Shown here piece after piece: positions 1 through 64,000 of a stretch of DNA of 64,000 bases. The stretch lies in NCBI GenBank assembly GCA_900544555.1, contig UQWD01000008.1:14021-78020 (forward strand). Direction: 5' to 3'. Below the pieces are notes generated by a model that was not told where the DNA came from, made no database searches, and saw only the letters and a list, made by a program, of their open reading frames with translations. The translations under genes and the position numbers were made by a program. Every line of letters begins with the position of its first letter. Positions within the stretch are counted from its first letter, which is position 1. The DNA comes from an uncultured Eubacteriales bacterium. Lineage in GTDB: Bacteria; Bacillota; Clostridia; Christensenellales; CAG-138.

Positions 1-939
1 AAGAACGCGGGGAAAACGACAGCGCTCAACCGACTGATTGAGGAGCACCGGTATAATGAAGGCGTTTTGGCGCTCACGTCCATCGGCAGGGACGGGGAAA
101 ATGTGGATATTGTTACGCACACAAACAAACCGGGCATTTTTATTTATGAAAACACGCTTATCGCCACCGCTCAGGGGCTTTTGAGGTATTGCGACGCTAC
201 GCGCGAGATACTCGAAACTACTGGAATGAACACGCCCCTGGGCGAAGTCGTCATCCTGCGCGCTCTGAGCGACGGCAGCGTGCAAATAGCGGGGCCGTCC
301 ATGACGGAACAGCTAAAGCGGGCGGCCGATATGTTTTTTACACTGGGCGCGGACCGCGTGATTATCGACGGGGCGGTGAGCCGCAAATCGCTTTGCGCGC
401 CCGCCGTGGCGGACGGTACTATTTTATGCACCGGCGCTTCCTACAGCAAAAGCATGATTGCGGTCGCGGAGGATACTGCGTTTGCCGCCGAGCTTTTAAC
501 GCTTCAACATACGGCGTTCGATTTAGGCTTTGAGACTCCGGCGCGTATAACCGTGACGACGGAGGATGGAGAATATATCCCGCTTACACAAAACGATACC
601 CTGCCTGAAATTATGAAGAAGCTCCCTGGCGTATCGGGCGTATGGCTTCGCGGGGCGCTCACGGAATCCTCGCTCGCCGCGCTTTTGCGCGCGGGCGTGT
701 CTATGGAAGGGGTTGAAATCATCGTTGAGGACGCGTCCAAGCTATTAATAACGAAGGAAACGTACCGAAAGCTTAGAGCGCGCGGAGGCCGTATCCGCGT
801 GAGGGAAAGCGCCTCCCTATGCGCCGTGACCGTCAACCCGTTTTCAGCCTACGGCTATCATTTTGATAAGGATGCGTTTATAGATGTTATGCGAAAGAGC
901 GTACAGGTTCCGGTAATAAACGTGATGGAGGAGCTATGA
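1..939 (+). CDS. Uncharacterised protein, C-terminal part (N-terminus upstream of window); translationally coupled to the MutS-like ATPase gene
   Basis: The frame is open from nt 1 (KNAGKTTALNRLIEE..., a possible Walker-A-like GKT at the window edge) to TGA at 937-939. The stop overlaps the next ATG (ATGA). No family recognised from sequence. Confidence 0.5.
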   Translation, partial: KNAGKTTALNRLIEEHRYNEGVLALTSIGRDGENVDIVTHTNKPGIFIYENTLIATAQGLLRYCDATREILETTGMNTPLGEVVILRALSDGSVQIAGPSMTEQLKRAADMFFTLGADRVIIDGAVSRKSLCAPAVADGTILCTGASYSKSMIAVAEDTAFAAELLTLQHTAFDLGFETPARITVTTEDGEYIPLTQNDTLPEIMKKLPGVSGVWLRGALTESSLAALLRAGVSMEGVEIIVEDASKLLITKETYRKLRARGGRIRVRESASLCAVTVNPFSAYGYHFDKDAFIDVMRKSVQVPVINVMEEL

Positions 940-2393
940 TTAAAATTGGTCACAGGCAGCGCGAAACGACGGGGTTTGATTTTATACTCGGAAAGCTTTC
1001 AGCCAATTCCCCGTACGGGAATGAAAGGATCCGGCGTATTCGCTTTTATTCCCCGCATGAGAAGCACGAGTTGGAGGAAGAGCTTTATAACGTAGGGCGC
1101 GCGGCTGATACGCTGGAAAGCTGCGCGCGAGAGTACGCGGCTGTCGAGCGGCAGATGATGGCGCTCAAGGACGTTAGAAGATCCATCGAACGATGCAGGG
1201 AGGGTGAGCTAGACGAGGTTGAGCTTTTTGAGATAAAGAGGTTCCTTCTTCAGCTCGAGATTATGGCGGAAGCGTATCGCCTCGTTCAGGAGCGCGCGGG
1301 ATTTGCCGGGATAAACATTGAACCCGTCCCGGGGGCGCTGCGCGCGCTTGATCCGGACGGGCGGCGTACGGCTTCCTTCTACGTGAGCGACGCGAAGCTG
1401 CCTCGCCTTCGCGAGATAAGAAGAAGAAAGCGCGAGCTGGAAGAGAAGATGCGCCTCGAGAGGGACGGCGCGCGGCGTGAAAAGCTTGCGCAGGAAAGGC
1501 TAACCGCGGCGGTTGAGGAAGAGGACGCGCAGAGGGAGGCGCTTTTTATGATGTGCGCCGACTTAAGGCCTTACCTTGACGATATAATGAACGCGGTGAA
1601 CGCCATTGGCAGGCTGGATTTTACCATATCGCGCGCAAAGCTGGCGGCGCGGTACGGGGCCTGCCTCCCAACTATGGATGGAGATAGACTGGCGCTTGAA
1701 CGGGCCGTACATCCGCTGTTTGTGGATGCGCTCAATAAAAAGGGCCGCGCTTTTACACCAATTTCAATCGAGATAGCGCCGGGCTCAACCGTTATTACGG
1801 GGGCGAATATGGGGGGGAAAAGCGTTGCGCTCAAAACCATCGCCGTTAACGCGCTGATGCTTCATGCGGGCATGTTCGTATTTGCTCAAAGCGCGAATAT
1901 CCCGCTGATGGAAGGCGTACACATCATATCGGAAGATTTAGAGAGCGCGCAGCGCGGCCTCTCCAGCTTCGGCGCGGAGATAATCCGGTTTAACCAGATA
2001 CTAGAACAGGTTGAGAGGGAAGCCGGCTCCCTTATTTTGCTGGATGAGTTCGCGCGCGGTACTAACCCGCACGAGGGCGCGCAGATAGCCGGCGCGGTTA
2101 CGCGTTATCTGAATAATCTGCCTGCCCTGAGCGTAATGACCACGCATTTCGACGGCGTTGCGGACAATGCCGGCGCGCACTATCAGGTTATCGGCCTGCG
2201 GGATATGGATTTGGCTGAGGCGGCCGCGCGGATATCTAAAGCGGAGCGCAGGGAGGAGGTCATCTCCCGCTATATGAATTACGGCCTTTACCGCGTAGCC
2301 GGCGAAAAAAGCTGCCCGCGGGACGCCTTAAATATCTGCCGCCTGCTCGATTTTAAGCCGGAAATACTGAAGATGCTGGAAAATATATATTGA
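936..2393 (+). CDS. MutS-family ATPase (lever/clamp-like coiled coil plus domain V only; no mismatch-binding or connector domain)
   Basis: Walker A GANMGGKSVALKT; MutS-type Walker B LLDEFARGTNPHEG; SSFGAE signature; 485 aa; start overlaps the upstream stop. Confidence 0.8.
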   Translation: MIKIGHRQRETTGFDFILGKLSANSPYGNERIRRIRFYSPHEKHELEEELYNVGRAADTLESCAREYAAVERQMMALKDVRRSIERCREGELDEVELFEIKRFLLQLEIMAEAYRLVQERAGFAGINIEPVPGALRALDPDGRRTASFYVSDAKLPRLREIRRRKRELEEKMRLERDGARREKLAQERLTAAVEEEDAQREALFMMCADLRPYLDDIMNAVNAIGRLDFTISRAKLAARYGACLPTMDGDRLALERAVHPLFVDALNKKGRAFTPISIEIAPGSTVITGANMGGKSVALKTIAVNALMLHAGMFVFAQSANIPLMEGVHIISEDLESAQRGLSSFGAEIIRFNQILEQVEREAGSLILLDEFARGTNPHEGAQIAGAVTRYLNNLPALSVMTTHFDGVADNAGAHYQVIGLRDMDLAEAAARISKAERREEVISRYMNYGLYRVAGEKSCPRDALNICRLLDFKPEILKMLENIY

Positions 2394-2418
2394 CAATAAT
2401 AAGACGGTAACTTATAAT
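2390..2418 (+). promoter_or_regulatory. Sigma-A type promoter, TTGACA-17 nt-TATAAT (the -35 overlaps the MutS-like stop codon)
   Basis: Exact consensus hexamers with a 17-nt spacer, seen directly; predicted TSS near 2425, just upstream of the riboswitch. Confidence 0.6.
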
Positions 2419-2451
2419 GAAACATGGTGAGATTGATAATTTTATATCGTT

Positions 2452-2712
2452 TTCTAGATAGAGGCGCGGGAAGCTTGGTAGCCGCCGGATGCAAAGGATA
2501 TGAGCGTCCAAGGGCGGCGGCGAATGGGCTTGCCGCCGAAAGCGGGCGGGCCGCTCACGCCCTCCGAGCTTGGGTACGGCGCTGAGCGCGCCGTAACTGT
2601 CATCGGTATGATGATGCGCTATTGACAGCGGGTTACCCTGCGTCAATAGCGTTTTATTTAGTCTGATGAGGCGCTATCACCTGTTTATCAACGGGTTGAG
2701 AGCGCCTTTTTT
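2452..2712 (+). promoter_or_regulatory. Lysine riboswitch (L-box) with ON-type expression platform
   Basis: P1 5' strand GATAGAGGCGC (2456-2468) pairs with 3' strand GCGCTATC (2671-2678). Internal CCGCCGAAAG and ACTGTCA...TTGACAG elements are present. The outer terminator stem GGCGCT (2670-2675)/AGCGCC (2701-2706) plus a T6 run (2707-2712) shares its 5' half with the P1 3' strand. Confidence 0.75.
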
Positions 2713-2748
2713 ATCAATTGATTGAAAATAATGTTCAAGGAGGCAATC

Positions 2749-3141
2749 ATGAAATCTGTTATCCGAATGCGCATGGGCGCGAACGACGCTCATTACGGCG
2801 GCAATCTGGTGGACGGGGCGAAGATGCTCCAGCTTTTTGGCGACATCGCTACGGAGCTTCTCATTATGAACGACGGCGACGAGGGTTTATTTAAGGCTTA
2901 TGATATGGTGGAGTTTATGGCCCCCGTGTTTGCCGGGGATTATATTGAAGCGGCGGGCGAAATCGTTCACTGCGGCAATACCTCCCGAAAGATGGTGTTT
3001 GAGGCACGCAAGGTTATCGCGCCCAGGCCCGATATCAATGATACCGCGTGCGACGTGCTAAAGGATCCTATAATCGTTTGCCGCGCCTCCGGCACATGCG
3101 TAGTACCCGGGGATAAGCAGCGCGGGAAACAGACCGTTTAA
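2749..3141 (+). CDS. kal: 3-aminobutyryl-CoA ammonia-lyase (small hotdog-fold protein of the lysine pathway)
   Basis: 130 aa from the ATG at 2749, preceded by AAGGAGG; size and position in the kam/kdd/kce cluster. Confidence 0.65.
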
Positions 3142-3161
3142 CCGCGGAAAGGGGATTGGTT

Positions 3162-3983
3162 ATGGATAAGCTTATTATAACAGCCTGCATTTGCGGAGCG
3201 GAGGTCACCAAGGAACATAACCCGGCCGTACCGTATACCGTGACGGAGATAGCCGACGAGGCGTATAACGCGTATCAGGCGGGCGCTTCGATTATCCACC
3301 TGCACGTGAGAGAGGACGACGGTACCCCGACGCAGAGCGCGAGCCGATTTAAAGCATGCATGGAAGCGATTAAGGAGAAATGCCCGGATGTAATCATTCA
3401 GCCTTCCACCGGCGGCGCGGTCGGCATGTCGAATGATGAAAGGCTTCAGCCCATAACGCTGAACCCTGAAATGGCCACTCTCGACTGCGGAACGTGCAAT
3501 TTTGGCGGAGACGATATTTTTGTAAACACGGAAAACATGATTATAGACTTTGCCCAAAAAATGACGGCCCGCGGTATCAAGCCCGAGGTCGAGGTTTTTG
3601 ACAAGGGCATGATCGATATGGCCATCCGGCTCAATAAAAAGGGCTTTATCCCCTCGCCCATGCATTTTGACTTCGTGATGGGCGTTAACGGGGGCATCAG
3701 CGGGGATCCGCGGGATCTGGTGTTCATGCGCGGCAGCATTCCTGCCGATTGCACCTGGACGGTCGCCGGCGTAGGCCGGTTCGAGTTCCCAATGGCGGTC
3801 ATGGGCATTATCATGGGCGGGCATGTACGCGTAGGCTTTGAGGATAACGTATACCTTGAGAAGGGCGTGCTGGCCAAGAGCAACGGCGAGCTGGTGGAGA
3901 AGGTGGTCCGCCTGGCGCGCGAGCTGGGCAGGCCCGTAGCTACGCCCGAAGAAGCCAGAGCCATACTCGGCCTGAACAAATGA
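3162..3983 (+). CDS. kce: 3-keto-5-aminohexanoate cleavage enzyme (BKACE/DUF849 family)
   Basis: DKLIITAAICGAE N-terminus; TIM-barrel DUF849-like sequence; cluster context. Confidence 0.8.
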   Translation: MDKLIITACICGAEVTKEHNPAVPYTVTEIADEAYNAYQAGASIIHLHVREDDGTPTQSASRFKACMEAIKEKCPDVIIQPSTGGAVGMSNDERLQPITLNPEMATLDCGTCNFGGDDIFVNTENMIIDFAQKMTARGIKPEVEVFDKGMIDMAIRLNKKGFIPSPMHFDFVMGVNGGISGDPRDLVFMRGSIPADCTWTVAGVGRFEFPMAVMGIIMGGHVRVGFEDNVYLEKGVLAKSNGELVEKVVRLARELGRPVATPEEARAILGLNK

Positions 3984-4023
3984 CGGATAACAAATAGTAT
4001 TTAAATACAGGAGGATATGTACA

Positions 4024-5064
4024 ATGGCTATTAAAGGAAACAGGTACGGCGTACACCGCGTAATTGAACCTCAGGGCGTATTAACCCAGGCCGCGTATAA
4101 GATCGACAACGACATGACCAAGCGTTATTCCAACGAGATCATATGCGACGTGATTTCGCTCAACATTGATTCGGCTTCGTTCACACAGATTGAGGAGGCC
4201 TGCGAAAAGGATACCGAAAGGATTAAGGCGATGATCCTTTCAATTGTAAACGAGCGCGGCAAAATGCAGAACCCCGTCACCGGCTCCGGCGGCATGTTCA
4301 TCGGCAAAGTCGCCTATATCGGCGAGGATCTTAAGGACAGGGATCTCAAGGTGGGCGACAAAATCGCTTCGCTGGTGTCCCTTTCCATGACGCCGCTCAA
4401 GATTGTGGAAATTAAGGAAATTCATATGGATATCGACCGTGTGGACGTTGTCGCGCAGGCCGTATTGTTTGAGAGCGCCATTTACGCCAAGCTGCCGGAC
4501 GATATGAGCGAGGCGCTTGCCCTGGCCGCCCTTGACGTTGCGGGCGCGCCGGCCCAGGCCGCCAAGCTGGTAAAGCCAGGGGACTCCGTGCTGGTGCTGG
4601 GCGCGAACGGTAAATCCGGCATACTGTGCTGCTACGAGGCCATGAAGCGCGTTGGGCCCACCGGCCGGGTCGTCGGCCTTGTCCGCCGTGAGAGCCAGAT
4701 TGAAAAGCTGATGGAGCTGGGCGTATGCCACGAGGTCGTCGTTGCCTCCGCTACGGAGCCGGTAGCCGTGCTGGACAAAGCGCTCGCCGCCAACGCCGGG
4801 AAGGAATACGATCTTTCCATCTCCTGCGTAAACATTGAAAACACGGAGATGAGCTGCATACTGCCGGTCCGCGACGGCGGCACGGTGTACTTCTTCTCCA
4901 TGGCGACAAGCTTTACCAAGGCCGCCCTTGGCGCGGAAGGCGTGGGCAAGGACGTGAACATGATAATCGGCAACGGCTATACCCGGGATCATGCCGAAAT
5001 TACCCTGCACGAGCTGCGTGAGAGCGAAAAAATCCGCGATCTCTTCAACAGGATTTATGTTTGA
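4024..5064 (+). CDS. kdd: L-erythro-3,5-diaminohexanoate dehydrogenase
   Basis: Rossmann motif GANGKSG; 346 aa; cluster context. Confidence 0.8.
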   Translation: MAIKGNRYGVHRVIEPQGVLTQAAYKIDNDMTKRYSNEIICDVISLNIDSASFTQIEEACEKDTERIKAMILSIVNERGKMQNPVTGSGGMFIGKVAYIGEDLKDRDLKVGDKIASLVSLSMTPLKIVEIKEIHMDIDRVDVVAQAVLFESAIYAKLPDDMSEALALAALDVAGAPAQAAKLVKPGDSVLVLGANGKSGILCCYEAMKRVGPTGRVVGLVRRESQIEKLMELGVCHEVVVASATEPVAVLDKALAANAGKEYDLSISCVNIENTEMSCILPVRDGGTVYFFSMATSFTKAALGAEGVGKDVNMIIGNGYTRDHAEITLHELRESEKIRDLFNRIYV

Positions 5065-5292
5065 TTAAATCACGTGATAAAGGGCTTTACCTTGAAATAC
5101 CGCAGGGGCTGTTATGGGGCGCGGAATAATGCGTCTGGTAACAGCCCCCGCGTATCGGCGCAAAACAAAGCCCCGCGTAAAAGACGCGCGTCCCCTATTA
5201 TCCATGCTTTTGGGTTGGGGCCGGCGCGTGGAGTATTATTCCGAGACCGTACTGCGTTTCGGATGACAGCGAATATATGAGGAGGAGAGCGT

Positions 5293-6552
5293 ATGATTAC
5301 GAGCAGAATGAACGGCCTGTTCCGCGACGTTCCGGATGAACAGTGGAACGACTGGCAATGGCAGGTTCAAAACCGCATTGAAACATTGGACGACTTGAAA
5401 AAATACTTGGATTTGACGCCCGAGGAGGAGGACGGCGTTAAGCGCTGCCTGAATGCGTTGCGCATGGCGATAACGCCGTATTACCTTTCGCTAATTGATT
5501 TAAAGGATCCAAAGGATCCTATCCGCCGGCAGGCCATACCCACCGCGCTGGAGCTGCATCAGGCAAACGCCGATCTGCTGGATCCGCTGCATGAGGATAC
5601 GGATTCGCCCGTTCCCGGCTTGACTCACCGTTATCCGGACAGGGTGCTGTTCCTCATCACCGACCAATGCTCCATGTATTGCCGCCATTGCACGCGCAGG
5701 CGCTTCGCCGGCCAAAACGACTGCGCCGTACCCAAATCACAGATTGACCGTTGCATCGGCTATATCAGAGAACACCCTGAGGTGCGCGACGTGCTTTTAT
5801 CCGGCGGGGACTGCCTCATGCAGTCGGATGGAATGCTGGAATACATCATCTCCAGCCTGAGGGAAATACCCCATGTGGAAATCGTGCGCCTTGGGTCGCG
5901 TACGCCGGTAGTAATGCCCCAGCGAATAACGCCCGAGCTGTGCGATATGCTCAAAAAATATCATCCCATTTGGCTCAACACGCATTTCAACCATCCGGCC
6001 GAAATTACGCAGGAAGCGGCCGCCGCGTGCGCGCGGCTGGCGGACGCGGGGATACCGCTGGGCAATCAGAGCGTGCTGCTTGCCGGGGTTAACGATTGCG
6101 TTCACGTGATGAAAAAGCTGGTTCAGGATCTGGTTCGGATAAGGGTGCGCCCCTATTACATTTATCAGTGCGACCTTTCAATGGGCCTCGAGCACTTCCG
6201 CACCCCGGTTTCAAAAGGGATTGAAATCATCGAGGCGCTGCGCGGCCATACTTCGGGATACGCCGTGCCCACGTTCGTTGTGGACGCGCCCGGCGGCGGA
6301 GGTAAAACGCCCGTTATGCCCAATTACGTAATCAGCCAGTCGCCCCATAAGGTGATACTGCGCAACTTTGAGGGCGTTATCACAACGTATACCGAACCGG
6401 ATCATTATGAGGAAACCTGCAACTGCGAGGTATGCAGGGGCGAGAAGAAGGCGGAGCTTATCGGCGTGGCCGGGCTTGAGCAGGGGCGGGCGATGTCCAT
6501 GGAGCCTAAGGACCTCGAGAGGACCAAGCGCGGCAGGCATAGGCCGGAGTGA
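5293..6552 (+). CDS. kamA: Lysine 2,3-aminomutase (radical SAM)
   Basis: CSMYCRHC radical-SAM cysteine triad; C-terminal CNCEVC; strong RBS GAGGAGG. Confidence 0.9.
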
Positions 6553-6582
6553 GCCGGATAGACGAAGGATTTGAGGTGGATA

Positions 6583-8142
6583 ATGCAGAGCAAACTGAAC
6601 TTAAATTTTAATTTGGTGGATAAAGCCAGGGAATCCGCCCGGCGTATAGCCGAGGATACGCAGTCGTTTATCGATATGCATACGACTGTAACGGTGGAGC
6701 GCGCCGTGTGCCGGCTGCTCGGCGTCGATAGCGTAAACGCGGTGGACGTTCCGCTGCCTAACGTGTTGGTGGACAGTCTTTTTGATAAAGGAGCGCTTGA
6801 TTCCGGCGCGGCGTACCATATCGGCAACGCAATGCTGGAAACCGGCATGGATCCGCAGCGGATAGCCGAGGCGGTGGACGCGAACGAGCTGGATCTTACG
6901 CGCCTCAAACCGCGTGAACCACGGGAGATTTACAGCGCCGTCAGGCCTGTGGCTCAGGCCGCGGCTCAACGCATACGCGCCAACGCCGCGCAGAGGGACG
7001 CGTATTTAAGCGAATTTGGCGATAAAGAGGGCCCGTATCTGTACGTTATCGTGGCGACGGGCAACATCTATGAGGATATCACGCAGGCCAAGGCGGCGGC
7101 CAAGCAGGGAGCGGACATCATCGCGGTTATCAGAACGACGGGCCAGAGCCTATTGGATTACGTACCCTACGGCGCGACGACGGAGGGCTTCGGCGGCACG
7201 TACGCCACGCAGGAAAACTTCAGGCTGATGCGCGCGGCGCTCGACGAGGTTGGGCGGGAGGAAAAGCGCTACATCCGCCTGTGCAATTACTGCTCCGGCC
7301 TCTGCATGCCCGAAATCGCGGCTATGGGCGCGCTTGAACGGCTTGACGTTATGCTCAACGACGCGCTCTACGGAATACTGTTCCGAGACATTAATATGCA
7401 GCGCACCATTATCGACCAGTATTTTTCGCGCGTAATCAACTCCTATGCCGGGGTTATCATCAATACGGGCGAGGACAATTACCTTACCACCGCCGATGCG
7501 GTGGAGGAAGCGCATACCGTGCTTGCTTCCCAATTCCTTAACGAGCAGTTCGCGCTTAAGGCCGGGCTGCCGGAGGAGCAGATGGGGTTGGGACACGCTT
7601 TTGAAATATCCCCGGATGTGGAGAACGGCTTTTTATACGAGTTGGCGCAGGCCCAGATGGCTAGGGAGATTTTCCCCAAAGCGCCGCTCAAATACATGCC
7701 GCCCACGAAGTTTATGACCGGAAACATCTTCCGCGGCCATGTGCAGGACGCGCTGTTTAATATGGTGACCATCCTTACGGGGCAGAAGCTGCATCTTTTA
7801 GGCATGCTTACGGAAGCTATACACACCCCGTTTATGAGCGACAGGGCGCTTGCCATTGAAAACGCCAAGTATATTTTCAGAACCATGCGCAGCCTTGGCG
7901 ATGAGCTGGTTTATAAGGAAGGCGGTATAATGCAGAGCCGCGCCGACGAGGTGCTGAACAAAGCGGCTCAACTGCTTGAGGAAATCGAGCATATGGGCCT
8001 GTTCGCCACCCTGGAGAAAGGGATTTTCGCCGACATTAAACGCATGCGTGACGGGGGCAAGGGGCTTTCCGGAGTTATACAAAAGAGCGCCGAATACTTT
8101 AACCCGTTCATCGAATTGATGAAAGGGGGTGCCAGCATATGA
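6583..8142 (+). CDS. kamD: Lysine 5,6-aminomutase alpha subunit (PLP/B12-dependent)
   Basis: MQSKLNLNFNLVDKA N-terminus typical of KamD; 519 aa; first ATG preceded by GAGGTGG. Confidence 0.85.
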   Translation: MQSKLNLNFNLVDKARESARRIAEDTQSFIDMHTTVTVERAVCRLLGVDSVNAVDVPLPNVLVDSLFDKGALDSGAAYHIGNAMLETGMDPQRIAEAVDANELDLTRLKPREPREIYSAVRPVAQAAAQRIRANAAQRDAYLSEFGDKEGPYLYVIVATGNIYEDITQAKAAAKQGADIIAVIRTTGQSLLDYVPYGATTEGFGGTYATQENFRLMRAALDEVGREEKRYIRLCNYCSGLCMPEIAAMGALERLDVMLNDALYGILFRDINMQRTIIDQYFSRVINSYAGVIINTGEDNYLTTADAVEEAHTVLASQFLNEQFALKAGLPEEQMGLGHAFEISPDVENGFLYELAQAQMAREIFPKAPLKYMPPTKFMTGNIFRGHVQDALFNMVTILTGQKLHLLGMLTEAIHTPFMSDRALAIENAKYIFRTMRSLGDELVYKEGGIMQSRADEVLNKAAQLLEEIEHMGLFATLEKGIFADIKRMRDGGKGLSGVIQKSAEYFNPFIELMKGGASI

Positions 8143-8927
8143 GTTCTGGCTTATATAATACATCCAAACAGGATTTTGATAAGAATTTGGATTTGAAGAA
8201 GCTGCGCGCCTACGGCGATACGATGAACGACGGAAAAATCCAGATGAGCTTTACCCTGCCTGTTAAGAACGATGAAAGAGGAGCGGAGGCGGCGCGGCAG
8301 CTCGCCAAGAAAATGGGCGTAACCGAGCCATCCGTCGCGTATAATGAAAGCCTGGACGCTCAGTTCACCTTTTACGTGGTTTACGGTTCATGCGCGCACA
8401 GCGTGGATTATACCGGGATACGCGTACAGGCAGTGGAGCAGGAAGTTATGGATATGGAGGAGATAAACGCGTATATCCGTGAGAACTTCGGCAGGAAAAT
8501 CGTCGTTGTGGGCGCGTCGACGGGTACAGACGCGCATACGGTCGGTATTGACGCAATCATGAACAGAAAAGGTTTCGCGGGCCATTACGGGTTGGAGCGT
8601 TATGAGATGATCGACGCGTACAACCTTGGCGCGCAGGTTCCGAACGAGGAGTTCATGCAAAAGGCGCTGGAGCTCAACGCTGATGTGCTGCTTGTTTCGC
8701 AAACGGTAACGCAAAAGGACGTGCATATACAGAATATGACGGAATTGGTTGAGCTGCTCGAGGCTGAAGGCGTCCGCGGCAGATTCATACTGATATGCGG
8801 CGGCGCGCGCGTTTCACATGAGCTCGCCAAGGAGCTGGGCTTTGACGCGGGGTTCGGGCCGCAGAAATTCGCAGGGGACGTCGCTACCTTTGCCGTTACG
8901 GAAATGGCGCGGCGCGGCATGAAATAA
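8139..8927 (+). CDS. kamE: Lysine 5,6-aminomutase beta subunit (B12-binding)
   Basis: DAHTVG (DxHxxG cobalamin-binding motif); ATGA overlap with kamD. Confidence 0.85.
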   Translation: MSSGLYNTSKQDFDKNLDLKKLRAYGDTMNDGKIQMSFTLPVKNDERGAEAARQLAKKMGVTEPSVAYNESLDAQFTFYVVYGSCAHSVDYTGIRVQAVEQEVMDMEEINAYIRENFGRKIVVVGASTGTDAHTVGIDAIMNRKGFAGHYGLERYEMIDAYNLGAQVPNEEFMQKALELNADVLLVSQTVTQKDVHIQNMTELVELLEAEGVRGRFILICGGARVSHELAKELGFDAGFGPQKFAGDVATFAVTEMARRGMK

Positions 8928-9010
8928 CGCGCCCGAGATTTAGGGTTTCCGCCTGTGTTAATTTCAGGGAGAGCGGTTTACGAAAAGCGTTAAAGCCGTT
9001 GTAAATTAGG

Positions 9011-9054
9011 GCTCTTTATCCGCAGCTTTTTTTCGGGCCCGGCGGATAAAGAGC
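9011..9054 (+). other. Perfect 13-bp inverted repeat (GCTCTTTATCCGC / GCGGATAAAGAGC) with a 18-nt T-rich loop, between kamE and crt
   Basis: Seen directly; no U-tract after the stem on the + strand, so it is not a canonical terminator. Confidence 0.5.
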
Positions 9055-9124
9055 TTGTATGGCAAGGCATTCCTATTGAACAGTACGGGCTGTTTTTTAC
9101 GGCGCGTTAGAAGGAGGCAGATAA

Positions 9125-9898
9125 ATGTATATTCAGCTGTTAAAACAGGGTCATATCGCGATTTTGACCGTAAGCCGGCCTGAGGCGCTTAACGCGTTGA
9201 ACATGGCCGTGCTTGACGAGTTGGAGCTGACCGCTCGGGCGATAGGGCAGGACAGAACCATACGCGTGCTGGTCGTTACCGGCGCGGGTAAGGCGTTTGT
9301 GGCCGGGGCGGACATCAGCGAGATGAGCGGCTTGGACGAGGCCGGGGCGATGGATCTTGCGCGGCGGGGTCAGCGCGCGATAACGGCGATCGAGGAACTG
9401 GAAATCCCCGTGATTGCGGCTATAAACGGCTATGCCCTCGGCGGCGGCTGCGAGCTTGCCCTTGCGTGCGATATCCGCCTGGCGGGGGAGCGCGCGAAGA
9501 TGGGCCAGCCTGAAACCGGCCTGGGTATCACTCCCGGGTTCGGCGGGACCCAGCGGCTGCCAAGGGTTATAGGCGTGAGCCGTGCGTTGGAAATGATTTA
9601 TACCGGCAGGGTGATCGACGCGCAGGAGGCGCTCCGAATGGGACTTGTGAACCGGGTTTGCAGCCAGGATGAGCTGATGGATTGCGCTGTGAAGCTTGCT
9701 GAACAAATAGCTGCCAACGCGCCGCATGCCGTAAGGAGCGCAAAGCTCGCCGCGCGCAGGTTTACGAACGCGGCGCTGGCGGACGATCTTGCTTTTGAGG
9801 CGGAGGTTTTCGCCAAGTGTTTTAATACAGAGGATCAGAAGATGGCGATGCGCGCATTTGTGGATAAGCGCAAGCACGACGGATTTAAGGGGGAATAA
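9125..9898 (+). CDS. crt: Enoyl-CoA hydratase (crotonase)
   Basis: Crotonase-fold motifs [20 protein letters not shown]. Confidence 0.85.
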
Positions 9899-9899
9899 G

Positions 9900-10742
9900 A
9901 TGAAAAAGGTTTTTATATTAGGCGCGGGGACCATGGGGCTGGACATAGCGCAGGCTTTTGCCGCCAACGGCTACGACGTAACGGTGCGCGACGTGAATGC
10001 GCAAATTATCGACAAGGCTTCCGCCAGGCTCCAAAAGGGGCTGATGAAGCGGGTAGAGCGCGGCAAGCTCGCTAAAGAGGATATGGATGCTTTGATTTCA
10101 TCCGTTCACTTTACTACCGAATTCGCGCCCGCAGCGGACGCGGAACTTGTGGTAGAGGCGATAATTGAAGACGTACAGGCCAAGCAAACGGTATTTAGCG
10201 AGCTGGACGGGATATGCGGCGGGCGTACGCTTTTTGCCACGAACACCTCATCCATTTCCGTAACGCAGATTGCCGCAGCCACAAAGCGGCCGGACAGGTT
10301 CATCGGCATGCATTTTTTCAATCCCGCTACCGTGATGAAGCTTGTTGAAGTGATACGCGGCGCGCATACGTCGGATGAAACGTTTAACGCGGTATGCTCG
10401 ATGGCCAGGGAAATCGGGAAAGAGCCTGTTGAAATACAGGAGGCTCCCGGTTTTGTGGTGAATCGGATACTGATACCCATGATCAACGAAGCCATAGGCA
10501 TCCATGCGGAGGGGATTGCTTCCGCGGAGGGGATCGACGCCGCGATGCGCCTTGGCTGCAACCATCCTATGGGTCCGCTGGCGCTTGGCGATTTGGTGGG
10601 GCTGGACGTTGTGCTGGCCATCATGGATACGCTTTACAAGGAGACGGGCGACGGTAAATACCGGGCGCACCCGAACCTGCGCAAAATGGTGCGCGGCGGG
10701 CTGCTCGGCAGAAAAACCGGCAAGGGGTTCTATACGTATTAA
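9900..10742 (+). CDS. hbd: 3-hydroxybutyryl-CoA dehydrogenase
   Basis: [13 protein letters not shown] Rossmann N-terminus; first ATG one nt after the crt stop; the ORF track's upstream extension lacks an RBS. Confidence 0.85.
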
Positions 10743-11057
10743 GCGGCGGTATTTGGCGGATTATGACGGCTCTACCGAGCGATTCGTTTAAACGCGGGGC
10801 CGTAATCGCTATTGTCAGGCGGCCAAAAGAGCCGCCTGAGACTGCCTAACACCCTTTTTGTTTGGGGTATGGCGGGGTTCCCTGAAGGCTTTAATCGTTT
10901 GCGGACGTAAGGTTTTTAGTTATAATGGCTTTCCCCGCATGGGGCGTCGCAAGCGCAAACAACGCAAGCGCCCCGTGAGACTCTCAAAAAAGTAATATGG
11001 ACGCTTTTTTGATGACAGAGGCGGCCGGCGGCCGCCATAAACTGAGGAGGTTTTGTT

Positions 11058-12200
<1,143 letters not shown>

Positions 12201-12213
12201 GGGAGGGATTATC

Positions 12214-13005
12214 ATGAAAATCGTTGTTTGCATTAAGCAGGTTCCCGATACGACGGAGGTTAAGCTTGACCCCGTGAAAGGGACGCTGATACGCGAGGGC
12301 GTGCCGAGCATTATCAACCCGGACGATAAGGCCGGGCTTGAGGCCGCGCTTAATATAAAGGAGCGGTGCGGAGGAACGGTAGCCGTGGTATCCATGGGCC
12401 CGGCACAAGCGGACGCCGCCCTCAGGGAAGCGCTGGCTATGGGCGCCGACGAGGCGTACCTGATAACGGACAGGGCTTTTGGCGGGGCCGACACGTGGGC
12501 GACATCGTGTACCATCGCCGCCGCTGTTGAGAAGATCGGATATGATCTGATTATAACGGGGCGGCAGGCGATTGACGGCGATACCGCTCAGGTGGGGCCG
12601 CAGATAGCCGAACATCTTGGAATCCCTCAGGTCAGCTACGTGGAATCGATTGAGTCGGCAGAAGACGGGTGCCTTGTTGTGAGCCGCCAGTTTGAGGACA
12701 GGCGGCATATCCTTGAAGTAAAAACGCCCTGCCTGATGACGGCCCTGAGCGAACTGAACAAGCCGCGGTATATGAGCGTTTCCGGGGTATTTGACGCTTA
12801 CAGGGAAAAGCAGGTTCAGATACTCACAATGAAGGAGCTGGAGGATGTTCTCGATCCTTCAAATATCGGTCTTTCAGGTTCGCCCACGCGCGTTAAGCAG
12901 AGCTTTACCAAGCAGCCCAAGGGCAAGGGTGAGAAGATTGAAACCGGACCCGACGAGGCTGTGGAGCGTATAGTAAATGAGCTTGCGGCCAGGAACATCA
13001 TTTAG
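12214..13005 (+). CDS. etfB: Electron transfer flavoprotein beta subunit
   Basis: MKIVVCIKQVPDT N-terminus. Confidence 0.85.
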   Translation: MKIVVCIKQVPDTTEVKLDPVKGTLIREGVPSIINPDDKAGLEAALNIKERCGGTVAVVSMGPAQADAALREALAMGADEAYLITDRAFGGADTWATSCTIAAAVEKIGYDLIITGRQAIDGDTAQVGPQIAEHLGIPQVSYVESIESAEDGCLVVSRQFEDRRHILEVKTPCLMTALSELNKPRYMSVSGVFDAYREKQVQILTMKELEDVLDPSNIGLSGSPTRVKQSFTKQPKGKGEKIETGPDEAVERIVNELAARNII

Positions 13006-13022
13006 CTAAGGAGTGTGTAAAA

Positions 13023-14030
13023 ATGAGCGGAAGCATTCTAGTGTTTGCTGAACAGCGGGACGGGGAGCTGCAAAAGGTTTCGCTTGAGCTGATAGGAAAA
13101 GCCAGGGAGCTGGCTGCCGCGCGGGGCCTGAAGGTTATCGCCGCCTTGTTCGGACACGGCGTTTTGGATAAGGCCGCGGAACTCATCGCCTACGGCGCCG
13201 ACGAGGTGCTGGCGGCCGATCACCCGATTCTGTCCGAATATATGACCGAGCCCTACGCAAAGGCGATGACGGACGCGATTAAGGCGGCCGAGCCTGAAAT
13301 CGCGCTCTTTGGCGCGACCTCCATAGGCAGGGATCTGGCGCCGCGCGTGTCCGCCCGGATACATACCGGGCTGACGGCGGACTGCACCAGGCTGGAGATT
13401 GACGCGGATACGGGCTTGCTTTTAATGACGCGCCCGGCGTTTGGCGGAAACATCATGGCGACTATCGTCTGCGCGCAGCACCGGCCTCAGATGGCCACTG
13501 TACGCCCCGGCGTTATGAAAGCGCTTGAGAAGGATCCCGCGCGCGCCGGCGCGGTTACCCGGCTGGATACGGAATTTACGGAAGCGGACGCAAACGTGCG
13601 CATACGGCAGGTAGTACGGGGCGAAAAGAAGAGCGTTGACATAACCGGCGCGAAAATCCTGGTTTCCGGCGGGCGCGGGATAGGCAAGGCCGAAAATTTT
13701 GATATTCTCAGGAAGCTGGCGGACGCGCTCGGCGGGGAGGTTTCATCATCCCGCGCAAATGTGGACGCCGGCTGGGCTCAGCGAGACAGGCAGGTGGGGC
13801 AGACCGGGAAAACCGTACATCCCAAGCTTTATATCGCCTGCGGGATCTCCGGCGCGATACAGCATCTGGCGGGCATGGAGGAATCCGACTATATTATCGC
13901 GATAAACAAAAACAACACCGCCCCGATTTTCGATGTTGCGGATCTGGGCGTCGTGGGCGACTTAAACGTTATCGTTCCCAAGCTCACGGAGGCGATCCGG
14001 AAGTATAAATCGGATAAGGCCGTAAACTGA
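13023..14030 (+). CDS. etfA: Electron transfer flavoprotein alpha subunit
   Basis: 335 aa; FAD-binding C-terminal region. Confidence 0.85.
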   Translation: MSGSILVFAEQRDGELQKVSLELIGKARELAAARGLKVIAALFGHGVLDKAAELIAYGADEVLAADHPILSEYMTEPYAKAMTDAIKAAEPEIALFGATSIGRDLAPRVSARIHTGLTADCTRLEIDADTGLLLMTRPAFGGNIMATIVCAQHRPQMATVRPGVMKALEKDPARAGAVTRLDTEFTEADANVRIRQVVRGEKKSVDITGAKILVSGGRGIGKAENFDILRKLADALGGEVSSSRANVDAGWAQRDRQVGQTGKTVHPKLYIACGISGAIQHLAGMEESDYIIAINKNNTAPIFDVADLGVVGDLNVIVPKLTEAIRKYKSDKAVN

Positions 14031-14046
14031 GCTGAAGCAGTCGGCG

Positions 14047-14081
14047 GGTAATTGTTGCGGGCGGGCTTAAAGGCCACGCCC
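14047..14081 (+). terminator. Rho-independent terminator after etfA
   Basis: GC-rich stem (GGGCG.../...CGCCC) followed by T7. Confidence 0.6.
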
Positions 14082-14539
14082 GTGTTTTTTTATGCGCGAT
14101 AAAACAACGCTGGAAGCGCAAACATTTTTGCCGGTTCCTATCAAGCGCTTGCGAACAGTGCGGGGCGGGCCCCCGTTATTTTATAGGAAGGGCTAATTTT
14201 TGCCGGCGAAGCTGTAATTAATATCAATGCTCTGCCTCGGGCGGCGCGTTTGTCGTAGCCGCACTGATGCAAAAAAGTTCTTTAATCATTTGCGTAGAAT
14301 CGCGGCGGTAAGGAAAGGAATGCTATCGCCTGTTTAAATACTGTGTACCCGAAGGCATAACCATATACAATATCTGCATTTGCGTTTTATGAAATATTAT
14401 GATAACTTTAAATAGTTGTATTGTAACGCCTATACACACAATGCGCGTATTTTGCTTAAAGCTTATACGGAAAAAACGGGCGCAAGCGGTGAGCATGCCC
14501 TCCGCTGCAATATAAAAATACCATCTAGGAGGTAAACCT

Positions 14540-14920
14540 ATGTCAAAATCCTCAACCCTGCTTAAGGTAGTAAGCATACTGCTAATCATCTTTGGCGCTA
14601 TTTCCGCCGTCACCGGACTGCTTGGCGTTTTGGGTAGCGCGGCGATAACGGCGCTTGGCGCCGGCGGCCTTGGCGCGATCCTTATCGTCGTAACCATTAT
14701 ATCCTGCCTCATCGGAATTATTGAGATTATTGCGGGCGTAAAGGGCGTTAAAGGTACCAATATGGCGTCTTGTAAAAAATGGGCTGTCGTAATTTTGGTC
14801 ATCAGCGCGATTGGCCTGATACTTTCTATCATTGGCAGCTCGTTTAGCTGGATGACTATCGGCAGCCTTGTCTTGGCAATACTTTATTTCATAGGCGCGA
14901 ATCAGGCGCAGGGAGCATAA
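14540..14920 (+). CDS. Small hydrophobic membrane protein with a Gly/Ala-rich TM segment, function unknown
   Basis: 126 aa, 3-4 predicted TM segments; RBS AGGAGG; flanked by AT-rich DNA. Confidence 0.5.
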   Translation: MSKSSTLLKVVSILLIIFGAISAVTGLLGVLGSAAITALGAGGLGAILIVVTIISCLIGIIEIIAGVKGVKGTNMASCKKWAVVILVISAIGLILSIIGSSFSWMTIGSLVLAILYFIGANQAQGA

Positions 14921-14930
14921 TAAATACGGA

Positions 14931-14958
14931 AGCGCGGCCATGGTATGCTGGCCGCGCT
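14931..14958. other. Perfect 10-bp stem hairpin (AGCGCGGCCA / TGGCCGCGCT) between convergent genes
   Basis: Seen directly; A-rich 5' flank, so it could terminate transcripts from either strand. Confidence 0.45.
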
Positions 14959-15488
14959 AACTATACTGTTTAGCTAACCGCAGATGAGAATTTAATACAT
15001 ATAAACACTAATTAAAGCCTCCTCTAATATTAAGCAATACGGATCTTAGGCCTTAAGGATTTTAATAAAGCACGCAGTGAAATATGGTAAAGTTTTTCTA
15101 AATCACAGTAAATAAGCGAATAATAGAACAAATCTCTGATGCTTAGATAAAGCTGTTTCGTAACCCGCTTAACAGTAATACGGGCAAAAGGCGCTCCGCC
15201 TTTCACCCGTTACTAATTATGGATGCCCGCTAACCATTATAAAAGCAGGATATAATACTATATTATCAGCCGCAAAAACAAAGCGGCTTGATTAAAACGA
15301 TCATCATACACGCGGCTTAATCGCATATAGCAGAATTACCTGGTTCTCAAGCCTTTGCCTTAGGCTGAATCGGCAACAGAACCTCTCTTATGGCAAAGGT
15401 AGCTTAACTTTCACCTCGGTGTTCTCGATTGCCCCAGCCTAATAAATTCGATACCGGGAGAAACAAAAGCATACTTTAAAACCGCTGT

Positions 15489-17465
15489 TTACTCGCCGCG
15501 CATGACCGCGCGCGCAGCCTCGGCCACAGCTTCCGGCGTGAAGCCGTATTCCCGGAACAGCACGGGAGCGGGGGCGGACGCGCCGAAATGATCAATCGAG
15601 ATTACTTTTCCGTCAAGCCCTGTAAACTCACTCCAGCCGAGCGGCGAGCCCGCTTCAACAGCTATGCGCGCGCGCACATTGCCGGGCAAAACGCTATCGC
15701 GGTATCCTTTATCCTGCATACTAAAAAGCGTAGGCGAGGGCATGCTGACAACGCGCGCCGCGCATCCCTTTTCGGATAGCATTTCGGCGGCCTTAACAAT
15801 AAGCTCCACCTCGGAACCCGACGCCATAAGAATAACATCCGGTTCGCCCAAAGAATCGCGAAGAATATAGCCGCCGCGGGCCGCGCCCCGGCCGGAGCCC
15901 GCGAGCTGCGGCAGGTTCTGGCGCGAGAGGGCGAATACGCTGGGGCAGCGCGATTCGAGCGCGGCCGAATAGCACGCAGCCGTCTCGCGCGCGTCTGCGG
16001 GCCTGAAAACCAGTACGCCGGGTATGGCTCGCAAAGAAGCCAAATGCTCGATGGGCTGATGGGTAGGCCCGTCCTCGCCGACGCCTATGCTGTCGTGCGT
16101 GAGGATATACATTACGGGTAGCTTCATCAGGGCGGATAAGCGGAGAGCCGGCTTGAGGTAATCAGAAAATACCAGGAACGTCGCGCAATATGCGCGAAGC
16201 CCGCCATAAAGCGCCATGCCGTTGCACGCGGCGGCCATAGCGAACTCGCGTATGCCGAAATGGATATTGCGGCCTTCGGGATGCTCCATGGAAAAATCGC
16301 CCTTGCCGTTCAGATAAGATTTGTTGGACGGCGCAAGATCGGCGGAGCCCCCGAACAGGTTGGGAAGGTTATTCGCGAGCATGTTCAGAAGTTCGCCTGA
16401 GGACGCGCGCGTGGCCTGAGGGCCATTCGCCTGCCAGGCGTCAAGTTCCTGCTTTAAGCTCTCAGGCACTTCGGCTGAAAGCCATTTTTCCCACTGAGCA
16501 TAAAGCTCGGGAAACTGCGCCTGATATCGCCTCATCATGGCGTTATAGCTTTCCTCCTCCTGCTGGTACTTAGGCAAAAACGCGTTAAAATGCGCGTAAA
16601 CATCGCTTGGGACTACGAATGGCTCGTGCTCCCAGCCCATGCTTTCGCGCATAAGCCGGATATTTTCCTCGCCAAGCGGCTCCCCATGCGCGCTGGCTTT
16701 ACCCTCTTTTGCGGTGCCGTGCGCGATATTGGTGCTTACAATAATCAGCGTTGGACGCAGGGGTTCGTCCTTGGCGAGCGCAATCGCGGTGGAGACAGCG
16801 TTGATATCCTCGCCTTTATCCACGGTAATTACCTGCCAGTTAAGGGCGGTGAAGCGCGCGGCAACGTTCTCAGTAAAGGCGATATCCGTTTGCCCCTCAA
16901 TCGTAATGCGGTTGCTGTCATAAAGCGCTATCAGCTTTGAAAGGCCCAGCGTACCCGCGAGAGAGGCGGCTTCGGCGGTAACGCCCTCCATCATGCAGCC
17001 GTCGCCCATAAGCGTATAGGTGTAGTTATTCACTATTTCAAAGCCGGGGCGGTTGAAAACCGCGGCCATGTGCTTTTCGGCCATCGCCATGCCCACAGCC
17101 ATCGCAAAGCCCTGCCCAAGCGGTCCGGTGGTTGCCTCGACGCCGGGCGTATGTCCATATTCCGGGTGGCCGGGAGTTTTGCTGCCCCATTGCCGGAACT
17201 GTTTGATATCGTCAATCGTCACATCGTAGCCGAACAGGTGCAGCAATGCATACTCGAGCATGGATGCGTGGCCGGCCGAAAGAATGAAACGGTCCCTACC
17301 GTACCAGCCGGGGTTTTTAGGGTTATGCTTCATCTGGCACCATAGCGCGTAGGCCATCGGCGCTGAGCCGATGGGCAGACCGGGATGCCCGCTGTTGGCT
17401 TTTTGTATCGCGTCTGCGGCCAGTAAGCGTATGGCGTTGACAGCCCTTTGCTCAACTGCTTTCAT
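15489..17465 (-). CDS. tkt: Transketolase
   Basis: 658 aa; TPP-binding motifs ([12 protein letters not shown]). Confidence 0.9.
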
Positions 17466-17640
17466 ATTTCCTCCTTTAACTGACGGAAAAATTCAATTTG
17501 CTATCTTATCATATCACAGCGCCTACAAGAATTAAAGCTTGTAAGCTCCCGCTTATTTGGCGAAGCTTTTTCATAATATTGAACTTTTGAAGTCACAACC
17601 CCAAACTTTTGCATAAGATGGTGACAGGAGGGATGCCATT

Positions 17641-18927
17641 ATGCAGATTCATGTCGTACAATCCGGACAATCGCTATACTCTATCTCAAGGGCCTACGGC
17701 ATTTCGGTTGCACAAATCGCCACGGCCAACCAGATTAACCCCGCGAATACGCTGGTCGTAGGCCAGGCGTTGGTGATTCCCATAACCGGGATGTATTATT
17801 TTGTACAGCCGGGAGATTCGCTCTTTACAATTGGAAGAAGATTCGGGATAAACCCCGTGCGGCTTGCGCAGATAAACGGGATCAATATCAACACACCGAT
17901 TCTGCTTGGTCAGCGCCTCTATATTCCGCCCCGGATGAAAAGGGAGATTGAAACCAACGCTTACGCAGAGGCGAACAACGGCGTTTTTTCGCAGTCGGTG
18001 CTCGCGTCGGCAATGGAGAACGCGCCGCTCCTCACTTACATCGCGCCGTTCAGCTTTGAGGCAAGGGCGGATGGAAGCCTTGCCACATTTGATGTATCTG
18101 AGCTCAAAAGCACAATCGCCGGAAGCGAGGCCGCTCTTATGATGGCCGTGACCAACCTTGAAAATGGTCGTTTCAGCGACACGCTGGGGCAGGCCATCCT
18201 TACCGACAGTGCGGTACAGGATACGCTGCTCGACAACATTATAGCAACCGCGCGTGAAGTCGGCTTTAAGGACGTGCATTTTGACTTTGAATACCTCAGG
18301 CCGGAGGATCGGGAAAATTACAACGCGTTCTTAAGAAAAGCGTCCGCCCGCCTCCATGAGGAGGGTCTTTTGATGTCCACGGCGCTGGCCCCCAAAACAA
18401 GCGCGACGCAAACGGGGCCGTGGTATTCCGCGCACGATTATCGCGTACACGGGGAGGTTGCGGACTTTGTGGTGATTATGACCTATGAATGGGGGTACAG
18501 CGCGGGGCCGCCCATGCCCGTTTCCCCGATTGGGCCGGTCAGGGAAGTCCTCCAATATGCGAAAACCGAAATCCCGGCGGAGAAGATTATGATGGGGCAA
18601 AACCTTTACGGGTATGATTGGACGCTGCCGTATGTACAGGGCGGAGAATATGCGCGCGCTTTAAGCCCGCAGGCTGCTATCGATTTAGCACGCGAAAGGG
18701 GGGCCGTGATTGAGTACGACTATGAAGCCCAGGCGCCCTTTTTCCGTTATTGGGATTCGACACCAAAGGAACACATTGTTTGGTTTGAGGACGCCAGATC
18801 CATAAACGCGAAATTCGACCTGCTCATAGAATTGGGCCTTAGGGGAATAAGCTATTGGAAGCTTGGCCTGCCGTTCCCGCAGAACTGGCTGCTGCTCGAG
18901 GATCGGTTCAACATCATCAAGCGATAG
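17641..18927 (+). CDS. LysM-domain glycoside hydrolase family 18 protein (YaaH/SleL-like spore peptidoglycan hydrolase)
   Basis: Two N-terminal LysM repeats; GH18 DFDFE catalytic motif. Confidence 0.75.
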   Translation: MQIHVVQSGQSLYSISRAYGISVAQIATANQINPANTLVVGQALVIPITGMYYFVQPGDSLFTIGRRFGINPVRLAQINGININTPILLGQRLYIPPRMKREIETNAYAEANNGVFSQSVLASAMENAPLLTYIAPFSFEARADGSLATFDVSELKSTIAGSEAALMMAVTNLENGRFSDTLGQAILTDSAVQDTLLDNIIATAREVGFKDVHFDFEYLRPEDRENYNAFLRKASARLHEEGLLMSTALAPKTSATQTGPWYSAHDYRVHGEVADFVVIMTYEWGYSAGPPMPVSPIGPVREVLQYAKTEIPAEKIMMGQNLYGYDWTLPYVQGGEYARALSPQAAIDLARERGAVIEYDYEAQAPFFRYWDSTPKEHIVWFEDARSINAKFDLLIELGLRGISYWKLGLPFPQNWLLLEDRFNIIKR

Positions 18928-18999
18928 ATTCAGTCGAATAACAATCCTTGAAGGGTTTTGTGTTTTATACGAATTAGTGAACGAGCCCAATGGCCTACC

Positions 19000-19026
19000 C
19001 GCGCTCCCGGTTAGCCGGGGGCGCGC
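19000..19026 (+). repeat. REP-like palindromic element, copy 1
   Basis: CGCGCTCCCGG-TTAG-CCGGGGGCGCGC, a 12-bp stem hairpin. Confidence 0.6.
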
Positions 19027-19222
19027 CAGTGTGGATAAAGTGGCTGCGCCACGTTTTTCGAGTTAACACAAAGCGCTTTTACATTGGCGCGGTCAGCGCC
19101 CCGTGCAAAGAAACCCTTGCTGCATAAGGCATTCCGAATCTGACGCACATATCGTCAGGTTCGGTTGAAAGCCTATGGGGGGGCGGCTCCGACCCTATCC
19201 CCGGTTTTTTTTGACAGTCTGC

Positions 19223-19249
19223 CGCACTCCCGGTTAGCCGGGGGCGCGC
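19223..19249 (+). repeat. REP-like palindromic element, copy 2 (26/27 identical to copy 1)
   Basis: Same sequence seen directly, 223 bp downstream, in direct orientation. Confidence 0.6.
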
Positions 19250-19939
19250 GCAGGTTACGTATACGGCGCGCTGAATTGCGCAACTTCTTCCGCTTTTATA
19301 TTCGGGCTTGTCGTGCGCCTTTATGAGCTTTCGCCGGCCGCCCGTTCAGCCATCTAGGTCGCGGCGATTAGCAACACGTCAAATGTGAAATCTAAAACCC
19401 TGATCAGCCCCATTGAACTTTATGCGGGTATTACTCAATGAGATAGCATTGAGGGGGAGGCGGAGCGCTCTAAAAATACATGCGCTAAACCTTCCTCATA
19501 AACCGACCGATGCACGGGACGATAAACGCCGCCGACAACTGAAATGATAACATTCATGTTAAAAAAAATGATTCCTAATATACATAAACCACATGAATAT
19601 TTCGCTCCTTCCTCGGTTTTAAAATGGACGTTATAATAGCGCAATGCCGATGCGATAGACCTGGAAACCGGAAATTCTACTTGAAAAGAGGTTATAAAGG
19701 GGCGATTACGCCAAATACACGGCTGTTGTAAATTACAGCTGCTTTTGAATCTAAAGCGGGGTGGTAAGAAGTAATACAAATAATCAGATCACTTGTACAA
19801 AAACATGTTTATATGCTCTTGAACACAATGCGTTTATATGATAATTTATAAATGTATAAAATGCTGCGAAAGCGGTTTGATAGTATGGCGCTGAAGGAAA
19901 GATATAGCGAATTTAGTATAAAAGACAGAGGCGATTAGT

Positions 19940-20644
19940 ATGAAAAAAGTAATTAATATACTGCTCTTTTTGCTTATTCTTATCAGCCTAAACGGCTGCG
20001 ATAGGCCCGAGTGTGAGGAATGGGGATTGGGTAAAAATGAAACTGCGCATGTCAGCCTTAGCAGGGATTACGATTGGTACATCGACCAGAAAAATACGAG
20101 TGACTATTCATATTATAACTGCGGCCCTTCCTGCGCCGTTATGGCGGCGAAGTGGGCGGATAAGGATTTCCCCCTATCCGTTGAGGATGCGAGGAAAACC
20201 TATTATAACGCTGACAACGGTTTTGAGTGGTATCTCTCATCTATTAAGTATTTTTTGTTTATAAATGATATCCCCAACGTTTTGAAATATAATATTTCTC
20301 ACGAAGCGGTTATCGAATGCCTCGACGAGGGGAATATTATAATCGTTTGCTACAATACCAAAGATATTAGTTATAATCATGAGCCGGAACTACGAACGGG
20401 TAAATTCTATCGCGGCCATTTCGGTCATTTCATGATTTTAAAAGGTTACCGCATAGTTGACAATAAGACTTTTTATGAAGTTTATGATCCGAACAGTTTA
20501 AACCGATTTTATGCAGACAATACGCCAAAGGGAAAGGACCGATATTATTTGTCAGATGAAGTTATCAAGGCTGCACGGAACTGGGATCCAAATTATATTG
20601 TTGTTTCTCCAAAGACGACTCCTGATTCAGATGAGAAAGGCTAA
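19940..20644 (+). CDS. Lipoprotein with a C39-like (papain-fold) cysteine peptidase domain
   Basis: Signal peptide plus lipobox LNGC; NCGPSCAVMAAKW Cys motif; GHFGHF His motif; lies in an AT-rich island. Confidence 0.55.
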   Translation: MKKVINILLFLLILISLNGCDRPECEEWGLGKNETAHVSLSRDYDWYIDQKNTSDYSYYNCGPSCAVMAAKWADKDFPLSVEDARKTYYNADNGFEWYLSSIKYFLFINDIPNVLKYNISHEAVIECLDEGNIIIVCYNTKDISYNHEPELRTGKFYRGHFGHFMILKGYRIVDNKTFYEVYDPNSLNRFYADNTPKGKDRYYLSDEVIKAARNWDPNYIVVSPKTTPDSDEKG

Positions 20645-21170
20645 AATCATGATATTAATCAACAGTTTGAGGATGGAAAGATTTATATAATAGTTGGGAG
20701 TAATTGTTGCGGTTTACAATATGCTCAGGTAAAAAAGATCAAAGTGATTATTTCGTTTTTCTAATTATGGTATTATTATTTATTGGCTATCTTTATGCAT
20801 CTATAATATTGATTATTTCCGGCGCTAATCCCCGCCTTTTACATTCCCGCTTTTTATGCTGCTATTTATTGAAATAATTAACTCAAATAATATTTAATCC
20901 CTGATTTTTGCGTTCGTATTGTTTCTCATTTATTATGTTTTATCCTTAATGATAAAATATCCCGTGGCTAGGAGAAAAAAACGAGTTAAGAAAAATACGC
21001 TCGTAAGACGCGGCATAAAAAGATTGCTCGGATTACGTTAAGAATATTATTTGTTGTATTGCGTTCTACGTACGAGAATCGGCACCGGCGGCATAGTAAT
21101 TGATAATGAATACATCTTTAAAAATTAACGCATAATAGCAATAAATACAATTAAAGGTAGGTAGTGTATT

Positions 21171-23204
21171 GTGATAAATTCAAATCAAACGCCCAATAAA
21201 CTAATAAACGAAAAATCGCCTTATCTGCTTCAGCATGCTTATAATCCTGTGCAGTGGTATCCGTGGGGTGAAGAGGCGTTTGCTAAAGCAAAGCAAGAGA
21301 ACAAGCCTATTTTTCTGAGTATCGGGTACAGCACCTGCCATTGGTGCCATGTGATGGAACGCGAATCCTTTGAGGATCAGGAGGTGGCGAGCCTACTTAA
21401 TGAAAAATTTGTCGCCATCAAGGTGGACAGGGAGGAGCGCCCCGATATCGACAGCGTGTATATGGAAGCGTGCCAGAGAATGACCGGTCAGGGAGGATGG
21501 CCGCTCACCATAGTGATGACGCCCGGGCAAAACCCGTTTTATGCAGCCACGTATCTGCCCAAACGCAGCGAATGGGGCGGGGGCCTTATGGAGGTTCTCA
21601 GCTTGATTGCTGAGAAGTGGAACGCAAACCCTAAAAGCCTGGAATCTTTCGGAGAGAAGGTTCGCGAAGCGCTGGGGGAGGAGGAGCAGCTTAAGAAAGG
21701 GAATGATAAGGAAGGAATCATCCAATCCGCTTATCAATCCATACGCGCGTCGTTTGATAATCATTATGGCGGCTTTGGCTCCGCGCCGAAATTCCCAACG
21801 CCTCACCGTATCATGTTTTTGCTCCGTTATCATAAGCTTACGCGCGACGAGGACGCGCTGAAAATGGCGCTAAAAACGCTTAAAAGCATGTATCGGGGCG
21901 GCATGTTTGATCATATTGGCTATGGGTTTTCACGGTATTCCACCGACGATAAATGGCTTATTCCACATTTTGAAAAGATGCTGTACGATAACGCGCTCCT
22001 TGCGCTTGCGTATTTGGAGGCGTTTCAGATTACAGGGGATGCGTTTTACGCTGAGACGGCGGAAAAAACGCTTTCTTACATGGAAGCGGAGTTAAGGGAT
22101 GAGCTCGGCGGATTTCACAGCGCCCAGGACGCTGACAGCAACGGCATTGAAGGGCTTTTCTACGCGTTTACGCCGGATGAAGCGCTTAAGGTTCTTGGAG
22201 AGCGCGACGGAGAATTCTGGAACAATGCGTACGGCGTCCGCAAGGAAGGCAATTTTGAGGGTAAATCCATCCCAAACCTTCTTTTTGGGGATTTGGACGA
22301 GCATGCTAAGAGGCGGCTTGAATCGATGAGGGAAAGAATGCTTTCTTACCGAAAAAACCGTTTTAATTTGCATAAAGACGATAAGATGCTCTGTTCATGG
22401 AACGCAATGGCTGCCGCCGCGTTTTTCAGGGCTGGATACGCGCTTGACAGGCCCGGCCTGATTCAGGCCGCCGAAAAGACCATGCGGTTTATCAACGAAC
22501 GCTTGACGAACGAACAGGGGGGGCTTTACGCCGCGTGCAGGAACGGTAAAGCCTACGGCGCGGGGCGGCTGGACGATTACGCCTTTTTATCGTGGGCCGC
22601 GCTCGAGGGCTACGACGCAACCCTCAACGCGCGGTATTTGGAACAGGCGGCGCGGCTGTGCTCAACCATGCTGTCGGATTTTTTTAACGAGGAGCAGGGC
22701 GGGTTCTACTTATACGGTAAAACTCAGGAAAAACTTATTACCAGGCCGCGAGATACATACGACGGAGCAATACCTTCTGGAAACAGCGTTTGCGCATATA
22801 CTCTTTACCGAACCGCCAGGCTGACGGGCGACGCGGCGATTGAACGGGGCGCAAGGAAACAGGCGGAGTTTATGGCGGGCCGCGCCGCGGATTATCCATC
22901 CGGACACTGCTTTGGCCTGATAGCGCTTATGCCGTATGTTTATGGCGCGCGCGAAATCGTATGCGTCGCCCCGGATGAACGGGAGGCGGAGCGGATAGCC
23001 GCCGAGAGGCGCGGCCGGTTTTTCCCGTTTACCAGCTTTATAATAAAAACGGAGGGGGATCGCGCGCTGAGAAACGCCGCCGCATTTACGGAACGGTATC
23101 ATCTTATCGGTGACGAGGCGGCGTTCTACCTTTGCAGCGACCAAGCATGCGGCGCGCCGGTAGCCGGGCTTCAAGCGTTTAAAAAAATGCTGGATGAAGA
23201 ATAA
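21171..23204 (+). CDS. Thioredoxin-domain protein YyaL (DUF255 N-terminus plus six-hairpin glycosidase-like domain)
   Basis: [19 protein letters not shown] motif; 677 aa; GTG start. Confidence 0.75.
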
Positions 23205-23343
23205 AGTGAATTGCAAAATCAATGGCACGCGTCTATGATAGTACCAGATAATCACGCCCCTCCTGCGCATTTTATGGATGTGTTAAGCAAACAATTTTAT
23301 CCGGTTAAACGCCGGGTATAAGCGGGGCTGGGAGGTTATAAGG

Positions 23344-24093
23344 ATGCTATATGGGTTTATCGCCGGGCTGGCGGTTATGGCGGCTGGCATTATCGGTTCA
23401 GCAGTGGCGCTTGTTTTCAAGCGCGTTTCTCATCGCGCAAATGATTGCATTATCGGCTACGCTGCGGGCGTTATGCTTGCGGCGGCTTTTGTCGGGCTGC
23501 TGCCCAACGTTTTCTACGGCCAGGATGTTATCGGCATTATCGCCGGAATAAGCGGCATTGCCGCCGGCGCGGTATCTATCACATTTGTCGACAGATTTGT
23601 GCCGCATATGCACCCCAACAACCGGGAGATGGATGAGAACAGCGATAAAAGGGGAAGGAATACTACGCTGCTTATCGTCATCGCCGTGGCCATTCATAAT
23701 ATACCCGAAGGGCTGGCGACCGGCATTTCCTTCAGTCAGGGCATAACGGACAGCGCGTTTCTCGTGGCTGTTTCAATGGCCGTTCAAAAATTTCCGGAAG
23801 GGCTTATAGTTACGTTTCCGCTGCTCGCGTCGGGCATGAAAAAGGGTAAGGCGTTTTTGCTTTCATGCCTGGTAGCGCTGATGATGCTTCCGGGCCTGGC
23901 GGCGGGCGTGCTATTGGGTGCGTTGCCGCCTTTGCTGGCCGCGTTTTTCTATGCCTTTACGTTTGGCGCAATTATTTATGTGGTCAGCGATGAGATCATT
24001 CCGGAATCGCACCACAACGGGTTTGAACGCTGGGCTACGTTTTCACTTATCGGCGGCATATTGACGGTGCTGCTTATAGAAATGCTAATTTAA
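23344..24093 (+). CDS. zupT: ZIP family metal transporter
   Basis: HNIPEGLA and FPEGL motifs; 8 TM segments. Confidence 0.8.
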   Translation: MLYGFIAGLAVMAAGIIGSAVALVFKRVSHRANDCIIGYAAGVMLAAAFVGLLPNVFYGQDVIGIIAGISGIAAGAVSITFVDRFVPHMHPNNREMDENSDKRGRNTTLLIVIAVAIHNIPEGLATGISFSQGITDSAFLVAVSMAVQKFPEGLIVTFPLLASGMKKGKAFLLSCLVALMMLPGLAAGVLLGALPPLLAAFFYAFTFGAIIYVVSDEIIPESHHNGFERWATFSLIGGILTVLLIEMLI

Positions 24094-24248
24094 CCAAAAC
24101 CGCCGGACCTGCTGTAATCCGGGTTCGTTTTTAGAATCAAAGTATGCTGGAATATCAGGGCCAGACATAAGGGTAAAGTAAAGCATTGACAAAGGCTTGT
24201 ACCCGAGTTAAAGTTGAACCCGTTGATATAAACCTTAGATATGGAATC

Positions 24249-24755
24249 TCATTCTACAACAGTGCCGGGCTTTGATGACGCCTCGGTAAGTAGCTGCTGT
24301 AACAAAAGCTTGTTTGAAAGCGCGCTCAAGGCGGCGCGAAGCGCACGTTGGGCAATGCCTTCATAATCCGTGAGGCCGCTGGCGTTGTGTATGCAATTTT
24401 CGAGCTGGGCGCAAAAACGATCGTAAGCATCCGGCAACGCGTACTCTTTTAACAGCATATCAATAAGCCCGCGAATTTCGGACAGGCTCAAAACGCGCTT
24501 AAGTATACCTATCATAATCAGATAAGCGACGTGTTCGCGCTCATATTTCTTTTTCACCGGAGGCCCTATAACCTTTTGTTTAACATAGTTATTAATCATC
24601 GTGGCAGTCGTCATACTGTAATCACCATCGGCCGAGAAGGGGGAAAGCGCCTTGTCAAGCACCAAAAGCACCTGGTCCATATATAATGAAAGCTCAGGCA
24701 GCTCACCCCACCGCGGGCAGTGAAAGCTTTTTAGGGAATTGGGCAACATATCCAT
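24249..24755 (-). CDS. MerR-like (DUF1836-type) small protein
   Basis: Segment INNYVKQKVIGPPVKKKYEREHVAYLIMIGILK resembles the MerR wing/dimerisation region; start moved to the ATG preceded by GGGAGG; paralogue of 30080-30688. Confidence 0.45.
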   Translation of the reverse strand: MDMLPNSLKSFHCPRWGELPELSLYMDQVLLVLDKALSPFSADGDYSMTTATMINNYVKQKVIGPPVKKKYEREHVAYLIMIGILKRVLSLSEIRGLIDMLLKEYALPDAYDRFCAQLENCIHNASGLTDYEGIAQRALRAALSALSNKLLLQQLLTEASSKPGTVVE

Positions 24756-24907
24756 GACGGTACCTCCCGAATGTAAACAATTATAGCATGGAGATGGCAA
24801 AACCGTCAAACCCTATTGACATGGCGGAGCGGGGGTTATATAATCCAAATAACATAGTATCCATAACTATGTTATAGAGATGGCAAAACTTGGCGAGAGG
24901 TAAAAAT

Positions 24908-25612
24908 ATGGAGCAGGTTAAGAAGGCGGTTGTATACGGCGATTCGCTGATGAAGGGAACCATAATGGATATGAGCTACCGCTATCATGCGGTGATGGAT
25001 GAGCGGCTTAAACGCTTTGAGAGCAGGTTTCCGGTACGGGTAACGAATAAATCGCGTTTTGGCAGTACGGTTGAGCGAGGATATCAAACGGTGGAGAAGG
25101 ATTTATCCGACGGCCTTAGCTGCGACTTAGCCGTTATTGAATTCGGCGGCAACGATTGTAATTTCAAGTGGAACGAGGTTGCGGCCGCGCCGGACAGGGA
25201 GCATGCGCCTATGACGGAACGACGGCGGTTTGAGGCGGTTTTGCGCCAGATGATAGCCGGCTTGCGCGCTCGTAAGATCACCCCTGTGCTGATGACGCTG
25301 CCGCCGATAGACGCGGAGCTGTACCTTTCTTTTTTAAAGCGCTCCGGCCTAGACTGCGATAACATCCTAAAATGGCTCGGCGACGTGCAGATGATATACC
25401 GGTTCCACGAGGGCTATTCTAACGCCGTCAAGCAAATAGGCGGTGAAACGGGCTGCTCGGTCGTGGATGTACGGGCGTATTTTCTGGATAAATTAAGATA
25501 CAGGGAACTGATATCTGTTGACGGCCTACACCCGAGCGAAAAGGGATATGCGCTTGTAGAGCAGGCGTTCACCGATTTCTGGAACAGCCGCGCTGCGGCA
25601 ATGCCCGCTTAA
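24908..25612 (+). CDS. SGNH/GDSL hydrolase
   Basis: VVYGDSL motif; start moved to the first ATG with an RBS. Confidence 0.6.
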   Translation: MEQVKKAVVYGDSLMKGTIMDMSYRYHAVMDERLKRFESRFPVRVTNKSRFGSTVERGYQTVEKDLSDGLSCDLAVIEFGGNDCNFKWNEVAAAPDREHAPMTERRRFEAVLRQMIAGLRARKITPVLMTLPPIDAELYLSFLKRSGLDCDNILKWLGDVQMIYRFHEGYSNAVKQIGGETGCSVVDVRAYFLDKLRYRELISVDGLHPSEKGYALVEQAFTDFWNSRAAAMPA

Positions 25613-26184
25613 ATACGTTCATAGCAGGTAAACACGCCGTTTAGGCGCGTGGCGCAATAGCCTCTGCCCGGCTGTGGTATCCATAGATAGAAATGGCGCT
25701 CAACCTTCGGGAAGCATCGGTTCATAATATAGCCGATAACCCCCCCGTGCGCGACCAGAATAACATCACGCCGCTCGGCTAAAAGCGGCTCAAAGGCGCG
25801 CCAAACGCGTTCGCTCCATTCATTCGAGCTTTCGCCTCCGGGGAAACGGGCGCTTCCGTTTGTGCATGCCAAAAACGCCTGATAGGGTGGAAGCTCCTTT
25901 AGCTCTTCGTGCGAACGCATTTCATATTCGCCAAGATGCTGTTCCGTAAGATCCGGAGCGATAAGATGCGGCCTTGAGCCGTATATGAGACGGAAGGTTT
26001 GTTCCGCACGGAGCATGCCGGAAGTATAAAGTGCGCGCCCTTCGGGGCTGGGATAAGCCCCCTCGCGCGTAAACTCCAGAAGCTGCCGCTTCCCCTCTTC
26101 ATTAAGGGGTACGTCGGTATCCGCGTAATACAAGTGTTTTTTCGCCGGTTCGGTCATTCCGTGCCTGATTAAATAAACGTTCAT
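25609..26184 (-). CDS. cobC: Histidine phosphatase family protein (alpha-ribazole phosphatase-like)
   Basis: MNVYLIRHGMTE phosphohistidine motif; lies within the cob operon; ATGA overlap with the upstream gene. Confidence 0.6.
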   Translation of the reverse strand: MNVYLIRHGMTEPAKKHLYYADTDVPLNEEGKRQLLEFTREGAYPSPEGRALYTSGMLRAEQTFRLIYGSRPHLIAPDLTEQHLGEYEMRSHEELKELPPYQAFLACTNGSARFPGGESSNEWSERVWRAFEPLLAERRDVILVAHGGVIGYIMNRCFPKVERHFYLWIPQPGRGYCATRLNGVFTCYERI

Positions 26185-26561
26185 TTGATCACCTGCGCTA
26201 TTGAACAAAACATGCGCGTTACATGCCGCGCCTCTTGTGCGAGCCGGTTCGCTATGCGCCCGCAAGCTTCGCGCCATTGCCGCATAATAGGCTCCATGGG
26301 GACGACGCCGCTTGAAATATCCGTCATTACAACTACCGCGTCCTTCAAATCTGGAAGCGCGGATAATACGCGTTCTTCAGGGTTTACGCCCTCCATCAGG
26401 CATGCGAATACGAATTTTTCAAGATAAAGGACAACCTTTTTTCGTGAATCAAGCACAATGCTGTCCATTTCGCAGATAAAGCAATCCTCCAAGCCCGCTC
26501 CCGTAAGGGCGCGCGCGTATTGCGCTTTCCCCTGGTATGCGCCCCCAATTATAAGCATCAT
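26181..26561 (-). CDS. Short degenerate CobU-like protein (127 aa)
   Basis: The N-terminus MMLIIGGAYQGKA mimics the CobU P-loop but reads GKA instead of GKS/T. The C-terminus VVVMTDISSGVVPME...AQVIK matches the CobU C-terminus. The central guanylyl-His region is missing. Confidence 0.5.
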   Translation of the reverse strand: MMLIIGGAYQGKAQYARALTGAGLEDCFICEMDSIVLDSRKKVVLYLEKFVFACLMEGVNPEERVLSALPDLKDAVVVMTDISSGVVPMEPIMRQWREACGRIANRLAQEARHVTRMFCSIAQVIK

Positions 26562-27316
26562 GTAAACACCCCCAATGACAGGATAATAACGCCGGCCAGT
26601 TCTCCCCACGTCAGCGCCCAGCCGGAAACATCGCCGTTAACGCCGCCGAGGGAAGCGGCGGCATACCACAGGCTCAGCCAATAAGCTGCGCAAACGCCAA
26701 GGCACAAAACCAAAAGCGCAGCTCCTCCCAGTAGAAAAGCGGAGACGGCGGCGATAAAGCTAATCACGCAAAGGGCGGCGATATGAGAAGGCCTAAGCTG
26801 ATTTTGGATCGTTCGATAACCGCTTTGCGGTAAAAGCGGCAGCGCCGCCATTGCCCACGCGGCGCAAACGCGAGAAAAAACGGGTATTAGAAACAACCCT
26901 TTCCAAACGAAGGGAACCGGGCTCAAGGATGCCGACGCGCCGTAAAACATCAGCAGAAGCAATGATAGCGCCATAACAGCAAAGGCCCCGGTATGCGGAT
27001 CTTTTAAGATGCGCCGCTTTTCCTCGACGCCGCGCCGGGAAAACACGGCGTCCGAAGTATCCATAAACCCGTCGAGATGAATACAGCCTGAGGCGGCGAA
27101 AGGGAGAACCGATGTAAGCGCGCCCGCGATAAAGTGCGGCAGCCCCAGCCGGTAAACGCCATACGCTAAAAGCGCCCAAAGCCCGCCTATGAACAGCCCG
27201 ACAACGGGTAGAAACAAAAGCTGAAAAATCCTTGCTCCTTCGTCCCAGCGGCAGGGGAAGGGGATGGATGTAAACATGGAGAAGGCCATCGAAAGGCCGT
27301 GCAGCAATTTTTTCAT
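26558..27316 (-). CDS. cobS: Adenosylcobinamide-GDP ribazoletransferase (cobalamin synthase)
   Basis: MFTSIPFP motif; multi-TM protein. Confidence 0.75.
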   Translation of the reverse strand: MKKLLHGLSMAFSMFTSIPFPCRWDEGARIFQLLFLPVVGLFIGGLWALLAYGVYRLGLPHFIAGALTSVLPFAASGCIHLDGFMDTSDAVFSRRGVEEKRRILKDPHTGAFAVMALSLLLLMFYGASASLSPVPFVWKGLFLIPVFSRVCAAWAMAALPLLPQSGYRTIQNQLRPSHIAALCVISFIAAVSAFLLGGAALLVLCLGVCAAYWLSLWYAAASLGGVNGDVSGWALTWGELAGVIILSLGVFT

Positions 27317-27855
27317 AAGGCCCCCTTATGAAGTATCCTGCCGCCATGTACAACCTCGATAACCGTACCGCAAATACCGGCCGTAAAAGCGTCGGTCAAC
27401 GCAAGCTCGCGGCGGTAGCGTTCCGTCATACTATCGTATACCGCAGCGTCACAATAGATATAATCGGATACGAAAACAATATTCGCCGCGTATTGAGTAA
27501 AAATACGTATCTGTTCGCGGACAGCTTCGCCGGCTTGTAAATCGGGCGGGCGGCCGGCTGGGAACATATGATTGGCTAACAGCGCGGTCAGGCTGTCTAT
27601 GAGAAAAACGCCGTTAAGATCGGCACCGTTCATGAGATCCGTAAGATTATAAGCCTGTTCAAGCGTAGTGAAGCCCCAGCCCGCGCGCTCCGCAATATGC
27701 CTTTGTATGCGCTCCTCATCCTCCGCGTCAGCCGGGATCATCGTGGCTACATAATATAATGCTAAGTTTTGTTCTTGAGAGATACGTTTGGCAATTCTCT
27801 GCGCTTGGGTTGATTTACCGTTCTTACAGCCGCCTGAAATGAATATGTGGCTCAT
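27313..27855 (-). CDS. cobU: Adenosylcobinamide kinase / adenosylcobinamide-phosphate guanylyltransferase
   Basis: P-loop SGGCKNGKST; 180 aa; translationally coupled within the operon. Confidence 0.6.
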   Translation of the reverse strand: MSHIFISGGCKNGKSTQAQRIAKRISQEQNLALYYVATMIPADAEDEERIQRHIAERAGWGFTTLEQAYNLTDLMNGADLNGVFLIDSLTALLANHMFPAGRPPDLQAGEAVREQIRIFTQYAANIVFVSDYIYCDAAVYDSMTERYRRELALTDAFTAGICGTVIEVVHGGRILHKGAL

Positions 27856-27857
27856 GC

Positions 27858-28943
27858 TTACACCCTAAAACTCTCATTTTTCCGAATTTCCTCAAGATAA
27901 CCGTCGTCAATTTCTGCCTGCTCGAATGTGGCCATGCGGTTCATTACCGCGCATGCGGCCTTTAGTACCATCACGGCCAGGGGGCATCCGCTGCCCTCTC
28001 CAAGCCGCATCCCCAAATCCAGCATGGGCTCAAGCCCGAGCCGGGATATGGCCGCGCTGTACCCGATTTCAAACGAACGGTGCGACGCGAACATATACTG
28101 TACGCTAAGGGGGTTGAGCGCGTGGGCGCAGACTGCGGCCACAGCGCTTATAAACCCATCGATAACGACGGGTACGCGGCAGATTGCCGCCCCGATAAAA
28201 ACGCCGGCCATTGCGCATAGGTCTAGCCCGCCAACCTCCGCGAGGACGCCGAGGACATCCGTCCCGGGCTTCAGCCTGCTCAGCGCGGCCCTTATGACCC
28301 GCTTTTTATGTTCATAAGCGCCGGGCGTAAGCCCGCCCCCCTTACCGACGGATTGCTCGACGGGTACGCCGCAAAGCGCACTTAACACCGCGCTTGAGGT
28401 AGTGGTGTTTCCTATCCCCATTTCGCCCACGCCGATAGCGCCGCACCCATCCTCAGCCGCACGGCGGGAAAGCGCAATGCCCGTCAAGATCGCGCGCTCC
28501 GCTTCGTTGCGCCGCATTGCGGGTTCACGATAGATATTGCCGGTGGATAGCCGTATTTTTCTGTCCAATACGCCTTTAAGAGGTTCTCGCGTGTTAACGC
28601 CTACGTCCACAACTTGTAACTCCATACCGAGCTCAGCGGCGATAACGGCAGCCCCGGTAACGCCGCGCGCAAGGTTTAAAGTCTGCATGAGGGTAACGGA
28701 TTGGGGTGCGCTAGAGACGCCCTCCGCGGTTACGCCGTTGTCCGCGCATAAAACGATTAGCCGAGTTCGTTCAATGGTATTGTTCAGCCTGCCCGTTATC
28801 CCGCATAAGCGGGCGGCGTACTCCTCCAGCCTGCCGAGGCTGCGCGGCGGCTTGGCCAGCGAATCAAGGCGCCGCCATGCTTTGTCAACAGCCTTTTCAT
28901 CTATCGGATAAATATTGTTTATCAGTTCATTAAGCTGCGTCAT
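27858..28943 (-). CDS. cobT: Nicotinate-nucleotide--dimethylbenzimidazole phosphoribosyltransferase
   Basis: GEMGIGNTT signature. Confidence 0.85.
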   Translation of the reverse strand: MTQLNELINNIYPIDEKAVDKAWRRLDSLAKPPRSLGRLEEYAARLCGITGRLNNTIERTRLIVLCADNGVTAEGVSSAPQSVTLMQTLNLARGVTGAAVIAAELGMELQVVDVGVNTREPLKGVLDRKIRLSTGNIYREPAMRRNEAERAILTGIALSRRAAEDGCGAIGVGEMGIGNTTTSSAVLSALCGVPVEQSVGKGGGLTPGAYEHKKRVIRAALSRLKPGTDVLGVLAEVGGLDLCAMAGVFIGAAICRVPVVIDGFISAVAAVCAHALNPLSVQYMFASHRSFEIGYSAAISRLGLEPMLDLGMRLGEGSGCPLAVMVLKAACAVMNRMATFEQAEIDDGYLEEIRKNESFRV

Positions 28944-28997
28944 CTAAAACTCCCGCTCCAATAGTCGCATCCGTGCAATCGGACGCGGTTAAAAAAT

Positions 28998-29006
28998 ATT
29001 ATAGCA
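28998..29006 (-). promoter_or_regulatory. Extended -10 element (TGcTATAAT) about 50 nt upstream of the cobT start
   Basis: Reverse complement of ATTATAGCA, seen directly. Confidence 0.35.
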
Positions 29007-29197
29007 CTGGTTGAGTTTTTTTTGAATGACCGCGCGGCATAAAATACGGTGAGATTAGAAAACAAATGCCGTTATAGCGGCTGTACGCTGTATCGGCGTT
29101 GCAATAGAATAATACAATAGATACTTAAAAGCGTTTTGGCAGCAATGTAATTCGTCAGCTTTTGGTATCAAATCAACAGAATTAGGAGTGATAAAGA

Positions 29198-29869
29198 ATG
29201 AATACCAGATTATTGTTTAGGGCGTTGATAAAATTCTTGTCCGGCTTGCTGCTTTTGGGATTATTGCTGTTTATCCCTGCAGGCACATTCCTGTATTGGA
29301 ATGCGTTATTATTGATAGCCGCGCTATTCTTTCCCATGATATTGGTTGGCGTCGTATTGTTTGTTGAAAATCCGATGCTTTTAGAAAAACGATTGAATAC
29401 GACTGAAAAAGAACCGGCGCAACGGTTGGTAATCATGCTGTCGGTGGTGATGTTTCTCGGCGGGTTTATCATTGCCGGACTCGATTTTCGATTTCAGTGG
29501 TTGCCCGTACCACTTGGAGTAGTTATTGCGGCAACAGTTATCTTCCTGCTTGCCTATGCTATGCATGCGGAAGTGTTGCGTGAGAACATGTTTTTATCCA
29601 GAACAGTCGAGGTACAGAAAGGTCAAAAGGTGGTAGATACCGGGCTATATGGAGTGGTGAGGCATCCAATGTATACTGCCACGCTTTTTTTGTTTTTATC
29701 AATGCCGCTCATACTGGGTTCATTTATATCATTTCTTTTTTTCTTGCTCTATCCAATACTGCTTGTACGACGGATAAAGAATGAGGAAAAGGTGCTGGAG
29801 TTAGGTTTAGAGGGATATACACAGTACAAACAACGCGTAAAGTACCGGCTAATTCCTTTTATATGGTAG
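29198..29869 (+). CDS. Isoprenylcysteine carboxyl methyltransferase (ICMT/PEMT) family membrane protein
   Basis: VRHPMYTATLFLFLSMP motif. Confidence 0.6.
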   Translation: MNTRLLFRALIKFLSGLLLLGLLLFIPAGTFLYWNALLLIAALFFPMILVGVVLFVENPMLLEKRLNTTEKEPAQRLVIMLSVVMFLGGFIIAGLDFRFQWLPVPLGVVIAATVIFLLAYAMHAEVLRENMFLSRTVEVQKGQKVVDTGLYGVVRHPMYTATLFLFLSMPLILGSFISFLFFLLYPILLVRRIKNEEKVLELGLEGYTQYKQRVKYRLIPFIW

Positions 29870-30079
29870 CGCTTTTGAATGCCATCGAGCATACAGCCAA
29901 TTGCTATAACATAAACCGGTGTGGGAAAATCCACATCGGCTTATATCTACTTATCTCAGGCCGCCGTAATCGTTGGTTTTACAAAAATTCATATGATGAT
30001 ATAAAATGTTTAATTGAATCATATTGACAATCAAATGAATGCATAATATAATCAATATATACTAAGTTGGAAGGGAGCG

Positions 30080-30688
30080 ATGGGATCTATGCGCATTGAA
30101 ATATGCAGCGATACCATTCCAGGTACTGTTTTGAAAAAGGAGAGCATGGAGAATGTTACCGGCCGTGAGTTTTTGGATAAGATCTTTTTTATTTCAAACG
30201 GCGTGATGCTTTCCCAAATCAAAGAAATCTCCGGGTTAGATGGTTCAACGCTGCAAAACTGGATAAAACGGGGATGGGTTGGAAGCGCCGTTAACAAACG
30301 GTATTCCAAGGATCAACTGGCCCGCATATTGATAATCAATATGATGCGCAAAAGCATGCAGCTGGAACGGATTGATTTTCTGCTCAGATATATAAACGGC
30401 AATCTGGATTGCAGGGAGGATGATATTATCCCCGAATCCGAGCTGTACGGCTACATATGCGCGCTGCTGGAGCTTATTGAGCGGGAGGATGCGTGCGGAG
30501 GCTCGCTGCGCGATAATATAGAAAAATGCGCGCAGAACTACAGCGAGCGGATAGCGGGCGCAAGGCTTAGGCTGATAAACGCGCTCGAGATCATCGTATG
30601 CTCCTATTACTCCTCGCTGATTCAGCTGCATTGCGACGATTTATATGCCGATTTGGCAGGGGGGGTCAATCATGGCGGATTGGTTTAA
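30080..30688 (+). CDS. MerR-like (DUF1836-type) protein upstream of nfeD-floT
   Basis: LSQIKEISGLDGSTLQNWIKRGWV (HTH-like) followed by NKRYSKDQLARILIINMMRK. Paralogue of 24249-24755. The start is ambiguous between 30080 and 30089. Confidence 0.45.
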   Translation: MGSMRIEICSDTIPGTVLKKESMENVTGREFLDKIFFISNGVMLSQIKEISGLDGSTLQNWIKRGWVGSAVNKRYSKDQLARILIINMMRKSMQLERIDFLLRYINGNLDCREDDIIPESELYGYICALLELIEREDACGGSLRDNIEKCAQNYSERIAGARLRLINALEIIVCSYYSSLIQLHCDDLYADLAGGVNHGGLV

Positions 30689-31268
30689 CAGCTTAACCTT
30701 ATTACAGCAGATTTATCTGATAATTGCCGCGCCGTCTACCATAATTCTGCTTTTGCAGACAATCTTTCTTTTGGCTGGCGTTGGCGGAGGCGACGCGGAC
30801 GCGGATGCTGGCGATATGCCGGAGACGGACGCTGGGGGCGGCGACGGCCTGGCCCTGTTCTCCATTCGCGGAATCATGGCGTTTTTGTGCGTAGGCGGAT
30901 GGAGCGGCATGGCGATTGCCGGCTCGGGCATGCCTGCCGCCGGGGCGGTTATTCTTTCAGCGGCGTGCGGGTTTTTAGCGCTGCTTAGTATGGCGTACCT
31001 GATGAAATTGGCGCTCAAGCTCCAATCCTCGGGAAATATTGATATTAAAAACGCCATAGGAAAGATTGGGGAGGTATACATACCCATTCCGGCTTCTAAA
31101 GGGGGGAGCGGCAAAATCAATATAATCGTGCAGGAAACCTATATGGAGGTATCCGCGGCGACTAGGGAACCGACAACGATAAAGACGCGCGAAATGGTAC
31201 GCGTAACAGACACGGAGGGAGCGGGGCTCGTTATCGTCGAAAGGTTGACGGATAAGGATAAAGCATAA
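30672..31268 (+). CDS. NfeD-like membrane protein (YuaF-like, C-terminal OB fold)
   Basis: N-terminal TM segments; Gly/Asp-rich linker; C-terminal beta-rich domain; sits immediately upstream of the flotillin gene. Confidence 0.55.
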   Translation: MADWFNSLTLLQQIYLIIAAPSTIILLLQTIFLLAGVGGGDADADAGDMPETDAGGGDGLALFSIRGIMAFLCVGGWSGMAIAGSGMPAAGAVILSAACGFLALLSMAYLMKLALKLQSSGNIDIKNAIGKIGEVYIPIPASKGGSGKINIIVQETYMEVSAATREPTTIKTREMVRVTDTEGAGLVIVERLTDKDKA

Positions 31269-31307
31269 AAGAATCGACCTAAAAAAATGATTCGAGGAGG
31301 AAATGTT

Positions 31308-32693
31308 ATGGATCCGATTATTGTCGTATTAATTACTGTATTAGCAGTGCTGCTTTTTACCACATTCATTCTCATATTATCACGGTATAAAAAATGCCCG
31401 TCCGATAAGGTCATGGTCATATACGGAAGGGTGGGAAGCAACCAGGACGGCACGCAGCGCAGCGCGAAGTGCATACACGGCGGGGCGGCGTTCGTTTGGC
31501 CGGTAGTTCAGGCTTACGAATACCTGGATTTAACGCCGATATCCATCAGCGTGGATTTAAAGAGCGCGCTGTCCCGGCAGAACATCCGTATCGACGTGCC
31601 TTCACGATTTACGGTTGGCATCTCTACCGAGACGGGCATTATGCAAAACGCGGCCGAGCGTCTGCTGGGGCTTAAGCTTGAGGAGGTACAAAAGCTTGCG
31701 GAGGATATTATTTTCGGCCAGCTCCGCCTCGTAATCGCCACGATGGATATTGAGGAAATTAATACCGACAGGGATAAATTCCTGGATGCGGTATCGGGCA
31801 ATGTGGAAACCGAACTCAAGAAAATTGGCTTGCGCCTTATTAACGTAAACGTAACGGATATCGACGATGAAAGCGGATATATTGTGGCGTTGGGCAAGGA
31901 GGCTGCGTCCAAAGCGATAAACGACGCCAAGGTATCTGTAGCCGAAGCGGACAGGGAGGGCGCCATCGGCGCGGCCAACGCGCAGCGCGATCAGCGTATC
32001 AGCGTATCAAAATCCAACTCGGAGGCCATACAGGGCGAGAACGAGGCGAAGGCGCACATCGCTCAATCCGAGGCCACGCGACGGGAATTGGAAGCGGACG
32101 CCCTCAGGCGCGCGACAGCCGCTGAAAATATCCAAACGGCCAGGGCGCAGCAGGAATCTTACGCGGCCCAGCGCCAGGCTGAGGAAGCCAGGGCGCTGCT
32201 GGAGAAAGCCAAGCTGGAGGCGGATATTCTTGTGAAGATGGAGATAGAGAAAAAGCGGCTTGAGCTTCAGGCGGAGGCGGAGGCGGAGCAGGTGCGACGC
32301 AGGGCAAGGGGCGATGCGGACGCCATACTCATGCGGCGGCGCGCTGAGGCGGACGGTATGCTGGAAATCCTGTCAAAGCAGGCCGAGGGCTTCAATAAGC
32401 TGGTGCAGTCCGCGAACGGCGATTCCAGCGACGCGATACGGCTCATGGTCGCCGATAAGCTGGAAGAGCTTGTTAAAATTCAGGTCGACGCGATTAAGAA
32501 CATCAAAATCGATAAGGTTACCGTATGGGATTCGGCGGGCGCGCACGATAACGGCAAGGGAGCCACGGCAAACTTTCTGTCCGGGCTGCTCAAATCCATA
32601 CCGCCCATGAATGAAATGTTTGATATGGCGGGGATGCAGCTCCCCCAGTATTTGGGAACGCCTAAGGAGGAAGGCGCGCGGCCGGAGGCGTAA
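31308..32693 (+). CDS. floT: Flotillin (SPFH/band-7 domain, FloT-like)
   Basis: N-terminal TM segment; SPFH domain; long EA-repeat coiled coil; RBS GAGGAGG. Confidence 0.8.
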   Translation: MDPIIVVLITVLAVLLFTTFILILSRYKKCPSDKVMVIYGRVGSNQDGTQRSAKCIHGGAAFVWPVVQAYEYLDLTPISISVDLKSALSRQNIRIDVPSRFTVGISTETGIMQNAAERLLGLKLEEVQKLAEDIIFGQLRLVIATMDIEEINTDRDKFLDAVSGNVETELKKIGLRLINVNVTDIDDESGYIVALGKEAASKAINDAKVSVAEADREGAIGAANAQRDQRISVSKSNSEAIQGENEAKAHIAQSEATRRELEADALRRATAAENIQTARAQQESYAAQRQAEEARALLEKAKLEADILVKMEIEKKRLELQAEAEAEQVRRRARGDADAILMRRRAEADGMLEILSKQAEGFNKLVQSANGDSSDAIRLMVADKLEELVKIQVDAIKNIKIDKVTVWDSAGAHDNGKGATANFLSGLLKSIPPMNEMFDMAGMQLPQYLGTPKEEGARPEA

Positions 32694-32734
32694 GCGGTTA
32701 AACGCGTACTAAGCAAAGTAAAGGAGAATAGTTC

Positions 32735-33337
32735 ATGTTTCAAACGGCGATAGGGGTAACAATACCTTTTCCCGAAAGGGTTGGGGAAGGGTACCGGATT
32801 ACGGACGGCGCGGTCCGGGCGAGTGTCAGCTTTGAAAAGCTTGACGCGGTTATACGCGAATTTATCAGTTTGATAGAGGAACCGATGTTCTTAGCGCTTC
32901 ATATCCCTCTCCCGGAAGGCGCGACCGAGGAAATGAGCGTTTACGGCGAGGGTACCGGCAGCGTATACGAACAAGTGATGTATCTGGATCAATGTTCAAG
33001 AGAACAGATGCTGTATGTGTATAATACCTTTGGCGGGATATTCCTGGCCGACGGCGTATCGCAGTTTGCGATTGCCTCGCATAAGAGTGGGGATGAGATG
33101 TTTGTTCAGCTTTTTAAAATCGTGGATTTTCTCGGCGAGGGGAGGCTGCGTTATACCTCTTTGCTGGAAAAGCACGGGATTTACCCGTCGGATGGTTTGT
33201 TAACCGCCTGGGACGTACTTGATAAGGAGCATCCGGGCAAGTGCCGGTTGGTGAAGGTGCTCGGAACAACCATTTACGACGCGGTGGAAAGGCTAAAGGA
33301 GTTCGGCCTGTATGCCGCCGGGGTTATTGAGCGTTAA
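32735..33337 (+). CDS. Hypothetical protein (200 aa) downstream of floT
   Basis: Good RBS AAAGGAG; no recognisable family. Confidence 0.5.
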   Translation: MFQTAIGVTIPFPERVGEGYRITDGAVRASVSFEKLDAVIREFISLIEEPMFLALHIPLPEGATEEMSVYGEGTGSVYEQVMYLDQCSREQMLYVYNTFGGIFLADGVSQFAIASHKSGDEMFVQLFKIVDFLGEGRLRYTSLLEKHGIYPSDGLLTAWDVLDKEHPGKCRLVKVLGTTIYDAVERLKEFGLYAAGVIER

Positions 33338-33707
33338 TTCTTACGGCCGCAGGGGGCGCGCAAAGTTTTGCCGCCCTCGGCGGCGCTTTTATTTCTTGAA
33401 TATGCTGTTTGCGCTGCAAGTGACGCAATAGCTTAAGTTATCATTTTTTTAAATCATAGCAAAAAACACAGGATCTGATTTTGTCGCTTTAAACTGGCGC
33501 AAATTCAAAGTATAATAAAAACGTATCAGTCGGAATGGTTTTGGTTGATAGGGGTGCTTTTCGCATTTATAGCGGCTATTGTGAAGCGCAGGATAATCGA
33601 TCAGGCGAAGCTAACGCCAAAGAACAAAGTCACGCGTTATAAGGTATCCTGAACAGGCATAACAAAGCTGTCGGCGGCTGGCAATACATAAGGGGTTTGA
33701 ATGGAAA

Positions 33708-34271
33708 ATGCCAAAGCTAAAACATATTAAGGCAACGCTGCTGATTATTTTTATATGGGTGGTATTGTATGTAATCAATATATTTGTGGATCTTATACCG
33801 ACTCTATCCGGCAGAGGCTTTAATCTGATGAATGGAGAATACTATCGCATTATTACATGCGCCTTACTTCATACAGATTTTCTACACCTTTTAGCGAACT
33901 GCCTTGCTTTATATTGGATAGGCTACTACCTCGAATGCAATATTGGGAGCGGAAAATTCCTGTTGTTTGCGCTTGTCGCATATATCGCATCGGAAACCGT
34001 ATTCTTTTCAATATTCAGGGACGCGGAAAACTCGTTTGGCGGCTCATCCATTACGTTTGCGTTAATCGGCTTAATTTTGATACTGCAATTTGCAAAACCC
34101 GTTTTTCCAAAGTTAAAGCTTGGTACGTGGTATGGTAATTGGATAGTTTTTTATAGCGTTCTAGGGAATATTCCAATACTTCCCTTCATGGATTTTTCGA
34201 CCGTGGTCATTCATTTAGTTTCTTTCTCGATAGGCGCGGTATTGGGGATACCCTTTCGCTTTATGATATAA
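33708..34271 (+). CDS. Rhomboid-family intramembrane serine protease (short, about 6 TM)
   Basis: HLLANCLALYWIG (HxxxN); GGSSITFALIG (GxSx); IHLVSFSIGAVLG (H..G..G); in AT-rich DNA. Confidence 0.65.
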   Translation: MPKLKHIKATLLIIFIWVVLYVINIFVDLIPTLSGRGFNLMNGEYYRIITCALLHTDFLHLLANCLALYWIGYYLECNIGSGKFLLFALVAYIASETVFFSIFRDAENSFGGSSITFALIGLILILQFAKPVFPKLKLGTWYGNWIVFYSVLGNIPILPFMDFSTVVIHLVSFSIGAVLGIPFRFMI

Positions 34272-34520
34272 GCGGATGCAGAAGATAATAATCAAGCGTG
34301 AATGTAAATTTATCGTAACCGTTTATCCCGTATTGCCGGTAATTTGTATTTAGGAAATGTTGAAATAATCCGAATGCACGGGCGCTAAACCGGCTAATAT
34401 GTTTATATGAAAACGCTGAATAATTGTTCAAGCTCTATTAGTTAGGGTATTCTGCTAAACCGTCGAATAAGAGATAATATAACTACATAATGCCTAGGAT
34501 TTACGACTAATAATATCTTA

Positions 34521-34690
34521 ATAAAATAAAAAATATATTAATTCGACCAAGTAACGTTTAGCGCCAAATGAGGATATATAAGTGAAATGCTTCTCGGGCG
34601 TGGGGGTAATCAACCTTCTTTTTCCTTTCTTCGTTCTTGATCGCAATGCACATTACTTCATATTCGACAGCCCAACCCCCACGCCCTATA
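34521..34690 (+). ncRNA. Duplicated structured element, copy A (candidate sRNA)
   Basis: Conserved 5' block ATAAAAAATATATTA-TTCGACC..ACGTTT..GATATATA.GTGAA.TGCT. Stem CGGGCGTGGGGG (34595-34606) / CCCCCACGCCC (34676-34686) closes a 69-nt pyrimidine-rich loop. Confidence 0.4.
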
Positions 34691-34926
34691 TGCTATGAAA
34701 ACAGTCAACATGAATCGGCGGTTTTAGCAAAGCTGGAGGCAAAAATCCGAAGCGACTATTAGTTGTTGAATTTTAATAATCGTTTAAATCATACTTGCGT
34801 AAAACAGTAAAAATTCTATTCTTCAATATGCCGGCTAAATACTATTCCAAATCCTAGCAAGTTAAGAGTCTCATCACTACTTATTGTCATAAATTCTGAC
34901 ATAAATCAAATAAATCATACAATTAA

Positions 34927-35090
34927 AAATAAAAAATATATTATTTCGACCGCGTGACGTTTGACGAATAATAGGGATATATGGTGAATGCTACCCGGGC
35001 GTGGGGGAACCAAACATTCCTTCTTTTCTTCCGACAGTACAATACACATCATATCACTTGTTTACAAGCCAGCATACCCCCGCGCCCTAC
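34927..35090 (+). ncRNA. Duplicated structured element, copy B (candidate sRNA)
   Basis: Same 5' block. Stem CCGGGCGTGGGGG (34995-35007) / CCCCCGCGCCC (35076-35086) with a 68-nt loop. One U-A to U-G change relative to copy A. Confidence 0.4.
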
Positions 35091-35489
35091 TTATAAAAGT
35101 CAGCGGACCGGAGCCGATGGCTTAAGCAAGGCGAAGGCACAGAGCGCGCTTACGCGTTTTACCTAAAGATAACGGCTTATCTTTTATCTACACCATACAC
35201 TGGCCAGGCGGCAAGCGATATCTATAAGCTCAACGAATACGCGCCTGTTGAATCAGCCATAGAGGGGTATGCCCGCAATATGGAAAAACCCCGGCTGCGC
35301 CGGGGGTGCGAGTTATAAACCAAACAAAGCACTGTATAGTTGGAACGAAGTCCGCATACACAAAATAAGCTGTTTTTGCGGCAGGCGTGTACGAAACGCG
35401 GTTTGTTTCGTCATTAAGCAGGCGAAGGGTTCATTGACTTGAGACCGCTAGACTTGGCGGCGCTGATAACCGCCAAGGCTAGGGCAGAT

Positions 35490-36677
35490 CTATTTCGCCG
35501 CGTTTTTTAATACCCTTCCGATGCGGTTAAGCGCCTTTTCAAGTAAAGTAGACGGGCAGGCGATGTTAAAGCGGAAGAAGCCCTCGCCTCCTTGGCCGAA
35601 CATACGCCCGTCGTTGGGGAAAACTTGAGCCTCACAATAAAACAGCTGTTCAAGCGTATCCTGGTCAATGCCAATGCCGCCGAAATCCACCCAAAGCAGA
35701 TATGTCCCTTCAAGGGGGTAAACGCGGGCCTGCGGCAAATCCCGGGCAAAAATATCCTCGGCGAGTTTTCTGTTTGAATCGATTACCTCTATGAGCCCGT
35801 CCAACCATTGCCCGCATTCGTTATACGCAATTTCACACGCCCGATAGCCCAGCGCGTTCACGCAGAACAGCGAACTTTTACCCATACTATCGATCATGGC
35901 CTTGCGCCTTTTTGGATCCTGAATGATGATGTTGGACGTATACATCGCGGCCAGATTGAACGTTTTGCTCGGGGCCGTACAGACAGCGCAGTTCTCAGAA
36001 GCCTCGGCCGATACGTTTGCATATACCGTATGATGGTTGCCGGGCATGATAATATCCTGATGGATTTCATCACAAACCACAAAAACGCCGTTTTTGAGGC
36101 ATATTTGACAAATGCGCTCCAGTTCTTCCCTTGTCCAAACGCGCCCGGCGGGGTTGTGCGGATTAGACAGTAATAAGAGCGTATTCCCAGGTTCTGAGGC
36201 GGCTCGCTCCAGCCCCTCGTAATCTATTTCGTAGCTGTCGTTCCTTATGACGAGCGGGTTATCGACCACATGGCGCCCGTTTGCGCGTATAGCGTTCATA
36301 AAGGGAAAATATACCGGCGGCATTACGATAACCCCATCTCCCGGATTTGTGAACGCCTTTACCATTTGGAACAAAGCGGGTACAACGCCGGGGGTTACGA
36401 TGACCCAATCCTTTTCAATCGTATAGTTATGGCGCGTCCCCATCCAACGAACGACCGCCTCATAATAGCTGTTTGTAGCGTGCGTATAGCCCAGTACGGC
36501 GGTATCAAGATAGTTTTTCAACCCCTGAACAATCTCCGGCGCGGGGTAAAAATCCATATCGGCAATGGACATGGGCAGGGCCTCATCGTTCACGGACGGG
36601 TTCTTGCGAAGCATATCATCCCATTTAATCGAACCGGTTCCCGCCCGGTTTATAACCGTTGTAAAATCATATTTCAT
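35490..36677 (-). CDS. patB: PLP-dependent C-S lyase (MalY/PatB family aminotransferase)
   Basis: MKYDFTTVINRAGTGSIKWD N-terminus; start moved to the ATG preceded by AGGATGG. Confidence 0.75.
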   Translation of the reverse strand: MKYDFTTVINRAGTGSIKWDDMLRKNPSVNDEALPMSIADMDFYPAPEIVQGLKNYLDTAVLGYTHATNSYYEAVVRWMGTRHNYTIEKDWVIVTPGVVPALFQMVKAFTNPGDGVIVMPPVYFPFMNAIRANGRHVVDNPLVIRNDSYEIDYEGLERAASEPGNTLLLLSNPHNPAGRVWTREELERICQICLKNGVFVVCDEIHQDIIMPGNHHTVYANVSAEASENCAVCTAPSKTFNLAAMYTSNIIIQDPKRRKAMIDSMGKSSLFCVNALGYRACEIAYNECGQWLDGLIEVIDSNRKLAEDIFARDLPQARVYPLEGTYLLWVDFGGIGIDQDTLEQLFYCEAQVFPNDGRMFGQGGEGFFRFNIACPSTLLEKALNRIGRVLKNAAK

Positions 36678-36953
36678 TTTCGGCAACCATCCTGACAGCA
36701 TATTTCCCGCAATATGACGATAAGCGGGACATAATTGGTTATATAACATACCGGCGTTAAAGTCAATCCCGCTTAGCAGAGCTGTACCCCGCATGCCCGG
36801 GCGTTTATCTATTGTTTCCGTTTTGACGCGGCCGGGGTTAATGGCAATAAAGCATGAGCCGAGCGCTGAGTAAGGCTTAGAAACGCCAAAGGCTCATACC
36901 CGGATACGGCGCGCCTGACGGGAGCTGGTGGTTTTGAATTGAGCGATAGGGGC

Positions 36954-37415
36954 TTAAGCGCGTCCGCCGCCGTTTCGGCGCCCGCCAACGCAGTCAACAA
37001 GCAGATCCACAGCCTCAAAATAACCCTTTATGCCTTTACCGCAGACAGCGCCGATGCAAGCCCCTCGGATAAGGGATACCCGCCTGAATTCCTCCCTCAG
37101 CCCGGGATCTGTAAGATGTACCTCAACGGCGGGTATGCCCACGGCCATAAGCGCGTCGTACAGGGCGACGCTTGTATGCGTATAGGCAGCCGGGTTGATT
37201 ATGATGCCGTCCGCAAGGCCGTATGCGCGCTGAATACGGTCGATGAGCTCGCCTTCATGGTTGCTCTGAAAAAAAGCGGCCTCCGCGCCTGCGCTTAGGC
37301 AATACCGCCGAACCGATTCTATAAGCTCGCCGTAAGAAACGCAACCATAAATATGCGGTTCACGGATGCCGAGCATATTGAGATTAGGCCCATTGAGAAT
37401 CAATATATTCATCAT
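36954..37415 (-). CDS. aroQ: 3-dehydroquinate dehydratase, type II
   Basis: ILILNGPNLNMLGIREP motif. Confidence 0.85.
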   Translation of the reverse strand: MMNILILNGPNLNMLGIREPHIYGCVSYGELIESVRRYCLSAGAEAAFFQSNHEGELIDRIQRAYGLADGIIINPAAYTHTSVALYDALMAVGIPAVEVHLTDPGLREEFRRVSLIRGACIGAVCGKGIKGYFEAVDLLVDCVGGRRNGGGRA

Positions 37416-38622
37416 AAAGCTCCTTTATGGCGCGCGCGGCTAATTCTATTGATTGATTGTTCAGAACAACGCCGTCGGCGACAGCTTGGTAAACGGGCGC
37501 GCGCTCAGCGTACAGGCTGGACAAATCGGTTGAAAGCGGCCGGCCCTTCACAGCCAGCGAAAGGATGTCCCGCTCAATATGGTATACGCGTCCGTTTTGC
37601 TTGAGCTCAGAGGCCGATAGCTTATCGAGTACGGAGCCGCCTCCCGTGGCGATAACCCTTCCGCCATGTTTGGACGCATCCATCAGCGCGGCGCGCTCCA
37701 TTTCCCTGAACGCCGCCTCGCCGTCCTGAGCGAAAATGCGTTCAATCGTTTTTCCTGCGGCGGATTCCACGGCCTCGTCCGAATCCCAGAACTGTCGGCC
37801 GGTGAGCGCCGCGAGCGTGCGCCCAACGCTGGTTTTTCCGCAGCCGGGCATGCCGACCAGCACGATATTCTCCGCCATGCGTTGTACTTTTGACGCCGCA
37901 ATTCTTATCCGTTCTTCCGGCAGCGTCTTGCCTAAAAAAAGCTCCGCCGCGTATTTGGCTTGCGCCGCCAGCATGGGCAGCCCGCCGCAGCGGGGTATGC
38001 CGAGGCTTTCCGCTTGCCGGACAAGCCGCGTGCGAAGCGGGTTGTAAACAAGATCCGCCACGCCGACGCAAAAAGGGAAATCCTCAAGATTGACGGGGCG
38101 CGTACTGTTATCGGGGTACATGCCGGCGGGCGTTGCGTTGATGATGATTTCGCTTTCCCGATTAAGGCTGAGGTTTCCGTAATGGTAAACACCGCCCCTC
38201 GATACGGTGCGTACCCAGGCCGCGCCGCGCGACGCTGCCGCCGCGCTTGCCGACCGCGCCGCGCCACCCGAGCCTAGGATAAGGACTTTTCGGCCTTCCA
38301 TGCGGATATTCGCTCGATCCATCATATAGAGGAACCCGTCATAATCGGTATTATGCCCGGTAATCATACCGTTAGCGCCGTACGTTATAGTATTGACGCA
38401 GCCGGTTCTTTTCGCGGATGGGGCAAGAGAATCACACAACTCATAGACCGTTATCTTGTACGGCATGGTCACGTTCAGTCCGCCAAAGCCGGGCGACCGG
38501 ATAAAATGGGCGATTTCCTCCGGCTCCAACTCAAAAAGCCCGTATTCATACCCGGCCAGAGCGCGGTGAAGCTCCCCGGAAAAGCTATGCTTAAGTTTTC
38601 TGCCTATCAATCCGTATCGCAT
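37384..38622 (-). CDS. aroE: Bifunctional shikimate dehydrogenase / shikimate kinase (AroE-AroK fusion)
   Basis: N-terminal region has NVTMPYK and GSGGAARS. C-terminal region has the P-loop GMPGCGKTSVG and the shikimate kinase fold. Confidence 0.8.
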   Translation of the reverse strand: MRYGLIGRKLKHSFSGELHRALAGYEYGLFELEPEEIAHFIRSPGFGGLNVTMPYKITVYELCDSLAPSAKRTGCVNTITYGANGMITGHNTDYDGFLYMMDRANIRMEGRKVLILGSGGAARSASAAAASRGAAWVRTVSRGGVYHYGNLSLNRESEIIINATPAGMYPDNSTRPVNLEDFPFCVGVADLVYNPLRTRLVRQAESLGIPRCGGLPMLAAQAKYAAELFLGKTLPEERIRIAASKVQRMAENIVLVGMPGCGKTSVGRTLAALTGRQFWDSDEAVESAAGKTIERIFAQDGEAAFREMERAALMDASKHGGRVIATGGGSVLDKLSASELKQNGRVYHIERDILSLAVKGRPLSTDLSSLYAERAPVYQAVADGVVLNNQSIELAARAIKELYDEYIDSQWA

Positions 38623-38933
38623 GCGTTTGCTCCGAATTTCTGCAGGCGCTCCTGATACGCCCGGCTTATCTCGATAAGGGATATAAAGAAACCGCGCGTT
38701 TCATCCGTTAATCCGTCGCCCTGGGCAAGCGCCGCCGTGCGGCGAAGAATATCCTCCTCGCGCGGTTTGCTTTTAATGGGCAGCCCCGATCGCGCCTTTA
38801 ACGCCCCCGCGCGCGCGCATAGCTTCATGCGCTTAATGAATAGGTCTACTAATTGAGTGTCTATTATATCAATCTGTTCCCTTATATCATTCAGTTCCAC
38901 GGTATGAACCCTCCGACATGATGATGAAATCAA
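38607..38933 (-). CDS. Chorismate mutase (AroQ-class)
   Basis: LNDIREQIDIIDTQLVDLFIKRMKL helix-1 motif. The true start is probably internal, because the ORF as listed overlaps aroC by 47 nt. Confidence 0.55.
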   Translation of the reverse strand: MISSSCRRVHTVELNDIREQIDIIDTQLVDLFIKRMKLCARAGALKARSGLPIKSKPREEDILRRTAALAQGDGLTDETRGFFISLIEISRAYQERLQKFGANACDTD

Positions 38934-39990
38934 CCAGCACCGCGGCTAACGCCGCCTCCAGGCAAGGAACGGCGCGCGGTACGATGCATGGATCATGCCT
39001 GCCGCACACTTCAATCTGCGCGCTTTGCATGCGGGATATATCCACGGTTTGCTGCTTTTTGGCAATGGATGGGGTCGGCTTAAAGGCCGCGCGCACGATT
39101 ATCGGCATGCCCGTGGAAATGCCGCCGAGTATGCCCCCGTGGTGATTGGTTTTTGTCATGATTCGCCCGTTATCAACCAAGAACGGATCGTTGTGCTGCG
39201 AGCCGGTCATGTCCGCGGCGGAGACGCCCGAGCCGAACTCCACCCCTTTAACGGCGGGTATGCTTAATATAGCCGCCGCTATTCGGCTCTCCAGCCCGTC
39301 AAAAATGGGATCCCCCAACCCGGGCGGCACGCCTGTTGCACAGCATTCGATAATACCGCCGACCGAATCCCCTTCCGCCTGAGCGCATTGTATCCTTTCC
39401 CGCATGCTTAGGCCCGCGCCGTCGTCCGCTACGGGAAAGGGCTTAGCGGCAATATCAATGAGTGATTGTGGCATAATTTGGCCGGCACAGAGCGACGCGT
39501 CGACCACGCCGGCGATTGAAAGGATGCGCGCGCCGACGTAAACACCGCGCCGGGCGAGAACCTGCTTGAAGATACCGCCCGCGACGCAAAGCGGCGCGGT
39601 CAGCCTTCCTGATAGATGCCCCCCGCCGCGAAAATCCCAGTCCGGCCCGTATTTAACAAGCGCTGTATAATCCGCGTGCCCCGGGCGTGGAGTCGTTTGG
39701 AAGCCGGCGTAATCGTGCGGGCGCGCGTCGCAGTTATTAATGATGGCAGTGAGCGGCGCTCCGCACGTTTTCCCGTTCATCAGGCCGCAAATAAAACGCG
39801 GCATGTCCGGCTCCCTGCGCGGGCTGGAATAACCTTCCAGTCCGGGCGCGCGCCGGGCGAGAAAAGCGTTAAGCTCATCAAAATCAATACGCTCGCCCGC
39901 GGGCAGGCCGTCGATAGTCACGCCCACCGCCTCGCCGTGCGACTGGCCGAACAGCGATATCCTTACGCGCATCCCAAAGCTAGAGGACAT
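38887..39990 (-). CDS. aroC: Chorismate synthase
   Basis: MSSSFGMRVRISLFGQSHGEAVGVTIDG N-terminus; start at the ATG preceded by GGAGG. Confidence 0.85.
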   Translation of the reverse strand: MSSSFGMRVRISLFGQSHGEAVGVTIDGLPAGERIDFDELNAFLARRAPGLEGYSSPRREPDMPRFICGLMNGKTCGAPLTAIINNCDARPHDYAGFQTTPRPGHADYTALVKYGPDWDFRGGGHLSGRLTAPLCVAGGIFKQVLARRGVYVGARILSIAGVVDASLCAGQIMPQSLIDIAAKPFPVADDGAGLSMRERIQCAQAEGDSVGGIIECCATGVPPGLGDPIFDGLESRIAAAILSIPAVKGVEFGSGVSAADMTGSQHNDPFLVDNGRIMTKTNHHGGILGGISTGMPIIVRAAFKPTPSIAKKQQTVDISRMQSAQIEVCGRHDPCIVPRAVPCLEAALAAVLVDFIIMSEGSYRGTE

Positions 39991-41242
39991 ATGCTTTACC
40001 TCCGATTCTTCGATAATCGTCAAAAAACTTCGGATAGGATTTTTCAATCGCATCCGCGCCATTGATGATGATTTCACTCTCGCTCGCGGCCGCGGCGGCC
40101 GCAGCGGCCATTACGATACGGTGATCACCGCGTCCGTCTACATGCCCGCCCTTTATGCGGCCGCAGCCATATATTTCAAGGCGGTCGGGATATGCGCGCG
40201 CGTTTGCGCCTAAACGATTCAACGTATCCTCCATGGCGGACAGCCGATCGCTTTCCTTAAGCCTCAACCCCTCTGCGTTATACAAAACCGTTTTACCCCT
40301 TGCTGCCGCGCCGATTACCGCGAGCGCGGGGAAAAGATCGGGCGCGCCGCTCACGTCGATATCCGCCCCGTGAAGCTGAGCCTGGGCGACTACGGCGCGC
40401 CCGGCCTGCCAATGCGCCTTAGCGCCAAACGCCCGCACAAGTTCTATAATCCGCCTGTCCGGCTGCAATGAAACTTGCGGCAGCCCGGCGCATGCCACGC
40501 TCCCGCTGATTGCGGCCGCGGCGAACAGATACGATGCGCCCGACCAATCTCCCTCAACCCGATACCCGGCGACGGGCAAATACCGCTGCGGCCCCGGTAC
40601 GACAAGCTGCCCTTGCGCCCGTTGAACCTGTACTCCAAAGCGGCGCATTGCGTCAAGGGTTATGTCGACATAACCCGCGGATACCAAGCCTGAATTCAAT
40701 AGGATACGGCTCGGGCCGTTAAGCAGCGGCAGCGACATCACAAGCCCGGATATGTATTGCGAGCTTACGCCGCCCGGCACGATGTAATCGCCGTTCTTCA
40801 AACGGCCGCCTGCGCAAAACGGCAGCGCGTGCCCGCTGAATCGCGCTCCGTTGTCCTCAAGGGCTTTAATAAGCCCGCTTATGGGGCGCGTTGGGAGGCG
40901 GCCGGAACCTGAAAAAACGGCCTTTTCAGCCAGCAGGAGACAGGCGGGAAGAAGGAACCTCAAGGTCGAGCCGCTTTCTCCGCAGACAAGCTCCGCATAT
41001 GGTACGCGCTTCAGGGAGGAAGGGGTAACGCGGCAGCTATCGCCCTCAAAGATAATCGACGCGCCGAGCGCGCGCAGGCACCTAATAGTCGCGGCCACAT
41101 CCGCGCAGCGGCTCAGCCCGTTGATGACCGAGGGCGTTTGGCTCAGCGCCGCCAGGATTAACAGGCGGTGCGATTCGGATTTTGACGGCGGCGCCGTGAA
41201 CCAGCCGCATGTGCTGAACGGCTTGACAGCGACGCATTTCAT
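39980..41242 (-). CDS. aroA: 3-phosphoshikimate 1-carboxyvinyltransferase (EPSP synthase)
   Basis: PPSKSESHRLLILAAL motif. Confidence 0.85.
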   Translation of the reverse strand: MKCVAVKPFSTCGWFTAPPSKSESHRLLILAALSQTPSVINGLSRCADVAATIRCLRALGASIIFEGDSCRVTPSSLKRVPYAELVCGESGSTLRFLLPACLLLAEKAVFSGSGRLPTRPISGLIKALEDNGARFSGHALPFCAGGRLKNGDYIVPGGVSSQYISGLVMSLPLLNGPSRILLNSGLVSAGYVDITLDAMRRFGVQVQRAQGQLVVPGPQRYLPVAGYRVEGDWSGASYLFAAAAISGSVACAGLPQVSLQPDRRIIELVRAFGAKAHWQAGRAVVAQAQLHGADIDVSGAPDLFPALAVIGAAARGKTVLYNAEGLRLKESDRLSAMEDTLNRLGANARAYPDRLEIYGCGRIKGGHVDGRGDHRIVMAAAAAAAASESEIIINGADAIEKSYPKFFDDYRRIGGKAYVL

Positions 41243-42300
41243 GGCTTAGCGCCCATCCGCATAAAATCTAAAAGACGTTCCGCCGGCACGCTGTATAGCA
41301 GACATTCCCCGATCCTTTTCGGGAGCGGAATCGTTATCTCGCCTTTGCTGAGTTTTTTATCGGTCAGCGCGGCCCTGTACAGCGCCTCCGGCTCGTAAGG
41401 CGCATTTATCTCAAGGCCATTGCGGATAAGCGCGTCGCGCAGGCGAATATAGCAGGCTTTTTCACATACGCCCATCTTCCACGCCGCGCGAGCTTCCGCC
41501 GCCATGCCGATGGCGACTGCCTGCCCGTGGCTTATGGAATAACCGCTCAACGCCTCGATCGCGTGGCCGACCGTGTGACCAAGGTTCAGCATCCGCCTGC
41601 CGCCTAAATCGAACTCATCCTCAGCCACAAGCCGGGCCTTTATGCGAACGCACCGTTCAACAAGCGGTATAAAACGTCTATTTTCAGGGAATCCATCCTC
41701 AAACCATCGGAAAAGCTCTTCGTCGGCAATTACGCCGTACTTAATCGCTTCGGCCACGCCGTCCGCGAATACCTGTTCGGGCAGGGTATTGAACGCCTCG
41801 CAATCGCATATGACCAACGTTGGCTGATGAAACGCGCCCGCGAGGTTTTTCCCGGCGTTTAGGTTCACGCCGGTCTTTCCCCCAACGGACGAATCGACGG
41901 CGGCCAGAAGAGTGGTGGGTGCTTGTATATAGCGTATGCCGCGCATATACGCGGACGCCGCGAAGCCCGCAAGATCCCCGGTTACGCCGCCGCCCAGCGC
42001 AAAGACCACGCTATTGCGCGTTGCGCCGATTTCTCCCATAAACTCCAGCAGACCGCAAACCGTGGTTAAGCACTTTTCGCCCTCGCCGCCTTTAAAAACA
42101 TAGCTTAAAACGGTGAACCCCGCTTCTTGAAGAGATTTTGTCACCGCCTGCCCATAAAGCGCGAAAACGCGTCTGTCGCTGACCAGAACCGCCCGGCATG
42201 GTTGAACAAGCCGTTTAACTAATTCGCCCGAGCGGCCAAGAAGCCCTTCGCCGATGAGCACATTATATTTATTTGACGCTTCAACCGATACGGCAATCAT
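41239..42300 (-). CDS. aroB: 3-dehydroquinate synthase
   Basis: GGGVTGDLAGFAASAYMRGIRYIQAPTTLLAAVDSSVGGKTGVN; start at MIAVSV preceded by GGAGG. Confidence 0.85.
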   Translation of the reverse strand: MIAVSVEASNKYNVLIGEGLLGRSGELVKRLVQPCRAVLVSDRRVFALYGQAVTKSLQEAGFTVLSYVFKGGEGEKCLTTVCGLLEFMGEIGATRNSVVFALGGGVTGDLAGFAASAYMRGIRYIQAPTTLLAAVDSSVGGKTGVNLNAGKNLAGAFHQPTLVICDCEAFNTLPEQVFADGVAEAIKYGVIADEELFRWFEDGFPENRRFIPLVERCVRIKARLVAEDEFDLGGRRMLNLGHTVGHAIEALSGYSISHGQAVAIGMAAEARAAWKMGVCEKACYIRLRDALIRNGLEINAPYEPEALYRAALTDKKLSKGEITIPLPKRIGECLLYSVPAERLLDFMRMGAKP

Positions 42301-42339
42301 CCCGCGCCTCCAATTATTCTGCAATAAGCGCCATAGCCA

Positions 42340-42876
42340 TTATAGCGGAAGCGCCATTTCAATCCTTATCTCCTTTTTCTCGGCGTCTTCGTTTGAATAG
42401 GCGGTTAAATCGCAGCCTATCAGCTCAAACCCGCACTTTCTATAGAAGGAAATCGCGGGGTAATTGCAGCTTTGCGTTTCAAGCACGACGGCGCGCGCTT
42501 GAACGCTGTTTGCCTCCCGTACAGCACGCTCCATGAGCGCGCGGCCGATACCCCGGCCCCTATATGCTTCTTCAACAAGGATGTTCGCTATCCGCAGGCG
42601 GTTGTTCCATTTCTCATGGCTCAGCTCCAAATAGCCCGCTATCATATCGCCTATCGCCGCGCCGTATACGATAGGCTCGTCCAACCAATCATCCATCAGC
42701 TTTGATTTAAAGGATTTACGCACCGGCGCGTCAAAATCCTTTTTTACAAACCGGATTTCAAAGCTGCCTTCGGGCAGCTTGCGCGCCTCCGCGTCCAAAT
42801 AGCAATCCGTCACATATTCAAACAAAAGCGTTCTGCCTTTATAGCGTTCATCGAGCCGAACAATACGCGCTTGCAT
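42340..42876 (-). CDS. GNAT family N-acetyltransferase
   Basis: Acetyl-CoA-binding motif RGRGIGRALM. Confidence 0.65.
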   Translation of the reverse strand: MQARIVRLDERYKGRTLLFEYVTDCYLDAEARKLPEGSFEIRFVKKDFDAPVRKSFKSKLMDDWLDEPIVYGAAIGDMIAGYLELSHEKWNNRLRIANILVEEAYRGRGIGRALMERAVREANSVQARAVVLETQSCNYPAISFYRKCGFELIGCDLTAYSNEDAEKKEIRIEMALPL

Positions 42877-42950
42877 AAAATATCCTTTCCGGCGGCCGCC
42901 CTTTAGGGGCCGCGTTGCGGATTCGCTCCGCCTTATGCTATCATAATGCA

Positions 42951-44267
42951 ATGGAAGTAACATTGCAACAGATGCTCAGCGCGCGGGACGCGCGCGTGGC
43001 TGAGCAGCGGCAGTTAGCCGCTAAATATGGCCTCCCGGTTGTCTGCTTGACCATGAACATAGCCGGGCCGGTTAAACGTACGCCGCTTTCGGTGATGGGC
43101 TTCTTGACCGGAGCGGAACGGATACGCGCTTCCCTTAAGGGGCGGATAAAGGCGGAACGCCTTTCGACCTGGCCCGCGACAGGATGCACGGGCTTTTTCC
43201 TGGTTGAGGGCAAAGCGGATGAAGTAAAAGGGTGCACGGTGGAAATTGAGGAAGCGGACGGGCTTGGGAGGCTTTTGGATATAGACGTTACAACCTGTGA
43301 AGGTGAAAAGCTTTCGCGAGCCGTACCCCGCCGCTGCCTTGTTTGCGGCGGCCCGGCGTTTGAATGCGCGAGGAGCCGCGCGCACGGTTTGCAGAAAGTT
43401 CTCGATATTACCCGGGAAATACTGCTTCACGCATGGACACAACGCATGGGCGCGCTGGCGCGCGGCGCGCTATTGGCGGAGGCCGAGGCAACGCCTAAGC
43501 CGGGCTTAGTGGACTTGAGCGGCGCTGGAGCGCATACGGATATGGATATTGATTCGTTTAGGGCAAGCGCAAACGCGCTGCACCCGTATTTTACACTGAT
43601 GTCGGAAACAGCAGCCGGGCTGTCGGCCGCAAGCGCAGGCGAAATCCTGTCCGCGCTCAGGCCGGTGGGGGTTGAAGCGCAAAAAGCGATGGAGAGGGCG
43701 ACCGGCGGGGTCAATACGCATAAGGGCGCGATTTATTCCATGGGTATACTGTGCGCGGCGTTGACAATAAGCGCTTTGACCGGCGCACACTGGCGCGAAT
43801 GGGCGCTCGCGCTCGGCAAGGAGGGCATGAAATGCCGCGCGGCCATAACGGTGAGCGGGCCAAGGTCAAACGGCGAAAGGCTGTACGCGCAATACGGCGT
43901 AGCGGGAATTATAGGTGAGGCCGCCGCGGGGTTCCCGCATCTAAATTACGGGCTTGAACGGCTGCGCATATATGAGGGGAAGGGCTTCAACGCGAACGAC
44001 CGCGCAGTATTAACCTTGCTCGACCTTATGGCCGTGATGGAGGATACGAACGTGATTCACAGGGGCGGGTTTGAAGGGCTGCAATATATGCGCGAAGGAT
44101 GCGCGCGGCTGATTATGCTCGGGGAAGAGGAGCGGTTGAGCCGGATGTGGGAGCTGGACGCTGAATTAACCGCGAGAAATATCAGCCCCGGCGGGTGCGC
44201 GGACATGCTTGCGCTTAGCCTGTTCGTAAAGCCCTGTCTGCCTTGCTTTGAGGAGGGTACGATTTAA
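42951..44267 (+). CDS. citXG: Fused holo-ACP synthase (CitX-like) / triphosphoribosyl-dephospho-CoA synthase (CitG-like)
   Basis: N-terminal LTMNIAGPVK (CitX-like); central TPKPGLVD with GAHTDMD (CitG/MdcB-like). Confidence 0.65.
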   Translation: MEVTLQQMLSARDARVAEQRQLAAKYGLPVVCLTMNIAGPVKRTPLSVMGFLTGAERIRASLKGRIKAERLSTWPATGCTGFFLVEGKADEVKGCTVEIEEADGLGRLLDIDVTTCEGEKLSRAVPRRCLVCGGPAFECARSRAHGLQKVLDITREILLHAWTQRMGALARGALLAEAEATPKPGLVDLSGAGAHTDMDIDSFRASANALHPYFTLMSETAAGLSAASAGEILSALRPVGVEAQKAMERATGGVNTHKGAIYSMGILCAALTISALTGAHWREWALALGKEGMKCRAAITVSGPRSNGERLYAQYGVAGIIGEAAAGFPHLNYGLERLRIYEGKGFNANDRAVLTLLDLMAVMEDTNVIHRGGFEGLQYMREGCARLIMLGEEERLSRMWELDAELTARNISPGGCADMLALSLFVKPCLPCFEEGTI

Positions 44268-44376
44268 GCGGTTAACGCGGCGGCGGTTGGCCGCCTTTAA
44301 TTGGCGGTCTTTGCCTGAGGCGGAATGCTGACGCGTATGATGCATATTATGACGCAACGCATTGAAGAAGAGGTCT

Positions 44377-45255
44377 ATGAAAGCTGGAATTATCGATATA
44401 GGAAGCAATACCATCCGATATATGGAAGCTTATTGGGATGGTCGCAAACTGTGCGCGGGGCACAAGAGCCTTTACGCTACGCGTCTGGCGGAAGGGATTA
44501 TCCATACGGGTAAACTTTCAGATGAGGCGGTAAACAGGAGTATAGGCGCGCTTAGGGAAATCATCCGCCGGTCGAACGGGACGACCCTGTACGCTTACGC
44601 CACTAGCGCAGTGCGGGACGCGGTGAACGGAAAGGATTTTGTAAAGCTTGTAAGAAAGTCGCTTGGGCTTGTCGTGGAAGTGTTAAGCGGGGAACGCGAA
44701 GGGCGGTACGCTTATATGGGCGCGGCGGGAGAAGGCGCCTTGATTGACATCGGCGGAGGCTCTACGCAGCTCGTAGACGGGGGCTTACGGCTCAGCTGGC
44801 CCCTTGGATGCGTGCGCGCGAAGGATTATGCTCAAACCGCCGGAGGCGGTCCGTTAGCGGTATGGAGAGAGCCGCTGAGGGAAGTAATGCTAAGCATTAT
44901 CCAGCCGTTTGAGATAGGCGGCCGGCGATTAACGGGCGTTGGCGGAACGATAACAACCCTTGCGGCGCTGGCTCTGGAGCTGAATCAGTTTAGCGCGTTA
45001 AATGTGCATGGGTATAGGCTTGATTTGGAAAGTATAAGGGAACTGATACGACGTTTGGATAATCTTGGTGCGAGCGGCCGCCGCGGCCATCCTCTTTTGG
45101 GAACGAGGCATGACGTTATCCTGCCGGGGGCTGTGATATTGGAATACCTGATGGAGCGTTTGGGCGCTAATGATATCCACGTAAGCGAATCGGATGGTAT
45201 GGAGGGGTATTTCATGCATATGGTTGCCGCGCGTGAAGGCGCGCTGCGGCCGTAA
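44377..45255 (+). CDS. Ppx/GppA family phosphatase
   Basis: MKAGIIDIGSNTIRY N-terminus. Confidence 0.7.
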   Translation: MKAGIIDIGSNTIRYMEAYWDGRKLCAGHKSLYATRLAEGIIHTGKLSDEAVNRSIGALREIIRRSNGTTLYAYATSAVRDAVNGKDFVKLVRKSLGLVVEVLSGEREGRYAYMGAAGEGALIDIGGGSTQLVDGGLRLSWPLGCVRAKDYAQTAGGGPLAVWREPLREVMLSIIQPFEIGGRRLTGVGGTITTLAALALELNQFSALNVHGYRLDLESIRELIRRLDNLGASGRRGHPLLGTRHDVILPGAVILEYLMERLGANDIHVSESDGMEGYFMHMVAAREGALRP

Positions 45256-45419
45256 CCTTCGCCAGGCTCCCGGTTTAGCGCCTAAAATCAAATCCGGCGA
45301 TGCGCAAATCCGTATATTGTATCGTTACAGCGCGTATAAGCCGCACGAATAAATCCCAGCCGGCGGGCATATAAAAACCAGCCGCAAGAGCAAGCCGTTT
45401 GTTCTTTCACAAACGCAAA

Positions 45420-45722
45420 CTATTTTGGCAGTATGAATTTAATATCCCCAGGCAAAACGTAACCTAAAACCTCACGTGCGTACTGCAGCATGAATTCCTC
45501 TGTTTTTGTATAGCCGATCATGGATTCAAGCCGCTGCTCTTCCTCAAGCAAAGCCTCATATTCTTGAAGCAACGCTTCATGCTGGCTCTGTATCTGGGCC
45601 AGCTTCTGTTCCTGAAAATATGCGATTACAGCGATAGCGCAAACCGCAAGCACGGTAAACGCCACAATAGCCGCTGGGAAAGCGCGGGCGCGCCTTTTTT
45701 TCTTTGACGGCATAAAACACAT
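45420..45722 (-). CDS. divIC: Septum formation initiator (FtsB/DivIC family)
   Basis: Single TM segment plus coiled coil; lies downstream of yabP-yabQ as in Bacillus. Confidence 0.55.
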   Translation of the reverse strand: MCFMPSKKKRRARAFPAAIVAFTVLAVCAIAVIAYFQEQKLAQIQSQHEALLQEYEALLEEEQRLESMIGYTKTEEFMLQYAREVLGYVLPGDIKFILPK

Positions 45723-45779
45723 CCAATTAACAGTTTAATTATTGTTATACATGAAAAAATTGAAAAGAACAAGTGTTTT

Positions 45780-46160
45780 TTATGGATAATTATGAGTGTT
45801 ATTTGTGCTATTCTCTAAACAATCCGAAGCGCGAGAGCCTTTTCGCTTATCCTCGCGCTTTTTAGTCCATTTTGAAAAGGTGCGCCGCACCGGCGCGCTT
45901 ACGAGCCGCTGATAGGAGAATACGCCTAAAAGCAAGCCCGCGATAGCGTACAAGCGAATGGAACCGCCGTTGATTACGAGCAGGGTAAGGGCCGCCATAG
46001 CGCCCGCGACCGCATAAAAGGCCGCGTCAATAAAGCCAATTATCCACCGGTTACGGAACGGCAGGCGCACAAGGCGGAACAAATCATAGGCGACCCCGAT
46101 TAACAGCCCGCCGTAGATTGCGCCCAGGAATATGGGCAGTTCATTGAGCGTATTGCTCAT
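45780..46160 (-). CDS. yabQ: Spore cortex biosynthesis protein YabQ
   Basis: Small 4-TM protein adjacent to yabP. Confidence 0.6.
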   Translation of the reverse strand: MSNTLNELPIFLGAIYGGLLIGVAYDLFRLVRLPFRNRWIIGFIDAAFYAVAGAMAALTLLVINGGSIRLYAIAGLLLGVFSYQRLVSAPVRRTFSKWTKKREDKRKGSRASDCLENSTNNTHNYP

Positions 46161-46454
46161 TTACTTGAACATGCGGGAAAACAGGCCTCCGCGTTCCTCC
46201 TGTTCCTCCGCGTACTCCAGCGCGATAACCTCGCCTTCAAGCGTAACCTGACCATCCTCCAGGTTTAGCTTTGTTACGTGCAGCTCATTGCCGTCTATCC
46301 TTAGCTCGCCTGCGTCCGTCATTAGCTGCACCTCCTGCTCGTTAAAGCTGATTACTTCCCTTACGCCGGTAACGCTCATCAACTGGCGGTTATCAATATG
46401 TATACAGTGAGTCCGAATTCTGAGCGCGCTGCTTTCCAGTGTGCGTTGATCCAT
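46161..46454 (-). CDS. yabP: Sporulation protein YabP
   Basis: YabP-like beta-rich sequence (...VTGVREVISFNEQEVQL...). Confidence 0.7.
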   Translation of the reverse strand: MDQRTLESSALRIRTHCIHIDNRQLMSVTGVREVISFNEQEVQLMTDAGELRIDGNELHVTKLNLEDGQVTLEGEVIALEYAEEQEERGGLFSRMFK

Positions 46455-46826
46455 ATGCGCGTTTCCTCCCTGATAGTGATAGTAGAATATATGCGCGTAA
46501 CATATCCTTCATGACCCGAATTAGAAGCGTATGCTTCAAGATGCTTAATTATGGATATAGCGCGCCCAAGCCTTGAACAGGGTTTGGAATTGTTGGCTGA
46601 GGCGTTAAACTTTGCTTGCGGATAGGGGCTCAAATTCACTGTTTCACCAACATAAAGACAAATCGATACCCGTGTTGTCTCTGATTATAATCTTTCTGGA
46701 TCAACTTACGTTTGCAATTAGGGAAAAAGGTGTCCTAAGGATGGGAACGCCTTCGCTGAAAAACAAACGGCCGGGACGTGAAACGCTCTTTCCGGCCCCG
46801 GCCCAATCATCGCTAATGCTCTTGCT

Positions 46827-48743
46827 TTATTTTACCCGATAGATGGTTATGCTGCCCTCGTCGTAGACGGTATCATAGTTATTCTCGAAGTAATCGACGT
46901 CGATACCCTGGAATTTGCCGCGTTCCGTGTCGCTTAAAAATACATAATCCACGCCGTATTCCTCATAGAGATTTTTGGATTGGGCGGGCTTAGTATACAT
47001 CGCGCTCAAATTATTCTGGCGGTCCTGATAGTTTACGCCATGGAAATAAAGGTATGTCCCCGTCCCAACGACAATATTTCTGCCCGTGAGCGAAGCCACG
47101 GCATTGTTGTGGTTGTTATACGTCAAAAAAACCGCGTCGGGCTCTGTATTTTCCTTTATGAACTCCGCCGCCGCTACCTGTTCCGCGTCAAACAGCAGGT
47201 ACTCGCTTCTATACTCGCGCATGAGCGTAAGCGTTCCGGAAAGGAACAGTGAAACAAGAACAATCCCAATCAGTATACGCTGAGCGATACGCGAGCCTAA
47301 TGTTGTAATCTGTTTCATCCGCGCGCCCGCATCAACGTTGCGATCGTAAAGGTGCATAAGATAGCTGGAAACTATGCCGACCGTCATGGCGAACCAGATG
47401 AATAGCAGCTTATTATTGTCATAGGGATTGGGCTGAAATTGAATAGTCTCCGCGAGTGCCCACAGCGCAAGCGCGCCGCCGTAGAAAATTTTATCCTGCT
47501 TTTTGATATAGCAAAAAGCGCTCGGCATAAGCAGGAAGATTAGGCCAAGGTTTTTAATATAAAACCATATGAAGCTGTCGCTCTCGTTCGCCCAATTCCA
47601 ATTAAATTTCAAAAAGCTTTCGGACTGCTTGAACGTGAACAGGAAAAGCTGCGGGGCCGCGAGCGCCACGGCAATACAGCCGTACCCCAGGAAATAGATA
47701 AGCGATTTTTTTTCTTTGGAGCGAATGCATTCAACAACAAATAAAAACGCTGAAACAACGCCCAGCGCAAGAAAGGAATGCGTATGCACGAGCGGGAGGC
47801 AGCCGGCAAGTATACCGAGCGGTATCATCAGGCGCTTCTCGCCTTCCATCACAAAGCGGTACAGCATTTGCAGGCAAGGGAAAAGCAGCGCCCAGCCAAA
47901 GAGCGTCGCGCGCTGCGGTATCACCATATCCGCGATGGCGTTCACCCATCTTAGACCCTCCGCCGGGAAGTTCGTGGGCGTTTGATAGAACGCCTCAAAA
48001 AGGTTGGCGAGCCGCGAAGGATCCAACTGCGCGTTATTGAGGAAATAGGAGAAACCGAACCCGCCGCCGATGAAGAACAGCAGCGTGGCGAGCACGACGC
48101 TCCCCCTCCGCTTAAGCCAAGTTTCAAAAAACATATACACGCCTAAAAGCAATAATATGTAGGCCAAGATCGCGGGGAGCATGGTCGCCACGCTAAGGTC
48201 CGCGCCCAGCACATAAAAAGTGGAGCTTATGCTGTCGGACAGAAAAGGATACCCTATAGCGGTGTCGGGAAGAATGGAATACATGGGCGGGAACGTCCCC
48301 TGAACCGCTATGCTGGTGATGAACCCCAGGTGCATGGCTAAATCCCCATACGTGCTTTGCCCGACATAAAGCGCGCCGTCGCGCGGTACTAATGTATGCG
48401 TGTAAAAAAGGATGATTCCGATAACCGCCAATGGCAGCAGCGTATACAATACGGGCTTTTCCTTAACCCAGGGCGCCTTTGCGGCCTCCTTTTTCCTTGC
48501 GGCAATGTAACACATGCCGGCGGCGATAACAGCGGCGGCTAACGCTAAAAGATTGGTTAAAATCGTAAACCGGCCGAAGGCGAAGGAGAAGAGGGCGGGC
48601 AGCCAAAGCAGCATCGCTAGGCCGAAAACTCCTCCCAGCCACATCCTCCTTAAAGGGCGGCAGTCAGGAAAGACAAGCCGCGCAACGCATAAGCCACACC
48701 CGACAAACACGATTAGATACAGGGTTGCAAGCAAATTATACAT
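46827..48743 (-). CDS. Large polytopic membrane protein (GT-C / YfhO-like glycosyltransferase-type topology), function unknown
   Basis: 638 aa, more than 12 TM segments, C-terminal soluble domain. Confidence 0.35.
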   Translation of the reverse strand: MYNLLATLYLIVFVGCGLCVARLVFPDCRPLRRMWLGGVFGLAMLLWLPALFSFAFGRFTILTNLLALAAAVIAAGMCYIAARKKEAAKAPWVKEKPVLYTLLPLAVIGIILFYTHTLVPRDGALYVGQSTYGDLAMHLGFITSIAVQGTFPPMYSILPDTAIGYPFLSDSISSTFYVLGADLSVATMLPAILAYILLLLGVYMFFETWLKRRGSVVLATLLFFIGGGFGFSYFLNNAQLDPSRLANLFEAFYQTPTNFPAEGLRWVNAIADMVIPQRATLFGWALLFPCLQMLYRFVMEGEKRLMIPLGILAGCLPLVHTHSFLALGVVSAFLFVVECIRSKEKKSLIYFLGYGCIAVALAAPQLFLFTFKQSESFLKFNWNWANESDSFIWFYIKNLGLIFLLMPSAFCYIKKQDKIFYGGALALWALAETIQFQPNPYDNNKLLFIWFAMTVGIVSSYLMHLYDRNVDAGARMKQITTLGSRIAQRILIGIVLVSLFLSGTLTLMREYRSEYLLFDAEQVAAAEFIKENTEPDAVFLTYNNHNNAVASLTGRNIVVGTGTYLYFHGVNYQDRQNNLSAMYTKPAQSKNLYEEYGVDYVFLSDTERGKFQGIDVDYFENNYDTVYDEGSITIYRVK

Positions 48744-48987
48744 ATGAACGCCTCCTACTTAAGCTCTAAACTGAGCGCCTCAGTCCATGCGCGCGCCAAT
48801 ATAAACGGGTCTGCGCTTATCGCCCCATTCGGCAAGCAAGCGGTTTAAAATAGGCGGGAAGCCGCCGGCACGCCGGATGATTTATGACCACAGTTGTGAT
48901 TTGCCGTCGTCTCGGCCGTTCGCCCGGCAGCTAAACGATCGCGATCTTTTTAACGCTTCCCCGGCCGTTTTAAAGCGGTTACGCTTC

Positions 48988-49656
48988 TCAGGCGGCATTT
49001 TGCGCCGCGCCGTACAGGAAACGCTCCAGCGGTTTACTAAACGCCCTGCCGGCGAGCTTAACAAGAAAGCCCACCCCTATGGCGGAAATCACGGTACCTT
49101 CCCTTACGCTTATCAGTTCGCCAAGGGAAATGAGTGAAATGGCGGCGGATATCAAGACGAGCGCGCTATCAAAAGCGATTTTGATCTTCCAAAAGGGGAA
49201 CCGGGTTTTACGCTCCGCCGCCTGTATCAGGCCTTCCCCCGGCAGCGGCATGATGCGCGCGCAAAGATATAAAAACAGGCCGAGCGCTATTAACGCCATG
49301 CTCAACGCCAGCAGCAGCATGCGGGCGCCATAGGCTTGAGGTGAAGGTACGGCCTGCGTTACCAGTCCCGCGAACGTGACAAGATAGCCGAATAAGGTGG
49401 AGCAGAGAATTTGCAGCAGATTCCTCAGCTGAAAATCCCTGCGGAGTATCAAGAGCTGAAGCAGTATAAAAACGACAAATACGAGGGTGGTAAGAACGCC
49501 CAGATCCACCCCCGTCGCAAGGCTGAGCGCATAAGGCACGCAGCTTACGGGCGATACGCCAAGATTTGATTTAACGGAAAAAGAGATACCAAACGCAATC
49601 AAGCACAGCCCAACCACATAAACAACCGCTCTTTTTAAGTATGCCGTAAATTTCAT
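48988..49656 (-). CDS. YitT/DUF161 family membrane protein
   Basis: MKFTAYLKRAVVYVVGLCLIAFGISF N-terminus; start preceded by GGGAG. Confidence 0.6.
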   Translation of the reverse strand: MKFTAYLKRAVVYVVGLCLIAFGISFSVKSNLGVSPVSCVPYALSLATGVDLGVLTTLVFVVFILLQLLILRRDFQLRNLLQILCSTLFGYLVTFAGLVTQAVPSPQAYGARMLLLALSMALIALGLFLYLCARIMPLPGEGLIQAAERKTRFPFWKIKIAFDSALVLISAAISLISLGELISVREGTVISAIGVGFLVKLAGRAFSKPLERFLYGAAQNAA

Positions 49657-49790
49657 ATCGGCTCCCACTATAAAAGTATAAAAGACTTTACATATCTGCG
49701 GCCCGCTCAGAGACGCACATACTACGGCGTCGGGCTAATCCCGAAACAGCCGCCGGGCCGCGATTCATCGGCCGGGAAGAACATGATTGC

Positions 49791-50828
49791 CTAACGCGCA
49801 TATGCGCATAAAAGCTTAAAGGTATTGACAAGGCCGTTGATATGCGTCCTTTCATACCCGTGCGAGGCGGTAACGCCGGGGCCGATAAGCCCGTGCCTTA
49901 CATCGAATCCCGCCCTTAAAGCCGCGTTCGCGTCGGAACCATAGCGCGGGAGATACATATCGATTTCATAATCCGCACCGGCATCTTGCGCCGCCTGCGC
50001 CAGCCGCGTCACCATATCGTAATGGTACGGAAAACTCGCGTCCTTCGCGCAGATAGAAACCTTTTTTTCATCCGAGTACCCAAACGGGCCGCAGCAGGCG
50101 ACGTCGAGCGCAAGCACTTCCGAGTCGCTTTGCGAAACGCCGCAGCTCCCGCCGTGTCCTATCTCCTCATACATGGAGAAATGGGCGGTCACGCTCCTTG
50201 AAAGGGAAACGCCCTCCTCCTTTATGTATTTAAGGTAGGCAAGCAATACCGCGACAAGAGCTTTATCGTCAATAAACCGGCTTTTGATATAACCGGAATC
50301 TGTAATAATAAGATCGGGCGACGGCGCGATGAAATCCCCGCACCTTATGCCGAGCGCGCGGACCTGCTCCGCCGTGGCGACGTCTTCATCAAGGTACAAA
50401 AAGAGGTTTTTATCATAATCCGGCGTGTCTAAGCGCTCGCCTTCCATCATGCGGTGAGTACAGCCGTTATGCCTGCGCATCGTACCCGTATAGGATTTGC
50501 CGCTCCTCGTATATAGGCGCACGTTTACATTATCGCAATAGATGGGAAGCAGGCCGCCGACCGGCGCAACGCGTATGGAGCCATCGGCGTTGACGTACCG
50601 CGCCATCAACCCGATATCGTCCGCGTGGGCCATAACCACAAGGCCGCTGCCATATCCGCCCGCATGCGCGATAACGCCGCCTTTATTCATCAGCTCAGGC
50701 TCGTATCCCATGCGCGAGATCTCTTTGGCCAGATAGGTTTCTATCTCTCTGTAAAAACCGGTTGTGCTGTCGATTTTAAGCAGGCGTTTAAGCTGTTCCA
50801 TCATATATTCACGGTATTGCGGCTTCAT
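49791..50828 (-). CDS. M42 family aminopeptidase/endoglucanase-like
   Basis: 345 aa M42-like sequence. Confidence 0.7.
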   Translation of the reverse strand: MKPQYREYMMEQLKRLLKIDSTTGFYREIETYLAKEISRMGYEPELMNKGGVIAHAGGYGSGLVVMAHADDIGLMARYVNADGSIRVAPVGGLLPIYCDNVNVRLYTRSGKSYTGTMRRHNGCTHRMMEGERLDTPDYDKNLFLYLDEDVATAEQVRALGIRCGDFIAPSPDLIITDSGYIKSRFIDDKALVAVLLAYLKYIKEEGVSLSRSVTAHFSMYEEIGHGGSCGVSQSDSEVLALDVACCGPFGYSDEKKVSICAKDASFPYHYDMVTRLAQAAQDAGADYEIDMYLPRYGSDANAALRAGFDVRHGLIGPGVTASHGYERTHINGLVNTFKLLCAYAR

Positions 50829-50859
50829 ATGGCTGTTCTCCTTTACTTAACGGTTTCCT

Positions 50860-51387
50860 TTAATAAACATCTATCTGGCAAGACAGCATCGTTTCAAGCG
50901 CGGCGTCGTGCTTAGCGGGGGAGGTTCCGGCGCAGCATGAGCCGTCAACTAAAATCAGCGCGTCAGGAAAAGCGGCCTTAAGAATAAGCGCGTTGGAAAC
51001 CACGCAAATATCGGTGCATACTCCACACAGCTCGATTTGCGTTATATCGCTGAACTCATCCTTGAGTTCCATCGCAAGGCGGAGCGAGCCGAACGCGTTT
51101 TTTTCAACCCGCCGCATGGTTTTTGCCGCGCACGCTTCAATATCCGAATTTAAGCGCCAACCCTCGGAGCCGCGTATGCAATGCGCTACGGGCAGGCGTA
51201 CGCCCTCGTTGGTTTTGAGGTAATCGCCGCCGTGCGTGTCCATTGTAAACCAGACTGCGCGCCCCTCTCGAGCGGCGTTTTTTATTTTTTCCGCAACCAG
51301 CGGCACAATAGCCCGCGCCTGCGGCGAACCGAGCGGCCCGGTTATGAAATCATTTTGCATGTCGACAACGATCACAATACTTTTCAT
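50860..51387 (-). CDS. Isochorismatase-family cysteine hydrolase
   Basis: MKSIVIVVDMQNDF N-terminus; start moved to an ATG with an RBS. Confidence 0.65.
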   Translation of the reverse strand: MKSIVIVVDMQNDFITGPLGSPQARAIVPLVAEKIKNAAREGRAVWFTMDTHGGDYLKTNEGVRLPVAHCIRGSEGWRLNSDIEACAAKTMRRVEKNAFGSLRLAMELKDEFSDITQIELCGVCTDICVVSNALILKAAFPDALILVDGSCCAGTSPAKHDAALETMLSCQIDVY

Positions 51388-51400
51388 ACATACCACCGCC

Positions 51401-52780
51401 TTAATATATCGGGTATCCAAGCACAAACATACCCATAAAAACCACGTAGCATACGACGAGCAACGCGGATACGACCCAATCCACGGCTTTCTTTTTCGTC
51501 AAATCCGCAATTACAAAAGCGAGCGGGAAAGCGGCAGCCAGATACCGAGGCGCTGAGAGCAGCCAGGTCGCGCCGATTGTCATGACGAAGTATACGAGAA
51601 AATACGCCGTATAGGAAGGCCTGAGCTTCTTTGCGCCTTTTAGCATTATTCCGAGCGAGCCGAAAACCGCTATCAGGTTGGGCAGCCACAGCCCGAAGAG
51701 CTGGCCCCAATTTCCGCCGGCGGCGGCCTTAAACGCATAATCCATCTGGTATGCGGCCGTATTGAAAAATAAGCCGAACCGCTGATGCCAGTTTTCCCAT
51801 TGATAGATCATGAACTGGAACGGGTTTCCGGATACCGTGTAGTTAACAAACAGGTATCCGATAAGCCCAAGCGGTATTAAGAACAGGCAAGCGCCCCGCC
51901 CCCACAGCCGGCGGAGGAAGAGGGGCTTGTCCCCGGCGCGGCGCGTCTGAACAAGTTCCCTGACATACTCCATAAATACCGGAACCGCGAGCAGTACGCC
52001 GGGAGAACGCGTAAAAGCCGCGAGCCCGCCCGCGAGGCATCCCCAAAGGTATCGTTTTTTTCGTATCAGGTAGATGCATAACAGGCACAAAAAAACAAAC
52101 AGGCTTTCGGACATGGGCGCTGCAAAAAAGAACGCGCCGGGCAGCAAAAACAGATAGCGCGTCATCCTGAGCGCGCCCGCCCTGTCCATATCAATCGCCG
52201 CCAGCTCGTAAGCCGCAATCGCCGCGCCGATGGAAAAGAGGTTGCTGACCACCATCGCCGAAGCGAACGTATTGCCTATGAACAGATTAAAAAAGCTGAT
52301 GATTATCGGATAGAGTGGGAAGAAAACGAGATGAAGCCGTGCGTCGCCTTGCGTCTGGTACCAGTTTTGCGCAATCCCGATATAGTGCGGCGCATCGGTT
52401 CGGACCCACATTCTTTCCATCGCGTTGAAAAGGCCGCCGGAGTATCCGTTCGCTATCGTATAAACGCAGTATGCCGCGATATAAACGGCGATTCTTGTGA
52501 GGATTACCCATATAATGATATTTAGCCACGGATGCCTCCGGGAACCGCGCAGGCTGCGTTCGCCCAACTCCGCATCCGGAGCCGGCGGTTCCGATGAGGT
52601 GAAAAAGGGCTTGAGACCGGGTACCGCGCGCGCTACGCACAGCGCAAACAATACGAGCGACAGTATGCCGGAGCAATAGTTCGCAAGCGGCTGGGCCTTT
52701 TCAGTGAACGCCCAAAACCCGAACAGCGCGACCAGCAAAGCCAGTACGGCGCCTAAAATGATTGTCTCCCACTTCTTCAT
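51401..52780 (-). CDS. Polytopic membrane protein (GT-C-like mannosyltransferase-type), function unknown
   Basis: 459 aa, about 11 TM segments. Confidence 0.35.
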   Translation of the reverse strand: MKKWETIILGAVLALLVALFGFWAFTEKAQPLANYCSGILSLVLFALCVARAVPGLKPFFTSSEPPAPDAELGERSLRGSRRHPWLNIIIWVILTRIAVYIAAYCVYTIANGYSGGLFNAMERMWVRTDAPHYIGIAQNWYQTQGDARLHLVFFPLYPIIISFFNLFIGNTFASAMVVSNLFSIGAAIAAYELAAIDMDRAGALRMTRYLFLLPGAFFFAAPMSESLFVFLCLLCIYLIRKKRYLWGCLAGGLAAFTRSPGVLLAVPVFMEYVRELVQTRRAGDKPLFLRRLWGRGACLFLIPLGLIGYLFVNYTVSGNPFQFMIYQWENWHQRFGLFFNTAAYQMDYAFKAAAGGNWGQLFGLWLPNLIAVFGSLGIMLKGAKKLRPSYTAYFLVYFVMTIGATWLLSAPRYLAAAFPLAFVIADLTKKKAVDWVVSALLVVCYVVFMGMFVLGYPIY

Positions 52781-52940
52781 AAACCCGATTATAGCAGAAT
52801 GTGGTTAAGAAAAAAAGAACATATACGCCGCAAAGAATATATAAACGCTCTACCCGCGTTGACAGCGCTTTTACTTTTTGATACATTCAAAGCCAATCGC
52901 TACGGGATAATTTATGGAATCTTATGGAGGACCCTTTACT

Positions 52941-53882
52941 ATGGAAAAAATCGTTATCGCACTGGGCGGAAACGCGCTTCAGGAGGGGAAAGGCCCGGCA
53001 ACGGCGGAGGCCCAGCTGAAGGTCGTTGAAAAAACATCGGAATATATTGCCGGTATCATACAAGCCGGTTACAGTGTTGCCCTCGCCCACGGCAACGGGC
53101 CGCAGGTGGGGCGCATCGTCATTCAAAACGAGCATGCGGACGCTTTAACGCCCGCCATGCCTTTCGACGTATGCGGCGCGATGAGCCAGGGAATGATTGG
53201 CTACCATATCCAGCAGGCGCTCAGGCGCGCGCTTGAGGCGCGCGGTATAGCAAAGGACGTCGTATCACTGGTAACGCAGGTGGTGGTAAGCGCCGACGAT
53301 CCTGCGTTTGAAAACCCGGAAAAACCCATAGGGCCGTTTTACAGCTTGGATGAAGCGCGACGGATGGAGCAGGACAAGGGGTATGTGATGAAGGAGGATT
53401 CCGGGCGCGGGTGGCGGCGCGTCGTGGCTTCCCCGAATCCCACCCGTATAGTCGAGCTCGCGGCGGTTAAAACGCTGATGGACAGCGGCTTTGTAGTCGT
53501 TACGGTTGGCGGCGGCGGCATCCCCGTGATAGAACAGGAGGACGGCACGCTCAAAGGCGCCGCTGCAGTAATCGATAAGGATCTTGCGTCTGAACGCCTC
53601 GGCGAGGATATCGGGGCCGATATTCTTCTGATTCTTACGGCGGTAGAAAAGGTTTGCATACGTTTCGGCAAGCCTGATGAAACGGCGCTCAGCCGCATTA
53701 CGGCGGCAGAGGCCATGATGTATATGGAAGAAGGGCATTTCGCCCCCGGCTCCATGAAACCGAAAATTGAGGCGGCCGTCCGCTTTGCGTGTTCCCGGCC
53801 CGGGCGCACGGCCATTATCACCTCGCTGGATAAGGCGGCCGAAGCACTCAAAGGGCTGGCGGGAACCGCTATTACGCAATAG
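52941..53882 (+). CDS. arcC: Carbamate kinase
   Basis: MEKIVIALGGNAL N-terminus. Confidence 0.8.
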   Translation: MEKIVIALGGNALQEGKGPATAEAQLKVVEKTSEYIAGIIQAGYSVALAHGNGPQVGRIVIQNEHADALTPAMPFDVCGAMSQGMIGYHIQQALRRALEARGIAKDVVSLVTQVVVSADDPAFENPEKPIGPFYSLDEARRMEQDKGYVMKEDSGRGWRRVVASPNPTRIVELAAVKTLMDSGFVVVTVGGGGIPVIEQEDGTLKGAAAVIDKDLASERLGEDIGADILLILTAVEKVCIRFGKPDETALSRITAAEAMMYMEEGHFAPGSMKPKIEAAVRFACSRPGRTAIITSLDKAAEALKGLAGTAITQ

Positions 53883-54025
53883 GATAAAACAAGACGTTTA
53901 GACGAATTGGACGCTGTCCCCGGTTTCGCAGGGGACAGCGTTGTTTGTTGCGGGTTCAGATTAAATGCCAGCGAAGGTTCAACATAAGGCTTTTTCTCAA
54001 TACGCGATTGTGATATGATACCGCC

Positions 54026-54973
54026 ATGAGAAAGATTTATTTTGCTTTAATTTTAATAATCTGTACCGCTATCGCGGCCGGCGCCTGCGCTCCGGCCCGC
54101 CCCGGATACCCCGCGCCTACCATGGAGGGAGCTACGCCATCCCCAAGCGCGTTAACGGCCGAGCCTTCCGCAACCCCGGAAGTTACCGCGCGCCCGCTGG
54201 ATATGGAAAACGCCATGCTTCTTAGGGTGGTGAACGTGGGTAAGGCGGATTGCCTGATATTCCGTTTTCCCAATGGAGAGGCCTTTATGGTGGATACCGG
54301 GCTGAAGGATACCGCGGACGCCGTTTTAGGGGCGCTTAAGGAAGCGGGGATAGAGAAGCTTACGGGCATAATCATTACCCACGGACATAAGGATCATATC
54401 GGGGGCCTGAAGAAGCTGTTGGCTGAGCTGCCGGTCGAGGCGGTCTACACCAACCCGCTTGACACGGCTACGTTTTCAAAGAAGGAAAGGCGGCTTATTG
54501 CGGAGTCCGGCGCGCAGGATGTTGCGCTCAGGGCGGGGGATGAACTGAAAATGGGAGGCGGGAAGGCGGTCGTCCTTTCCCCCAATCGGTTTTACAGCGA
54601 AGACGAGGATGAAAACAATAACTCGCTTGTTCTTTTGCTGACGTTTGGAAGCTGCCGCTTTCTTTTAATGGGCGACGCAACGCTTACTATTGAGCATGAG
54701 CTTGTGGAAAGCGGGGTAAACGTCAGTGCGGACTTTTTAAAGGCGGGGCGGCACGGGAAGGACGACGCAACCTCGGAAAGGTTTCTTAAAGCCGTATCCC
54801 CGAGCCATGCCGCGCTGACCGGAAACCGGTCGGAGGATAATGAAGCGCCTTCCGCGCGCGTTATTCGGCTGATGGGCGAATACGGCGTACAATGGTGCGT
54901 GAACGAAGGGGAAAATTTGGCTGTGGATTTTTACTGCGACGGCGTATCGATTCAGACGGCGCCCACGCAATGA
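54026..54973 (+). CDS. MBL-fold metallo-hydrolase lipoprotein (ComEC C-terminal-like lactamase_B domain)
   Basis: Lipobox AAGAC; ITHGHKDHIGG metal-binding motif. Confidence 0.65.
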   Translation: MRKIYFALILIICTAIAAGACAPARPGYPAPTMEGATPSPSALTAEPSATPEVTARPLDMENAMLLRVVNVGKADCLIFRFPNGEAFMVDTGLKDTADAVLGALKEAGIEKLTGIIITHGHKDHIGGLKKLLAELPVEAVYTNPLDTATFSKKERRLIAESGAQDVALRAGDELKMGGGKAVVLSPNRFYSEDEDENNNSLVLLLTFGSCRFLLMGDATLTIEHELVESGVNVSADFLKAGRHGKDDATSERFLKAVSPSHAALTGNRSEDNEAPSARVIRLMGEYGVQWCVNEGENLAVDFYCDGVSIQTAPTQ

Positions 54974-55392
54974 GCGATTGACAGTTTATATATGCAATGA
55001 TAATATGATAACTGCGCTAACCGCCGTATATTGAGTCGAAACGCGGACGGGATATAGACGATTTTTTTGAGATTTATAACGAAATCGTCTCCACCCCTCT
55101 GCCATTCGGTGCGTATTTAATTATGCCGCGCAAGACGTATTTAAGGGTACGGGAAAATGCGGCAAAGCGCCTCTTTCAAGTTACGGTTAAACGCTATAAC
55201 GCGCCTCCCGAAAGCCAGGCGCATTACGAAGGGCTTTACGGTTGTGAGATTCTCTGGGTTTTTATCCGTCGCGGCATGTCATAAGATAAGCCGCCGCCGG
55301 AGCCGCGCCGATTGACCCCAGGTTTTCCAGTAAGCCTCAAACGGTGATGGACGCCGTTGTTTTTTTCTTGATTTGCCGGAGTTGCCGGCGGA

Positions 55393-56640
55393 TTGGAGGA
55401 AGCCTTGAATAAGCTTTGGACGAAGGATTTTACCATAATTACGCTTGGCAGCGTAATTTCCATGCTGGGCAACGCGGTAGCGGGGTTCGCGATTGGTCTT
55501 CTTGTTTTTGAGATGACCCAATCTACCCTGCTGTACGCGGTATTTATGATCTGTTATTCGCTTCCCCGCGTAATCATGCCGCTTTTCGCGGGGCCGTGGC
55601 TTGATCGTTTTTCCCGCAGGAAAATGATCTATATGCTGGATTTCTTTTCTTCAGGTTTTTATTTGCTTATCGCCACGCTGCTTTACGTAGGGTGGTTCAA
55701 CTATATTATCTTTTTATTGCTGTGCATGGTCGTAGGGAGTGTGGACAGCATGTACACCGTGGCTTATGAAAGCTTTTATCCTACGCTCATAAGCAAGGGG
55801 AACTATTCAAAGGCCTATTCCATTTCCAGCCTGCTTTACCCGCTGGCAAACACCGTTATGGTGCCGATAGCGGGTATCTGCTACGAAACGGTGGGTATGA
55901 CGCCGCTGTTTTTATTCAACGCTGTTACCTTCTTTGCGGCCGCCGTGTTTGAAACGCGTATTTCAAGCAATGAAAAGCATTTGGCGAACCGGGAGGCCAA
56001 GGCGAAGAGCTTCAGCTTCAAAGAATATGGGCGGGATATGCGCATTGGCGTGGATTATTTAAAAAAGGAGAAAGGCCTCCTGACCATAACCGGTTATTTC
56101 TTTATCAACGCGCTGACGGGCGCGGCGCTCAGCACTCTGACGCTCCCGTTCTTTGAGCGCACGCCTGGGCTTGGCGTGCCGGTATATACGGTCGTAATGG
56201 CGGTCGCCACGTTTGGAAGGCTGGTGGGCGGGCTTATCCATTACCGGTTTCGTTACCCCGTGGATAAAAAGTTCGCTATCGCCTTGGCCGTATACATTAT
56301 AATCAGCCTGCTGGACGGTTCGTATATGTTTATGCCGCTTGCGGTAATGATTGTATTCCAGTTCCTGGTCGGCATTACGGGCGTAACATCGTACAATATC
56401 CGTATATCCTCCACTCAGAATTATGTTCCCGACGAAATGCGCGGCAGGTTCAACGGCCTGTTCCAGATGTGTTTTATGGCGGGCATGATTCTAGGGCAGC
56501 TTGCCGCGGGCGCGCTCGGCGATATCTTCCCGGAACGCAACGTGGTGGCGGTGTTTATGGGCCTGAATGTTGTCGGCGCTCTTTTGATAATGTTCCGCAA
56601 CAGGCGCTATGTAAAGCCCATTTATAATACGGAAGCATAA
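55393..56640 (+). CDS. MFS transporter
   Basis: 12 TM segments; TTG start as listed (the first in-frame ATG lies inside TM1). Confidence 0.6.
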   Translation: MEEALNKLWTKDFTIITLGSVISMLGNAVAGFAIGLLVFEMTQSTLLYAVFMICYSLPRVIMPLFAGPWLDRFSRRKMIYMLDFFSSGFYLLIATLLYVGWFNYIIFLLLCMVVGSVDSMYTVAYESFYPTLISKGNYSKAYSISSLLYPLANTVMVPIAGICYETVGMTPLFLFNAVTFFAAAVFETRISSNEKHLANREAKAKSFSFKEYGRDMRIGVDYLKKEKGLLTITGYFFINALTGAALSTLTLPFFERTPGLGVPVYTVVMAVATFGRLVGGLIHYRFRYPVDKKFAIALAVYIIISLLDGSYMFMPLAVMIVFQFLVGITGVTSYNIRISSTQNYVPDEMRGRFNGLFQMCFMAGMILGQLAAGALGDIFPERNVVAVFMGLNVVGALLIMFRNRRYVKPIYNTEA

Positions 56641-57102
56641 TTTTTATGGCATGCGGGGGCGCTTTAGAATCGGAACCGCCTTATTGATAGGGGCCGGCAG
56701 CGCGGCGCCTGCCTCATTAGCGCGGCCGGCGTGATAGGGAGAAATCCTGCCGAACGAGCGCTTTTTAGCCTGTCAACAAATCCTCCTTGATATAATCTAA
56801 ATTCCGCAGGGATTCTGACGGCGTGCTTACATGGAAATCCTTGTTTTTCGGCACAAGGCCGGAGGTTCCGTTAACAATCAGCCGCCCGATTGCAGGAGAT
56901 TTTAAGTACCCGTTTTTTAACTTTCAATATGGCGCTTCCGCGTTTAGGTTAATTGTTATGTGAATTATTTACAACACCTCTTTTTAATTGTCTGAATGGT
57001 CGCAGTGTATGGCGGCGTCCTCCAAAAAAACTCCGTATGAGGGGAATATATATGACGGCCGCGGTCTTGACGCACGTATTTGTTTCAATTACACTATATG
57101 CT

Positions 57103-57134
57103 GCGGCCGGATAACCGGGCCGCGGGTTCTTTTT
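57103..57134 (+). promoter_or_regulatory. Terminator-like hairpin in the glnA leader (GCGGCCGG-ATAA-CCGGGCCGC then GGTTCTTTTT), 37 nt before the glnA start
   Basis: Seen directly; preceded by a TTGACG -35-like hexamer at 57067. Confidence 0.45.
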
Positions 57135-57171
57135 AAATTTTGGGGTCCATTATTTCTGTTGAGGTGAAAAA

Positions 57172-58602
57172 ATGTTTAAATCTCTGAACGACGTAAAGAA
57201 ATTTTGTTCTGAAAACCGTATTGAAATGATCGATTTTAAAATGACCGATCTGGATGGGCGTTGGAGGCATATCACCATACCGGCCGACCGCTTTGACGAG
57301 GACACGATGAAGTATGGAATCGGTTTTGACGGCTCGAACTACGGTTATGCCATGGTAGAGAAAAGCGATATGGTGTTTATACCCGATCTCTCCTCGGCCG
57401 CCGTAGATCCATTTGTAAAAACGCCCACGCTGACAATGATAGGCGACGTAATGATTATTGATCACCCGAACAACAGGCCGTTTGATCAGTATCCGCGCAA
57501 CGTGGCCAAGCGCGCGGTTGAATATATGCGCGAAACGGGCGTTGCGGACGAGATGATCATTGGGCCGGAATTTGAGTTTCATGTTTTTGATAAAGTTCAA
57601 TTTGAGTCACTTCCCCAGCGCGTAGGCTATGAGGTGGATACCGCCGAAGCGTCCTGGAATACCGCGAGGCCGGAGGGCGGGGCGGGCTTCCAGAACCCGG
57701 GTCATGGCGGCTATCATATCGACAGCCCTCACGATATCACGTTTGATCTGAGAAACGAGATGTGCATGGCGCTGGAGAAATGGGGCGTGGCCGTAAAATA
57801 CCATCATCATGAGGTCGGGGGCGCCGGTCAGCTTGAGATTGAGGTCGAGCTTGGCGAGATGACCCGAATGGCGGACAATACCATGACCGCTAAGTACGTC
57901 ATCCGTAACGCCGCCGTAAACGCGGGCAAAACCGCCACGCTCATGCCCAAGCCCATCAAAGGGGAGGCGGGCAACGGCATGCACGTGCATATGCTTTTGA
58001 AGAAGGGCGGCGCTCCCGTGTTTTACAGCGAGGAGGGATACGGCCATTTAAGCGAAACGGCGCTGTATTTTATCGGCGGGCTTTTAAAGCACGCGAGCTC
58101 GCTGTGCGGGTTCACCAACCCCTCTACGAATTCATTTAAGCGGCTGGTTCCTGGCTTTGAAGCCCCGGTCACCATCGGGTACGCGATGGCAAACCGCAGC
58201 GCGGTAGTCCGCATCCCCGCGTACGCCAAGTCGCCGGATAAAAAGCGCTTCGAGCTGAGGAACCCGGACGCGACCTGCAACCCGTATTACGCTTACGCGG
58301 CGATTCTGATGGCCGGGCTGGACGGGATAGCGAACCACATCGACCCGCATAAGGAGGGATGGGGCCCTTACGACTTCAACCTTTTCAACCTTCCCGAGGA
58401 GGAAAAGGCGAAGATAGCCGGCCTTCCCGCAAGCCTTGGCGAGGCGCTGGACGCGCTCGAGGCTGACCATGAATACCTCACAAAAGGCGGGGTATTTCCG
58501 GAAACCCTGATAAAAACCTGGATCAGGCGCAAGCGCGCCGAGGCGGAAAAAATCGAGCAGACGCCGCACCCCGCCGAGTTCGTCCAATATTATAACCTAT
58601 AA
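57172..58602 (+). CDS. glnA: Glutamine synthetase type I
   Basis: 476 aa; GS catalytic motifs. Confidence 0.9.
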   Translation: MFKSLNDVKKFCSENRIEMIDFKMTDLDGRWRHITIPADRFDEDTMKYGIGFDGSNYGYAMVEKSDMVFIPDLSSAAVDPFVKTPTLTMIGDVMIIDHPNNRPFDQYPRNVAKRAVEYMRETGVADEMIIGPEFEFHVFDKVQFESLPQRVGYEVDTAEASWNTARPEGGAGFQNPGHGGYHIDSPHDITFDLRNEMCMALEKWGVAVKYHHHEVGGAGQLEIEVELGEMTRMADNTMTAKYVIRNAAVNAGKTATLMPKPIKGEAGNGMHVHMLLKKGGAPVFYSEEGYGHLSETALYFIGGLLKHASSLCGFTNPSTNSFKRLVPGFEAPVTIGYAMANRSAVVRIPAYAKSPDKKRFELRNPDATCNPYYAYAAILMAGLDGIANHIDPHKEGWGPYDFNLFNLPEEEKAKIAGLPASLGEALDALEADHEYLTKGGVFPETLIKTWIRRKRAEAEKIEQTPHPAEFVQYYNL

Positions 58603-58614
58603 GTAAAACGCCTT

Positions 58615-58646
58615 GAGCCGCCCTCAATTAATACATAGGGCGGCTC
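58615..58646 (+). terminator. Terminator hairpin after glnA (GAGCCGCCCT / AGGGCGGCTC)
   Basis: 10-bp perfect stem seen directly; downstream flank is weakly T-rich. Confidence 0.5.
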
Positions 58647-58975
58647 AGAATTGTTCTTCATTTCACGGAAGGGCGATACCATACCGCCACCGGGAAAATT
58701 TGCGATAAATACTTTTCCGGTCAAAAGTCGCACTGGCCGAACGCCTTTCGGTATGACAGCGTGTGGTCCTGCCAAATAGGCAATACCGGCTATGCTAAAG
58801 GTACGTATACCGCTTATTCGAGCATAATAACGCAGTGGGTATCTTTGGCTTTTTCAAGCGTATCGCATACCATTACGCATACATATTGACAATTAAGCAG
58901 CTTATCCACATCAGTATGTAATGCCTGAGAAGCCGTTTCCGGAGACGCCGGCCAAAATCTTAGGAGACGCTAACA

Positions 58976-60717
58976 ATGATTCGTTTATCCAATATCAACC
59001 TGAAATTCAGTCGCGTTCTGATAGAAAATGGACGGATGAACATTCCAGATGGGAAAATCACGGTCATTACCGGTAAAAGCGGAAGCGGCAAGACTACGCT
59101 ACTTTATTTGCTCGGCTTAATCTCGTCCAGCCAGGGATTATCATTATAATTTCGACGGGCATGAGGTGAACCTTCGCTCCGACAAGGAAGTAAGCTCGTT
59201 AAGAAAAACGAGAATCGGCTATGTGTTTCAGGATAACTCGCTGATTGACAGCTTAACGGTCGCAGAGAATATCCGCAATACCGCCCGAATTGCCGGCGTG
59301 CCGATTACACAGAACGACGTTAAGCATTATTTAAATCAGGTAAAGCTCGATGCTGGATTGCGGCAGTATCCCAAGACCTTATCCGGCGGGGAACGGCAAA
59401 GGCTGGCAATCGCTTGCGCCATGGCGAAAAAGCCGGACTTAATTATAGCGGATGAGCCTACGTCCGCGCTAGATAAAGAAAACAGCGCCGTTATCATGGG
59501 TATTTTTAAAGAGTTCGCCGCGCGGGAAAATAAAAAGGTGGTTATTGCTTCGCATAGCGCTCTCGCGCGTGAAATTGGAGATGTGATCTATGAAATATCG
59601 GATTGCAGGATTCAATTAATTCAAGGCTGCGACGGACATAAAGCGGAGTATGCCGGGGAACGCCCGGCCCATAAATGCAAAGCGCTCGGCTTCAAATTTG
59701 CCGCCGGATACGCGCTAAAAACCATGCGTAAGTCGAAATTTTTAAAATCGCTCATGCTGCTTTTGTGCGCCGCTGCCATAGCTTTGGCCGCCGGCGTCAG
59801 CGGGGTTGGGAACGGGGTTATCGCGCGCCAGCAGAGCCTTTTGGATGAACTATCAGACCGGCAGATATTTTTGATTAATTTTACCGCCCCATTAAATACG
59901 TTTATGGATGTTGACGAACACATTTCCATATCAAACGACGACTTTGCGCGCATACAAAGCGTTTCCGGCATCGATACGGTATATCCGTATTTTGAGTTTC
60001 GGTCCGTTGGATTTGATATTGAAAAATCAGCGTCATACCATGCGTGCAAAGTCGGCGTTACTACTGAATTGGATGAAAGGCAGTTTTCCTTTGATACTTT
60101 TGGCCACGACGGATACCATAGCATCGCTGTGCTTCCGTATTATGAGGAAGAAAACCTTGAAAAGCGCGTATTTCAATCGTTTAACGCCGATAGCGGCAAG
60201 GGCGGCGCAATTTATCTGTCGCATCAATTAGCGAATATGCTGGCGCTTGCGGAAGGGAATGAAAAGCACGTTCAAATACAGCTTGACTTGGGCGTACCAG
60301 TTTATACCGCTGATGTTGATCTACAGGTATCAGGGACACAAGCTGAATATGCCGCGGATGTGGATTTATCCGTAATTACCTCATTGAATTTGGATATATC
60401 GGGCGTATTGGATTACGATTATACGAACAAATACTCGGCAAGCGGCGATAATGAACGGGCTTAACAAGAATGAGGCTTTACGCCTTGTGCTGGCCGAGGC
60501 ACTTTTGCAGATAATAATTATCTCGTCGCTGGCCGCATTGTTTACGCTTATACTAAATGGTGTAGTGAATATGCTGTTTAATTTTAAGGCTGCGGCATTT
60601 TCCGCCGGGACAGCCCTAATAATTGTTTTGGTTTCTTTGTTATCCGTAATTGGCCCGTCTGCCGGAAGCATAATCATAATGAATAATGTTAAGCCTGACA
60701 GGATTATGAGGAATTAG
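58976..60717 (+). pseudogene. MacB-like fused ABC transporter (ATPase plus FtsX-type permease) disrupted by two frameshifts
   Basis: Walker A GKSGSGKTT (58976-59149) is cut off after SSSQG. The gene continues in another frame (YNFDGHEV...LSGGERQ...LIIADEPTSALD) with a TM segment and extracellular domain to 60464. It then shifts again into the C-terminal TM segments (60451-60717). Confidence 0.55.
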
Positions 60718-61036
60718 GCGTTCATTCCCAGAGGCGCATCATGAACGATTAAGAATTAGGTTGGTTTGGAAAGACAAATCCCTTATTGTTTCTATTGGAG
60801 GTATAGGATGAAGCTTCCGCTTCGTTGTATGCTTGTGATAGGTGCCGAACTAGCGGCGATATTTGCGATAACAATAATAAGGGGCGCCGCGTACGAGGGC
60901 GAATGGGAAATCGCTACCCTAAAACCCTTAGAAGCCGGGTTTTTAACGCGACGCGCCCTTTCGCCGCCCACAGGGTAATGCATTAAAAGCAAATCAGGAA
61001 GCAAAGGCGAACATATTTAAAACATAGCATAAATAC

Positions 61037-61615
61037 TTAAGTATAATATTCTGTTATTCGTTTACCATTTACCAGTTCATCTTCATCAGGCGGCACAAAC
61101 ATCGGTTCTACATAATCGAACATTTCATCCGTTACCTCAAACGCGTATGTAGAGCCTTTTTCCTCGTTTCTTTTTTTTACACGCCGCCTGCGCTCCTTTA
61201 CAGGTATATCCAAATAATGAACTGATACATCCGCCCCTATACCTAGCGCCCACTTGCGATAGTATTCTCTAAAGTCAAAATCGCCAAACCCGATTTCAAG
61301 AATTACGCTGATACCATTCTTCAAAATTGGTTCCGATACTTCTCTAATCAGCTTTTTACACCGCTGAGTTCTTTCCGTAAGCCATGCAAAATCATGTGTT
61401 TGCGGGTCATAATCCGAACCATATAGCGTTTGCATCCATGGATCTATGGAAAAATAAACCGCACCGATTTGTTCGGCTAAATTCAATGAATATGTGGATT
61501 TTCCTGAGGCCGTATTCCCGCAAATAAGATAAACCGTGCTTATTTTCTTATCCCCCTCTTCTTCGACTTGCCGCCCGGAGGCGAGCCAAGCGCCCACGAG
61601 TATTACCGCCGCCAT
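61037..61615 (-). CDS. P-loop NTPase, AAA_33/nucleoside-kinase-like
   Basis: P-loop GNTASGKST; 192 aa with a hydrophobic 14-aa N-terminus. Confidence 0.5.
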   Translation of the reverse strand: MAAVILVGAWLASGRQVEEEGDKKISTVYLICGNTASGKSTYSLNLAEQIGAVYFSIDPWMQTLYGSDYDPQTHDFAWLTERTQRCKKLIREVSEPILKNGISVILEIGFGDFDFREYYRKWALGIGADVSVHYLDIPVKERRRRVKKRNEEKGSTYAFEVTDEMFDYVEPMFVPPDEDELVNGKRITEYYT

Positions 61616-61842
61616 CCATAGCCCGAAGAAACGTCAAAAGCGGGAAGCGGCTTGTAATAACCAGCAGATTTTTCAGCCTGTAAACAGCGTTATAGGCATC
61701 TTTTACGCTTTTTACGCGGCGGCAAGGCTTTATCCAGCCGCCGCGCTGACGAAAAGGGCTTACAGCCGCGTAAGGGTCTATTTACACCTTTTCGTTCATG
61801 AAAAAGCATCTTGACATAAGACCAAAAGGGTATGCGCGCGTT

Positions 61843-62844
61843 TTACGCCATCAGCCCCTCCTGAACGGCCACGGCGACCGCAACAGTCGCGCCGACCATG
61901 GGGTTGTTGCCCATGCCGATGAGGCCCATCATCTCAACGTGCGCGGGGACTGAGGAGGAGCCTGCGAACTGCGCGTCCGAATGCATGCGGCCCATAGTGT
62001 CGGTCATGCCGTAGGAAGCGGGCCCCGCCGCCATGTTGTCCGGGTGGAGCGTGCGGCCCGTGCCGCCTCCAGAAGCCACGGAAAAATATTTCTTTCCGTT
62101 TTCAACGCACCATTTTTTGTATGTTCCGGCGACCGGGTGCTGAAAGCGCGTGGGGTTCGTTGAGTTGCCCGTGATGGATACATCCACCTGCTCATGCCGC
62201 ATGACAGCCACGCCTTCGCTTACGTCGTCCGCCCCGTAGCAGCGCACCTTGGCCCTGTCTCCATTTGAGAATGCGGTGGTTTTTGTTACGGCGAGCTCGC
62301 CGGTGAATTCGTTATAATCCGTCTCAACATGGGTAAACCCATTGATGCGTGAGATGATATACGCGGCGTCTTTGCCTAAACCATTGAGTATGACCTGCAA
62401 AGGCTCCCTGCGCACCTTATTGGCGGTTCGCGCTATGCCGATAGCCCCTTCGGCCGCGGCAAAGCTCTCATGGCCGGCAAGGAAGGCGAAGCAATGCGTA
62501 TCCTCGCGAAGCAGCATCGCCGCCAGATTGCCGTGGCCAATGCCCACATTGCGCTGGGAAGCCACAGAGCCGGGGATGCAAAAGCCCTGCAAGCCTATGC
62601 CGATAGCTTCTGCCGCTTCAGCGGCCGACCGCGCGTTTTTCTTAATAGCGACAGCCGCGCCCAGCGTATAGGCCCAAACGGCGTTCTCAAACGCGATGGG
62701 CTGTATGCCATGAACGATGGCGCGCACGTCAACGCCCTTTTCCCCGCAGATGCGGAGGGCATCATCAAAATCCGCAATGCCGTATTGAGCCATAACGCCA
62801 TTGATTTTATCGATTCTTCTTTCGTAGCCTTCAAAAGTTACCAT
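61843..62844 (-). CDS. GGGtGRT-family protein (uncharacterised)
   Basis: SVASGGGTGRTLHPDN signature; RBS AAAGGAGGG; 14 nt after the upstream gene. Confidence 0.65.
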   Translation of the reverse strand: MVTFEGYERRIDKINGVMAQYGIADFDDALRICGEKGVDVRAIVHGIQPIAFENAVWAYTLGAAVAIKKNARSAAEAAEAIGIGLQGFCIPGSVASQRNVGIGHGNLAAMLLREDTHCFAFLAGHESFAAAEGAIGIARTANKVRREPLQVILNGLGKDAAYIISRINGFTHVETDYNEFTGELAVTKTTAFSNGDRAKVRCYGADDVSEGVAVMRHEQVDVSITGNSTNPTRFQHPVAGTYKKWCVENGKKYFSVASGGGTGRTLHPDNMAAGPASYGMTDTMGRMHSDAQFAGSSSVPAHVEMMGLIGMGNNPMVGATVAVAVAVQEGLMA

Positions 62845-62858
62845 TCTATTGCCCTCCT

Positions 62859-63551
62859 TTACTGGCGACGGGGGTCGATTACCGTTACGGCCTCGGCAAA
62901 ACGTCCGTAAATATTGATATTTTTCTCATAAGCTTCCTTTGGATCAACGCCTTTTTTTATCGCATCCATCATTTTGCCGAGGTTAACAAACTGATAGCCG
63001 ATGATTTCGCCGGCGCTGTCCAGGCCGATATTGAGAACATAGCCTTCGGCCATATCCAAATAACGCGGGCCCTTAGCCCGGGTGCTGAACATGGTGCCCA
63101 CCTGCGAGCGCAAGCCCTTGCCCAAATCCTCAAGCCCCGCGCCGACGGGGAGGCCGCCCTCGGAAAACGCGCTTTGCGTGCGGCCGTATGCGATTTGAAG
63201 AAAAAGCTCGCGCATGGCGGTATTTATCGCATCGCACACAAGGTCGGAATTGAGCGCCTCCAATATGGTTTTTCCCGATAAAATTTCCGCCGCCATCGCG
63301 GCGGAATGGGTCATGCCCGAACAGCCGATGGTTTCAATCAAAGCTTCCTCAATAACGCCCTCTTTAACATTGAGCGTGAGTTTGCAAGCCCCCTGCTGAG
63401 GAGCGCACCAGCCCACGCCATGAGTCAGCCCGCTGATATCCGTTATCTGCTTGGCCTCAACCCATTTGCCCTCCTCAGGAATAGGGGAAGGGCCGTGCTT
63501 CGCGCCTTTTGCGACGCAAAACATTTCCTCAACTTCTTTAGAATACTGCAT
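62859..63551 (-). CDS. NifU/IscU N-terminal-like domain protein
   Basis: CAPQQGACKLTLNV...IGCSGMTHSAAMAAEILSGKTILEA matches the IscU scaffold Cys pattern. Confidence 0.5.
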   Translation of the reverse strand: MQYSKEVEEMFCVAKGAKHGPSPIPEEGKWVEAKQITDISGLTHGVGWCAPQQGACKLTLNVKEGVIEEALIETIGCSGMTHSAAMAAEILSGKTILEALNSDLVCDAINTAMRELFLQIAYGRTQSAFSEGGLPVGAGLEDLGKGLRSQVGTMFSTRAKGPRYLDMAEGYVLNIGLDSAGEIIGYQFVNLGKMMDAIKKGVDPKEAYEKNINIYGRFAEAVTVIDPRRQ

Positions 63552-63726
63552 TCATACTCCTCCTTTTTTAGGGATAACCTTATTATGATGAAAAATCCGG
63601 CGTTAAACCCTAACCGGGCAATGAATAACCGGTAATCATTCACAAAATACACGCGCGCGTTTGCTGTACACTGGGTCGGCTCGCGGATACGCATGCGCCG
63701 CAACCATATCAAGCCGCGCCTTGTCA

Positions 63727-63735
63727 TTATACCAT
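63727..63735 (-). promoter_or_regulatory. Extended -10 promoter (TGGTATAAT) giving an approximately 165-nt leader for the NifU-like/GGGtGRT operon
   Basis: Reverse complement of ATTATACCA, seen directly. Confidence 0.4.
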
Positions 63736-64000
63736 ATCGGAACCGAAATCCAAATTCCATTTGTTAAATTGTTGCCAATGCCTGACGGCGTATTCATATG
63801 TTACGGGGTAAGCGGCAAGGCATTCGTATTATGCAGTCGGTTTATTATATACTGCCGCAGGCGTATTCTTTATTAAACGGCGCAAAGGGGGAAAACGCGC
63901 CTTTGCGTTTGATGCCAGGCCGGTATGCATGGTACAATCATAAAAACGCTAAAATGGGGGTTTTGCCCATGGGGATCATATCCTATTCGCTTGCGGTTAT

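Follow-up and report, generated by a model that had tools for sequence, protein, structure and literature searches.

A kamB-kamC pair 5′ of a riboswitch-controlled lysine operon probably encodes the two-subunit reactivase of lysine 5,6-aminomutase

Here, we identify the two genes at the 5′ end of the 64,000-nucleotide stretch of DNA analysed (the window) as kamB and kamC, which very probably (we put the probability at roughly 0.85) encode the two-subunit, ATP-dependent reactivase of KamDE, the adenosylcobalamin- and PLP-dependent lysine 5,6-aminomutase. The initial annotation had already read the pair as a candidate ATP-dependent reactivase, and this reading is supported by NCBIfam equivalog models, by the gene neighbourhood across genomes and by the title of a 2024 paper. 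It had also described the role as proposed but not proven. This wording is out of date, given the names of the NCBIfam models and the title of Darbyshire and Wolthers (Biochemistry, 2024; as cited in PMC12633315), which announces such a reactivating factor. Because of these names and that paper, the reactivase hypothesis counts as established knowledge; the finding was already known, and the products of the window genes belong to the curated KamB and KamC families as ordinary members. The identity of E2, the activating protein of the classical enzyme, had been open since 1973 and would be answered by the kamBC pair, an answer that already stands in the 2024 literature and in the NCBI models. 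The window adds no new principle; the detail that it adds is a variant in gene order and regulation and the assignment of KamB to a fold. The KamB and KamC of F. nucleatum in the 2024 work reportedly co-purify and hydrolyse ATP. They are said to replace the hydroxocobalamin of inactivated 5,6-LAM with adenosylcobalamin and to be without action on ornithine 4,5-aminomutase. The lysine cluster of F. nucleatum had been drawn in 2011 with a "mutS" and a hypothetical protein (PMC3149608), and a search of the open-access literature for KamB or KamC by name gave no match.

The pair lies at the very edge of the window (Table 1), where kamB is open in frame 1 from the first base and starts inside its own P-loop. 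An almost identical 20.7-kb contig (L001) reaches further upstream and encodes a full-length KamB of 331 aa and 36.0 kDa; because this contig shows the full gene, we can tell that only 19 kamB codons are missing from the window. The ATG of kamC (936-938) overlaps the TGA of kamB (937-939), with GGAGGAG at 926-932, an arrangement predicted to couple the translation of the two genes. Thus, the 485-aa reading frame, its two ATPase motifs and the ATGA coupling to the upstream gene, all described previously, were recovered. Further downstream, kal, kce, kdd and kamA match the NCBIfam equivalogs NF052388, NF052387, NF052381 and TIGR03820; the scores exceed the cut-off in each case, as they also do for the models of kamD and kamE. 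kamD lies ∼4.2 kb 3′ of kamC, and the kamD-kamE region encodes the Pfam domains Lys-AminoMut_A, OAM_dimer and B12-binding; 3′ of kamE follow genes for a crotonase and then a 3-hydroxybutyryl-CoA dehydrogenase. NCBIfam and Pfam thereby bear out all six genes of the kal-kce-kdd-kamA-kamDE cluster that had been placed 3′ of the pair.

Table 1. Coordinates of the kamB-kamC pair and of the lysine operon that follows it, in window positions
Feature	Position	Strand	Basis
kamB, 5′-truncated by the window edge; predicted SIMIBI-class P-loop NTPase subunit of the reactivase	1..939	+	
KamB P-loop KNAGKTT, within G-M-C-K-N-A-G-K-T-T	1..21	+	translation
ATGA, overlap of kamC start codon and kamB stop codon	936..939	+	sequence
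kamC, predicted MutS2-core-like ABC ATPase subunit of the reactivase, 485 aa, 54.6 kDa	936..2393	+	
KamC Walker A GANMGGKS	1800..1823	+	translation
KamC Walker B/MutS-type motif DEFARGT	2043..2063	+	translation
Consensus sigma-70 promoter TTGACA-17-TATAAT of the riboswitch-controlled lysine operon	2390..2418	+	12/12 matches
Lysine riboswitch aptamer, leader of kal-kce-kdd-kamA-kamDE	2451..2629	+	RF00168, 71.3 bits
kal	2749-3141	+	
kce	3156-3983	+	
kdd	4024-5064	+	
kamA	5293-6552	+	
kamD and kamE, predicted client enzyme of KamBC	6571..8927	+	NF052384, 931.5 bits; NF052385, 401.1 bits

Several lines of evidence support the assignment of KamC. First, KamC scores 483.6 bits over model positions 1-508 of NF052383 (release 20), a curated NCBIfam equivalog with a cut-off of 300 that is named "lysine 5,6-aminomutase reactivase ATPase KamC". 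Second, it carries intact motifs of a MutS-type ABC ATPase, i.e., GANMGGKS, DEFARGT, GLSSFGAE and TTHF. The Walker A, Walker B, S-x-F and T-H motifs are all present in 117/117 KamC sequences, GANM[GSA]GK[ST] is kept in each of the 117 orthologues examined, and D370, E371, T376 and N377 are conserved among orthologues at 95% or more. Third, MutS_V is the sole Pfam domain in KamC, and Smr, KOW and MutS_I to IV are absent by the same analysis, in agreement with the earlier description of a protein that lacks the mismatch-binding and connector domains. KamC also falls outside the MutS mismatch repair family, with 89 and 122 bits against TIGR01070 and NF003810, for which the cut-offs are 641.7 and 480.

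The nearest solved folds to KamC are MutS2 cores, including that of ribosome-bound Bacillus subtilis MutS2, and TIGR01069, the model for the recombination and ribosome-collision ATPase MutS2, gives 176.5 bits. Moreover, kamC adjoins sbcD and sbcC in one Bacteroidales clade. KamC could, on these grounds, be a MutS2-type protein that acts on nucleic acids or stalled ribosomes, in recombination control or ribosome rescue, and for which the position among lysine genes is incidental. We consider this extremely improbable. The score lies far under the mutS2 cut-off of 400 and stems only from model positions 238-453 of 790, whereas KamC as a whole has 485 residues; and KamC differs from MutS2 not only by having no KOW or Smr domain, and none of MutS_I to IV, but also in its obligate partner gene and genomic context, with the link to kamDE and the coupling to kamB both conserved across phyla. 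In addition, KamB and KamC are both acidic (the pI values of the two proteins are 6.2 and 5.6). Many public records of KamB and KamC proteins still bear the labels "DNA mismatch repair protein MutS", "MutS2" or "hypothetical".

The partner of KamC had previously been left as a protein of unknown family. It instead matches NF052386, a curated NCBIfam equivalog named "lysine 5,6-aminomutase reactivase subunit KamB", with 318 bits for the fragment in the window and 333.5 bits for the full-length protein of L001, against a cut-off of 210. KamB has an N-terminal P-loop NTPase domain; its motif K-N-x-G-K-T is at least 95% conserved, and the same holds for G17, K20, N21, K24 and T25 in 106 orthologues. 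KamB had no Pfam match at E-values up to 1, and a search for solved structures of KamB or KamC found none; KamB is a SIMIBI-class P-loop NTPase without a close solved relative. A comparison of the full-length partner with MutL and GlmL/ASKHA profiles, as the initial annotation had suggested, places it in neither group. KamB is without any Pfam match, the GlmL/MutL family included, and with a SIMIBI fold in place of ASKHA it was rejected both as a MutL (GHKL) and as a GlmL/ASKHA protein. GlmL (the "MutL" of glutamate mutase) and OraS are, like KamBC, accessory proteins encoded beside genes for B12 mutases; however, OraS, which affects the ATP response of KamDE, is a 121-residue subunit without an NTPase, unlike KamB.

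KamB shares its fold class with MeaB/MMAA, UreG and HypB, which invites the idea of a wider role for KamBC as a cobalamin or cofactor chaperone, engaged in cofactor loading or in escorting an adenosyltransferase, or serving KamA or other B12 enzymes besides KamDE. However, this likeness to the G3E chaperones is at the level of the fold class only, at 12-17% identity, and KamB gives no sequence-family match with the G3E motifs of the metallochaperones MeaB, UreG and HypB. From MeaB/MMAA, the G3E G-protein chaperone of methylmalonyl-CoA mutase, it differs further by an extra C-terminal α/β domain and by the need for KamC. Adenosylcobalamin synthetase activity was reported for isolated E2 (PMC3958899), kamBC mostly lies directly after kamA, and intact kamB and kamC also occur away from kamDE in Bacteroidales genomes, all of which would fit a broader function. 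Nevertheless, kamBC is paired with kamDE at nearly all loci, and we regard a general chaperone as distinctly unlikely and a reactivase of KamDE as the better reading.

The pairing with kamDE is evident from both sides, in answer to the neighbourhood comparison that the initial annotation had called for. In a KamC-anchored scan with one genome per species, 80 loci with KamC relatives were collected, 4 of which were too short to judge; kamD is within the flank in 64 of the 76 informative loci. A kamD-anchored metagenome scan yielded 80 loci. Counts were limited to the 26 whose flanks reach 7 kb or more on the upstream side and 2.5 kb or more on the downstream side: both kamB and kamC are present in 21, kamB alone in 1 and neither gene in 4. 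The two genes are also tightly spaced, overlapping in 30 of 51 adjacent pairs and lying 0-4 nt apart in 16 more (overlapping or abutting in 46/51), where the start codon nearest to the stop was chosen for counting. Around the KamC anchors, the usual order is kdd-kamA-kamB-kamC-kamD-kamE, and it is from the run kamA-kamB-kamC-kamD-kamE that the genes have their names. This order is seen in Clostridia, Tissierellia/Sedimentibacter, Peptostreptococcaceae, Bacteroidales, Riflebacteria and the Asgard archaeon Promethearchaeum syntrophicum MK-D1, and identity to orthologues from other families is 30-50%.

Some loci depart from this pattern. In 11 gut or rumen Bacteroidales loci, intact kamB and kamC occur with no kamDE within 10 kb, and 4 well-flanked kamDE loci are without kamBC; both sets speak against the reactivase reading. 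In the orphan Bacteroidales loci, kamB and kamC are split by a four-gene OmpA/T9SS insertion and adjoin sbcDC, and their products retain intact motifs and score 323 and 423 bits, above cut-off. In some Bacteroidota contigs, kamD and kamE occur by themselves, with no kamBC nearby, and between them lie a DUF362/ferredoxin gene and a gene for a 179-aa unknown protein. Finally, four contigs have the order kamA-kamB-kamD-kamE without kamC, and the KamB P-loop there reads KNVSKTT.

Classical lysine 5,6-aminomutase consists of the core enzyme E1 (KamDE) and an ATP-dependent activating protein, E2, of ∼80 kDa, and recombinant KamDE undergoes suicide inactivation (PMC3958899, PMC9081730). Both points speak for the need for a reactivase. 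OraS, the small subunit of ornithine aminomutase, binds KamDE and restores its ATP-dependent allosteric regulation in vitro (Tseng 2007, summarised in PMC3958899 and PMC9081730). With OraS able to do so, E2 as then defined may in part be a protein other than KamBC. Taken further, the classical ATP effect and the E2 fraction of Stadtman's enzyme would come from a protein such as OraS, and KamBC would not be the historical E2. The summed mass of KamB and KamC, 90.6 kDa, set against the ∼80 kDa of E2, points in this direction. E2 is described as a sulfhydryl protein, and neither across the KamB family nor across the KamC family did we find a conserved cysteine. However, the window contains no oraS/oraE paralogue, and kamDE co-occurs with kamBC and not with oraS. 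Moreover, the roles of OraS and KamBC are not mutually exclusive. We therefore think it unlikely that KamBC is not the historical E2, and retain KamBC as the reactivase of KamDE.

The expected job of KamBC has a precedent in other adenosylcobalamin enzymes. The reactivases of diol and glycerol dehydratases (DdrAB/PduGH, GdrAB) and EutA release damaged cobalamin from their suicide-inactivated adenosylcobalamin enzymes in an ATP-dependent manner. By analogy, KamBC would do the same for KamDE, and two subunits are common to these systems. Because the dehydratase reactivases and EutA have the Hsp70/ASKHA fold while KamC is of the ABC/MutS type and KamB of the SIMIBI type, KamBC is not homologous to them. 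Family membership, the intact ATPase site of KamC, the P-loop of KamB, the coupling of the two genes and their linkage to kamDE are established at the level of sequence. For the function of the pair, we suggest a model whereby KamDE inactivates itself during turnover, losing the adenosyl group and retaining an oxidised cobalamin that is still bound. KamB and KamC would then presumably form a complex that binds the dead KamDE holoenzyme through a contacting subunit, and the binding and hydrolysis of nucleotide by KamBC would prise KamE and KamD apart where the B12-binding domain of the former meets the barrel of the latter. Subsequently, the damaged cobalamin would be released and fresh adenosylcobalamin would rebind, such that cofactor is exchanged. 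Within this scheme, the MutS-type KamC probably works, like its relatives, as a dimeric clamp powered by ATP, and the SIMIBI subunit KamB may gate or time the exchange of the cofactor in the manner of MeaB, a division of labour that we infer.

The pair in the window resembles the curated KamB/KamC reactivase (NF052386, NF052383) in its scores, in the coupling of the two genes and in the linkage to kamDE and lysine fermentation genes. It differs in gene order, and in that it precedes a promoter and a riboswitch: kamBC lies 5′ of these elements and not between kamA and kamD. The same layout is found in L002, an Oscillospiraceae locus with a KamC identity of 50%, in L022 and in many contigs from human-gut metagenomes (e.g., L082, L085, L087 and L088), and each of these has a lysine riboswitch between kamC and kal. 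By contrast, at loci with the usual order (L003, L004 and L122) the riboswitch is 5′ of kal, and kamBC is within the operon that follows it. The position between kamA and kamD is the commoner one, and the position outside the riboswitch operon is a lineage-specific rearrangement.

The initial annotation had placed the pair outside the riboswitch-controlled transcript. The part of this claim that concerns transcription initiation holds, in that a promoter with a perfect consensus match lies in between; the −35 hexamer of this promoter overlaps the kamC stop codon, which leaves no space for a terminator between the two. Transcription from kamC may therefore continue into the leader of the riboswitch. 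On L001, we found no riboswitch or other RNA element 5′ of kamBC. To judge from these elements, kamBC is transcribed separately from the riboswitch-gated operon in the lineage of the window and should escape control by the lysine riboswitch, with a transcript that may extend into the riboswitch leader. Because kamBC lies 5′ of the riboswitch, the reactivase would be uncoupled from lysine sensing in this lineage.

Upstream of kamB, L001 contains a gene (7597-8526 of that contig, 309 aa) for a QueG/RdhA-like protein with two [4Fe-4S] clusters, which overlaps the start of kamB by 14 nt. This gene was rejected as a conserved third component, since none of the 160 other loci has a homologue. Homology to the DUF362 iron-sulfur gene that sits between kamD and kamE of L148 was likewise rejected, as the two align in the ferredoxin motifs only. 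One could imagine that, in an Oscillospiraceae-like gut lineage, the reactivase moved out of the riboswitch operon and came to be co-transcribed with a divergent QueG/reductive-dehalogenase-like iron-sulfur protein that may supply cobalamin reduction, such that repair capacity would precede the induction of the mutase by lysine; separately, the orphan kamBC of Bacteroidales may point to further clients. We consider this reading unlikely. The lineage with the gene order of the window is common in gut metagenomes, and the uncoupling of kamBC from the lysine riboswitch would be a small regulatory variation of relevance to butyrate production from lysine in the gut.

The reactivase genes kamB and kamC do not always accompany kamD and kamE, the genes of lysine 5,6-aminomutase. 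Two loci of 21.5 kb each (L084 and L156), both covered in full, carry complete kal-kce-kdd-kamA-kamD-kamE clusters, and the 10 kb to each side of kamD contain neither kamB nor kamC. Therefore, the reactivase genes are unlinked or absent in some organisms. Four further loci (L135, L140, L144 and L150) have the variant order kamA-kamB-kamD-kamE, and no kamC was found in their flanks. In the KamB proteins of these four loci, the P-loop reads KNVSKTT, i.e., a serine replaces the usual glycine before the lysine.

Gene arrangements at and around kam loci, with coordinates on the named locus
Feature	Locus	Coordinates	Remark
Gene for 309-aa protein with two [4Fe-4S] motifs	L001	7597-8526	Directly upstream of window base 1
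kamD and kamE with two intervening genes	L148; also L147, L155	9995-14189 (L148)	Bacteroidota contigs
kdd-kamA-kamB-kamC-kamD-kamE	L018	6614-13811	Promethearchaeum syntrophicum MK-D1 chromosome
kamB and kamC split by OmpA/T9SS-cargo insertion	e.g., L063	3863-11383	
kamA-kamB-kamD-kamE variant	e.g., L144	7641-13121	

The converse separation, kamB and kamC apart from kamDE, is found in gut and rumen Bacteroidales. At seven loci (L059, L063, L066, L069, L075, L077 and L080), a four-gene OmpA/T9SS-cargo insertion splits kamB from kamC; both genes have intact motifs, both score above the NCBIfam cut-offs, and the pair adjoins sbcD-sbcC, with neither kamDE nor any other lysine gene within 10 kb. At L072, kamB and kamC are neighbours but lie amid unrelated genes. 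On three Bacteroidota contigs, kamD and kamE are themselves separated by the genes for a 389-aa DUF362 protein, which carries a two-[4Fe-4S] ferredoxin domain as an insertion, and for a 179-aa protein that matches no known family; no kamBC or other lysine-pathway genes were found nearby. This arrangement may represent an alternative maintenance system.

The contiguous cluster with both reactivase genes extends to a cultured Asgard archaeon and related MAGs (L010, L012 and L016). The Asgard KamA and KamD share 66-68% identity with their bacterial counterparts here, a level that suggests acquisition from bacteria.

Where public protein records name KamC relatives at all, they use “DNA mismatch repair protein MutS”, “MutS2” or “hypothetical protein”; for relatives of KamB, the label is “hypothetical protein”. 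The reactivase assignment came after much of this annotation.

On L001, the nearly identical contig that extends upstream of the window (window base 1 corresponds to L001 8570), the start of kamB is overlapped by 14 nt by the gene for the 309-aa protein. This protein has a weak likeness to QueG and reductive dehalogenases (TIGR00276, 56 bits vs. a cut-off of 200), and its gene adjoins kamBC at none of the 160 other loci. Within the 800-nt gap 5' of this QueG-like gene, G+C-rich near-repeats with CAGCCGCA/CGAGCC units occupy L001 7230-7420, the minus strand of which would code for a Cys/Gly-rich peptide.

Between the lysine aptamer and kal, window positions 2616-2712 hold a pair of stable terminator-like hairpins, both with a U-run directly after them (MFE −58.4 kcal/mol, z −5.4); lysine should turn on a catabolic operon. 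One lysine fermentation cluster (L087) contains two lysine riboswitch aptamers, the first 5' of kal (5356-5530) and the second between kal and kce (6185-6361).

Follow-up and report, generated by a model that had tools for sequence, protein, structure and literature searches.

In the L-box of Bacillus subtilis lysC, an antiterminator lies between the closing helix P1 and the terminator, so that lysine terminates transcription. This OFF logic is documented for lysC-type L-boxes (PMC11477304). Lysine riboswitches of ON logic are noted in a passage of PMC2258182 that cites Rodionov et al. 2003, and those preceding kal or kce in Clostridium sticklandii, Fusobacterium nucleatum and Thermoanaerobacter are said to regulate positively (PMC5584792). 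The prediction of lysine ON-switches before kal/kce dates from 2003, with restatements in 2007 and 2017, meaning that the core of the original prediction for the locus described here, an L-box of reversed logic that switches on lysine catabolism, is not new.

Two further groups of described systems are close to this one. In the pbuE (ydhL) adenine and gcvT glycine ON riboswitches, the ligand-stabilised P1 buries part of the terminator stem (PMC2258182). Tandem riboswitches, which have at least two complete aptamers in one leader, include 14 double lysine riboswitches (PMC9481103).

The leader analysed here, within a 64-kb stretch of DNA (the window), resembles the known kal/kce lysine riboswitches in its aptamer family, in having kal as the first gene, in its predicted ON logic and in a terminator that shares bases with the closing helix. 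Published accounts of those switches cover gene association and logic, whereas here the closing strand is duplicated. A closing strand present twice, with two terminators, was not described in any of the literature searched, and an earlier account of such platform details is possible. With lysC the leader shares the RF00168 fold, the ligand and control by transcription termination, but here the 3′ strand of P1 lies inside a terminator arm and lysine should antiterminate; moreover, lysC is a biosynthesis gene, whereas the genes served here are catabolic. The pbuE and gcvT switches have a P1-overlapping, thermodynamically favoured terminator, as do single-module kal leaders, so that control must be kinetic; they differ in aptamer and ligand, and have one terminator and one closing strand. 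As in tandem riboswitches, the response should become sharper or tighter when two serial terminators answer to one ligand. Those leaders, however, contain two complete aptamers, whereas ours has one, with a single RF00168 match, and repeats only its last ~15 nt together with the terminator. What may be new, to judge from conservation and folding, is that a single aptamer body has two closing strands that can replace each other, each coupled to a terminator of its own.

Promoter, Aptamer and Operon

The features of the leader and of the neighbouring genes are collected in Table 1.

Table 1. Coordinates (window numbering) of the riboswitch leader and of adjacent genes
Feature	Position	Strand	Details
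kamB	67-939	+	lysine 5,6-aminomutase reactivase gene; 5′ end cut by window
kamC	936-2393	+	lysine 5,6-aminomutase reactivase gene
Sigma-70-type promoter	2390-2418	+	-35 TTGACA 2390-2395, 17-nt spacer, -10 TATAAT 2413-2418
Lysine riboswitch aptamer (L-box, RF00168)	2451-2629	+	P1 2457-2461/2619-2623; P2 to P4 2466-2598; P5 2600-2604/2610-2614
Closing strand copy 1, GAUGAUGCGCUAUUG	2610-2624	+	P5 3′ strand, J5/1, P1 3′ strand
Hairpin 1 / terminator 1	2616-2659	+	stem 2616-2652 (CGCUAUUGAC-A-GCGGG/CCUGC-GUCAAUAGCG), tail UUUUAUUU 2652-2659
X arm and U-tract	2642-2658	+	3′ arm of hairpin 1; can pair with copy 2 instead
Closing strand copy 2, GAUGAGGCGCUAUCA	2665-2679	+	includes GCGCTATC; near-repeat of aptamer 3′ end
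Terminator 2	2668-2712	+	stem GGCGCUAUCACC...GGUUGAGAGCGCC 2670-2706, extended 2668-2708, U6 2707-2712; 5′ arm = copy 2
Ribosome-binding site AAGGAGG	2737-2743	+	before kal
kal (3-aminobutyryl-CoA ammonia lyase)	ATG 2749 to 3141	+	first operon gene; NCBIfam equivalog

A promoter scan of the window confirmed the consensus promoter that had been called ahead of the L-box: the hexamers match at 12 of 12 positions, their 17-nt spacing falls within the 16-18 nt of sigma-70/SigA-type promoters, and the site lies 5′ of the regulated RNA. Three perfect TTGACA/TATAAT sites occur in the 64 kb against 0.27 expected, the expectation being that for sites with at most one mismatch. Ten of 12 related loci have a promoter in the equivalent position, matching at 11-12 of 12 positions. 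The -35 hexamer includes the TGA stop codon of kamC (2391-2393), and the predicted transcription start is near 2425.

The Rfam scan that had been proposed as a check returned a full-length match to RF00168 that spans all 182 model positions without truncation (71.3 bits, where the gathering score is 30; E = 1.3e-16), so the L-box is real; it was the sole Rfam match in the 64 kb, and the leader holds a single aptamer. P1 to P5 are present together with the conserved junction sequences that mark an L-box (AGAGG.GC on the 5′ side, UG.AG.GCUA on the 3′ side), here UAGAGGCGCG at 2459-2468 and GAUGAUGCGCUAU at 2610-2622. When the covariance structure was mapped onto the sequence, P1 and P5 each comprised 5 bp and six model pairs were non-canonical. 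The K-turn is missing from some members of the lysine riboswitch family (PMC2258182). The fold of the whole leader has a z-score of -7.3. Judged by its sequence, the RNA at 2451-2629 is a genuine lysine aptamer, and would be expected to bind lysine.

The 3′ strand of P1 had been placed at GCGCTATC (2671-2678). The covariance model instead pairs 2457-2461 with 2619-2623, so that assignment does not hold as it was made; the segment is nevertheless a credible closing strand, with an L-box-like score and the capacity to pair with the 5′ strands of both P1 and P5.

Directly 3′ of terminator 2 lies an operon of the order kal-kce-kdd-kamA-kamD-kamE-crt-hbd-bcd-etfB-etfA, ending at 14030. Its lysine-pathway genes have NCBIfam equivalog matches above cut-off, in agreement with the catabolic genes expected downstream of the L-box, and the genes 3′ of the leader make up a complete lysine fermentation (lysine-to-butyrate) pathway. 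Two more lysine genes, kamB and kamC, precede the promoter and riboswitch; locus L001 shows this order too, as judged from ORF size and position only.

Two Candidate Closing Strands and Two Terminator-like Hairpins

All the parts of the terminator that had been read from the letters are present, namely GGCGCT (2670-2675), AGCGCC (2701-2706) and T6 (2707-2712), and the hairpin at 2668-2708 has a ΔG of -22.9 kcal/mol. Its 5′ arm (2670-2681) contains the P1 strand of copy 2 (2674-2678), so the reported overlap between a P1 strand and the terminator is correct for copy 2 and terminator 2. The layout with one terminator, on the other hand, was too simple, because an earlier hairpin-terminator overlapping P1 had been overlooked: hairpin 1 (stem 2616-2652, ΔG -24.1 kcal/mol by folding), followed by the tail UUUUAUUU, carries the covariance model's P1 3′ strand (2619-2623) within its arm 2616-2627. 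Both hairpin 1 with UUUUAUUU and terminator 2 with U6 are stable, G+C-rich hairpins followed by a U-tract, as intrinsic terminators are. For both copies, moreover, the 5′ arm of the terminator shares nucleotides with the 3′ strand of P1 and no antiterminator lies between, which is the arrangement of ON-type switches. A simple terminator scan listed neither hairpin, probably because it does not accept bulged stems such as theirs.

Copy 2 has alternative pairings. It can close the aptamer, forming P5b (2600-2604/2665-2669) and P1b (2457-2461/2674-2678), or it can pair with X in a 13-bp hairpin 2 (2646-2658 with 2665-2677), which forms in the window once the copy-1 aptamer is locked.

Most L-boxes characterised so far, by a wide margin, work as OFF switches (PMC11477304), and their P1 3′ strand likewise has a pairing partner further downstream. 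By that precedent hairpin 1 might be an antiterminator, and lysine might cause termination as in the biosynthetic lysC L-boxes. We consider this highly improbable. The U-tract belongs to hairpin 1 itself, whereas the hairpin of X with copy 2 is followed by CUGUUUAUC, with no U-tract; it is with an open P1, and not with a closed one, that the two U-tract hairpins form; the downstream genes are catabolic; and single-module relatives have only a P1-overlapping terminator. An OFF arrangement with a terminator made from the 3′ arm of hairpin 1 was rejected, the sole such hairpin (X with copy 2) being without a U-tract.

Comparison with Related Loci

Of 77 genome loci for which upstream flank was available, 24 have an L-box before kal, as do 20 of 80 metagenome loci. 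The first hairpin past the aptamer includes the P1 3′ strand and is followed by a U-rich tail in 20 of those 24 genome loci; in the single-terminator leaders L019, L018, L021 and L007 the direct overlap of P1 with the terminator is plain. ON logic is thus well supported comparatively, since the simpler kal leaders carry one terminator directly overlapping P1. This supports the original prediction in that a closed P1 would exclude a terminator, if not in its reliance on one terminator.

Other kal leaders are organised differently. For the Clostridium-type leaders (L009, L012, L060, L115) a relay of P1, two hairpins (H1 and H2) and a terminator was considered and rejected: the final terminator forms whether the P1 strand is blocked or not, and looks uncoupled from the aptamer. 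L017/L082 carry two complete L-boxes, one before kal and one before kce.

The duplicated module (copy 1, X, U-tract, copy 2, last arm) is kept in 12 distinct related loci. Conserved blocks in these are the P5 5′ strand, copy 1, X with UUU, and copy 2; conservation does not extend to the last arm or the spacers. The first U's past the hairpin 1 stem are invariant in 11 loci. The hairpin-1 tails of L014, L016 and L041 are poor U-tracts, and the second hairpin of L016 has no U-tract.

As a stand-in for the RF00168 score of a spliced aptamer without the copy 1 region, we used a weight matrix trained on single-copy leaders, slightly diluted by two mis-anchored rows among the 16 used in training. 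Copies 1 and 2 took the first two ranks among ~300 positions in 11 of 12 loci, and in 7 of 12 the score of copy 2 equalled or exceeded that of copy 1.

Alignment of the expression platforms with MAFFT, followed by RNAalifold, recovered P5 and hairpin 1 only, with seven pairs changed on both sides in the combined P5a and hairpin 1 consensus. The arms of terminator 2 did not align, so this hairpin is supported locus by locus and not by alignment-wide covariation. Scoring cognate against non-cognate duplexes would be uninformative for hairpin 2, because the GCUAU:AUAGC core is universal.

Folding Energies and Nascent Structures

All energies given here are nearest-neighbour values, without ligand or tertiary terms. 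In unconstrained nascent folds, copy 1, once made, occupied the P1 register in eight of the 12 loci. After copy 2 had been made, copy 1 had moved to X in all 12 loci, and copy 2 was in the exact P1 register in six. For the window itself, the unconstrained folds show the copies paired with 2463-2464, in a register slipped from the exact one of P1.

The pairing of X with copy 2 raises the possibility that copy 2 resembles copy 1 only through the need to pair with X. The aptamer would then close with copy 1 only, which is the copy picked by the covariance model, and P1 would exclude hairpin 1, hairpin 1 would exclude hairpin 2, and hairpin 2 would exclude terminator 2, in a four-strand scheme resembling an attenuator. 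Besides the 13-bp hairpin 2 that forms in the window on a locked copy-1 aptamer, this account can draw on the X-copy 2 pairing seen in 8 of 12 loci as long as the last arm has not been transcribed (it persists afterwards in three of them), and on the near-equal energies in the window of the copy-1 aptamer with hairpin 2 (-90.0 kcal/mol) and with terminator 2 (-91.8 kcal/mol). The conservation of copy 2 speaks against it. The conserved span, -9 to +3, is that of the L-box core and not that of the hairpin 1 register (-3 to +7), through which X pairs. In most loci copy 2 loses complementarity to X just past CUAU, yet UG is kept at -7/-6, with position -7 mostly unpaired in the hairpin 2 and terminator 2 registers alike. 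The P5 5′ strand, furthermore, pairs with copy 2 at 58 of 66 positions, compared with 59 of 66 for copy 1. Finally, terminator 2 is favoured over hairpin 2 by 11-17 kcal/mol in L081, L001, L003 and L087. A role for copy 2 in X pairing only is therefore rather unlikely. More generally, with the copy-1 aptamer locked, the thermodynamic optimum at full length was terminator 2 in 9 of 12 loci, so hairpin 2 could protect only kinetically.

The opposite simplification, implied by the original prediction, is that the aptamer closes with copy 2 only. The hairpin of copy 1 and X would be a long, permanent lengthening of P5 that could at most attenuate constitutively and in part, and the sole regulated choice would be that between P1b and terminator 2. 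In the window the copy-2-closed aptamer retains hairpin 1 and, at -107.7 kcal/mol, is only 3 kcal/mol above the state with hairpin 1 and terminator 2 (-110.7 kcal/mol), whereas the copy-1-closed states are ~19-21 kcal/mol above it. The cost of P1b versus terminator 2, which is -3.6 to +8.6 kcal/mol in 8 of 11 loci, lies at or below the corresponding cost in single-terminator kal switches (+4.8 to +11.1 kcal/mol), a balance like that of ordinary ON switches; in L081, L001 and L087 both P1b and hairpin 2 fall short of terminator 2 by more than 12 kcal/mol. Hairpin 1 is also far more stable, at -16 to -30 kcal/mol, than single-module terminators, which range from -11 to -18 kcal/mol.

Closure by copy 2 only would leave several observations unexplained, however. 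The outer part of a mere P5 extension would be sequence-invariant and would mimic the 3′ end of an L-box. Copy 1 agrees with the P1 5′ strand at P1 position 5 in 11 of 12 loci, and X co-varies with it (three-way covariation, UA 8, CG 3). A strong hairpin followed by invariant U's would terminate constitutively. Copy 1 should also close the aptamer first, because it is made first and forms P5 with a loop of 4-5 nt, and the nascent folds agree with this in the eight loci mentioned above. For these reasons we think it unlikely that copy 2 is the only closing strand.

A Proposed Tandem Expression Platform

Our main reading, to which we give a probability of roughly one half on the strength of conservation and folding, is that the leader is a transcriptional riboswitch turned ON by lysine, and that its expression platform is tandem. 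Its more detailed form is tentative: one aptamer body would be closed in turn by two exchangeable 3′ strands, each joined to a separate intrinsic terminator, which would yield two sequential lysine-dependent read-through decisions from a single sensor. Such a platform, without a second aptamer, would be conserved in a clade of Clostridia/Oscillospiraceae-like lysine fermenters. The components are observed, that is, the promoter, the aptamer, both hairpins and both copies of the strand, with their conservation and pairing capacities. Several findings weigh against the tandem reading. P1b has only four canonical pairs in 5 of 12 loci, and copy 2 agrees with the P1 5′ strand at P1 position 5 in 7 of 12 loci, compared with 11 of 12 for copy 1. 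Also adverse are the slipped register in the window, the preference for terminator 2 over hairpin 2 on a locked copy-1 aptamer, the energies in L081, L001 and L087, the poor U-tracts of some loci and the seemingly uncoupled terminator of the Clostridium-type leaders.

Under the tandem reading, transcription would begin near 2425 from the consensus promoter, and the aptamer body (P1 5′ strand, P2 to P4, P5 5′ strand) could be closed by either of the near-identical 3′ strands. Copy 1 would be made first. If bound lysine locks P1, copy 1 would be unavailable and hairpin 1 could therefore not form, so that the polymerase would pass; without lysine, the much stronger hairpin 1 would strip copy 1 from P1 and end most transcripts. 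The second checkpoint would be set by copy 2, the 5′ arm of terminator 2, for which we infer two possible routes of protection. The freed 3′ arm of hairpin 1 might form hairpin 2 while the copy-1 aptamer is still locked, or the aptamer might be re-closed by copy 2 (P1b and P5b), with a formed hairpin 1 nested in a long P5. Without lysine, copy 2 would be free and terminator 2 would form. The net result would be read-through into the lysine-to-butyrate operon when lysine is present and, when it is not, two serial terminators giving a tight OFF state.

In a trp-type attenuator, hairpins 1:2, 2:3 and 3:4 are alternatives. The present leader is similar in that a chain of mutually exclusive hairpins is governed by occupation of the first strand, which decides the final terminator. 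It differs in that the sensor is a ligand-binding aptamer and not a translating ribosome, and in that the second hairpin of the chain is here also terminator-like.

Implications

What this locus mainly contributes to the known lysine ON-switches is a clear instance in which the operon is complete from kal to etfA and the consensus promoter is conserved. Lysine-ON devices have had to be built artificially (Zhou and Zeng 2015, as listed in PMC5584792), which makes natural ones of interest, and lysine-to-butyrate fermentation may be a relevant trait of gut anaerobes. If the reading of the duplicated strand is true, these leaders would be a natural test bed for how a tight OFF state is reached in kinetic ON switches, and would show a riboswitch multiplying its decision points by copying an expression platform of ~50 nt, not the whole aptamer.

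Leader Anatomy and Genomic Context

The Rfam scan of the 64-kb window returned a single family match, a lysine riboswitch aptamer (L-box, RF00168) spanning the whole model, as had been predicted from sequence. Both score and architecture place the element in RF00168, with lysine as the predicted ligand, and the leader folds far better than shuffled sequences (z = −7.3). The covariance model pairs 2457–2461 with 2619–2623 to form P1, instead of using the 3′ strand originally proposed, GCGCTATC (2671–2678).

The 3′ end of the aptamer occurs as two near-identical copies. Copy 1 supplies the 5′ arm of hairpin 1, a strong stem-loop whose 3′ arm is termed X, and copy 2 the 5′ arm of terminator 2, so that the leader repeats, at a distance of about 55 nt, a unit made up of closing strand, hairpin and U-tract. 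Terminator 2 is the one terminator of the original prediction, which overlooked hairpin 1 and its UUUUAUUU tail. The proposed ON logic is very probably right; the anatomy was incomplete, lacking hairpin 1 and copy 1. A classical OFF switch is very unlikely, because both U-tract hairpins form with P1 open and the downstream genes are catabolic.

Features of the kal leader and its surroundings (window coordinates)
Feature	Position	Strand	Details
kamB, then kamC	67–2393	+	lysine 5,6-aminomutase reactivase genes, upstream of promoter and riboswitch
Promoter	TTGACA 2390–2395, TATAAT 2413–2418	+	17-nt spacer, 12/12 matches
RF00168 (Lysine) aptamer	2451–2629	+	71.3 bits (gathering 30), E 1.3e-16, whole model
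Copy 1 of aptamer 3′ end	2610–2624	+	GAUGAUGCGCUAUUG
Hairpin 1	2616–2652	+	CGCUAUUGAC...GUCAAUAGCG, ΔG −24.1, then UUUUAUUU
Copy 2 of aptamer 3′ end	2665–2679	+	GAUGAGGCGCUAUCA
Terminator 2	GGCGCU 2670–2675, AGCGCC 2701–2706, U6 2707–2712	+	ΔG −22.9 kcal/mol
Ribosome-binding site	2737–2743	+	AAGGAGG, 5′ of kal
kal	2749–3141	+	3-aminobutyryl-CoA ammonia lyase; first gene of downstream operon

The predicted consensus promoter was borne out exactly. Three perfect TTGACA-17-TATAAT sites occur in the 64 kb, against 0.27 expected from a dinucleotide-preserving shuffle even with one mismatch allowed; the other two lie at 24816–24844 and 30024–30052 (+ strand). The TGA stop of kamC sits inside the −35 hexamer. 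Given this order, kamBC lie outside riboswitch control, and read-through from them would also enter the riboswitch. One locus with a related kal protein, L001, has ORFs matching kamB–kamC, judged by size and order alone.

The downstream operon runs kal, kce, kdd, kamA, kamD, kamE, crt, hbd, acyl-CoA dehydrogenase, etfB, etfA, ends at 14030 and is a complete lysine-to-butyrate route. Gaps of about 200–315 nt within the cluster, at 5065–5292 (kdd/kamA), 8928–9124 (kamE/crt) and 10743–11057 (hbd/acyl-CoA dehydrogenase), gave no Rfam family match in the window scan. Between the U6 of terminator 2 and the ribosome-binding site lies a perfect 10-bp palindrome, ATCAATTGAT (2713–2722), which could be a protein site or merely a standby region; at its place L001, L006 and L081 have an A/T-rich ...AAAUCAAAUA...GGAGG stretch.

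Leaders of Related kal Genes

The comparison covered loci whose kal protein is closely related to that of the window, 80 of them taken from species-representative genomes and 80 from metagenomes. Upstream flank was available for 77 of the genome loci, and in 24 of these RF00168 stands directly 5′ of kal. Searching the metagenome set with an HMM built from these aptamers gave an L-box in 20 of its 80 loci. The first post-aptamer hairpin includes the P1 3′ strand and a U-rich tail in 20/24 genome loci. In the commonest design, a single terminator has a 5′ arm made of J5/1 and the P1 3′ strand (as in L019, GCGCUAUUUAUGUC...GACAUAAAACAGGCGC then U6), and such overlap is the textbook ON layout.

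The duplicated layout was recognized in 12 distinct loci (the window, L081, L001, L002/L083, L003, L006, L014, L016, L041, L087, L091 and L017/L082/L142). Most of them rank among the nearest relatives by kal and bear names of uncultured Clostridia or Oscillospiraceae. A near-consensus promoter stands just 5′ of the aptamer in ten of the 12. Only in L016 does the second hairpin (2862–2905, tail AUGAAAUCC) have no U-tract; this module may have decayed, or may work differently.

Other arrangements were also seen. In L017 (3449–3625) and L082 (1970–2145), both Lachnospiraceae-type, kal and kce are separated by a further complete lysine aptamer (70.5 bits), giving each gene its own L-box. Clostridium-type leaders (L009, L012, L060, L115, L134) have a clean terminator, GCACUGAAA...UUUCAGUGC plus U6, placed 30–60 nt past the P1-containing hairpin; it is in the optimum fold with or without the P1 strand blocked, and appears not to be coupled to the aptamer. 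The platforms of L049 (2896–3001) and L154, of Propionigenium/fusobacterial type, match neither the single-terminator nor the duplicated pattern.

Conservation of the Two Copies of the Aptamer 3′ End

Aligning 11 of the duplicated-module leaders showed four conserved blocks: the P5 5′ strand, copy 1, X plus its first U's, and copy 2. Neither the spacers nor the terminator 2 3′ arm showed conservation. The RNAalifold consensus contains P5 and hairpin 1, and seven of its pairs are changed on both sides; in one of them, at P1 position 5, U-A is exchanged for C-G, and this exchange also tracks the P1 5′ strand.

In 11/12 loci, a weight matrix trained solely on single-copy kal leaders gave copy 1 and copy 2 its two highest scores among some 300 leader positions; the copy 2 score equalled or exceeded that of copy 1 in seven of the 12. 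Copy 2 can stand in for copy 1 in P5, canonical positions numbering 58/66 for copy 2 vs 59/66 for copy 1. It can form the four core P1 pairs in all 12 loci, and fits P1 position 5 in seven, as compared with 11 for copy 1. Its conservation covers −9 to +3 (UG.NGCGCUAU), the L-box core, and not −3 to +7, the register that pairs with X; the U at −7 is kept in 11/12 loci despite being mostly unpaired in hairpin 2 (X paired with copy 2) and terminator 2. This pattern argues that copy 2 is probably kept as a real aptamer-closing strand, beyond any role as a pairing partner.

Two simpler models each account for part of the data. If copy 2 alone mattered, as the original prediction had it, the conservation of copy 1 would be unexplained; if copy 1 alone mattered, acting through a hairpin relay, the same would be true of copy 2.

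Energetics and Folding Order

For the window transcript 2451–2712, with P2 to P4 fixed, the state with P1 open and both hairpin 1 and terminator 2 formed had an energy of −110.7 kcal/mol. Closing the aptamer with copy 2 (P1b 2457–2461/2674–2678, P5b 2600–2604/2665–2669), with hairpin 1 nested in a long P5, gave −107.7 kcal/mol. Closure by copy 1 gave −90.0 kcal/mol with hairpin 2 (2646–2658/2665–2677, 13 bp) and −91.8 kcal/mol with terminator 2. The cost of P1b versus terminator 2 was −3.6 to +8.6 kcal/mol in 8/11 duplicated-module loci, at or below the P1-versus-terminator range of ordinary single-module kal leaders (+4.8 to +11.1 kcal/mol). The competition between copy-1-closed P1 and hairpin 1 was more lopsided (+12 to +30 kcal/mol).

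In unconstrained folds of the growing transcript, copy 1, once made, adopted the exact P1 register in 8/12 loci. Once copy 2 was made, copy 1 had shifted to X in every locus and copy 2 held the exact P1 register in six. With the copy-1 aptamer blocked, X paired with copy 2 in 8/12 loci before the last arm existed, and terminator 2 was the optimum in 9/12 after full synthesis, so any protection by hairpin 2 must be kinetic.

Proposed Mechanism and Relation to Known Switches

We interpret the window leader as a two-checkpoint, two-strand lysine-ON transcriptional switch, at a probability of roughly one half; the ON logic as such is highly probable. At the first checkpoint, lysine would lock P1 through copy 1 and block hairpin 1 (terminator 1). 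At the second, either X would sequester copy 2 from terminator 2 while copy 1 still closes the aptamer, or copy 2 would itself close the aptamer, hairpin 1 having formed and lysine being bound late. Without lysine, both terminators would form in series.

The observation behind the original prediction is real and the locus belongs to an established type of switch; the prediction's central idea is a rediscovery, since ON lysine switches are already on record. Barrick and Breaker (2007), citing Rodionov (2003), count lysine among the classes with ON members burying terminator pieces (PMC2258182), and Mukherjee et al. (2017) describe lysine riboswitches 5′ of kal/kce as positive regulators, with examples from C. 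sticklandii, F. nucleatum and Thermoanaerobacter (PMC5584792). A tandem riboswitch review (PMC9481103) counts 14 double lysine riboswitches, in all of which both aptamers are complete, and its searched passages contain no single-aptamer, two-platform arrangement; the window leader, in contrast, has one aptamer and two platforms. Provisionally, the duplicated expression platform is apparently an undescribed variant, conserved in 12 distinct loci.

Follow-up and report, generated by a model that had tools for sequence, protein, structure and literature searches.

The window, by which we mean the whole 64-kb stretch of DNA analysed here, carries an AT-rich island from 33340 to 35250 (no strand assigned) in which GC lies at ~0.32-0.45, against 0.50-0.64 in the flanks (composition profile, ~33250-35200), and which is bounded on one side by a gene for a 200-aa protein and on the other by a higher-GC non-coding stretch preceding an aminotransferase gene. 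Within it lies a gene for a rhomboid-family intramembrane protease (33708-34271, + strand, 187 aa, ~39% GC, Pfam PF01694), and the AT-rich island with a rhomboid gene that was originally predicted is thus indeed present. Homologues of this rhomboid are rare, with only 13 homologous protein clusters in a database of 5.8 billion proteins, the closest of the others being 84% identical, in a sister species (locus L123), and the next 57%. The region 3' of the rhomboid stop codon (34271), running from 34272 to 35489, was claimed to hold 1.2 kb with no credible ORF, and this holds true: the 1218 nt contain ORFs of at most 61 aa, none of them conserved, and the next gene downstream is convergent. No tRNA or tmRNA was found, and the sole match to Rfam at gathering level in the window is a lysine riboswitch at 2451-2629.

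Two elements lie in this non-coding stretch, in direct orientation on the + strand and 401-403 nt apart from start to start, in keeping with the ~400 bp of the original prediction. Each consists of an A-tract and promoter-like block followed by a stem, GGGCGTGGGGG/CCCCC(A/G)CGCCC, that encloses a loop of 69 nt. The block common to both, AAAAATATATTANTTCGACC, is found in the window at 34529 and 34932 only, where 0.06 matches would be expected by chance.

The whole conserved unit of copy 1 spans 34523-34760 (nhmmer and covariance-model matches, and a peak of conservation against L123). It begins with the A-tract (34523-34541) within a promoter-like block that runs to 34583, as delimited by reading the sequence and aligning four copies, and in which two candidate sigma-A promoters can be drawn on the + strand, TTCGAC (34542-47) separated by 16 nt from CCAAAT (34564-69), and GTAACG (34551-56) separated by 18 nt from TATATA (34575-80); from these, transcription would start at ~34576-34590. 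There follow a 5' leader, GAAAUGCUUCUC (34584-34595, 94% identical to the L123 orthologue), the 5' stem arm GGGCGTGGGGG (34596-34606), a G-poor 69-nt loop (34607-34675) with a pure-pyrimidine run of 19 nt, CCTTCTTTTTCCTTTCTTC (34614-34632), the 3' stem arm CCCCCACGCCC (34676-34686) and, identified by alignment, a conserved tail motif GGTTTTAGCAAAGC (34720-34733), all on the + strand. A hypervariable spacer (34761-34922, no strand assigned) separates the copies.

Copy 2 (34926-35164, + strand, nhmmer and covariance-model matches) repeats this arrangement on the same strand, with an A-tract and promoter-like block (34926-34984, again from sequence reading and alignment) that contains the candidate promoters TTCGAC (34945-50), 16 nt and AATAAT (34967-72), and GTGACG (34954-59), 18 nt and TATATG (34978-83); here transcription would start near 34977-34990. 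Its 5' arm is again GGGCGTGGGGG (34997-35007), its G-poor loop of 69 nt lies at 35008-35076 with a pure-pyrimidine run of 16 nt, TTCCTTCTTTTCTTCC (35017-35032), its 3' arm CCCCCGCGCCC (35077-35087) includes one U.G wobble on the + strand, and its aligned tail motif is GGCTTAAGCAAGGC (35119-35132). The tail motif has the consensus GG.TT(A/T)AGCAA(A/G)G, with 69-81% identity in each of the four pairwise comparisons. Where copy 2 ends, the minimum free energy fold places a weak terminator-like hairpin on the + strand (35143-35160, AGCGCG-CTTA-CGCGTT and then TT) that falls below the threshold of the terminator scan, and copy 1 has no recognisable or comparable site.

As to the promoter-like character claimed for the blocks, a conserved A-tract and two alternative -35/-10 pairs occur in 4/4 copies, the hexamers are weak, and none of the candidate promoters in either block reached the threshold of a sigma-70 consensus scan. 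The same scan placed sigma-70-like matches further upstream, at 34500-34527 and 34896-34923, which we rejected as promoters, since their conservation does not extend to L123 and they vary within the species itself. Promoters for the sporulation sigma factors (F, G, E and K) or for sigma-H were set aside, as their consensus sequences appear to misfit the blocks in spacing and key bases, and a transcript from the - strand with the A-tract as its terminator U-tail was rejected because the tail would be preceded by no adequate hairpin.

Stem, loop and conservation

The predicted stem of 11-12 bp is there in both copies: in copy 1, 34596-34606 pairs with 34676-34686 in a perfect 11 bp, or 12 bp when the adjacent U-A pair is counted, and in copy 2, 34997-35007 pairs with 35077-35087 in 11 bp including the one U.G. 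When GGGCGTGGGGG is searched at no more than one mismatch, the four matches in the window are exactly the four stem arms. The fold energies are better than those of shuffled sequences on the + strand (z = -3.25 for copy 1 and -2.32 for copy 2), and on the - strand that of copy 2 is not (z = +0.28). The "compensatory" U-A to U-G change of the original prediction is in fact a one-sided change of A to G that leaves a wobble, and the stem does not provide the evidence of selection on RNA structure that was read into it, 0/11 pairs changing on both sides in a comparison that comprises only four distinct sequences. Across these four copies 7/11 pairs are invariant, two show a one-sided wobble and two are broken in one copy, that being copy 2 of the sister species. 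As no pair covaries and two are broken there, something other than pairing could, on this alignment, account for the conservation of the arms. The wobbles are weak evidence as to strand, with two substitution events favouring the + strand and one the - strand.

The loops measure 69 and 69 nt for an 11-bp stem, not 69 and 68 as first stated. They are pyrimidine-rich as claimed, with 68% pyrimidine in copy 1 and 59% in copy 2, and their pyrimidine runs rank second and third by length when both strands of the window are considered; G accounts for only 6 and 5 of the 69 positions, the ratios of C to G are 20:6 and 20:5, and little internal structure is predicted. The idea that loop length is conserved and loop sequence is not survives in part only. 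The length is 69 nt in 3/4 copies and the loops of the two paralogues are only ~40% identical, whereas copy 2 of the sister species has a loop of 58 nt (62 if its stem is taken as 9 bp), and the 5' halves of the loops are 91% (copy 1) and 74% (copy 2) identical between orthologues. The 5' half of the copy 1 loop is thus 91% identical to its orthologue, compared with 40% to its paralogue. Elsewhere the paralogues are more alike, at 77% over the promoter block, 91-100% over the arms and ~70% over the tail motif.

The one sister species, whose rhomboid protein is 84% identical, has both copies at the same position, and in both species the copies lie 3' of the rhomboid gene and on its strand. Identity between the species reaches its maximum of 95% from the leader through the 5' arm into the pyrimidine half of loop 1, which is above that of neighbouring coding DNA, and drops to 40-50% in the spacer (40-60% to L123 over 34761-34922). 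Among four strains the cores show 0.9% SNPs and 0 indels, with one SNP each in copy 1 (34584-34690) and copy 2 (34985-35090), compared with 0.5-0.8% in coding sequences and 4.4-16% plus indels in spacers; the spacer between the copies has 16% SNP columns and 27 indel columns, and the poorly constrained ~250 nt between the rhomboid gene and copy 1 have 4.4% SNPs and a 12-nt indel. SNPs are more frequent in the promoter block (6.5%) than in the core. These alignments indicate purifying selection on the elements, within the species as well as between the two, and the distribution of the copies indicates that both paralogues predate the split of the two species.

Searches for relatives and other classes of element

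The suggestion that the elements may belong to an uncatalogued RNA family is in keeping with the search of Rfam 15 over 33300-35520, in which no family matched the elements, whether at gathering score or at the looser cut-off of E <= 10; the sole match under the looser cut-off was a chance one to SCARNA7 in the spacer, which scored 11 bits where gathering requires 65. Homologues were sought with nhmmer and a calibrated covariance model over the window together with 27 loci and a further ~20 kb of flanking DNA, which returned only the known copies. The covariance-model search that had been proposed therefore gave a mixed outcome, namely an orthologous pair in a second species and no further homologues with covariation; the original prediction had itself named the latter as telling against it, and we attribute it to the isolation of the lineage and the limits of the searches, not to a demonstrated absence of homologues. 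The next-best relatives of the flanking 200-aa protein and aminotransferase are only 40-55% identical, the loci of two relatives of the flanking proteins are not syntenic and lack the element, and no element follows the gene in two distant rhomboid homologues (L124 and L128, 54-57% identity).

A stem-only pattern (GGGCGTGGGGG, 55-85 nt of any sequence, CCCCCRCGCCC) run against genome contigs found, among the matches listed, chance inverted repeats in GC-rich genomes, none of them with the leader or an AT-rich loop, and the stem pattern had 0 matches in viral contigs. Anchors of A-tract, GGATA and CGGGCG found seven matches in metagenome contigs, all by chance and most apparently within coding sequence, and a literal search of the paper library for the stem sequence gave unrelated matches only. 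When the whole 1.2-kb stretch was compared by blastn there were 0 matches in phages, and in the plasmid collection only a 44-nt match between a terminator region (35263-35306) and a record of Subdoligranulum variabile. The elements are found in two species only, a tiny, lineage-restricted family of Oscillospiraceae from a sparsely sampled gut lineage.

From their reading frames the elements are non-coding. A small protein gene, on either strand, is disfavoured: at the stem the two copies are in different frames, and the ORFs of orthologues are frameshifted. As read by eye from the alignments, the copy 1 orthologues of the window and L123 are separated by 1-nt indels in the ORF that crosses the loop, the copy 2 orthologues differ at ten second, four first and five third codon positions, and the copy 2 ORF of the sister species has lost its start codon and gained an early stop. 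A MITE or transposon remnant is likewise disfavoured, with only two copies in ~84 kb, loops ~40% identical and no match in the phage or plasmid collections save that in the terminator region. According to the Pfam tables the window has 0 mobile-element, reverse-transcriptase, Cas or recombinase genes, and a retron ncRNA, an IS110 bridge RNA, a TnpB omega RNA or a tracrRNA would have no partner reverse transcriptase, recombinase, TnpB or Cas there. Integron attC sites are imperfect inverted repeats with a variable centre, and the elements are like them in having conserved arms around a centre of variable sequence and in standing in tandem; attC is disfavoured, however, as the arms are unlike RYYYAAC/GTTRRRY, there is no integrase gene in the window and there are no cassette ORFs between the elements.

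Candidate sibling sRNAs and the alternatives

The pattern is consistent with two uncatalogued sRNA genes. In the most likely reading, to which we give about an even chance on the sequence, the two elements are sibling trans-acting sRNAs in which the clamp is constant and the anti-Shine-Dalgarno-like loop differs from copy to copy. What the sequence shows is their anatomy, their lack of coding potential, their conservation under purifying selection and their absence from Rfam, whereas the transcription, strand, RNA ends, in vivo fold and targets of these candidate sRNAs are inferred. Each gene would have its own promoter, combining a UP-like tract rich in A and T with a weak -35/-10 pair of sigma-A type, and transcription would start ~10-20 nt before the stem to give a transcript of roughly 170-190 nt from the + strand. 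Within it the 11-bp GC clamp would hold open a G-depleted, largely unstructured loop of ~69 nt, the 5' half of which is pyrimidine-rich, CCUUCUUUUUCCUUUCUUC in copy 1 and UUCCUUCUUUUCUUCC in copy 2, and presumably resembles the 3' tail of 16S rRNA (there is no 16S rRNA gene in the window). This tract may pair with purine-rich ribosome-binding regions of mRNAs, CCUUC pairing with GGAGG via one G.U, so that translation would be repressed or mRNA stability altered, and as the copies share a scaffold but differ in their loops they may act on different or overlapping sets of targets.

As to the suggestion that the CU-rich loops may target ribosome-binding regions, the computed energies of loop duplexes with 56 translation-initiation regions in the window were no better than those of shuffled loops. 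A search of ~84 kb of the genome found no antisense match to the loops of at least 13 nt. Besides these two results, several observations tell against the sibling-sRNA reading: the lack of covariation and the two broken pairs, the weak hexamers and higher polymorphism of the promoter block, a terminator that is weak in copy 2 and not recognisable in copy 1, the occurrence in only two species, and the size of the loop, since a hairpin loop of 69 nt without structure is unusual for a base-pairing sRNA.

This lack of a target signal in the initiation regions and the antisense search would be in keeping with RNA genes that act by binding protein and not by base-pairing, the clamp displaying a loop with far more C than G to a putative partner protein that is titrated or recruited, which we regard as improbable. 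Sites for loading of Rho (rut sites) are G-poor, C-rich and unstructured, and the loop resembles such a site or a ligand of a cold-shock or S1-type protein (pyrimidine-rich single-stranded RNA) in its excess of C over G and its scant predicted structure. Furthermore the loop is exactly 69 nt in 3/4 copies even though the copy 1 orthologues differ by two offsetting 1-nt indels inside it, which hints at a constraint on length over one on sequence. Composition alone, however, needs no sequence conservation of the kind seen between species in the 5' halves of the loops, and the copy 2 loop of the sister species is shorter by the measure given above.

It is conceivable, if decidedly improbable, that the elements represent a new sRNA architecture, in which a constant scaffold of promoter, GC clamp and tail presents an exchangeable, G-depleted, single-stranded loop of fixed length (~69 nt) that is programmable and copy-specific. 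The loop would then be either a long anti-Shine-Dalgarno decoy with multiple sites or a platform, displayed by the clamp, on which a protein that binds C-rich single-stranded RNA, such as Rho, is loaded or titrated. If true this would be a departure from the usual short-seed sRNAs.

It is very unlikely that the elements work at the level of DNA, the 11-bp inverted repeats being sites of recombination or of protein binding, whether as a 91-bp inverton downstream of a fixed promoter or as paired operator half-sites. Both arms are conserved by sequence and not by covariation, they flank 69 bp, a size within the range of invertons, and the opposite strand of the loop holds purine tracts like ribosome-binding sites. 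Against an inverton, both copies have the pyrimidine tract adjoining the 5' arm, in the five assemblies of the species as well as in its sister (orientation was compared, in assemblies only, for the window, for L001-L003 and L144, and for the two L123 copies), the Pfam tables hold 0 recombinase, resolvase or integrase genes in the 64-kb window and a further ~20 kb of flanks, and there is no convincing promoter inside the loop. As the next gene is convergent, there is also nothing downstream to switch.

Equally unlikely, in our judgement, is that the elements are non-functional or decaying remnants, either duplicated promoter-leader fragments of a lost gene or leftovers of a horizontally acquired island. 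The surrounding island is AT-rich and looks foreign, the neighbouring rhomboid gene is one seldom found, neither promoter-like block is followed by an ORF, and the family is confined to two species. Remnants would not, however, be expected to have core polymorphism as low as that of coding DNA beside spacers 5-18 times more variable, to be retained as two paralogues since before the species split, or to exceed neighbouring genes in identity between species over leader, 5' arm and pyrimidine tract.

Least likely of all are cis-acting parts of the rhomboid mRNA, that is 3'-UTR elements or RNAs processed from a 3'-UTR: the terminator scan found none between the rhomboid stop codon and copy 1, and the elements follow the rhomboid on its own strand in both species, but the conserved A-tract and promoter-like block recur in each copy, copy 1 is set apart from the gene by ~250 nt of spacer under little constraint, and the rhomboid homologues at L124 and L128 have no element after them.

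If transcribed, the candidate sibling sRNAs would join a short list of trans-acting sRNA candidates described for gut Oscillospiraceae, in which, to our knowledge, almost no riboregulators have been experimentally characterised. The combination of constant clamp and promoter with loops of fixed length that differ could inform how sRNA paralogues diversify their targets. For now the pair is a reasonable candidate for follow-up and not yet a discovery.

Comparison with known systems

Invertons identified with PhaseFinder are mostly short, >75% being under 300 bases (PMC11602134). The elements are like them in having short inverted repeats around a segment of <300 bp in a gut bacterium, and differ in keeping one orientation in all assemblies and both species, with no nearby recombinase, internal promoter or downstream gene that could be regulated. 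Sets of sibling sRNAs such as Qrr, OmrA/B and LhrC are tandem paralogues with their own promoters, a common scaffold and partly diverged regions of target recognition, and in these sets the seed is usually the part most conserved between paralogues. In the elements the reverse is seen, the loop being the part least conserved between paralogues (~40%) whilst clamp and promoter are constant.

There were no matches at E <= 10 in Rfam to suggest membership of RsaE/RoxS (RsaE being included if Rfam holds it). In RsaE/RoxS a C-rich unpaired motif pairs with G-rich ribosome-binding sites and blocks translation, and several CCCC regions are carried in small hairpin loops (PMC4409812). The loops of the elements have a long CU tract without CCCC blocks, a single giant 69-nt loop on an 11-bp clamp carries their motif in place of several small ones, and they are known from two species, whereas conservation of RsaE/RoxS extends across the Firmicutes. 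What the elements would share with RsaE/RoxS is the proposed action, a pyrimidine motif on ribosome-binding sites, and the setting, as stand-alone intergenic genes in Firmicutes.

Two non-coding elements under selection

The pair of elements, copy 1 (34523-34760, + strand) and copy 2 (34926-35164, + strand), is real, under selection, non-coding and missing from Rfam. They are direct repeats spaced 401-403 nt, which bears out the original prediction of two elements about 400 bp apart; the 20-mer AAAAATATATTANTTCGACC occurs in the window solely at 34529 and 34932 (0.06 matches expected by chance), and at one mismatch or fewer GGGCGTGGGGG has four window matches, all of which are the stem arms (34596-34606 with 34676-34686 in copy 1, 34997-35007 with 35077-35087 in copy 2, + strand). 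The loops are pyrimidine-rich as had been proposed (68% with 6 G in copy 1, 59% with 5 G in copy 2), and contain uninterrupted pyrimidine tracts of 19 and 16 nt, which rank second and third in length over both strands of the window; the lengths, given as 69 and 68 nt, are both 69 nt. Conservation of loop length, also claimed, extends to three of four copies when the sister species is included, the loop of sister-species copy 2 being 58 nt; the copy 1 orthologues are both of 69 nt although two offsetting indels separate them.

The sister-species locus L123 (Logan ERR11565220) has a rhomboid protein 84% identical, unchanged gene order and both copies at the equivalent position (L123 3161-3390 and 3650-3877). 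Across the non-coding stretch, identity to it peaks at 95% over 34575-34634, comprising the leader, 5' arm and pyrimidine half of loop 1, which exceeds that of the neighbouring genes (~85-92%); it falls to 40-50% across the inter-copy spacer and peaks at 75-85% in copy 2. In a comparison of four strains, the leader-stem-loop cores show 1 SNP/107 nt and 1/106 nt (0.9%) and no indels, a rate we take as equal to that of coding DNA (0.5-0.8%), with 4.4% and 16% SNPs plus indels in the spacers and ~6.5% SNPs in the promoter blocks. The inter-element spacer (34761-34922) is hypervariable: in the same comparison 16% of its columns are SNPs and 27 columns are indels, other non-coding stretches having 2-4%.

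Identity between the window paralogues and between orthologues, respectively, is 77% and 68-80% for the promoter block, 91-100% and 82-100% for the stem arms, and ~70% and 81% for the tail motif GG.TT(A/T)AGCAA(A/G)G; for the loops it is ~40% between paralogues, with orthologous 5' halves at 91% (copy 1) and 74% (copy 2). The scaffold is therefore constant, with each copy having its own, yet constrained, loop. One alignment column in the leader AAUGCU (34589 and 34990; column 70 of the four-copy alignment A2) is G in both window copies and A in both sister copies, one substitution common to both paralogues within each species, for which chance, gene conversion and co-evolution with a shared partner are possible explanations.

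Structure, strand and transcript ends

As + strand RNA both stem-loops fold better than shuffles (z = -3.25 for copy 1, -2.32 for copy 2); the - strand RNA of copy 2 folds no better (z = +0.28). Of the 11 stem pairs compared over the four distinct copies, 7 are invariant, two have one-sided changes (U-A to U.G, G-C to G.U), and two are broken in copy 2 of the sister species; no pair is altered on both sides, thus the stem change that had been called compensatory is wobble-compatible only. Of the stem substitutions, two are consistent with + strand RNA and one, G to A in the 5' arm, with - strand RNA, which makes them a weak indication of strand. Three features favour the + strand: an A-tract and promoter-like block conserved upstream of the stems, the z-scores of the folds, and the weak hairpin then T residues with which copy 2 is predicted to end; no recognisable terminator was found for copy 1.

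Two candidate sigma-A-like arrangements, both weak, are common to all copies (TTCGAC / 16 nt / AATAAT-like and GTGACG-like / 18 nt / TATATA-like), each preceded by an A/T tract at UP-element distance, and neither reached threshold in a consensus promoter scan. The promoters which that scan called just upstream (34500-34527, 34896-34923) were rejected, as they are unconserved in L123 and polymorphic within the species.

The locus and its distribution

The AT-rich island with a rhomboid gene and an ORF-poor 1.2 kb is as first described: GC is 0.32-0.45 over ~33250-35200 and 0.50-0.64 in both flanks, and all ORFs are of 61 aa or fewer in the 1218 nt between the rhomboid-family gene (33708-34271, + strand, 187 aa, precomputed Rhomboid domain PF01694) and the convergent aminotransferase gene (35490-36794, - strand). 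At ~39% GC in a genome of ~55%, the rhomboid gene may have been acquired horizontally from an AT-rich Clostridium, and relatives of its protein are scarce (13 clusters in a 5.8-billion-protein database). In 33488-33707 the gene has a good sigma-70-like promoter (33488-33516, TTTAAA / 17 nt / TATAAT) and, after it, a leader of ~190 nt, 70-85% conserved in the sister species, that matches no Rfam family and so may be an uncharacterised cis-regulatory leader. A 57%-identical homologue (L124, a distant locus, 5080-5643) lies beside a DUF6198 gene, and a gene of this kind is also found in the window (~48988-49668).

A third conserved non-coding block (35311-35489) stands between copy 2 and the stop codon of the aminotransferase gene. 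Its + strand has an extended -10 that is conserved (TGTATAGT in the window, TGTATAAT in L123), and a hairpin at 35448-35482 keeps its structure in L123 despite different sequence (CTTTAATG...CATTAAAG); the fold scores are modest (z = -1.8 for the + strand, -2.6 for the - strand). A third sRNA, convergent with the aminotransferase gene, is one possible reading of the block; the other is that it forms that gene's 3' UTR. On the - strand a strong intrinsic terminator (35289-35305, CCCCGGCGCAGCCGGGG then TTTTT) lies ~190 nt past the aminotransferase stop codon, which implies either that the 3' UTR is long and conserved or that the - strand has a transcript of its own here. This terminator region is the sole part of the stretch with a plasmid match in PLSDB (44 nt, 35263-35306, 88.6% identity to Subdoligranulum variabile OY725880.1).

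The public assembly index lists an identical rhomboid protein in 117 blocks, the loci returned being gut metagenome assemblies, and the same-species strain loci (L001-L003, L144) match the window almost exactly. The next-best relatives of the flanking 200-aa protein and aminotransferase have 40-55% identity and, where named, are from Oscillospiraceae and other Clostridia, and beyond the window species and its sister the lineage is isolated; loci fetched for those relatives are not syntenic and are without the element, nor does an element follow rhomboid genes at 54-57% identity. The matches listed by a stem-only scan of genome contigs are chance inverted repeats from GC-rich genomes, and an anchored pattern gave seven matches in metagenome contigs, all chance. 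One stem-pattern match, unrelated to the element, is a perfect 33-bp inverted repeat (GCCTGCCGCGTGAGGGGCGTGGGGGTTAAGTTT...) around ~63 bp in two Collinsella MAGs (L059 4988-5134, uncultured Collinsella; also L039). Searches by profile HMM and by a calibrated covariance model (R1) over the window, ~20 kb of extra same-genome flanks and the other loci recovered the known copies only, and the suggested RNA family gained no further homologues showing covariation. Phage and viral collections had no match to the element stretch. At present the family is known from two species.

The suspicion that the family was uncatalogued proved correct: with cmscan against Rfam 15 the sole gathering-level window match is a lysine riboswitch (2451-2629), 33300-35520 at E <= 10 gave just one chance SCARNA7 match, in the spacer, and ARAGORN found no tRNA or tmRNA. 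Directly after the riboswitch (71 bits) comes a lysine-fermentation operon with genes for BKACE, KDD, lysine 2,3-aminomutase and lysine 5,6-aminomutase subunits, and ahead of a catabolic operon the riboswitch would have to switch expression on, not off. Gene content of the window and flanks is housekeeping, sporulation (YabP, YabQ) and lysine-fermentation.

Alternatives and a proposed mechanism

The G-poor loop, with more C than G, may bind a protein of the Rho, cold-shock or S1 type. Invertons are disfavoured: the inverted repeats and segment size fit (size comparison from PMC11602134), but the loop points the same way throughout the assemblies, copies and species compared, and the window and flanks contain no recombinase gene, nor any transposase, reverse transcriptase or Cas gene. 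A small protein gene was rejected; the loop-crossing ORFs, present on both strands, all lack conservation, the frame in which the stem is read differs from one copy to the other, two separate 1-nt indels fall within the loop of the copy 1 orthologues, and in alignment the copy 2 orthologues differ at 10 second, 4 first and 5 third codon positions, the sister-species ORF having no start codon and an early stop. A decay remnant is contradicted by the polymorphism footprint, and an attC site, MITE, retron, bridge RNA and omega RNA each fail on their own defining features.

The predicted sRNA gene pair stands as to selection, lack of coding and absence from Rfam, and falls as to covariation supporting the stem; the elements are most likely two lineage-specific sRNA genes, a reading whose chance we would put at about even. 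The two would then be sibling trans-acting sRNAs in which a GC clamp exposes a long single-stranded pyrimidine tract, presumably resembling the 3' tail of 16S rRNA (the window has no 16S rRNA gene), and this tract may pair with purine-rich ribosome-binding regions. Searches within the window for targets of the CU-rich loop among mRNA ribosome-binding regions, as had been suggested, gave no signal above shuffled controls, and for this reason the anti-ribosome-binding-region mechanism is one that we infer by analogy. The analogy is to RsaE/RoxS, in which C-rich regions pair with ribosome-binding regions (PMC4409812); the likeness is one of mechanism, and the elements are not members of that family.

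What the first reader, a model, noticed from the sequence alone, without database searches (positions are those of the whole stretch)
61843..63760. Conserved-unknown pair: NifU/IscU-like protein co-transcribed with a GGGtGRT-family protein, with a long leader
A Cys-pattern IscU-like scaffold homologue is followed 14 nt later by a protein carrying the GGGTGRT signature, a family with no known function. A TGGTATAAT extended -10 element gives an approximately 165-nt 5' UTR that contains a CCGGTTA direct repeat. The pairing hints at a metallo-cofactor maturation role.
Basis: partly seen in the sequence, partly recalled or inferred. Interest (0 to 1): 0.55.

Follow-up and report, generated by a model that had tools for sequence, protein, structure and literature searches.

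The report
Conserved NifU-like/GGGtGRT two-gene module
Two adjacent genes encode a pair of very highly conserved proteins that always occur together in oxygen-avoiding gut microbes; the pair is already catalogued and still has no known job, and it looks more like a permanent iron-dependent enzyme than a helper that builds iron-sulfur cofactors.

Summary
On the minus strand, a 230-aa NifU/IscU-like gene (62859-63551) lies 14 nt upstream of a 333-aa GGGtGRT gene (61843-62844; PF14057, 634 bits).

The pairing is not chance. In every one of 77 testable genomes, spread over many phyla, the NifU-like gene sits directly upstream on the same strand. Both proteins stay 71-84% identical to the window's copies. 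No third gene is conserved nearby.

The NifU-like protein is not a canonical scaffold:
- It has an IscU-fold N-domain with four invariant cysteines in a rearranged pattern.
- It has no LPPVK motif and no neighbouring cysteine desulfurase.
- It carries an extra C-terminal domain with an FMN_bind-like fold.

GGGtGRT has no solved structural relative beyond a generic Rossmann/SIS-like core.

The "long leader" is not supported as a feature. The TGGTATAAT element is real and plausible. However, the leader is not conserved in close relatives, folds no better than shuffled sequence, and has no Rfam match. The 7-nt repeat is not clearly more than chance (16 copies of the 7-mer in the window against 9.6 expected) and is absent from close relatives.

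Published data show the Bacteroides orthologues (BT0173-74) are abundant and iron-induced, and weakly linked to glucose signalling. Function remains unknown.

Best reading: an obligate two-subunit, iron-dependent enzyme. The window copy is one more member of a known, uncharacterised family.

The parts
63726..63734 (-). Candidate extended -10 promoter element, TGGTATAAT
   Evidence: Exact match. The motif class is enriched in the window: 8 copies against 2.4 expected. There is no good -35, so the consensus scan did not report it. No transcript data.
63552..63725 (-). Putative 5' leader (about 165 nt if the distal promoter is used). Not a conserved or structured element.
   Evidence: Fold z = +0.61 against shuffles. 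No Rfam hit at E <= 10. Unalignable with L005, L007 and L008 apart from the ribosome-binding site and start codon.
63611..63632 (-). Two CCGGTTA copies (63611-63617 and 63626-63632), part of an imperfect palindrome around CCGG
   Evidence: The 7-mer is common in the window (16 copies against 9.6 expected). Absent from relatives.
63557..63564 (-). Ribosome-binding site AGGAGGAG, 5 nt before the NifU-like ATG
   Evidence: Read from the sequence. The GGAGG core is conserved in relatives.
62859..63551 (-). NifU/IscU-like subunit, 230 aa. IscU-fold N-domain (about residues 20-122) with invariant C49, C56, C77 and C106; a conserved Gly-rich linker (123-152); a C-domain with an FMN_bind-like fold (153-230).
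62845..62858 (-). 14-nt intergenic spacer with AGGAGG (62853-62858)
   Evidence: Spacers are mostly 9-38 nt in the loci listed (a few are longer, up to 156 nt).
61843..62844 (-). GGGtGRT protein, 333 aa. N-terminal helical domain, central Rossmann/SIS-like alpha/beta domain, and a nearly invariant Gly/Ser/Met/His-rich C-terminal region.
62050..62070 (-). GGGTGRT motif (residues 259-265)
   Evidence: Translation. Invariant in 86 sequences. It lies in the segment 260-281 that AF2 models at pLDDT < 50.
61717..61744 (-). 8-bp GC hairpin about 100 nt downstream of the stop codon, with no U-tract. The 3' end of the unit is uncertain.
   Evidence: Read from the sequence. Not called as a terminator. 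The next gene (AAA_33 kinase-like, 61037-61615) starts about 230-300 nt further on.

Best explanation
The two genes form a self-contained bicistronic unit. It most likely encodes the two subunits of one obligate, iron-dependent protein complex found in strict anaerobes, and most probably an enzyme.

Proposed roles (inferred):
- The NifU-like subunit has been recruited from the U-type scaffold fold to hold a permanent Fe-S cluster (or another metal site). The ligands would be four invariant cysteines placed where IscU assembles its transient cluster. An added domain with an FMN_bind-like fold is attached.
- The GGGtGRT subunit supplies the substrate site: a Rossmann/SIS-like core plus a nearly invariant Gly/Ser/His/Met-rich segment. 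That segment probably orders only with the partner, a metal or a ligand.
- The substrate is tentatively a phosphorylated central metabolite.

Shown here: the genes, their strict synteny, co-conservation, the domain folds, and the lack of assembly-machinery neighbours.
Inferred: complex formation, the metal cluster, catalysis, and the phospho-substrate.
For: Synteny and conservation:
- The NifU-like gene is directly upstream, on the same strand, in 77 of 80 genome loci. The other 3 are cut by contig ends.
- Gene lengths are almost fixed at 230 and 331-333 aa.
- Both proteins are 71-84% identical to the window's copies across loci labelled Bacillota, Actinomycetota, Bacteroidota, Spirochaetota and others.
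- Their pairwise distances correlate: r = 0.66, with 0 of 2000 permutations reaching it.
- The pairing persists in a roughly 50%-identical divergent clade, where the two genes overlap.

Metal site and disorder:
- Four invariant Cys lie in the IscU-like domain. They sit at the ends of the hairpin and at helix N-termini that correspond to the IscU cluster site.
- The most conserved GGGtGRT segment is the least confidently modelled when the protein is folded alone.

Context:
- No family recurs in more than 4 of 104 immediate neighbours, and no desulfurase, chaperone or Suf family is among the 25 recurrent families listed.

Literature:
- BT0173-74 fall 11-13-fold in iron-depleted B. thetaiotaomicron.
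- The C. pasteurianum homologue is among the differentially abundant proteins in an iron-availability proteomics table (I read the fold-changes as higher with iron but did not check the column headings).
- Both proteins are reported as highly expressed in vivo and are detected in the rumen metaproteome.
- BT0173-4 transposon mutants partly relieve glucose-dependent Cur inhibition, as pfkA mutants do.

Phospho-substrate hint:
- The divergent clade is embedded, in 5 of 5 loci, with ApgM-type and His_Phos_1 genes (one search's locus is not part of this clade), plus a GpmI in one locus and a HAD hydrolase in another.
Against: - No direct evidence exists for a complex, a cluster or catalysis.
- The Bacteroides phenotype is only 2-fold, and the mutants grow normally on glucose.
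- The phosphomutase context is confined to the small divergent clade and is absent from 53 mainstream loci.
- Iron-responsive expression also fits storage or assembly roles.
- GGGtGRT itself has no invariant Cys across all members.
Confidence: 0.45

Rival explanations
1. One reading: the pair is a metallo-cofactor (Fe-S or other) assembly or maturation system. The NifU-like protein acts as a transient scaffold and GGGtGRT as a partner, carrier or target-specific maturase.
For: - Pfam NifU_N just above its cut-off.
- Conserved cysteines.
- Iron-responsive expression.
Against: - NCBIfam IscU, NifU and SufU cut-offs are missed by more than 70 bits.
- The first IscU cysteine and the labile Asp are not conserved in position, and LPPVK is absent.
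- No cysteine desulfurase, HscA/B or Suf family is among the 25 recurrent families listed for the 104 immediate neighbours or the clustered +/-4-kb neighbours.
- Both proteins are reported as highly expressed, which is unusual for maturases.
- The B. thetaiotaomicron mutants grow normally.
Confidence: 0.2
2. A non-catalytic iron, sulfur or Fe-S storage protein, or an oxidative-stress buffer, that is abundant in anaerobes.
For: - Reported high expression and strong induction by iron (one search also lists the C. pasteurianum homologue among iron-responsive proteins).
- Flavodiiron-type neighbours (ODP plus flavodoxin) in 3 loci.
- A redoxin gene lies nearby in this organism.
Against: - The near-invariance of about 60 consecutive residues with His, Asp, Arg, Ser and Thr looks like an active site rather than a storage surface.
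- The neighbour associations are sporadic.
Confidence: 0.12
3. The long leader is a cis-regulatory RNA (riboswitch or attenuator), or a protein-binding site built on the CCGGTTA repeat, that controls the operon.
For: - A candidate extended -10 lies 174 nt upstream.
- An imperfect palindrome surrounds CCGG.
Against: - No Rfam hit.
- Folding energy is no better than shuffles.
- No conservation in the closest other species, and no shared motif in 53 loci.
- The repeat is not clearly more than chance.
Confidence: 0.05

Closest known systems
PF14057 GGGtGRT family with its upstream NifU-like partner (for example Bacteroides thetaiotaomicron BT0173-BT0174)
   Same: - Full-length HMM match, with the same motif and length.
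- The same gene order and a tight spacer.
- Identity of 74-84% to homologues in other phyla.
   Different: Nothing essential. This copy has a longer, non-conserved upstream region and its own flanking genes: a WYL/WCX regulator and an AAA_33 kinase-like gene.
U-type Fe-S scaffolds IscU, NifU N-domain and SufU (PF01592)
   Same: - The Cys equivalent to IscU C63, in a GC motif at a helix N-terminus.
   Different: - Scores are far below the equivalog cut-offs.
- There are four invariant Cys, with the first IscU Cys replaced by two flanking ones.
- No CGD motif and no LPPVK.
- About 20 residues are deleted before the last Cys.
- There is an extra 105-residue C-terminal region.
- It is never found next to a cysteine desulfurase.
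FMN_bind domains of NqrC, RnfG and extracellular flavoproteins (PF04205)
   Different: No sequence match to any Pfam family. No [S/T]GAT flavinylation motif in the sequence. ApbE is not a conserved neighbour.
SIS phosphosugar-binding and isomerase domains (GmhA, MurQ, the GlmS isomerase domain)
   Different: - Sequence identity is 7-10%, and many other Rossmann-like folds score the same.
- Foldseek finds nothing significant.
- The N-terminal helical and C-terminal Gly-rich regions have no counterpart.

Membership tests
PF14057 GGGtGRT | Full-length match to the family HMM above the gathering score | tested here: met
   634 bits against a cut-off of 27; profile positions 1-326 of 327
PF14057 GGGtGRT | Conserved GGGTGRT motif | tested here: met
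   Residues 259-265 (window 62050-62070); invariant in 86 aligned members
PF14057 GGGtGRT | NifU-like gene immediately upstream on the same strand (empirical rule established here) | tested here: met
   14-nt spacer in the window; 77 of 77 testable genome loci
U-type Fe-S scaffold (IscU / NifU_N / SufU) | Sequence match above curated cut-offs | tested here: inconclusive
   Pfam NifU_N gives 23.2 against 22 bits, covering only profile positions 37-95 of 127. NCBIfam gives 19-26 bits against cut-offs of 92-192.
U-type Fe-S scaffold (IscU / NifU_N / SufU) | Canonical ligand set C37/D39, C63 and H105/C106, plus the LPPVK chaperone-binding motif | tested here: not met
   Only the C63 equivalent (C77) aligns. 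C37 aligns to Gln, with Cys at -3 and +3. There is no CGD and no LPPVK, and there are four invariant Cys instead.
U-type Fe-S scaffold (IscU / NifU_N / SufU) | IscU three-dimensional fold | tested here: met
   [not shown]
U-type Fe-S scaffold (IscU / NifU_N / SufU) | Genomic association with a cysteine desulfurase and chaperones | tested here: not met
   For 104 immediate neighbours from 53 loci, no family recurs in more than 4, and no Aminotran_5, HSP70 or Suf family is among the 25 recurrent families listed
U-type Fe-S scaffold (IscU / NifU_N / SufU) | Transient cluster assembly and transfer activity | not testable with these tools
   Needs biochemistry
FMN_bind (PF04205) | HMM match and a [S/T]GAT flavinylation site | tested here: not met
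   No Pfam hit for residues 127-230 at E <= 10. The motif is absent from the sequence. There is fold similarity only.
SIS domain (PF01380) | HMM match or a specific structural match | tested here: inconclusive
   [not shown]
Known cis-regulatory RNA (Rfam) | Covariance-model match in the leader | tested here: not met
   No match at E <= 10 in 63400-64000. The only gathering-level hit in the window is the Lys riboswitch at 2451-2629.

The most novel reading that the evidence does not exclude
The NifU-like/GGGtGRT pair is a so-far unrecognised Fe-S (or other metal) enzyme with a new fold and active-site type. It would be near-universal among host-associated strict anaerobes. It would catalyse a step on a phosphorylated central metabolite (glycolysis, phosphoglycerate or phospho-amino-acid branch), with the scaffold fold repurposed as a permanent cluster-carrying subunit.
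Probability: 0.25. Interest if true: 0.8.

Novelty: new member of a known kind. Interest (0 to 1): 0.45.

Why it matters
The window copy itself is ordinary. The family is not. The two proteins are conserved at 71-84% identity across phyla, always adjacent, abundant in gut and rumen anaerobes, and iron-controlled. They have no solved structure and no assigned function.

The work here narrows the question in four ways:
- The pair should be studied as a complex.
- The 'NifU' label is probably misleading annotation.
- The IscU fold seems to have been converted into a four-Cys subunit with an added domain.
- A small divergent clade, sitting among phosphomutase and phosphatase genes, offers a concrete handle on the substrate.

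A defined activity would fill a gap in the core metabolism of gut anaerobes and would correct a very widely propagated annotation.

Tried and rejected
- Riboswitch or structured leader: rejected.
- CCGGTTA repeat as a regulatory site: not clearly more than chance and not conserved.
- A conserved third gene: blastp clustering of neighbours within +/-4 kb found only Collinsella-specific synteny. A Pfam scan of 104 immediate neighbours found 137 families, none in more than 4 loci.
- Sequence relatives of GGGtGRT in the PDB: none, either with the single sequence or with a profile.
It was redone with database proteins.
- The representative search returned mostly fragments and chimeric gene calls, and showed very low real diversity.
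- The roughly 320-aa third gene of the divergent clade has no family or PDB match.
- A Fur- or PerR-like shared operator was looked for by k-mer counting across 53 upstream regions. Only AT-rich and promoter-like words recur.
- Spatial proximity of the four Cys could not be measured, because model coordinates are not exposed.

Full report
**1. What is in the sequence**

Both genes are on the minus strand.
- ORF 62859..63551 encodes a 230-aa protein.
- Fourteen nucleotides downstream, ORF 61843..62844 encodes a 333-aa protein. The spacer is AGGAGGGCAATAGA, which holds a ribosome-binding site.
- The second protein matches Pfam PF14057 (GGGtGRT) over its whole length, at 634 bits. It has no NCBIfam model. 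The name-giving motif is residues 259-265.
- The first protein matches NifU_N only marginally: 23.2 bits against a gathering score of 22, over residues 55-113.
- It scores 19-26 bits against NCBIfam IscU, NifU and SufU models whose cut-offs are 92-192 bits.
- It matches IscU chains in the PDB at E of about 3e-4.
- The next gene downstream (61037..61615) is an AAA_33 kinase-like protein.
- By the names that sources give to near-identical proteins, the organism is a Christensenellales-type gut Clostridia. The same locus is present in many human-gut metagenome assemblies.

**2. The leader**

- TGGTATAAT is at 63726-63734(-), 174 nt before the ATG.
- TGNTATAAT occurs 8 times in the window against 2.4 expected, and no shuffle reached 8. 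This is a credible promoter element, although the -35 is poor and the consensus scan did not call it.
- The putative 5' UTR folds no better than shuffled sequence (z = +0.61).
- It has no Rfam match even at E <= 10.
- It cannot be aligned with the upstream regions of the closest other species (L005, L007, L008), whose proteins are 85-88% identical. Only the ribosome-binding site and start codon align.
- In the printed upstream regions of 53 non-redundant loci, the -10-like elements I could see by eye mostly lie within about 100 nt of the start codon. K-mer counting found no shared motif.
- The CCGGTTA repeat exists. The 7-mer occurs 16 times in the window against 9.6 expected, and it is absent from relatives.
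- Same-species loci are 98% identical in this region and therefore uninformative.
- Conclusion: the long leader may exist in this organism, but it is not a conserved feature of the system.

**3. The pairing is essentially absolute**

The best 80 loci carry labels from Bacillota, Actinomycetota (Collinsella, Eggerthellaceae), Bacteroidota, Spirochaetota, Verrucomicrobiota, Planctomycetota, Elusimicrobiota, Desulfobacterota and Melainabacteria. Some MAG labels may be binning errors.
- Isolates such as Collinsella aerofaciens and Clostridium neonatale are included. A Methanobacteriaceae member appears.
- A NifU-like gene lies immediately upstream on the same strand in 77 of the 80 loci. The other three have fewer than 125 nt of upstream sequence.
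- Lengths are almost fixed at 230 and 331-333 aa. Spacers are mostly 9-38 nt, with a few longer.
- Both proteins are 71-84% identical to the window proteins across these phyla.
- Their pairwise distance matrices correlate (r = 0.66; 0 of 2000 permutations reach it).
- An exhaustive HMMER search of 50%-identity cluster representatives showed that the true diversity is tiny. There is a mainstream group plus one roughly 50%-identical divergent branch. The rest are fragments or chimeric gene calls.
- No third gene is conserved. Clustering of all ORFs within +/-4 kb found only genus-level synteny. The 104 immediate neighbours fall into 137 Pfam families, none present in more than 4 loci. No cysteine desulfurase, HscA/B or Suf component is among the 25 recurrent families listed.

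**4. The NifU-like subunit**

- In 31 and in 95 aligned sequences, four cysteines are invariant: C49, C56, C77 and C106. H44 is also invariant.
- HMMER alignments to IscU put C77 on IscU's second cysteine. IscU's first cysteine aligns to Gln, and the query's C49 and C56 flank that position. The CGD signature and the LPPVK chaperone motif are absent.
- A strongly conserved Gly-rich linker (residues 123-152) is modelled with lower confidence.
- From the secondary-structure positions, the four Cys sit at the hairpin and helix N-termini that form the cluster site in IscU.
- Full cysteine ligation would suit a permanent cluster rather than a transient scaffold cluster.

**5. The GGGtGRT subunit**

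- No cysteine is invariant across all members.
- Invariant residues include H104, H125, E126, E132, E210, H267, D269, D282, R286, H288 and H302.
- AF2 (pLDDT 82.9, pTM 0.84) gives an N-terminal helical domain and a central alpha/beta domain.
- The most conserved stretch, residues 255-320 (which includes the GGGTGRT motif), is modelled mostly at low confidence, with block means of about 35-72 and pLDDT below 50 for residues 260-281. This is what one expects of a segment that orders on a partner, metal or ligand.
- Foldseek finds nothing at E <= 1e-3, with TM <= 0.29.
- Sequence and profile searches of the PDB find nothing.
- There is therefore no solved relative.

**6. Functional clues**

From the literature:
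- No paper assigns a function.
- In B. thetaiotaomicron the orthologous pair BT0173-74 is down 11-13-fold under iron depletion.
- The C. pasteurianum protein is listed among differentially abundant proteins in an iron-availability proteomics study. I read the fold-changes as higher with iron but did not check the column headings.
- GGGtGRT and 'NifU' are reported as highly expressed in chicken-caecum anaerobes. Both are detected in the rumen metaproteome. A monoclonal antibody raised against Segatella copri recognises GGGtGRT.
- A 2026 preprint recovered BT0173-4 transposon mutants, together with pfkA and an M16 peptidase locus, in a screen for loss of glucose-dependent inhibition of the regulator Cur. 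The effect was 2-fold, and growth on glucose was normal.

New here:
- The divergent clade keeps the pair, with overlapping genes. In all five loci examined it sits in a cluster of the form HTH_3 regulator - ApgM-type phosphoglycerate-mutase-like enzyme - NifU-like - GGGtGRT - roughly 320-aa membrane protein - His_Phos_1 phosphatase/mutase.
- One locus adds a GpmI and another adds a HAD hydrolase.
- All of these accessory enzymes act on phosphate esters.

**7. Interpretation**

The best-supported reading is an obligate two-subunit, iron-dependent complex and most probably an enzyme.
- The scaffold fold has become a permanent four-Cys subunit.
- GGGtGRT carries the substrate site.
- A phosphorylated central metabolite is a tentative substrate class.

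I put this at about 0.45 overall. The phospho-substrate detail alone is about 0.2-0.25.

The rivals are:
It is weakened by the missing scaffold hallmarks, the lack of assembly-machinery neighbours, and the reported high expression.
- A storage or stress-buffer role (about 0.12).
- A regulatory-RNA role for the leader (about 0.05).

**8. Novelty**

The family, its motif, and (at least for BT0173-74) the adjacency are already in databases and papers. The window copy is a new member of a known but uncharacterised kind.

This analysis adds:
- The quantified universality of the pairing.
- The two-domain anatomy and rearranged cysteine set of the 'NifU'.
- The absence of any solved structural relative for GGGtGRT.
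- The phosphomutase context of the divergent clade.
- The demotion of the leader.

Noticed in passing
window 2451-2629 (+): A lysine riboswitch aptamer (RF00168, 71.3 bits, full length). It is the only Rfam gathering-level hit in the window.
   Followed up: no
window 59166-60717 (+), compared with L001 12129-14234: The ABC_tran + FtsX fusion gene is a single 701-aa product in three same-species metagenome contigs. In the window, and in L002, it is split (432 aa plus 88 aa, with overlapping frames near 60451-60464). This could be a frameshift, a pseudogene or strain variation.
   Followed up: partly
window 56788-57172 (+): A TGATATAAT element lies 375 nt upstream of the glutamine synthetase gene (57172-58602). 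That would be a long untranslated gap, and it has no Rfam gathering hit.
   Followed up: no
L089, L092, L094, L096, L098 (divergent GGGtGRT clade; AT-rich gut and termite-gut contigs): A conserved cluster: HTH_3 regulator, ApgM-like mutase, NifU-like, GGGtGRT, a roughly 320-aa membrane protein with no family, and His_Phos_1. L094 carries three different phosphoglycerate-mutase-type genes side by side.
   Followed up: partly
L001 7577-8530 and L007/L008 upstream regions: A WYL/WCX-type regulator, and in some relatives a YhhN membrane protein, lie divergently upstream of the pair in several Christensenellales relatives but not in other lineages.
   Followed up: no
window-wide: The extended -10 motif TGNTATAAT is over-represented: 8 copies against 2.4 expected, 7 of them on the minus strand. 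Several copies fall inside crude ORF calls.
   Followed up: partly
representative proteins P0121, P0122, P0130, P0196: Many '50% cluster representatives' of this family are assembly or gene-call chimeras: internal duplications, read-through into out-of-frame tails, and fusions to ABC or SusD-like fragments. This inflates the apparent family diversity.
   Followed up: partly
L100 1707-5951: A 1414-aa BcrAD_BadFG + DUF2229 protein (2-hydroxyacyl-CoA dehydratase activator-like fusion) lies next to a 392-aa GGGtGRT variant.
   Followed up: no
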